In this document: positions 1-9,649 of the stretch, in pieces
Position numbering within the stretch: position 1 is the stretch's first letter
Layout of the letters: each line of letters starts with the position of its first letter
UHGV virus genome: UHGV-1443331
From: a virus
Reading direction: 5' to 3' (one strand)
Length of the DNA stretch: 9,649 nucleotides
The notes under the pieces: generated by a model
The model's input: the letters and a program-made list of their open reading frames with translations, nothing else
What the model was told of the DNA's origin: nothing
Databases searched by the model: none
Made by a program: the position numbers and the translations under genes

Positions 1-71
1 CTTCCTCCTTCTTGATCTGTAAATATACAGTTCTAAGCTGTCATAAGACTGACTGTCATATGACAACGTTG

Positions 72-416
72 TTAGATTTTTGAATTTTTCGAATACAGAT
101 TCAGGTCGTTAATAACGCACTCAGGTTCTTCAGTAAGGGGCATATTGTCTATATCGAAAACCCCATCATTTTTTTGTGGATTATCATTCCGCAGCTCTGC
201 AAACAGAGGAGTGAGATCCTGCTGTGCTTCTCCTCGCTCTGCGACCAGTTCGAACGTTTTATTTTTTGCCGCATCGTTGCTCAGAGCTGTTACAAGAACC
301 TGGGCGATTTGCTCCCGGGAGATAACACCATCTTCCGGCGTTCCCGCATGGCGTCTGTCCCCCTGAAGCATGACGATTCTGTGCTCATCATCATTGTTGT
401 AATCAAACCCCTTCAT
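72..416 (-). pseudogene. C-terminal fragment of an NAD(P)-binding (NmrA/SDR-like) oxidoreductase; apparently 5'-truncated remnant
   Basis: 114-aa ORF with motif GTPEDGVISREQIAQVLVTAL...KTFEL, typical of the C-terminal half of NAD(P)H-binding family proteins (recalled, not searched). No Shine-Dalgarno before the ATG at 416 and an in-frame stop at 441-443 leave no room for the N-terminal Rossmann segment. Confidence 0.4.
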
Positions 417-429
417 GAATGCGCTTTGA

Positions 430-1128
<699 letters not shown>

Positions 1129-1315
1129 GGGATATAGTGCCATCAAAGCGCTGGCTGCTGTAAACAACGCAATTATCCAACTCATGGTCTATGGTGTGCC
1201 ATCACTGAACAGAGGTTGAATTTTTCTACCGAAACGGGAGGGAAGTCAGAAATCACAACGTATTGATTTATCTGTGTGTGGATGTGAATGGTGAAGTAAA
1301 GGATCTTCACAGGTA

Positions 1316-1343
1316 ATTTAACATAATATACATTATGCGCACC
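1316..1343 (-). other. dif: dif site (XerC/XerD chromosome dimer resolution site); left attachment site of the integrated phage
   Basis: Reverse complement of 1316..1343 is GGTGCGCATAATGTATATTATGTTAAAT, the canonical enterobacterial dif 28-mer as recalled from memory (XerC arm GGTGCGCATAA, central TGTATA, XerD arm TTATGTTAAAT). Confidence 0.85.
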
Positions 1344-1362
1344 AATGGTAAGGATGGTGGGA
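1329..1362 (+). repeat. Left copy of >=34-bp direct repeat (part of dif central region, XerC arm and 19 bp beyond); partner at 9616..9649
   Basis: tacattatgcgcaccaatggtaaggatggtggga occurs identically at 1329..1362 and 9616..9649; the match breaks one base upstream (a1328 versus g9615). Confidence 0.9.
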
Positions 1363-1381
1363 ACTGGCGTTACCGGTGCCG

Positions 1382-1615
1382 TCATTGGTCACAGACCGTA
1401 ATCCACTGGCCCAGGACGTCTTTCAGGCAATGTTGGCATAAATCCAGTTTTAAGCGATTACTGTCACCAAAAATTGAACCGTATCCAGCTAAGTGATTAA
1501 CAGACAGAAACTCATTGAACTCAATGTCATCTACCACCGTCTTCGCATGGCGACCACAGCGATCGCAGGTCTTCGCACATAACATTACAGTATCGCTGGA
1601 TGTGAAAAATTGCAT
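1382..1615 (-). CDS. Small Cys4 zinc-ribbon protein (77 aa), function unknown; phage accessory gene
   Basis: ORF with strong Shine-Dalgarno (GAGGAGAT, about 7 nt before the ATG at 1615). Cys pattern C13-x3-C17-x2-C20 ... C61-x2-C64 suggests a zinc ribbon. Same strand as the phage genes, downstream of gIV. Confidence 0.6.
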   Translation of the reverse strand: MQFFTSSDTVMLCAKTCDRCGRHAKTVVDDIEFNEFLSVNHLAGYGSIFGDSNRLKLDLCQHCLKDVLGQWITVCDQ

Positions 1616-1688
1616 TTTATCTCCTCGTAATGCTGCCGCGCCGAATCAGCAATAACGCTAAAAAAACAGAATTGTTCGGCTTGGCCAA

Positions 1689-1729
1689 CCCCGGACACTA
1701 ACAAAAGCAAGTTTTGTCACTGTCCGGGG
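1689..1729 (-). terminator. Long imperfect hairpin 3 nt after the 102-aa ORF stop; possible terminator or RNA structure
   Basis: ccccggaca pairs with tgtccgggg (9 bp), with an inner 6-bp stem acaaaa/ttttgt around a 5-nt loop. On the minus strand a T7 run (complement of 1660..1666) follows about 22 nt downstream, which is not canonical spacing. Confidence 0.35.
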
Positions 1730-1732
1730 TTA

Positions 1733-2041
1733 TCATATAAACCAATAGACCGTCCTTACGCCATTCTGGTTATCAATAACATAGCCGCATTGTTTCCTTA
1801 AAAATTCTTCTGCTAAATCAATGGCTTTTAAAGAAATCTCATAAGAAGGAAGTAAAGTGTATCCTTTCCCTTCACTGGCAGCTGCTTTGATCGCATCCAG
1901 AGTATTATCAATCAGTAACAGAGCAAGTGATGCTTCATTTACCTGAGCCGAAGAACTTCTGGCTGCAAGTGTCATTGTTTTTGCTTCTTCCGCTGTAATC
2001 GTTCGTTCTGCCAGAGCAGATAAAATCCCATAAGAATCCAT
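1733..2041 (-). CDS. Hypothetical protein (102 aa), phage accessory gene downstream of gIV
   Basis: ORF on the same strand as the phage genes; GGGGT Shine-Dalgarno-like motif about 6 nt before the ATG at 2041. No recognisable motif. Confidence 0.5.
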   Translation of the reverse strand: MDSYGILSALAERTITAEEAKTMTLAARSSSAQVNEASLALLLIDNTLDAIKAAASEGKGYTLLPSYEISLKAIDLAEEFLRKQCGYVIDNQNGVRTVYWFI

Positions 2042-2061
2042 TAGTTACCCCAATCAATAAT

Positions 2062-2121
2062 GTCCATTTGATGGATAGCGAGCAGGGCTCACGCACCTAC
2101 CCGCTATCCATCAAAGTGGAC
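2062..2121 (-). repeat. 19-bp inverted repeat (hairpin with 21-nt loop) spanning the gIV stop codon; candidate packaging signal or structured element
   Basis: gtccatttgatggatagcg (2062..2080) pairs with cgctatccatcaaagtggac (2102..2121) with one bulged base; loop 2081..2101. It sits where Ff phages carry the post-gIV terminator and packaging-signal hairpin. Confidence 0.5.
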
Positions 2122-3376
2122 GAATGATATGTGCTGTAAGCAAAATATACATAATACGCTGTTCATTGCTGTCTGCCTTGCTACTGAAAATCCAGCCTAT
2201 AAGAGGAATTTTACTTATAACTGGAACTGAACGCTCAGCATTGCTAAACGATGAATCGATAAGCCCCCCCAATAACAACGTCTGACCATCCTTAATCTGG
2301 ACTGTCGTCTGAATCTGGCGCTGATTAGTAATAATATCGGATGCCTGATCATCATTGCTGATTGAATCAGCGCGAGTGTCGATAGTCAGAACTAGTTGCC
2401 CGTTACCCATGACAACAGGCGTTACCTTGAGAGAAACGCCAACATCATGACGCTCGATAGTCTGAAACGGATTATTTACCCCGGCAGATTCGCCCGTTAC
2501 CTTTCCGGTGATAAACGGCACATTCTTACCTACGGAAATGTAACCAGTCTGACCAGACTGAGTAAGAATACGCGGCGTTGAAATCACCTTAGAGCGTGAA
2601 TTACTCTGGACAGCACGCAGAGACAGCGCCAACACGTTACCATCAAAAATACCAAAAGAACCGCCCGCCGTAGAAAGAGCGCTACCCAGTGCAGAAGTAT
2701 TAAAGCCCCCCGCAACCTTATGACCGGATGCAGAACCTGCCGCAAACGATAAATCAACGCCATCAGACAAGCTGGTTTCAAACATCAGCGACTGAATGAG
2801 AACCTGATCGCGGGCAACATCCACAGAATTGATAAAATCGGACAGAACCGGCAGCAGCTCGTCAGGCGCAGAAACAATCAGCGAGTTATTGCCTGGATAA
2901 TCCACGACATTACCACCACCATTAGAATCAAGATAAATTTTAATCAGTTGCTGAACATCGGACGATCTAACTTTTGTCAGCTTAAAATTTCTGACCGTAA
3001 GCGCCACAGGTACTGGCTGGTAAGATGGCTCAGAAGGAAAAGTATCATAAGACTGGTTATCAGAATCATCGGAATCCGAAACCATCTGTGAAGGTAATTT
3101 AGACGGCAAAGAGACTACCGCAGGATTGCCAGAAAGCATGACAAAACCGTTAGCATTCAGAACAGACTTAAAGAAATCATCAATATTTGTTGGATTAACA
3201 TCAGCATTAAATACGGTTACGTTTCCTTTAATATCAGGATTAACAATAACAGGCTTGCCAGTTTTTGAAGAATACCACTGAACAAATGAGCGAACAGATG
3301 AATTGTTTAAATTAACAGTTTCAGCAGAAACGCAGAATGAACAGGCAAATAAAAAAGCAACAATAACAGAGCGCAT
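2111..3376 (-). CDS. IV: Filamentous phage pIV, outer-membrane secretin for virion export
   Basis: Signal-peptide-like start MRSVIVAFLFACSFCVSAETVNL with AGGAGT Shine-Dalgarno before the ATG at 3376 (the ORF track's upstream extension to 3469 overlaps gI and lacks a signal peptide). C-terminal secretin-type motif VPVISKIPLIGWIFSS. Last gene in Ff order after gI. Confidence 0.9.
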   Translation of the reverse strand: MRSVIVAFLFACSFCVSAETVNLNNSSVRSFVQWYSSKTGKPVIVNPDIKGNVTVFNADVNPTNIDDFFKSVLNANGFVMLSGNPAVVSLPSKLPSQMVSDSDDSDNQSYDTFPSEPSYQPVPVALTVRNFKLTKVRSSDVQQLIKIYLDSNGGGNVVDYPGNNSLIVSAPDELLPVLSDFINSVDVARDQVLIQSLMFETSLSDGVDLSFAAGSASGHKVAGGFNTSALGSALSTAGGSFGIFDGNVLALSLRAVQSNSRSKVISTPRILTQSGQTGYISVGKNVPFITGKVTGESAGVNNPFQTIERHDVGVSLKVTPVVMGNGQLVLTIDTRADSISNDDQASDIITNQRQIQTTVQIKDGQTLLLGGLIDSSFSNAERSVPVISKIPLIGWIFSSKADSNEQRIMYILLTAHIIRPL

Positions 3377-3383
3377 AATAATA

Positions 3384-3758
3384 TTACTCCTGACAGATAA
3401 CAGTCTGTAAATAACGGCCTTTTCTAATAACAACACGACAGGCATCTTTAATATCAACGGAATAACCATCTTTAATCAAATCAAAATACTGATATTTCGT
3501 ACCTTTTGCATCAACAAACGTAACGGAAACGTCAAAGCCAAGTTGTGAAAAAGAATTAATAGAAAGTCGGGGTAAGTCACTGGACGAATCAGGCGTTACC
3601 GCCCTCGCCTGTTCAGCATAAGCAGATTTAATAGCGGAGATTTCATCAACATTCTTTCCAGACTGGAGCCAGAAACCAAGCGCAAGCCCCAGCGCCAAAA
3701 AAGAAAGCATTAATATAAGACGGTTCGATTTGCGAAAATAAATTTTCGTGAGGCGCAT
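3384..3758 (-). CDS. XI: Candidate pXI: in-frame internal restart within gI giving the C-terminal 124 aa including the TM segment
   Basis: Internal ATG at 3758 (MRLTKIYFRKSNRLILMLSF...) lies just upstream of the TM helix, as for pXI in Ff phages. Inferred by analogy only. Confidence 0.3.
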   Translation of the reverse strand: MRLTKIYFRKSNRLILMLSFLALGLALGFWLQSGKNVDEISAIKSAYAEQARAVTPDSSSDLPRLSINSFSQLGFDVSVTFVDAKGTKYQYFDLIKDGYSVDIKDACRVVIRKGRYLQTVICQE

Positions 3759-4478
3759 ATAATAATTAAATCCTCTGTGAACAGAAAATTGACCGTGCGT
3801 GATAAATGGTGGCAAAAGCGAATAAGCACCATGCGGATAGTTATCAGTAAAAACCTGTTTTGTATTGTAGGCGGAATATAATGATTTTCCGGTGTATATC
3901 CATTTATCAACAGTAATTGAATTAACGTTATCACCATATTTGACAATGCCAAAGTGTACCTTTGGTAAAGAAAATCGCGCCCCTGAAACCAAATTCATAA
4001 TGGAGCCAACAAAAGGAATGTTTAATTTATCTGAACGGCGACAATAAACAACATGCTCAGCAAGCGCCAGACGAGCTTGCTTATCCATTATCGAAATATC
4101 CTGAATCAAAAATATAATATCCCAGCCTAATTTTCTGGCATGTAAAAACCAGTCAATAACAGGTTGTCTGTCTTTATCACCCCATGAGCGGGAATTAAAC
4201 CAAGTACCACATTCATCAAGTACAAGGAGGCCATTACGGGATTCATCGTAAGATGTATTCCCAATACCAATAGCAAGTAAATCATTTAATGAAGGCTTGT
4301 CAGGAATGCGAATAACGCGCGTTTTTTTCGCATAACGCCCAACCATAGGCATATTATGCAATTTAAGATCAAGATTAGTGGCAACAGGACAACCCTTAGC
4401 AAGTCTTTCCTGTATTCTGGAAACACTAACAAGTGTCTTGCCTGAGCCTAATTTGCCTGTTACTACATGAACCGCCAT
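3384..4478 (-). CDS. I: Filamentous phage pI, assembly ATPase (Zot-like) with Walker A motif
   Basis: N-terminus MAVHVVTGKLGSGKTLVSV...LLVLDECGTWFNSRSW...DWFLHARKLGWDIIFLIQD is near-identical in pattern to M13 pI as recalled; Walker A GKLGSGKT; internal TM segment LILMLSFLALGLALGFWL. Confidence 0.95.
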   Translation of the reverse strand: MAVHVVTGKLGSGKTLVSVSRIQERLAKGCPVATNLDLKLHNMPMVGRYAKKTRVIRIPDKPSLNDLLAIGIGNTSYDESRNGLLVLDECGTWFNSRSWGDKDRQPVIDWFLHARKLGWDIIFLIQDISIMDKQARLALAEHVVYCRRSDKLNIPFVGSIMNLVSGARFSLPKVHFGIVKYGDNVNSITVDKWIYTGKSLYSAYNTKQVFTDNYPHGAYSLLPPFITHGQFSVHRGFNYYMRLTKIYFRKSNRLILMLSFLALGLALGFWLQSGKNVDEISAIKSAYAEQARAVTPDSSSDLPRLSINSFSQLGFDVSVTFVDAKGTKYQYFDLIKDGYSVDIKDACRVVIRKGRYLQTVICQE

Positions 4479-4820
4479 TTAAATCACCCTGTTTGCATAA
4501 TCAAGAAATTTTTGTTTTAAATCGAAAACAAAAACACTGATACGAGTAACCATAATAACGTTAACACACGCCTGAAAATGGTCAGGCAATACAGACGCCA
4601 TTAAATGGGAGAAATCAGCAGGTAAACCGTTATACATGACCTCAGCAAGGTACTGCATTAAAAGCGTAACAGTTGTTGTAATTAATGCGACCAATGCAAA
4701 GGCGATTAATCCTGTTCTGGTAGCAAGTCGAGCTAAAAAACTCGCCACATAGCCAATAAACAAAGGAACAAGACCAATAAGAAAACGCAACAATGCAGGA
4801 ATACCTAATAATAAAGGCAT
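4479..4820 (-). CDS. VI: Filamentous phage pVI, minor coat protein
   Basis: [17 protein letters not shown]... resembles M13 pVI MPVLLGIPLLLRFLGFL... (recalled), with C-terminal FVFDLKQKFLDY versus FIFDVKQKIVSY. ATG at 4820 overlaps the gIII TGA stop (ATGA junction); the track's GTG at 4823 adds one residue. Confidence 0.9.
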   Translation of the reverse strand: MPLLLGIPALLRFLIGLVPLFIGYVASFLARLATRTGLIAFALVALITTTVTLLMQYLAEVMYNGLPADFSHLMASVLPDHFQACVNVIMVTRISVFVFDLKQKFLDYANRVI

Positions 4821-6070
4821 CACTCACCCCCTTTGCGAAGCAATGAAGTTAAAGAAGTAAAGACATACCAGAACGTAAGGCAATAAAAAACCCATGAAAG
4901 AACATCTTTAATAGTCAGTAATTTATCGCAACCAATATCAATCTGATAAACCTCTCCGGGAAAAATAATAAAATCAGAGCAGCCGTTACCATTGGGTAAA
5001 TTAGGCAGCATAGCACCTTTATTTAAAAATGCTTCCCATAAAGCACCGTGAGAATCCTTTTCAATTCCCAATTCAGAATCAGCCAAAGTAGAAGCGCCAT
5101 CTAATTCAGAGTCGCCCTTTCCATAACGAGAATCACCACCTGAAGGGTCAGCAAAACGGCCAGCCCCCCGCGTAAGATTGTTAATGGAATCGTCAAGACG
5201 ATTTATATTATTCCTAGTTTGTTCATCGGCATTTTTTTTATCATCTGATGAAGTGTCTTTCTCCGTTAATTTATCATGAATATCGCTGGCTATTTTGGGT
5301 GAAGCACCTTCGATAGCAGACTGAATATCACCTTTAGAAAGACTGGAACCACTAAAGCCACCGCCAGAACTACCGCCACCGGACTCACCACCGCCAGAAC
5401 TACCGCCACCGGACTCACCACCGCCAGACTCACCACCGCCAGACTCACCACCACCATTTTGGGGGGTTGAGGGTTTATCAGAGGGGTCAGCTACAGTACC
5501 TGTAGGCTTCCATGTTGCAGCGCAAACAGTACCATCACCCTGACAAACAATGACACCAGTAGCCTCATATTCACAGCCGTTATAGTAGATATAACGACCA
5601 CCATCATATGAATCAACATTATTAAATACACCTTCTTCTGGCGGCTTCGCTTCACAAATTTCTTCTGGTGTCGGGTCAGTAGGTTTTTCATCAGGAACAG
5701 AACGCTGAATATCACCAACAATATAAGCCGTTAAAGACCAATATTTATCCTTCTGCCCTGGTGAATCGCTGTAAGTACAATCACCAGTAAAAACAAGACG
5801 GAATTCAGAATCAGGCCAGATACCCTCATAAGTTGGTTTAACCTGAGTAAATACACTCTGAGCACTGGATTTAGCACCCTGACAAGCGGAGGCCTGCATA
5901 GCAGCATCAATATAGTAAACCGTTGACTTAGAGCCATCCTGATTGGTTATTTGCTTACTTTCAGCGTAGGCAGAGCTTTGATAAGTGGATTTAGTAATGC
6001 TTTCCCATGACTCAGCATGTGAAAAAGGAGAAATGAGGACAGCGGAAAGAATTAATATTTTCCTTTTCAT
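4820..6070 (-). CDS. III: Filamentous phage pIII, adsorption/attachment protein with signal peptide, Gly-rich linker and C-terminal membrane anchor
   Basis: Start at ATG 6070 ([19 protein letters not shown] signal peptide), directly after the post-gVIII terminator; the track's extension to 6214 overlaps gVIII. Linker [13 protein letters not shown]... and C-terminus [36 protein letters not shown] resemble M13 g3p (recalled). Confidence 0.9.
5356..5454 (-). repeat. Perfect tandem DNA repeats encoding the pIII Gly/Ser/Glu linker
   Basis: 30-bp unit cgccagaactaccgccaccggactcaccac at 5361..5390 repeats exactly at 5391..5420; 15-bp unit cgccagactcaccac at 5421..5435 and 5436..5450. Confidence 0.9.
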
Positions 6071-6082
6071 AGTAACCCGCTT

Positions 6083-6107
6083 TAATAAAGGGGCAACGAG
6101 TGCCCCT
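6083..6107 (-). terminator. Rho-independent terminator between gVIII and gIII (the Ff central terminator position)
   Basis: On the minus strand: stem AGGGGCA, loop CTCGT, stem TGCCCCT, then TTTATT, starting 9 nt after the gVIII stop. Confidence 0.8.
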
Positions 6108-6116
6108 GAGTGAAAT

Positions 6117-6359
6117 TCAAACCGCTTTTGAAGAGAATTTTTTGAAAATACGAATGGCAAGCCCAGCGCCAACCACAGCCACAACAACAGGCCATACTTT
6201 ACCAATGAGATCATTTGCCTGAGTCAACAAAGCATCCATTGCCTGACCTGCATAATCAGTACCACCTGTAGCGCCTTCAGCCGCAAAAGAACTTGCAGAA
6301 ACAAAAAGCGCAGTTGAAGCCAGAGCAACTTTATATTTAACAGTAGACAGAATTTTCAT
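6117..6359 (-). CDS. VIII: Filamentous phage pVIII, major coat protein (IKe-like)
   Basis: 80 aa with signal peptide ending SFA/AEG. Mature region [46 protein letters not shown] closely matches IKe g8p (...[41 protein letters not shown], recalled). GGAG Shine-Dalgarno upstream. Confidence 0.95.
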
Positions 6360-6378
6360 AGGAATAACTCCATTAAGG

Positions 6379-6474
6379 TTACATTAATCGGTCAGAAAAT
6401 GATTTAAATGAACCGACCGCATAGAAAAGGGCAAAACCAAAGGTATAAGCCCCGAAGAAATAAACGATATACAT
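6379..6474 (-). CDS. IX: Filamentous phage pIX, minor coat protein (31 aa)
   Basis: Small hydrophobic ORF MYIVYFFGAYTFGFALFYAVGSFKSFSDRLM whose ATG overlaps the gVII stop (TAATG), placed between gVII and gVIII as in Ff. It is the true coding part of the track's 74-aa ORF 6379..6603. Confidence 0.75.
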   Translation of the reverse strand: MYIVYFFGAYTFGFALFYAVGSFKSFSDRLM

Positions 6475-6560
6475 TAACGAAAGACCCCCGCAGTAATCGC
6501 GCCGAGGCCAAAAGAAATAACGATGCCAGACGCTATCAAAATTTGAATAACATCGTCCAT
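6474..6560 (-). CDS. VII: Filamentous phage pVII, minor coat protein (28 aa)
   Basis: Hand-translated small ORF MDDVIQILIASGIVISFGLGAITAGVFR, resembling the M13 pVII C-terminus ...VLCFALGIIAGGQR (recalled). AAAGG Shine-Dalgarno upstream; begins 3 nt after the gV stop. Confidence 0.75.
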   Translation of the reverse strand: MDDVIQILIASGIVISFGLGAITAGVFR

Positions 6561-6562
6561 AT

Positions 6563-6880
6563 TTAACCTTTGATCTCTGCGATGCCACCATCGGAAGAAA
6601 CATTATAAGTTACACCTTCCCTACCCTCCATTGACCACGCACGGACATAGACAGGAATTTGAACTAATTTCCCAATGAAAGCATTCGCCTGGTTCATTAG
6701 ACCTGCGTTAACGAGAGTCTGAGAAACTCGAATAATAATTTGATCCTGCTTTGTACCACCAAAACCATCAGGTATTTCAAGGCCAATACCAATTTCATTA
6801 TAATAGCCCTGACCATTAACTTTATTACGTTGGCGGGCTCCCAACATTTTACCCTTAACGAAAAGACCATAATTAGACAT
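6563..6880 (-). CDS. V: Gene V-position protein, putative ssDNA-binding protein (105 aa)
   Basis: Only ORF of 60 aa or more between gII and gVII; AGGAAAG Shine-Dalgarno before the ATG at 6880. Sequence similarity to Ff gVp is not obvious, so the call rests on position. Confidence 0.55.
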   Translation of the reverse strand: MSNYGLFVKGKMLGARQRNKVNGQGYYNEIGIGLEIPDGFGGTKQDQIIIRVSQTLVNAGLMNQANAFIGKLVQIPVYVRAWSMEGREGVTYNVSSDGGIAEIKG

Positions 6881-6891
6881 ATTACTTTCCT

Positions 6892-7206
6892 TTAATGCCA
6901 GCTACTGGCGTGCGAAATACGGTTGTAATCGAAAATAAAACCTTTCTCATAAATCCATAAGGGGATTTCCACTGGCTTGGCTTCCAGCGTTCTTATTAGC
7001 GGAACAACGTTATTAGAGTCTGGTGAATCACAATAGAAATTAATATCGATACCGAACGAAAGCAATTCTCTTCTATGGCGATAAAAAGTGTTATGAGGTA
7101 ACATTTCTTTCATGTTAGCCCCTTGTTTCCAAAGTAAATAAGTTGACTGTATTTTTCTTGGCAGTTTCGTTATTTTTTCATCACTTAAAATAGCATTCTG
7201 ATTCAT
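6892..7206 (-). CDS. X: Candidate pX: in-frame internal restart within gII giving the C-terminal 104 aa
   Basis: Internal ATG at 7206 preceded by GGGAGAA about 9 nt upstream; Ff phages make pX (111 aa in M13) this way. Inferred by analogy. Confidence 0.3.
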   Translation of the reverse strand: MNQNAILSDEKITKLPRKIQSTYLLWKQGANMKEMLPHNTFYRHRRELLSFGIDINFYCDSPDSNNVVPLIRTLEAKPVEIPLWIYEKGFIFDYNRISHASSWH

Positions 7207-7944
7207 TTCTATTCTCCCTACATATTCAGAGAATAATTGACGTGGTGTTTTCATATTCCAGTTAGCGCCAAGCGTTAAATTTAAATCAATAAGCTCAGTT
7301 GTTCTTAATGTTAATTCAATACGTAATTTATCTTTCGTCCAGTCCAGTAACCCGGCTCGTACAAAATCTTCGGCTATCTGGTGCCCTTTTTTACCCGAAA
7401 CGTGTTCATCATATTTTGAATAAAATTTCAGACTCCATCGACGGGAGTTTTTACCTAAATAAACTGTACCGCCTTTCCCACATGCGCGACCATGGCGTGT
7501 TTTAGCTTTAAATTCGGCGGCATAAAGCCATGATCTGACATTTTCTAGCGTAGATAATGAATACATGTAATTAATGTCAACACGTGAAATTTTATACTGA
7601 CCTGCTATAACAGCTTTATAAGACGCTAAATCATGAGGAATATTCAATAAGGATAAAATCCTGGCATAGACCGTCAACATGAGCCCTTGTATATCATCCG
7701 ACCCAACAACAGAATGCCCCTGCAAAAACTTGGACGGATTACCATCAATGTACAAATGTGTCGCTTTACCTTCGCCATTAGATCCTATCGATCGTACTTT
7801 CATCGTTGCTTCATGCGAGCCGCGAACAGTCAGTCGCTTAACGGTTTCCCACTCAATTGCACCGTCAGCATCAACGCTGACAACACTCCCCGCCGGAAGC
7901 GGTTTGTGTGTGCAAGGGAAAATCCCGGTAAGCCAATCGATCAC
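6892..7944 (-). CDS. II: Filamentous phage pII, rolling-circle replication initiator (nickase)
   Basis: Motifs GNPSKFLQGHSVVGSDD and NNVVPLIR match M13 pII (ASPAKVLQGHNVFGTTD, NNVVPLVR; recalled). Preferred start is GTG at 7944 (protein begins IDWLTG, compare M13 MIDMLV) with a strong TGAGGAT Shine-Dalgarno; the track's GTG at 7986 is an upstream in-frame alternative. Confidence 0.9.
   Translation of the reverse strand: MIDWLTGIFPCTHKPLPAGSVVSVDADGAIEWETVKRLTVRGSHEATMKVRSIGSNGEGKATHLYIDGNPSKFLQGHSVVGSDDIQGLMLTVYARILSLLNIPHDLASYKAVIAGQYKISRVDINYMYSLSTLENVRSWLYAAEFKAKTRHGRACGKGGTVYLGKNSRRWSLKFYSKYDEHVSGKKGHQIAEDFVRAGLLDWTKDKLRIELTLRTTELIDLNLTLGANWNMKTPRQLFSEYVGRIEMNQNAILSDEKITKLPRKIQSTYLLWKQGANMKEMLPHNTFYRHRRELLSFGIDINFYCDSPDSNNVVPLIRTLEAKPVEIPLWIYEKGFIFDYNRISHASSWH

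Positions 7945-9649: not shown

Follow-up and report, generated by a model that had tools for sequence, protein, structure and literature searches.

The DNA analysed here (the window) is a stretch of 9,649 nucleotides from the UHGV virus genome UHGV-1443331. It is an exact substring of the chromosome of Escherichia coli 85.0412 (NZ_CP122448.1), corresponding to positions 10658–20306 of the chromosomal extract that we used (L001; window coordinate = L001 coordinate − 10657). From left to right, the window holds host DNA, a dif site, a complete filamentous prophage and the beginning of a further phage unit (Table 1). The core genes of the prophage were assigned by Pfam and PHROG searches and follow the IKe/I2-2-like order gII, gV, gVII/gIX, gVIII, gIII, gVI, gI, gIV. 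One of the small minor-virion genes (CDS 6474–6560) is annotated in RefSeq as ‘tail virion protein G7P-2’. Beyond the core, the element carries two extra open reading frames (ORFs) after gIV and a set of reverse-oriented ORFs adjoining dif, as in the UPΦ group of phages. The Pfam and PHROG searches revealed no integrase or recombinase family in any annotated ORF. The repeat tract of gIII (5328–5462) differs in copy number between strains, and the units of strain Combat2C1 are 30 nt longer there (8,317 versus 8,287 bp). Variation of GGGES repeats has also been noted for UPΦ phages (PMC7307601).

Table 1. Features of the window, with positions, strand and the evidence or remarks for each.
Feature	Position	Strand	Evidence or remarks
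Host DNA, XerD side of dif	72–1038		SDR oxidoreductase pseudogene 72–407 (−), LysR regulator pseudogene 457–1038 (+); RefSeq annotation of the identical stretch
Perfect 28-bp dif, host-to-phage junction	1316–1343	−	XerD arm 1316–1326, central region 1327–1332, XerC arm 1333–1343; regenerated
Flagged 19 nt	1344–1362		First bases of the phage unit after the XerC arm; phage DNA, not host
Complete unit, UPΦ-group filamentous prophage	1344–9630	− (core genes)	8,287 bp; equal to unit 2 of E. coli 85.0412 with 0 mismatches
Two accessory ORFs, function unknown	1382–1615, 1733–2041	−	phrog_5435, phrog_4115
gIV secretin	2111–3376	−	Pfam Secretin 5.7e-43, plus N0 and Secretin_N domains
gI assembly ATPase (Zot-like)	3384–4478	−	Pfam Zot 2.6e-40
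gVI-like minor virion protein (DUF5455)	4479–4820	−	Pfam DUF5455 6.6e-9; phrog_1944 minor head protein 1.3e-43
gIII attachment protein	4820–6070	−	Pfam G3P_pilus-bind 5.6e-26, Phage_Coat_A; glycine-rich 15-nt repeat tract 5328–5462
gVIII major coat protein	6117–6359	−	Pfam Phage_coatGP8 4.8e-19
Small minor-virion genes (gVII/gIX-like)	6379–6560	−	phrog_19107, phrog_28333, both minor head protein
gV single-stranded DNA-binding protein	6563–6880	−	Pfam Putative_G5P 7.4e-51
gII rolling-circle replication initiator	6892–7944	−	Pfam Phage_CRI 3.2e-70, G2P_X_C 4.8e-29
Divergent accessory/regulatory module, four ORFs	8114–8296, 8412–8552, 8554–8829, 8841–9533	+	PHROGs of unknown function
94-nt attP module, two inverted dif-like sites	9537–9630	−	Inverted repeat; predicted forked hairpin in the gene-sense single strand
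First 19 nt of second tandem unit	9631–9649		Window end; full identical unit follows in E. coli 85.0412 and MS 200-1

The unit is 100.0% identical, over query positions 1–8289, to positions 1592401–1600689 of E. coli ECONIH2, which are the third, hipA-proximal unit of that strain. ECONIH2 has been described as a UPΦ tandem triple whose third copy is unlike the first two (PMC7307601). Two published primers for verifying integration match the window exactly, the host-side IntCheck_FW at 1274–1293 on the plus strand and the phage-side IntCheck_RV at 1995–2014 on the minus strand; the pair flanks the dif site at 1316–1343. The near-identity to ECONIH2, the core gene set and the integration at dif together with the IntCheck primers show that the element belongs to the UPΦ-group inoviruses. 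A phage collection contained no close free-phage record, only matches of ~79–88% over 116–190 nt of gIV to IKe and PEar phages, and the identification was therefore made through E. coli genomes and the literature. The described members of the group (UPφ901 and the ECONIH2 prophages; Shapiro & Putonti, 2020, PMC7307601) occur in the same host species and likewise sit between the LysR pseudogene and hipA, where they are integrated in tandem at dif and repeat just 15 nt of it. UPφ901 measures 7,560 bp compared with 8,287 bp for the unit described here, a difference due to the accessory module of the latter.

On the plus strand, the dif site at the host-to-phage junction reads ATTTAACATAA TATACA TTATGCGCACC and is identical to the unoccupied dif of E. 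coli FDAARGOS_1304. The canonical dif, GGTGCGCATAATGTATATTATGTTAAAT, accordingly reads on the minus strand of 1316–1343. The site at the right end of the prophage (9603–9630) reads ACATAACGAGT CGTACA TTATGCGCACC and shares with the perfect dif only the XerC arm and the adjoining TACA, 15 nt in all. The host side of dif (window 1–1343) is variable, with at least 80% of this flank present in 125 of 5,426 E. coli genomes.

The preliminary description of this DNA, made from the window's letters, had pointed out that aatggtaaggatggtggga directly follows the XerC arm at both ends and that the repeat reaches at least 19 bp past the arm. Both observations are correct. The XerC arms, TTATGCGCACC, lie at 1333–1343 and 9620–9630, and each is followed by the 19 nt, at 1344–1362 and 9631–9649. 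The exact direct repeat is 34 nt long (1329–1362 = 9616–9649) and takes in, besides the flagged 19 nt, the 11-nt XerC arm and the last four nucleotides of the central region before it; on its right side it runs into the window end, where it is cut off. For a sequence of the window's size and composition, the chance expectation is ~7e-13 exact 34-mer pairs and ~4e-4 exact 19-mer pairs. The premise drawn from the repeat is equally sound: Xer exchange within the 28-bp site should not duplicate sequence outside it. Two readings had been put forward on this basis, namely that the window ends at the start of a tandem copy or that the phage attachment region carries host-flank sequence, and alignment of the sequence past 9649 to that from 1363 onward was proposed as the check.

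We performed this extension in the source chromosome. The bases after window position 9649 in 85.0412 are actggcgttaccggtgcc..., the same as those after 1362, and no divergence follows. Instead, a second full unit occupies L001 20288–28574; both units are 8,287 bp in length and differ at no position, confirming that the window ends at the start of a tandem copy in NZ_CP122448.1. The order at this locus is dif, unit, hybrid site, unit, hybrid site and hipA flank, and RefSeq accordingly lists the gene set twice, in identical form, from the LysR pseudogene to hipA. Host flank appears in 85.0412 only past the third XerC arm, as aacataaaccaagggag... (aacataaacc...), leading to hipA. The same two-unit structure occurs in MS 200-1, the second genome that matches at 100%. 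The phage genome begins with the flagged 19 nt, which is why the XerC arm is followed by them at dif-to-phage and copy-to-copy junctions alike, and they were found in this position at every such junction in 85.0412 (L001), Combat2C1 (L002), ECONIH2 (L015) and a further locus (L054). Among carriers, arrays are the common state, since 47 of the 5,426 complete E. coli genomes searched hold at least 80% of the unit and 35 hold a full copy-to-copy junction, the two sets being counted separately and not necessarily nested.

The site before integration is visible in FDAARGOS_1304. Its left flank matches the window's left flank at 118 of 120 positions, and its right flank is the post-array flank of 85.0412 (120 of 120). 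The flagged 19 nt are missing from this unoccupied site, where aacataaacc comes after dif. At both outer junctions of the array, host and phage sequences switch inside the 15 nt common to dif and attP (XerC arm plus TACA), which places the crossover within these shared 15 nt, on the XerC side of the central region. In lysogens whose unit is the last of an array, the match ends at query position 8289 (window 9632), 2 nt past the XerC arm; those that match only to this position, including one with a single place in its record, show host sequence immediately past the XerC arm. What can thus be read directly from the genomes is the tandem arrangement, the empty site and where the crossover lies. 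We are highly confident that 9616–9649 is the junction of two head-to-tail UPΦ-group prophages at the E. coli dif, an explanation that includes a putative Xer mechanism of insertion. This arrangement is known rather than new: UPΦ phages have been reported as tandem repeats at dif, with repeats matching ‘the first fifteen bases’ of dif (PMC7307601).

The same copy-to-copy junction is expected from successive integration, from the integration of a multimeric replicative form and from unequal homologous recombination, and the two identical units of 85.0412 fit any of the three. Arrays of unlike units bear on the choice between them. In Combat2C1 (L002 3627–12000) and ECONIH2 (L015 2214–18901), a window-type unit lies at the hipA end and one or more variant units adjoin dif. 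The dif-proximal units carry a different module of ~1.2 kb, which replaces window ~8345–9528. Such mixed arrays need at least two acquisitions and cannot be the duplication of one unit; they fit successive insertion at a regenerated dif. Where the window has its ORFs at 8412–9533, the replacement module includes a gene for an ‘ECs_2282 family putative zinc-binding protein’.

The principal alternative is that the array is real but arose by amplification, either through integration of a dimeric replicative form or through unequal homologous recombination, with either a sister chromosome or an episomal copy as partner. The identity of the two 85.0412 units at all 8,287 positions and the two identical units that stand side by side in ECONIH2 are in keeping with such an origin, and a review of YpfΦ considers that homologous recombination may alter the copy number (PMC4266046). 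However, the mixed arrays of Combat2C1 and ECONIH2 call for at least two independent acquisitions, and the perfect regenerated dif is an available target for further insertion. We therefore regard amplification as a possible but rather unlikely account overall; for the two identical units of 85.0412 in particular, amplification by recombination is possible.

A circular replicative form carries the same junction sequence as two adjacent copies, so that an assembler might join a single prophage and a circular form into an apparent tandem repeat, and the coverage-based inference in PMC7307601 cannot separate these two states. The units of E. coli EC5502, whose many frameshifts are typical of high-copy DNA in a noisy assembly, illustrate the risk. 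Nonetheless, the junction occurs in 35 independent complete genomes, ECONIH2 was sequenced with both PacBio and Illumina (PMC7307601), the mixed arrays contain different units in a fixed order between dif and hipA, and chromosomal tandem arrays have been reported for the related YpfΦ (PMC4266046). An assembly artefact is accordingly very improbable as the explanation of the repeat. The EC5502 record itself (NZ_CP092647.1, L004) contains the junction probe at 17 places, with at least five consecutive units within 40 kb and most genes annotated as frameshifted; it represents an array of great length or else, as it looks, a noisy assembly of long reads from high-copy phage DNA.

The second reading of the preliminary description, in which the attachment region carries a host-derived flank and a single copy would show the 19-nt repeat at both ends, can be given practically no weight: 9 of the first 19 nt agree in register between the phage flank and the native host flank, and the Yersinia pestis flank after the last YpfΦ unit resembles the phage start (score 27 versus a null of 13.5 ± 2.2), but in E. 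coli the native sequence past the XerC arm is aacataaaccaaggg..., which has no more than ‘AA’ in contiguous agreement with the phage flank, its local alignment (13.0) is no better than the shuffled null (13.2 ± 2.0), the match ends 2 nt past the XerC arm in array-last units and a complete second unit follows in the source genome, so that for E. coli the unoccupied dif and the shuffled-control alignment refute it.

In the attachment module at the end of the unit, two dif-like sites face each other in inverted orientation (9537–9563 opposite 9598–9630). The left site consists of a XerC-like arm (9537–9547, GGTTCGCACAA), a spacer (9548–9552, TGACG) and a XerD-like arm (9553–9563, TTATGCTAAAG). 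A GC-rich stem (9564–9574 / 9587–9597) with a loop at 9575–9586 connects it to the right site, which comprises a XerD-like arm (9598–9608, TTTCAACATAA), an 11-nt spacer (9609–9619, CGAGTCGTACA) and the XerC arm (9620–9630, TTATGCGCACC). DNA folding of the minus strand gave −31.2 kcal/mol (z = −8.0), and none of 200 shuffles was as stable. The predicted hairpin pairs the perfect XerC arm, GGTGCGCATAA, with TTGTGCGAACC; it contains an asymmetric internal loop, and the XerD-like arm TTATGTTGAAA is paired with its partner. A consensus fold of nine distinct variants contains 35 pairs, four of them compensatory, each from one divergent sequence among variants that are close to each other; covariation lends the hairpin weak support. 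The strand reading GGTGCGCATAA has the sense of the phage genes and, judging from their orientation, is presumably the one that is packaged. The GC-rich stem with its T run could also act as a transcription terminator, for example for the ORF ending at 9533.

A VGJφ-type attP, that is, a single double-stranded site of ~29 bp with a 6–7 bp centre, was considered first, on account of the perfect XerC arm and the shared TACA. It was set aside for three reasons: the XerD position at 6-bp spacing (ACATAACGAGT, 9603–9613) matches the XerD arm of dif at 5 of 11 positions, a good XerD-like arm, matching at 9 of 11 positions, is separated from the XerC arm by 11 nt, and there is a second site in the opposite orientation. 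The junction sequences by themselves are compatible with a crossover on the XerC side and fit double-stranded (VGJφ-like) and single-stranded (CTXφ-like) integration equally well. The architecture of attP, as modelled here, points to XerC-driven single-strand integration. The text of PMC7307601 contains neither ‘attP’ nor ‘inverted’, and a second inverted dif-like site or a folded attP is not described there for UPΦ. The predicted double-dif hairpin, which is shared with YpfΦ, is only a small addition to what is known of UPΦ.

Several elements of the proposed mechanism are suggested by CTXφ of Vibrio cholerae. In the (+)ssDNA of this phage, two inverted dif-like sites form a forked hairpin, and the phage uses the host XerCD without an integrase of its own (PMC4246890). 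In the CTXφ class, a XerC-only exchange is completed by replication and is irreversible, phage production depends on tandem prophages, and CTXφ forms tandem arrays at dif, mixed ones included (PMC4246890). The phage described here resembles this class in its inverted dif-like sites and in the lack of a recombinase among its annotated ORFs; that its packaged strand folds into a comparable forked hairpin, with XerC- and XerD-binding duplexes around a mismatched centre, is a prediction. CTXφ differs in its host and dif sequence and shows no sequence homology to the UPΦ unit, which has no toxin cargo.

By this analogy, a UPΦ phage without an integrase would use the host XerCD. Through the two inverted dif-like sites, the single strand of gene sense that is packaged may adopt a forked hairpin like that of CTXφ, on which XerC would exchange one strand pair adjoining its arm, with replication finishing the insertion. 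After such an insertion, the XerD side would hold a perfect dif and the hipA side a hybrid site. As the perfect dif is regenerated, further phage genomes could insert there, building a head-to-tail array with the newest unit next to dif; the regenerated site would also keep chromosome dimer resolution available. Rolling-circle replication started by gII could then cross the junction into the next unit and release a complete genome without excision, as for CTXφ. We infer the XerC-only catalysis, the single-strand integration, the order of insertion and the array-dependent phage production. The position of the newest unit next to dif is not assured, since superinfecting YpfΦ genomes have been reported to insert preferentially between resident copies and not at the array end (PMC4266046).

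YpfΦ of Y. pestis is a dif-integrated inovirus that forms arrays of two to four tandem copies and is proposed to use a folded substrate like that of CTXφ; CUS-1 of E. coli K1 is treated alongside it (PMC4266046). The 94-nt attP module of YpfΦ and the 14 nt that follow are nearly the same as in the window, its gII is 86% identical, and it shows a copy-to-copy junction of the same form. In contrast, most other genes are less than 20% identical between YpfΦ and UPΦ (PMC7307601), and the YpfΦ sequence departs from the window's 14 nt past the XerC arm. In Y. pestis NCTC5923 (L009 ~5360–5395, minus strand), a variant XerC arm, TTATGTGCACC, comes after the last YpfΦ unit, and the 22 nt past this arm resemble the start of YpfΦ at 20 positions. 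These 22 nt may be what is left of a related, older element beside the dif of Y. pestis.

The same attP module is present in YpfΦ and in Phytobacter, Brenneria and IMG/VR contigs. The first 14 nt past the XerC arm (AATGGTAAGGATGG, 1344–1357) are identical in UPΦ and YpfΦ, after which the sequence and the adjoining genes diverge; the predicted hairpin pairs only the first three of these 14 conserved nt. One conceivable reading, which we hold to be unlikely at present, is that the attachment unit is a portable module of ~112 nt (the 94-nt hairpin flanked by 4 nt and, at its other side, by 14 nt), with the 14 nt AATGGTAAGGATGG perhaps a functional part of it and not a passenger. This module may have been kept almost unchanged in UPΦ, in YpfΦ and in non-phage dif inserts. 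If so, the 14 nt AATGGTAAGGATGG could serve Xer synapsis on the folded strand or the processing of array-derived genomes.

Hairpin modules also lie outside complete inoviruses, as a non-phage dif insert in E. coli strain 405 ends in one that is 83% identical (L055 ~3400–6223; the insert holds an ISNCY transposase remnant and a SIR2-family gene). On large E. coli plasmids such as NZ_CP076655.1 (L005 78–105, 1851–3074), half of the attP hairpin is present in truncated form, with 91% identity to window 9533–9607. These plasmids also carry a dif-like site that reads ATTTAACATAA GATAGA TTGTGCGCACA, together with ISNCY-family transposases and an ECs_2282-type module. A short stretch resembling 9533–9607 occurs at ~480 plasmid places in complete E. 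coli genomes, and at least 80% of the 3.1-kb plasmid arrangement is held by 64 PLSDB plasmids.

One further locus lies on a contig labelled as a Candidatus Nanosynbacter metagenome-assembled genome (L006). Since its dif region is 96–98% identical to E. coli, the label probably reflects a binning error. This contig contains an insert of 3,447 bp (L006 1811–5268), which separates the UPΦ right junction from a third dif-like site and at both ends of which ~25 nt of ‘host’ flank (aacataaaccaagggagaatccagt) are repeated. A Pfam search of this ~3.4-kb insert gave no matches.

For the annotation of this DNA, the prophage is to be delimited as the unit 1344–9630, which affects how copy number is read in assemblies. 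Beyond its use for annotation, the finding that the window breaks off within a tandem array of an already published prophage is of little consequence. CTXφ-like phages are known to be produced, and hybridised, from tandem and mixed dif arrays, and the UPΦ arrays of urinary E. coli are thus a possible route for reassorting accessory modules, as already discussed in the literature.

Follow-up and report, generated by a model that had tools for sequence, protein, structure and literature searches.

Phages of the UPΦ type carry two small genes, h1 and h2, which were described in UPΦ901 and its relatives, Lineavirus-like prophages that lie in tandem at dif, as ORFs placed where IKe, I2-2 and M13 are intergenic (Shapiro & Putonti 2020, Virus Evol 6:veaa030, PMC7307601). 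That study gave both genes as being of unknown function, "likely to interact" and with "no homologs", and found both in all 229 UPΦ genomes. It also reported an enrichment of UPΦ among urinary isolates, named Escherichia coli ECONIH2 as the carrier of a UPΦ tandem triple, and found only gII and gV to be common to UPΦ and Ypfφ.

The window analyzed here, the whole 9,649-nucleotide stretch of virus genome UHGV-1443331, is an integrated UPΦ-type filamentous (inovirus) prophage, Lineavirus-like and dif-integrating, and its gIV-to-dif region is the accessory end. Positions 1382-2041 are 100% identical to E. coli ECONIH2 (NZ_CP014667), with three copies in that record; we assign the window to UPΦ because of this match together with dif integration, tandem copies and an IKe-like gene order. 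The core order is gII-gV-gVII-gVIII-gIII-gVI-gI-gIV, as in IKe, followed by two novel ORFs and integration at dif, and the two small ORFs after gIV are the already published h1 (102 aa) and h2 (77 aa). UPΦ prophages were present in 49 of 5,426 complete E. coli genomes (~1%), usually in tandem (the repeat unit in contig L001 is 8,374 bp), and all 49 carried h1 and h2 together. The variable module of this phage type can also hold a Doc-family toxin gene. An identity with CUS-1/Ypfφ, in which the two ORFs would be YPO2280a/YPO2281 (PMC4266046), was considered and rejected on the basis of PMC7307601 and of the unrelated slot ORFs on Ypfφ-like contigs. A scan of genome contigs returned a single locus, in a mis-binned MAG.

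In phage orientation, which is the minus strand of the window, the order is gIV, a packaging-signal hairpin, slot A (h1), a two-hairpin element, slot B (h2) and attP/dif. The gIV secretin gene, the last of the morphogenesis genes, spans 2111-3376, as RefSeq annotates it at the identical locus in E. coli (the longest ORF extends to 3469); a 93%-identical homolog contains the Pfam domains Secretin, Secretin_N and N0, and the window gene shares ~79% nucleotide identity with IKe gIV across a segment. A preliminary description, made from the letters of the window alone, had noticed two extra same-strand ORFs past gIV, a long hairpin in the 117 bp between them and a very strong Shine-Dalgarno sequence before the second. 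All of this is confirmed: h1 (1733-2041) and h2 (1382-1615) are both on the minus strand, the spacer occupies 1616-1732 with a hairpin at 1687-1731, and GAGGAG, read from the sequence at 1621-1626 on the minus strand, precedes the h2 ATG by 5 nt. The ribosome-binding signal of h1 consists only of GGGG at 2048-2051. The placement of both ORFs outside the canonical inovirus set also holds against Ff and IKe, in agreement with PMC7307601. Beyond h2, after a gap of 38 bp, lies a perfect E. coli dif (GGTGCGCATAATGTATATTATGTTAAAT; 1316-1343, minus strand, exact match), which marks the prophage end beside h2; none of 200 shuffles gave such a match, and the same junction is found in L001 and L006. The other prophage end, located by regular expression and blastn self-complementarity, is an imperfect palindrome at 9534-9633 (minus strand), and 9603-9630 within it form a hybrid dif-like site. 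Once the phage is circular, this site (attP) lies 38 bp past h2, as seen in NZ_CP140410, a 7,938-bp replicative-form "plasmid" with h2 at 1762-1995 followed by the hybrid site at 2034-2061.

Overlapping the gIV stop codon is hairpin I2 (2067-2115, minus strand), with 20-nt arms that are 90% complementary. Folded as single-stranded DNA, its viral strand reaches -24.5 kcal/mol (z = -8.9) and the opposite strand -21.1. A blastn comparison aligned it to IKe 6109-6182 with 72% identity over 75 nt (E = 4e-6) and a conserved loop; IKe 6141-6196 is annotated as "morphogenetic signal". Judged by this alignment, I2 is a homolog of the IKe packaging (morphogenetic) signal. The preliminary description had the ORFs replacing the packaging signal as the direct neighbor of gIV; the ORFs are indeed additional, but the hairpin at 2067-2115 still follows gIV directly. 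The arrangement resembles the IKe/Ff intergenic region, with a hairpin over the gIV stop and two more viral-strand hairpins downstream, whereas in UPΦ h1 separates the packaging signal from the hairpin pair, and h2 lies beyond the pair. Packaging-signal-type hairpins at the gIV stop are also present in L038 and L042, apart from the shared two-hairpin element, which shows that the latter is a cis-element in its own right, the second of the region. The viral-strand origin lies outside the gIV-dif region in UPΦ, its gII and gV being of the Ypfφ type.

The two-hairpin element (1635-1731, minus strand) comprises hairpin I1 (1687-1731; 20-nt arms, 90% complementary, 5-nt loop) and a second stem, in which 1675-1685 pairs with 1635-1645 around a T-rich loop. 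Folding of I1 with the neighboring stem as single-stranded DNA gave z = -5.85 relative to shuffles. Twenty-two IMG/VR contigs carry the element, in every case between gIV and dif; they represent at least five lineages of dif-integrating inoviruses. Its 31 pairs were 88% paired, as compared with 31-51% in slid controls, and 10 pairs had changed on both sides, a number reached by none of 500 shuffles. The pairing includes a G·U(T) wobble that never varies, which confines it to the sense/viral strand. Plasmid-like contigs carry the element too; at least one of them, L012, contains part of a secretin gene and is probably what is left of an inovirus. At the equivalent position IKe has the two stem-loops of its minus origin (6333-6438), and the element, like these, is a pair of neighboring hairpins on the viral strand, past the packaging signal; blastn found no similarity between the element and the IKe origin hairpins. 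By analogy, the element may be a minus-strand origin, a reading to which we give slightly less than even odds: it would fold in the packaged viral strand and act as the origin of the complementary strand, as in IKe/Ff. No Rfam family covers the hairpins or segment X, a non-coding segment that occupies a slot in related phages. The terminal motif of I1 does not fit an integron attC, and an Frpo-type single-stranded promoter or IS200/IS605 end was also set aside, the stem being too short for -35 plus -10 and the viral strand being the coding sense. A promoter and terminator scan around gIV, h1 and h2 found no signals and no T-tract after either hairpin. Since no promoter- or terminator-like site separates the three genes, transcription of h1 and h2 would be read-through from the gI-gIV morphogenesis operon, and each would be translated from its own Shine-Dalgarno sequence, that of h2 being strong.

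Neither h1 nor h2 gave a match above threshold in Pfam, NCBIfam, PADLOC or PDB sequences. A search of 1.84 billion representative proteins with h1 yielded 7 matches, the sole non-phage one (P0137) being a chance match to a dynamin-middle-domain fragment; as far as such searches reach, h1 is a true orphan confined to the UPΦ-type phage lineage. The protein would be acidic, with an α/β (winged-helix-like) fold and an N-terminus that evolves fast, and would modulate the host or other elements. Its net charge is -4 and that of h2 is -3. Such acidity is atypical for DNA-binding regulators and counts against the molecular roles proposed here.

By contrast with the published statement that there are no homologs outside UPΦ, h2 has ~2,000 relatives there, zinc-finger proteins on plasmids and in other inoviruses for which there is no Pfam model. 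The Cys4 zinc-ribbon signature noticed in the preliminary description, C13-x3-C17-x2-C20 ... C60-x2-C63, is present, yet across 76 homologs conservation is complete or almost complete only at C17, C20, C60 and C63, and C13, like C75, is not conserved. In the AF2 model, which brings the two CxxC motifs together, two short strands flank the first motif and the second sits where a helix begins, and structure comparison returned generic zinc-finger folds only. Thus, h2 is a predicted zinc-finger protein of the four-Cys kind (a zinc knuckle and a helix N-terminus) and, on family membership, a stand-alone copy of a widespread mobile-element zinc-finger domain and not an orphan. Elsewhere the domain forms the N-terminal part of 150-aa proteins whose C-terminus is PF09722, and it heads 102-aa proteins with a weak CcdA-like tail; a further tail type is HGGEFP, and the window h2 has no tail. 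Genes of the family adjoin PF09722 genes in three further contexts. In this the relatives of h2 recall type II antitoxins, which join an N-terminal binding domain to a toxin-binding tail at the C-terminus (Xre-MbcA/ParS, PF09722; CcdA, PF07362), and h2 resembles MqsA in its predicted small zinc-binding module. RES, CcdB or other toxin genes were sought beside the PF09722 fusions and the CcdA-like-tailed homologs and none was found, which makes the analogy with an antitoxin head indirect. Because the same domain elsewhere heads antitoxin- or regulator-like proteins whose partner-binding tails vary, h2 would be a small module that binds nucleic acid or a partner protein in a zinc-dependent way, as a regulator or adaptor, with a target most plausibly in the host or competing elements and not in virion assembly. 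These molecular roles for h1 and h2 are tentative proposals, and we consider it unlikely that they are correct as they stand. In three divergent inovirus lineages h2 stands right before dif, which could mean a phage-specific role beyond that of generic cargo.

Both genes are under purifying selection and are genuine: dN/dS was 0.13 for h1 (window versus Salmonella variant) and 0.06 for h2 (window versus a plasmid-like copy), with dS near saturation in both comparisons. In related phages, however, they assort independently. Both occur in the window and in L001, L010 and L025-32; h1 alone in L006-8, L033, L034 and L040, of which the Salmonella UPΦ variants L006, L033 and L040 have h1 at 61% identity and no h2; h2 alone in L038, L049, L054, L061, L062, L012, L015, L002 and other plasmids; and neither in L042, despite its UPΦ-type gIV (93% identical). 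Homologs of h2 without h1 are found in Klebsiella and Providencia inoviruses and on many plasmids. Other cargo in the slots of related phages includes an 82-aa basic protein, further small ORFs, segment X and, in slot B, an addiction-antidote-like ORF (PF21716, E = 1.6e-5). Thus, h1 and h2 are independent cargo genes, and from phage to phage each slot is filled by different genes or by none, with the hairpin element and dif unchanged. The element and dif would provide conserved flanks for the exchange of slot-B cassettes between co-resident inoviruses. We regard the anatomy given above, together with this independent-cargo reading, as highly probable. Where PMC7307601 described the genes as present in all members and likely interacting, we thus find close UPΦ variants that lack h2 or both genes. 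Nor are they core genes with assigned roles, the case that the preliminary description had held against its own proposal: they are kept within UPΦ, are not universal and have no role assigned.

That proposal was a toxin-antitoxin-like or otherwise cognate pair, that is, two interacting proteins or a regulator with its partner, and it was not borne out. The genes are small, adjacent and on the same strand, they are co-present in 229/229 UPΦ genomes (PMC7307601) and in 49/49 E. coli genomes here, domains of the h2 family are fused to antitoxin-type tails elsewhere, and the phage's variable module can carry a Doc-family toxin. Type II pairs, however, co-occur obligately and are tightly coupled in a bicistron, whereas h1 and h2 are separable, with all four combinations of presence and absence found, and instead of an overlap or tight coupling there is a 117-bp spacer filled by the conserved two-hairpin element, a phage cis-element. 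No toxin, antitoxin or defense family in Pfam, NCBIfam or PADLOC matched either protein, on none of the more than 25 plasmids with an h2 homolog is h1 its neighbor, and h1 of the Salmonella variant is under purifying selection without h2. Collectively, these findings make a cognate pair very unlikely. The reading of h1 and h2 as chance ORFs within a non-coding intergenic region draws on the intergenic character of the same region in IKe and M13 and on the lack of a Pfam domain in either protein, but the pattern of conservation refutes it: dN/dS amounts to 0.06-0.13 where dS is saturating, the ~2,000 homologs of h2 keep the Cys ligands, and both genes match PHROG families of unknown function (E = 3e-68 for h1 and 4.5e-46 for h2) and are called as CDS by PGAP in all genomes.

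Three further readings concern what the parts of the accessory end do. The spacer hairpins could act at the RNA level, as an attenuator or a terminator that follows slot A, or as a 5'-UTR stabilizer or translational regulator for slot B. The G·U wobbles would fit RNA equally well, the slot-B start codon always lies 10-30 nt past the second stem, the second loop contains a T7 run, and on the plasmid-like contigs L002-L005, whose upstream gene is divergent, h2 comes together with the element (the 5' leader of h2 in L002 is identical). On the other hand, the element is retained where slot B is non-coding (L006, L040) and whatever genes flank it, there is neither a T-tract past either stem nor a terminator call, and the position is that of the IKe minus-origin hairpins; we therefore consider RNA-level action less likely than a minus-strand origin, with the odds clearly against it. 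It is improbable that h2, possibly with h1, is a life-cycle factor of the attP/dif end serving XerCD integration, tandem-templated replication or lysogeny control like XafT of TLCΦ, and so no cargo that the phage could dispense with. Its homologs are last or next-to-last before dif in the UPΦ, Klebsiella-type and Providencia-type lineages, it ends close to attP in the circular genome, and homologs reside in the backbone of small Proteus/Providencia plasmids with cer-like Xer sites. Yet Salmonella UPΦ variants and Ypfφ-like phages lack h2 and have nonetheless integrated at dif, most of the family lies on large plasmids or in chromosomal islands, away from any Xer site, no similarity to DUF3653/XafT or recombination families was found, and the recurrence before dif is explicable by cassette exchange between conserved flanks. 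Equally improbable is that h2, h1 or both are anti-defense or orphan-antitoxin morons, small acidic inhibitors of a host or plasmid toxin or of immunity, or agents of competitor exclusion, that would thereby help the phage to establish itself. Their size, acidity and ctxAB-equivalent cargo position would suit this, as would the antidote-like ORF in slot B, the fusion or adjacency of family members to PF09722 antitoxin domains, the CcdA-like tail, and the location of h2 relatives next to SIR2, in Gabija, CBASS, GmrSD and RM islands, and on a plasmid-like contig that also has genes for YubE, a methylase and Plasmid_stab_B. No PADLOC model or known anti-defense fold was matched, however, no conserved target gene accompanies the family, and an island context is generic for accessory genes.

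In summary, we favor, with a probability of about 0.6, the explanation that the region is the UPΦ accessory end, in which h1 and h2 are swappable cargo around a conserved hairpin element. A bolder and doubtful extension would make h2 the stand-alone form of a ~2,000-member Pfam-less family that is the binding head of a new antitoxin- or regulator-like class on mobile elements, so that it might serve dif-integrating inoviruses as an orphan regulator or neutralizer of superinfection, defense or lysogeny, while the element would be a shared minus-strand origin doubling as the recombination boundary of two-slot cassettes traded by UPΦ, Ypfφ/CUS-like and Klebsiella-type phages. The genes themselves were already known; new here are the orphan status of h1, the h2 family, their independent assortment, the homology to the IKe packaging signal and the conserved two-hairpin element, hairpin elements not being described in PMC7307601. 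Accordingly, h1 and h2 are better studied singly than as a pair, and h2 offers an entry to a large zinc-finger family, as yet without a name, on plasmids and in phages.

The hairpins flanking h1, the packaging-signal homolog and the possible minus origin, delimit exchangeable cargo slots that UPΦ has in common with the plague-associated Ypfφ/CUS lineage. Ypfφ-like contigs share with the window gII at 85% identity and gV at 93%, and gIV at 27%; as in UPΦ, they carry the two-hairpin element between their two slot ORFs, which in both slots are unrelated to h1 and h2 (no tblastn match). CTXΦ ctxAB and the attR-adjacent YPO2280a/YPO2281 of Ypfφ/CUS-1 (Derbise & Carniel 2014, PMC4266046) have no sequence similarity to h1 and h2, for which no toxin or virulence function is known. 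Like h1 and h2, however, they lie between the last assembly or secretion gene and a dif-type site in XerCD-dependent inoviruses, and it is because they are placed where CTXΦ carries cholera toxin that h1 and h2 are obvious candidates for an effect of the phage on its host.

The window is an inovirus prophage of about 8.3 kb integrated at dif, since it contains a perfect match to the E. coli dif site (1316-1343) and a hybrid dif-like site (9603-9630) within an imperfect palindrome (9534-9633); the minus strand carries every phage gene. In the left chromosomal flank beside dif (72-1128), an SDR oxidoreductase gene is truncated and a LysR regulator gene lacks its C-terminus; RefSeq annotates both as pseudogenes. 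A CUS-1/Ypfφ identity, our first assumption, was rejected in favor of UPΦ viruses, which are IKe/I2-2-like, integrate in tandem at dif and have gII and gV similar to their Ypfφ counterparts (Shapiro & Putonti 2020, PMC7307601). Because strain ECONIH2 (CP014667), listed there as bearer of a UPΦ tandem triple, matches the window at 100% and has three copies, the 102-aa and 77-aa ORFs are UPΦ h1 and h2. The feature is thus already published, and a literature search revealed no functional work on h1 or h2 later than that study. Of 5,426 complete E. coli genomes, 49 carry the h1-h2 segment (1382-2041) at 99% identity or more, with a median of two copies each and a maximum of 16 places in one genome. 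The Combat2C1 prophage is a tandem repeat with a unit of 8,374 bp, and the 7,938-bp Salmonella 'plasmid' NZ_CP140410 is the circular replicative form of the phage. In gIII (~5290-5460), a 30-bp indel relative to Combat2C1 lies in the Gly-rich repeat linker, the hypervariable region remarked on in PMC7307601.

On the minus strand, gIV (secretin, 2111-3376) is followed by h1 (1733-2041), a 117-bp spacer (1616-1732) and h2 (1382-1615). The preliminary description had correctly seen two extra same-strand genes relative to Ff/IKe, a hairpin-bearing spacer and a strong Shine-Dalgarno sequence before the second ORF (GAGGAG, five bases 5' of the ATG); h1 has only a GGGG run. Both are real genes: dN/dS was 0.13 for h1 (window versus Salmonella variant) and 0.06 for h2 (window versus plasmid-like copy), compared with 0.09 for gIV, and each matches a PHROG family of unknown function. 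No promoter-like or terminator-like site was found between gIV, h1 and h2, so that transcription by read-through from the morphogenesis operon would be the simplest model.

The suggestion that h1 and h2 form a toxin-antitoxin-like pair is not supported. Both genes are present in the window, L001 (Combat2C1), L010 and L025-L032, while h1 occurs without h2 in Salmonella prophages (L006-L008) and IMG/VR loci (L033, L034, L040), where an apparently non-coding segment, X, takes the place of h2. Conversely, many plasmids carry h2 without h1, and so do Klebsiella-type inoviruses (L038, L049, L054) with their plasmid-borne copies (L012, L015) and a Providencia inovirus (L061, L062); neither gene is present in L042, whose gIV is 93% identical to that of the window. 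All four combinations therefore exist, and this independent assortment, which leaves no fixed pair, is an addition of the present analysis; neither protein matched a toxin or antitoxin family. The X segment (~280 bp; L006 6436-6715, L012 7330-7614, L038 6753-6870) lacks a consistent ORF and matches nothing in Rfam; it substitutes for h2 in Salmonella UPΦ variants, and in the Klebsiella lineage (87-93% identity) it lies downstream of the h2 homolog.

We further establish that h1 is a lineage-restricted orphan. When 1.84 billion representative proteins were searched exhaustively with a HMMER profile, seven matched, all but one of them from the UPΦ-type lineage; the exception, a dynamin fragment of 192 aa, is a chance match. 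The gene was found in one of 185,579 species-representative genomes, the carrier being a mis-binned MAG, and at ten IMG/VR loci as two allelic types (99-100% and 61% identity). Its first 35 residues evolve rapidly (dN 0.57), while the core is conserved (dN 0.12). The AlphaFold2 model (pLDDT 70, from an input of only four sequences) predicts an α-β-α-β-β core in a protein of net charge -4, an ambiguous fold that may resemble small nucleic-acid-binding proteins.

By contrast with this orphan, h2 belongs to a large family. A first, word-indexed search returned 14 close relatives, and tblastn against plasmids returned 30 records from Klebsiella, Proteus, Providencia, Ralstonia, Variovorax, Shinella, Paraburkholderia and Polaromonas; a profile built from these identified 1,986 proteins at E <= 1e-3, none with a Pfam domain across the h2 region. 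The cysteines of the proposed zinc-ribbon signature are present (C13, C17, C20, C60, C63), with a sixth at C75, but the family keeps only C17, C20, C60 and C63, within the core C-D-R-C ... E..E ... G-Y-x-S-x-F-G-D-G ... D-L-C-Q-x-C ... L..W. Some members carry a C-terminal tail: PF09722, through which Xre-MbcA/ParS antitoxins bind toxin, ending 150-aa proteins; a weak CcdA-like tail (E = 0.04) in 102-aa Klebsiella and Salmonella proteins; and an F-[DK]-P-[DE]-x-H-G-G-E-F-P motif in 105-292-aa proteins. Stand-alone PF09722 genes adjoin h2-family genes in Pectobacterium, Roseateles and Shinella, and no toxin gene was found adjoining any fusion. The h2 domain, found here in a large family with modular fusions not previously described for it, thus appears to behave like a modular head at the N-terminus of proteins resembling antitoxins or regulators, with the tail-less h2 of the window (net charge -3) as a bare head; molecular functions of h1 and h2 can be proposed only with low confidence. 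In Roseateles and Shinella (L063 3139-5195, L017 1711-4736), a YggL/PF09722 gene lies divergent to a long h2-family gene, which is followed by a gene for a membrane-anchored SNase nuclease with a signal peptide. This conserved trio lies among genes of CBASS, GmrSD and RM systems and is absent from PADLOC, which recognised none of the h2-family or adjoining genes as a system.

The ~100-bp palindrome around the hybrid site GGTGCGCATAATGTACGACTCGTTATGT, whose XerC arm is perfect and XerD arm degenerate, resembles a folded attP of the CTXΦ type, and in the circular phage it lies 38 bp after the end of h2. The reverse-oriented module beside attP is wholly different among otherwise near-identical phages: a 91-aa ORF and a 234-aa protein (8829-9533) with a hydrophobic C-terminal half in the window (8366-9530); a 140-aa hydrophobic protein, an 'ECs_2282 family putative zinc-binding protein' and a 159-aa ORF in Combat2C1 (L001 19266-20471); and, in the Salmonella replicative form (L010 2138-2872), a Doc/Fic-family toxin for which no antitoxin is annotated. 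Proteins in which the gII N-terminus is fused in frame to the C-terminal portion of h1 (P0019) or h2 (P0014, 70 member sequences) indicate recurrent prophage deletion derivatives stripped of all structural genes. The Klebsiella IncF plasmid NZ_CP132652 (L012 6442-8317) carries a secretin fragment (PF00263, E = 2e-5), the two-hairpin element described below, an h2 homolog and X, with a cer/dif-like Xer site at 8290-8317, and looks like an inovirus remnant integrated there. A 137-aa ORF adjoining this h2 copy (5915-6328) is weakly homologous (23%, E = 3e-6) to a divergent 122-aa ORF on a plasmid-like contig (L002 2946-3314), where an attP-hybrid-like site (2851-2878) lies ~1 kb upstream of the h2 homolog. 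In the Providencia inovirus L061 (~3590-3660, 4548-4575), a large near-perfect dif-like palindrome separates the ORF in slot A (defined below) from the h2 homolog, which is followed by a DUF2158 gene and the host dif; this stretch may represent a second, small, Xer-dependent element in tandem.

Hairpin I2 (2067-2115), which overlaps the gIV stop codon, is 72% identical over 75 nt (E = 4e-6, loop conserved) to the stem-loop annotated as the IKe morphogenetic signal; I2 is its homolog, a relationship newly recognised here, so the packaging signal would still lie directly 3' of gIV. Since L038 and L042 have their own packaging-signal-type hairpins at the gIV stop, the hairpins they share with the window's spacer form a second, distinct cis-element.

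This element comprises inverted repeat I1 (1687-1731; 20-nt arms, 90% complementary) and a second stem pairing 1675-1685 with 1635-1645. I1 also lies 5' of h2 homologs on plasmid-like contigs, with compensatory changes, and a degenerate pattern scan detected it in 22 IMG/VR contigs of at least five lineages (UPΦ, its Salmonella variant, L042, Ypfφ/CUS-like, L044, Klebsiella-type), always between gIV and dif; in the Ypfφ/CUS-like lineage, gII is 85%, gV 93% and gIV only 27% identical. The region thus begins with gIV and the packaging signal, continues through slot A, the two-hairpin element and slot B, and ends at dif. Slot A is empty in L038 and otherwise contains h1, a 128-aa ORF (Providencia) or an 82-aa basic protein unrelated to h1 (Ypfφ-like phages, L042); slot B contains h2, other ORFs of 58-145 aa, an addiction-antidote-like ORF (PF21716, E = 1.6e-5) or X, its start codon always 10-30 nt past the second stem. 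The element and dif could serve as homologous flanks for cassette exchange between co-resident phages.

In an 11-sequence alignment, 88% of cells were paired, versus 31-51% with slid partners, and both sides had changed in ten pairs, a number equalled by none of 500 shuffles. An invariant G·U(T) wobble pairs on the sense/viral strand only, and the viral strand folds at -26.7 kcal/mol versus -23.8 for the complement (z = -5.85). The element may act at the RNA level; our preferred, still tentative assignment (probability roughly 0.45) is a minus-strand origin, by analogy of position, as no sequence similarity to the IKe minus-strand origin was found. The conserved two-hairpin element, which delimits a pair of cargo slots in several lineages of inoviruses, is a further addition of the present analysis and lies at a position equivalent to that at which IKe carries its two minus-strand-origin stem-loops.

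Follow-up and report, generated by a model that had tools for sequence, protein, structure and literature searches.

The window analyzed here, a stretch of 9,649 nucleotides in total, raises the question of what role is played by a long hairpin that straddles the stop codon of gene IV (gIV) of a filamentous prophage. The first-pass annotation, made from the sequence, had proposed a packaging element rather than a simple terminator, and this proposal is supported by the homology of the hairpin to the annotated signals of phages IKe and I2-2. We place a probability of roughly 0.8 on the reading that a UPphi901-like, dif-integrating prophage has its packaging (morphogenetic) signal in this hairpin, homologous to the signals of IKe and I2-2; the packaging activity itself is what we infer from this homology. 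The hairpin has every feature of an Ff/IKe-type packaging signal that can be assessed from sequence, and it is an expected part of a known group of E. coli prophages and not a new kind of element.

The window comes from an E. coli chromosome and is 100% identical to several complete genomes. The region is present in 56 of 5426 complete E. coli genomes (~1%), in 49 of these with at least 99% identity. The left end of the window holds SDR oxidoreductase and LysR regulator pseudogenes, and an exact copy of dif is located at 1316-1343 on the minus strand. The prophage genes are encoded on the minus strand, which is the viral strand, in the order known from Ff phages. The tandem prophage unit measures 8287 bp, with a dif-like attP at 9598-9630, where one copy joins the next. 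Shapiro and Putonti described the UPphi901 group as relatives of IKe and I2-2 found as tandem copies at dif, with reverse-strand ORFs, with two hypothetical genes where IKe, I2-2 and M13 are intergenic, and with DNase-protected phage DNA delivered to the culture medium (PMC7307601). Since the organization of the window is the same, we assigned it to this group: it is a UPphi901-like filamentous prophage, kin of IKe and I2-2, arranged in tandem at dif. The description of UPphi901 makes no mention of a hairpin, a stem-loop or a packaging signal (PMC7307601).

All of the following phage genes lie on the minus strand. gII (6892-7986) belongs to the short, I2-2-like size class, while gV (6563-6880) is annotated as encoding the ssDNA-binding protein. 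gVII (6474-6560), recognized by annotation and comparison, encodes the 28 amino acid pVII, the presumed reader of the signal. The neighboring gIX (6379-6474) is absent from the RefSeq annotation and was recognized by comparing the ORF translation, a 31 amino acid protein (MYIVYFFGAYTFGFALFYAVGSFKSFSDRLM), with the pIX proteins of IKe and I2-2. pIX and pVII are partners at the leading virion tip. gVIII (6117-6359) comes next, gIII and gVI lie between gVIII and gI, and gI (3384-4478) is annotated as encoding a Zot-family assembly ATPase, which forms part of the inner-membrane assembly site. gIV (2111-3376), identified by a Pfam Secretin match (6.6e-43) and by RefSeq, encodes the pIV secretin, the outer-membrane export channel, and its 3' end lies inside the hairpin. 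By pIV, the closest characterized phages are I2-2, the PEar phages and IKe (69-73% identity), with f1 and If1 at ~48-50%.

After gIV come two ORFs whose annotations carry no function, one of 102 amino acids (1733-2041, minus strand) and one of 77 amino acids (1382-1615), and a module of four reverse-strand ORFs is located at 8114-9533. Searches of Pfam, PHROGs and PADLOC gave solely families of unknown function for these six accessory ORFs.

The whole hairpin spans 2062-2121 on the minus strand and is predicted to comprise 27 pairs, a bulged C (C2116), an unpaired T (T2095) and a 4-nt loop. Read along the viral strand, GTCCA (2121-2117) pairs with TGGAC (2066-2062), C2116 is bulged, and a perfect middle stem of 14 bp is formed by TTTGATGGATAGCG (2115-2102) with CGCTATCCATCAAA (2080-2067). 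These 5 + 14 pairs correspond to the 19-bp inverted repeat with one bulge that the first-pass annotation had described at 2062-2121. The 21-nt loop that it had placed above them does not stand, as 8 further pairs, including two G-T pairs, form within this segment and leave one T unpaired and GTGA as a 4-nt loop. The 5' arm of the middle stem (2102-2115, minus strand) holds the gIV stop codon TGA (2111-2113) together with the last sense codon of gIV. The non-coding 3' arm (2067-2080, minus strand) covaries with its 5' counterpart. The ORF of 102 amino acids comes next on this strand and starts at 2041, 20 nt past the base of the hairpin, and the hairpin thus overlaps the gIV stop ahead of the next ORF, as had been noted. 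The upper part of the hairpin is a conserved apical module, CGGGTAGGTGCGTGAGCCCTGCTCG (2079-2103, minus strand), with CGGGT and then GGTG on its ascending limb, which reads GCGGGTAGGTGCG at 2104-2092. At its tip, the apex GCGTGAGC (2087-2094, minus strand) has a GTGA loop with C-G closure and fits the mini-hairpin DNA motif GCGNNAGC.

Folding of the phage plus strand had been named at first pass as a check, and both predictions lie beyond those for shuffled sequences. As single-stranded DNA, the viral strand folds at -25.3 kcal/mol, versus -9.1 +/- 2.1 kcal/mol for shuffled sequences (z = -7.6; 0 of 200 shuffles as good), and the complementary strand folds more weakly (-21.4 kcal/mol, z = -5.8). 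As RNA of the viral sense, the fold reaches -49.4 kcal/mol (z = -8.6). A sliding 80-nt scan of the 8287-nt phage unit placed the hairpin at the top of local single-stranded DNA stability (-24.5, versus a mean of -6.0 with an sd of 3.2). A search of the whole window against Rfam at gathering thresholds returned no match, and no curated family covers the hairpin.

Conservation in related phages had been named beforehand as a test of the packaging proposal. To gather relatives, we used pIV to search GTDB genomes and IMG/VR and added E. coli variants, which yielded 19 distinct versions of the hairpin from E. coli variants, IMG/VR contigs, Izhakiella, Erwinia phage PEar1, IKe and I2-2. We left out remoter pIV homologues (Halomonadaceae, Granulosicoccaceae, Stenotrophomonas and others), in which another gene directly follows the secretin gene or which are likely type II secretion genes. 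A hairpin of 20-29 pairs is present at the gIV stop in all 19 sequences and is kept with compensatory changes, so the proposal was not refuted. An RNAalifold run on a plain MAFFT alignment recovered 11 apical pairs only, as stems of unequal length were out of register, and this alignment was replaced by one built with a covariance model.

In the covariance-model alignment of the 19 sequences, 16 of the 27 pairs show changes on both sides. We counted 64 covariation cells versus 23 +/- 3.9 after shuffling (0 of 500 shuffles reach 64) and 5-24 cells in a control in which the partners were slid by 1-3 columns, statistics that lean towards structure because the alignment was fitted to the model structure and the sequences are related. 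Individual compensatory changes can be followed along the stem: the window has GGATAGCG paired with CGCTATCC where one relative (L096) has GGCTGGCG paired with CGCCAGCC, and GTCCA/TGGAC of the window corresponds to GGCGC/GCGCC in IKe. The final pIV codons constrain the lower arm on its 5' side (the protein ends in RPL* in the window, and relatives have KAL* or RAL*), and the 3' arm, being non-coding, changes along with it. For 19 of 19 sequences, the viral strand is predicted to fold better than its complement (mean advantage 5.1 kcal/mol), and each contains 1-5 G-T pairs. In the relatives, homology stops just 3' of the hairpin and differing cargo genes lie beyond, which places the hairpin in the morphogenesis module and not with the downstream gene.

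The covariance model built from this family (R1) has 70 positions and includes the window sequence in its seed. It matches the window at 2056-2125 on the minus strand with 80.4 bits (E ~1e-20), a score that is partly by construction given this seed membership. There is one full-score match per genome, always at the gIV stop and on the viral strand, with 50-82 bits, and the opposite strand scores at most 27 bits. At E <= 1, the model does not detect the hairpins of f1, of If1-type or of Photorhabdus-type phages, which places the hairpin of the window outside the narrow Ff-type sequence family and within an IKe/I2-2 subtype. We also scanned metagenomes with GGTAGGTGCGNNAGCCC. The matches were mostly due to chance and, among the matches listed, L176 is the one locus of 81 (80 from metagenomes, with L150 added) that passes the model. 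L150, a new match in a viral contig, was rejected as a chance match within a high-GC coding region.

The reading as a packaging signal draws most directly on IKe and I2-2, whose morphogenetic signals are given here as annotated in the databases. The IKe record (NC_002014) labels 6141-6196 as 'stem loop structure pot. transcription termination, morphogenetic signal', and this feature overlaps the gIV stop at 6149-6151. The I2-2 record (NC_001332) labels 2260-2330 as 'morphogenetic signal', overlapping the gIV stop at 2271-2273. The apical 25 nt of the window hairpin match the IKe signal at 22 of 25 positions in the alignment, with aligned apices of CGGGTAGGTGCGTGAGCCCTGCTCG in the window, CGGGTAGGTGCGCTAGCCCTGCCCG in IKe and GGGGTAGGTGCGTTAGCCCTGCCCC in I2-2. 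The lower stems of the three hairpins are unrelated in sequence, and their pairing is retained.

Compared with the IKe signal, the hairpin of the window has the same position, with the gIV stop in the 5' arm, the same strand and a similar size (~56-60 nt), and the two share the apex, including CGGGTAGGTG and the GCG-NN-AGC cap. In contrast, the sequences of the lower and middle stems are unrelated (TTTGATGGATAGCG in the window versus GAGGCTGC in IKe), and the window hairpin has 27 pairs with a perfect run of 14 bp, whereas that of IKe has ~21 pairs with internal loops. The two also differ in what follows, which is accessory genes after the window hairpin and the replication origins directly after that of IKe. 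I2-2 has the same position, architecture and apical motif (GGGGTAGGTGCGTTAGCCCTGCCCC), and its replication module is related, as I2-2 2666-2699 is 91% identical to window 8311-8343. The distance from the signal to this origin-like block is however ~385 nt in I2-2, within a single intergenic region, and ~2 kb in the phage of the window, where the interval holds the two accessory genes, attP and the reverse-strand module.

The comparison extends to the Ff phages. According to a preprint that draws on Peeters 1985 and on Russel and Model 1989 (bioRxiv 10.1101/2023.12.30.573655), the signals of f1 and IKe are hairpins of 24 bp and 22 bp located between gIV and the origins, and they are orientation-dependent and carry CGGGT and then GGTG on the ascending limb. 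This CGGGT...GGTG motif of the f1 signal is present on the ascending limb of the window hairpin. Hairpin A of Ff phages (f1/M13/fd) is likewise a long, imperfect hairpin of the viral strand that starts at the gIV stop, and it shares with the window the CGGGT then GGTG limb and a G...A loop under a closing C-G pair (GCGCAGC in Ff). The Ff signal acts in an orientation-dependent manner and is read by pVII, pIX and pI. Beyond these short motifs there is no alignable sequence, and the pIV proteins are only ~50% identical. Comparison with the position of the IKe and Ff signals, proposed at first pass, thus agrees with the packaging reading, with the gIV stop located within the 5' arm in the window, IKe, I2-2 and f1.

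A position after gIV is not universal for packaging signals, since the Xanthomonas integrative phages have theirs inside gII. The signals of phiLf, phiLf-UK and phiLf2 resemble the element described here in being a cis-acting DNA hairpin of an integrating inovirus, but they consist of a GC stem of 7-8 bp, mostly inside the replication gene (gII), work in either orientation and need specific loop bases (bioRxiv 10.1101/2023.12.30.573655). The element of the window is of the long Ff/IKe type and lies after gIV.

The viral strand of Ff phages is covered by pV except at the packaging hairpin, which stays exposed (PMC10175506). The C-terminal residues of pVII and pIX recognize this hairpin at the pI/pXI assembly site, which starts coating by pVIII and export through pIV (PMC10175506; PMC10480500). 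The partner proteins pVII, pIX, pI, pV and pIV are all encoded by the phage of the window. The C-terminus of its pVII (SFGLGAITAGVFR) is identical to that of IKe pVII, and I2-2 pVII ends in GVLR. In an APEC variant with a differing apex, pVII is nearly unchanged and its C-terminus is identical, which leaves the comparison of pVII and apex co-variation uninformative.

Drawing on Ff biology, the following sequence of events may be proposed for the phage of the window. Rolling-circle replication would free the circular viral strand, corresponding to the minus strand of the window, and pV dimers would coat this strand, collapsing it to a rod shape. The hairpin, with its 27 pairs the most stable duplex of the genome, would stay uncoated and stick out at one rod end. 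Recognition of the hairpin at the inner membrane by the C-termini of pVII and pIX, together with the pI assembly complex, would trigger the replacement of pV by pVIII and extrusion via the pIV channel, while also fixing the orientation of the DNA within the virion.

The alternative that fares best beside a packaging signal is that the hairpin acts mainly as RNA, being a terminator, an attenuator or a protective 3' hairpin that ends the gIV message and controls read-through into the accessory ORFs h1 and h2. We consider this improbable as the main role, even though the predicted RNA fold is highly stable, RNA accommodates G-U pairs well, the hairpin separates gIV from the following same-strand gene, and the label of the IKe homologue includes 'pot. 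transcription termination'. The tail of the window hairpin, ATTATTGATTGG, lacks the T-run of an intrinsic terminator and a terminator scan does not flag the site, so that the absence of a T-run 3' of the hairpin, pointed out at first pass, was borne out. The tails moreover differ in every relative (CCCTGAAC, TCTCCGTG, CCCTGACC) and few are T-rich. The hairpin is also kept in relatives whose downstream genes are unrelated, as well as in IKe and I2-2, where no gene lies downstream, and its loops are of the G...A type with C-G closure (DNA motif c-GNNA-g), with RNA GNRA loops in some of them only. A promoter scan of the interval between the hairpin and the 102 amino acid ORF found no promoter-like site, suggesting that this ORF probably relies on read-through. 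A minor second role of the packaging hairpin as a terminator or RNA element may nonetheless exist.

Another explanation is that the hairpin is, or doubles as, the minus-strand origin, that is, a single-strand initiation signal at which RNA polymerase or primase would prime synthesis. This would account for the finding that the annotated minus-strand-origin hairpins of IKe and Ff have no homologue in the window, and mini-hairpins of the GCGNNAGC type occur at the primase-dependent origins of G4, St-1 and alpha3, of which St-1 and alpha3 carry GCGTTAGC, with the same apex as I2-2 (PMC13037366). However, the homologous hairpin of IKe is annotated apart from the minus-origin hairpins of that phage (6333-6385 and 6410-6438), and a better candidate is present in the window, a second conserved hairpin at 1687-1731 with an invariant tail, TTGGCCAAGCCG. 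This second hairpin shows compensatory changes in UPphi relatives with differing cargo and has 74% identity in If1-like phages, where it lies within the If1 "major intergenic region". We therefore consider a minus-strand-origin role for the hairpin at the gIV stop very unlikely.

The plus-strand origin, for its part, is probably a different element. BLAST searches of the intergenic regions of IKe and I2-2 against the window returned the packaging hairpin alone for IKe and, for I2-2, additionally the block at 8311-8343. This block is a 13-bp hairpin between two reverse-strand ORFs and the only other conserved I2-2 intergenic block. Its homology to I2-2, together with the short I2-2-like gII, points to 8311-8343 as the probable plus-strand origin, and the plus-strand nick-site sequence of f1 and IKe was not found in the window. 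The first-pass annotation had also considered that the packaging signal might map elsewhere, which is countered by the other likely roles of the other strong hairpins of the phage.

Less probable again is a recombination structure, in the form of a folded single-strand attP like that of CTXphi or of a hot spot for the exchange of cargo modules. The phage does integrate at dif via the host Xer system and forms tandem copies, and the homology among relatives breaks immediately 3' of the hairpin. The dif-like attP (GGTGCGCATAATGTACGACTCGTTATGTTGAAA), however, is located at window 9598-9630, ~750 nt beyond the hairpin in the direction of the viral strand, and the hairpin lacks XerC/XerD arm sequence, the feature of a CTXphi-type attP. 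In addition, the non-integrating phages IKe and I2-2 carry the same hairpin, and a dif search of the window allowing up to 3 mismatches returned 1316-1343 only. Finally, although inverted repeats arise by chance and 40 such pairs are listed in the window, a chance palindrome without function is excluded by the shuffles, none of which folds as well, and by the compensatory conservation across the 19 relatives.

A further feature of the packaging hairpin is its cap. In all 19 sequences of the IKe type, a C-G pair closes a loop whose first base is G and whose last is A, and the loops observed are GTGA, GTAA, GTTA, GCTA, GCCA, GAA, GGA and GTTAA. The apex is GCGCAGC in the hairpins of f1, of If1-like and of Photorhabdus-type phages, ACGCAGT in a Xenorhabdus prophage and GCG-NN-AGC in the IKe/I2-2/UPphi group. 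All examined hairpins of this type are capped by a d(C-G(N)nA-G) motif that fits or nearly fits GCGNAGC/GCGNNAGC. The mini-hairpin DNA GCGNAGC/GCGNNAGC, described by Hirao and colleagues and defined by two G-C pairs plus a sheared G-A pair, reportedly has extreme stability and is poorly bound by SSB, and the motif has been reported at the origins of the ssDNA phages G4, St-1 and alpha3, in a review that does not mention the packaging signals of filamentous phages (PMC13037366). In the literature searched, we found no paper linking the mini-hairpin motif and packaging signals.

In the window, GCGTGAGC at 2087-2094 matches GCG-N(1-2)-AGC at the predicted apex, as a match of sequence. The motif here caps a 27-pair stem, whereas the Hirao mini-hairpin stands alone. 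The cap could help the signal to stay free of pV. Its importance is nevertheless in doubt, since the f1 signal is reportedly unimpaired by loop substitutions (bioRxiv 10.1101/2023.12.30.573655), 5 of the 19 relatives have a 5-nt G...A loop outside the canonical motif, and the motif occurs in the window at chance frequency (5 found versus 2.8 expected).

It is conceivable, although we hold it rather doubtful, that Ff-like packaging hairpins share a core that has gone unremarked, consisting of a mini-hairpin apex and a CGGGT(N)GGTG limb, and that the UPphi hairpin is in addition a boundary for cargo swaps. In such a two-part core, the apex, a G...A loop with C-G closure, would serve to nucleate the hairpin and to exclude pV and SSB, and the limb would be read in a sequence-specific manner by the invariant C-terminus of pVII. 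The UPphi hairpin would then mark a fixed boundary behind which cargo genes are swapped.

Taken as a packaging signal, the hairpin leaves the current understanding of filamentous-phage assembly unchanged. For the signal of the IKe type, the analysis yields a covariance model of 70 positions and an alignment of 19 sequences, which show that variation is tolerated in the lower and middle stem and at the inner bases of the loop, whereas the CGGGTAGGTG limb and the GCG...AGC cap, including its G...A loop, are fixed. These may be of use in building UPphi/IKe phagemids, in predicting cross-packaging among co-resident inoviruses and in annotating prophages. For the UPphi dif-integrating prophages, which are found in uropathogenic E. 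coli and other Enterobacterales, the analysis assigns a putative cis-acting packaging signal to a group whose description has none (PMC7307601).

Our comparison of the UPphi/IKe relatives showed that sequence homology ends exactly at the base of the packaging hairpin on its 3' side (window ~2040-2062; compared loci L003, L005, L096, and L103), and that unrelated accessory ORFs lie 3' of this hairpin in different relatives. The window carries at this position the 102-aa ORF h1, APEC strains carry an ORF of 82 aa, and the 14.5-kb element pCREC572-6 carries an ORF encoding a zinc-ribbon protein. The packaging hairpin thereby marks the boundary of the conserved morphogenesis module.

In all the packaging-type hairpins located after gIV that were examined, the cap is a G...A loop with a C-G closing pair. 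This set included f1-like (L014), If1-like (L116/L117), Photorhabdus (L015/L111), and Xenorhabdus (L012) sequences, locus L112, and 19 IKe-type versions. The apex is GCGCAGC for f1 and for the sequences of the If1-like and Photorhabdus types, and the IKe-type apex is GCG-N(1-3)-AGC. These apices match or nearly match the mini-hairpin DNA motif, whose resistance to SSB is known (PMC13037366); no paper connecting this motif to filamentous-phage packaging signals was found in the literature searched. An IKe-type apical hairpin, CCTGTGGGGTAGGTGCGTAAGCCCTGCCCTACAGG, was also identified in the metagenome contig OGVK01003317.1 (L176, 1128-1220), where the stretch immediately before it is similar to the Ff/IKe minus-origin motif, GGTTCACGTAGTG(A/G)GCCATCGCC. 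This order, with the minus-origin-like motif followed by the apical hairpin, differs from that of the cis elements in IKe.

Six accessory ORFs were analyzed, two on the viral strand (window 1382-2041; 102 and 77 aa) and four on the other strand (window 8114-9533; 60, 46, 91, and 230 aa). Their PHROG matches correspond only to families of unknown function, and Pfam and PADLOC gave no assignment for any of the six. The 77-aa protein harbors two CxxC pairs, which suggests that it is a zinc ribbon, and the C-terminal third of the 230-aa protein is hydrophobic.

A terminator-like 24-bp hairpin is located 3' of the 234-aa reverse-strand ORF (within window 9551-9630), and both of its arms are inverted copies of the XerD-arm-like sequence TTATG(T/C)T(G/A)AA. 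The dif-like attP of the phage, GGTGCGCATAATGTACGACTCGTTATGTTGAAA (window 9598-9630, minus strand), has a longer central region than dif. One arm of the 24-bp hairpin overlaps the XerD-side arm of this attP. In NZ_CP122448 (L001, 7344-15630 onward), the prophage occupies dif in two or more identical 8287-bp copies arranged in tandem, and the window ends 19 bases inside the following copy. In some genomes the number of matching places reaches 16 (strain EC5502).

Directly 3' of the 102-aa ORF, we identified a second strong hairpin (window 1677-1731, minus strand; arms AACCCCGGACAGTGACAAAAC...GTTAGTGTCCGGGGTT; -22.3 kcal/mol). Its tail, TTGGCCAAGCCG, is invariant. This hairpin is kept in UPphi relatives with other cargo genes, at 82-85% identity and with compensatory stem changes, and in If1-like phages at 74%, where its position corresponds to the If1 major intergenic region. 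We consider this hairpin a candidate for the minus-strand origin or for another replication element.

Finally, a 13-bp hairpin, GAACGTGCAGTGTTGGTAATACTGCACGTTTGT, lies between two reverse-strand ORFs (window 8311-8343, minus strand) and shares 91% identity with positions 2666-2699 of the I2-2 intergenic region. This block and the packaging hairpin are the only I2-2 intergenic blocks conserved in the window, and the 8311-8343 hairpin is probably the plus-strand origin or the gpII site.
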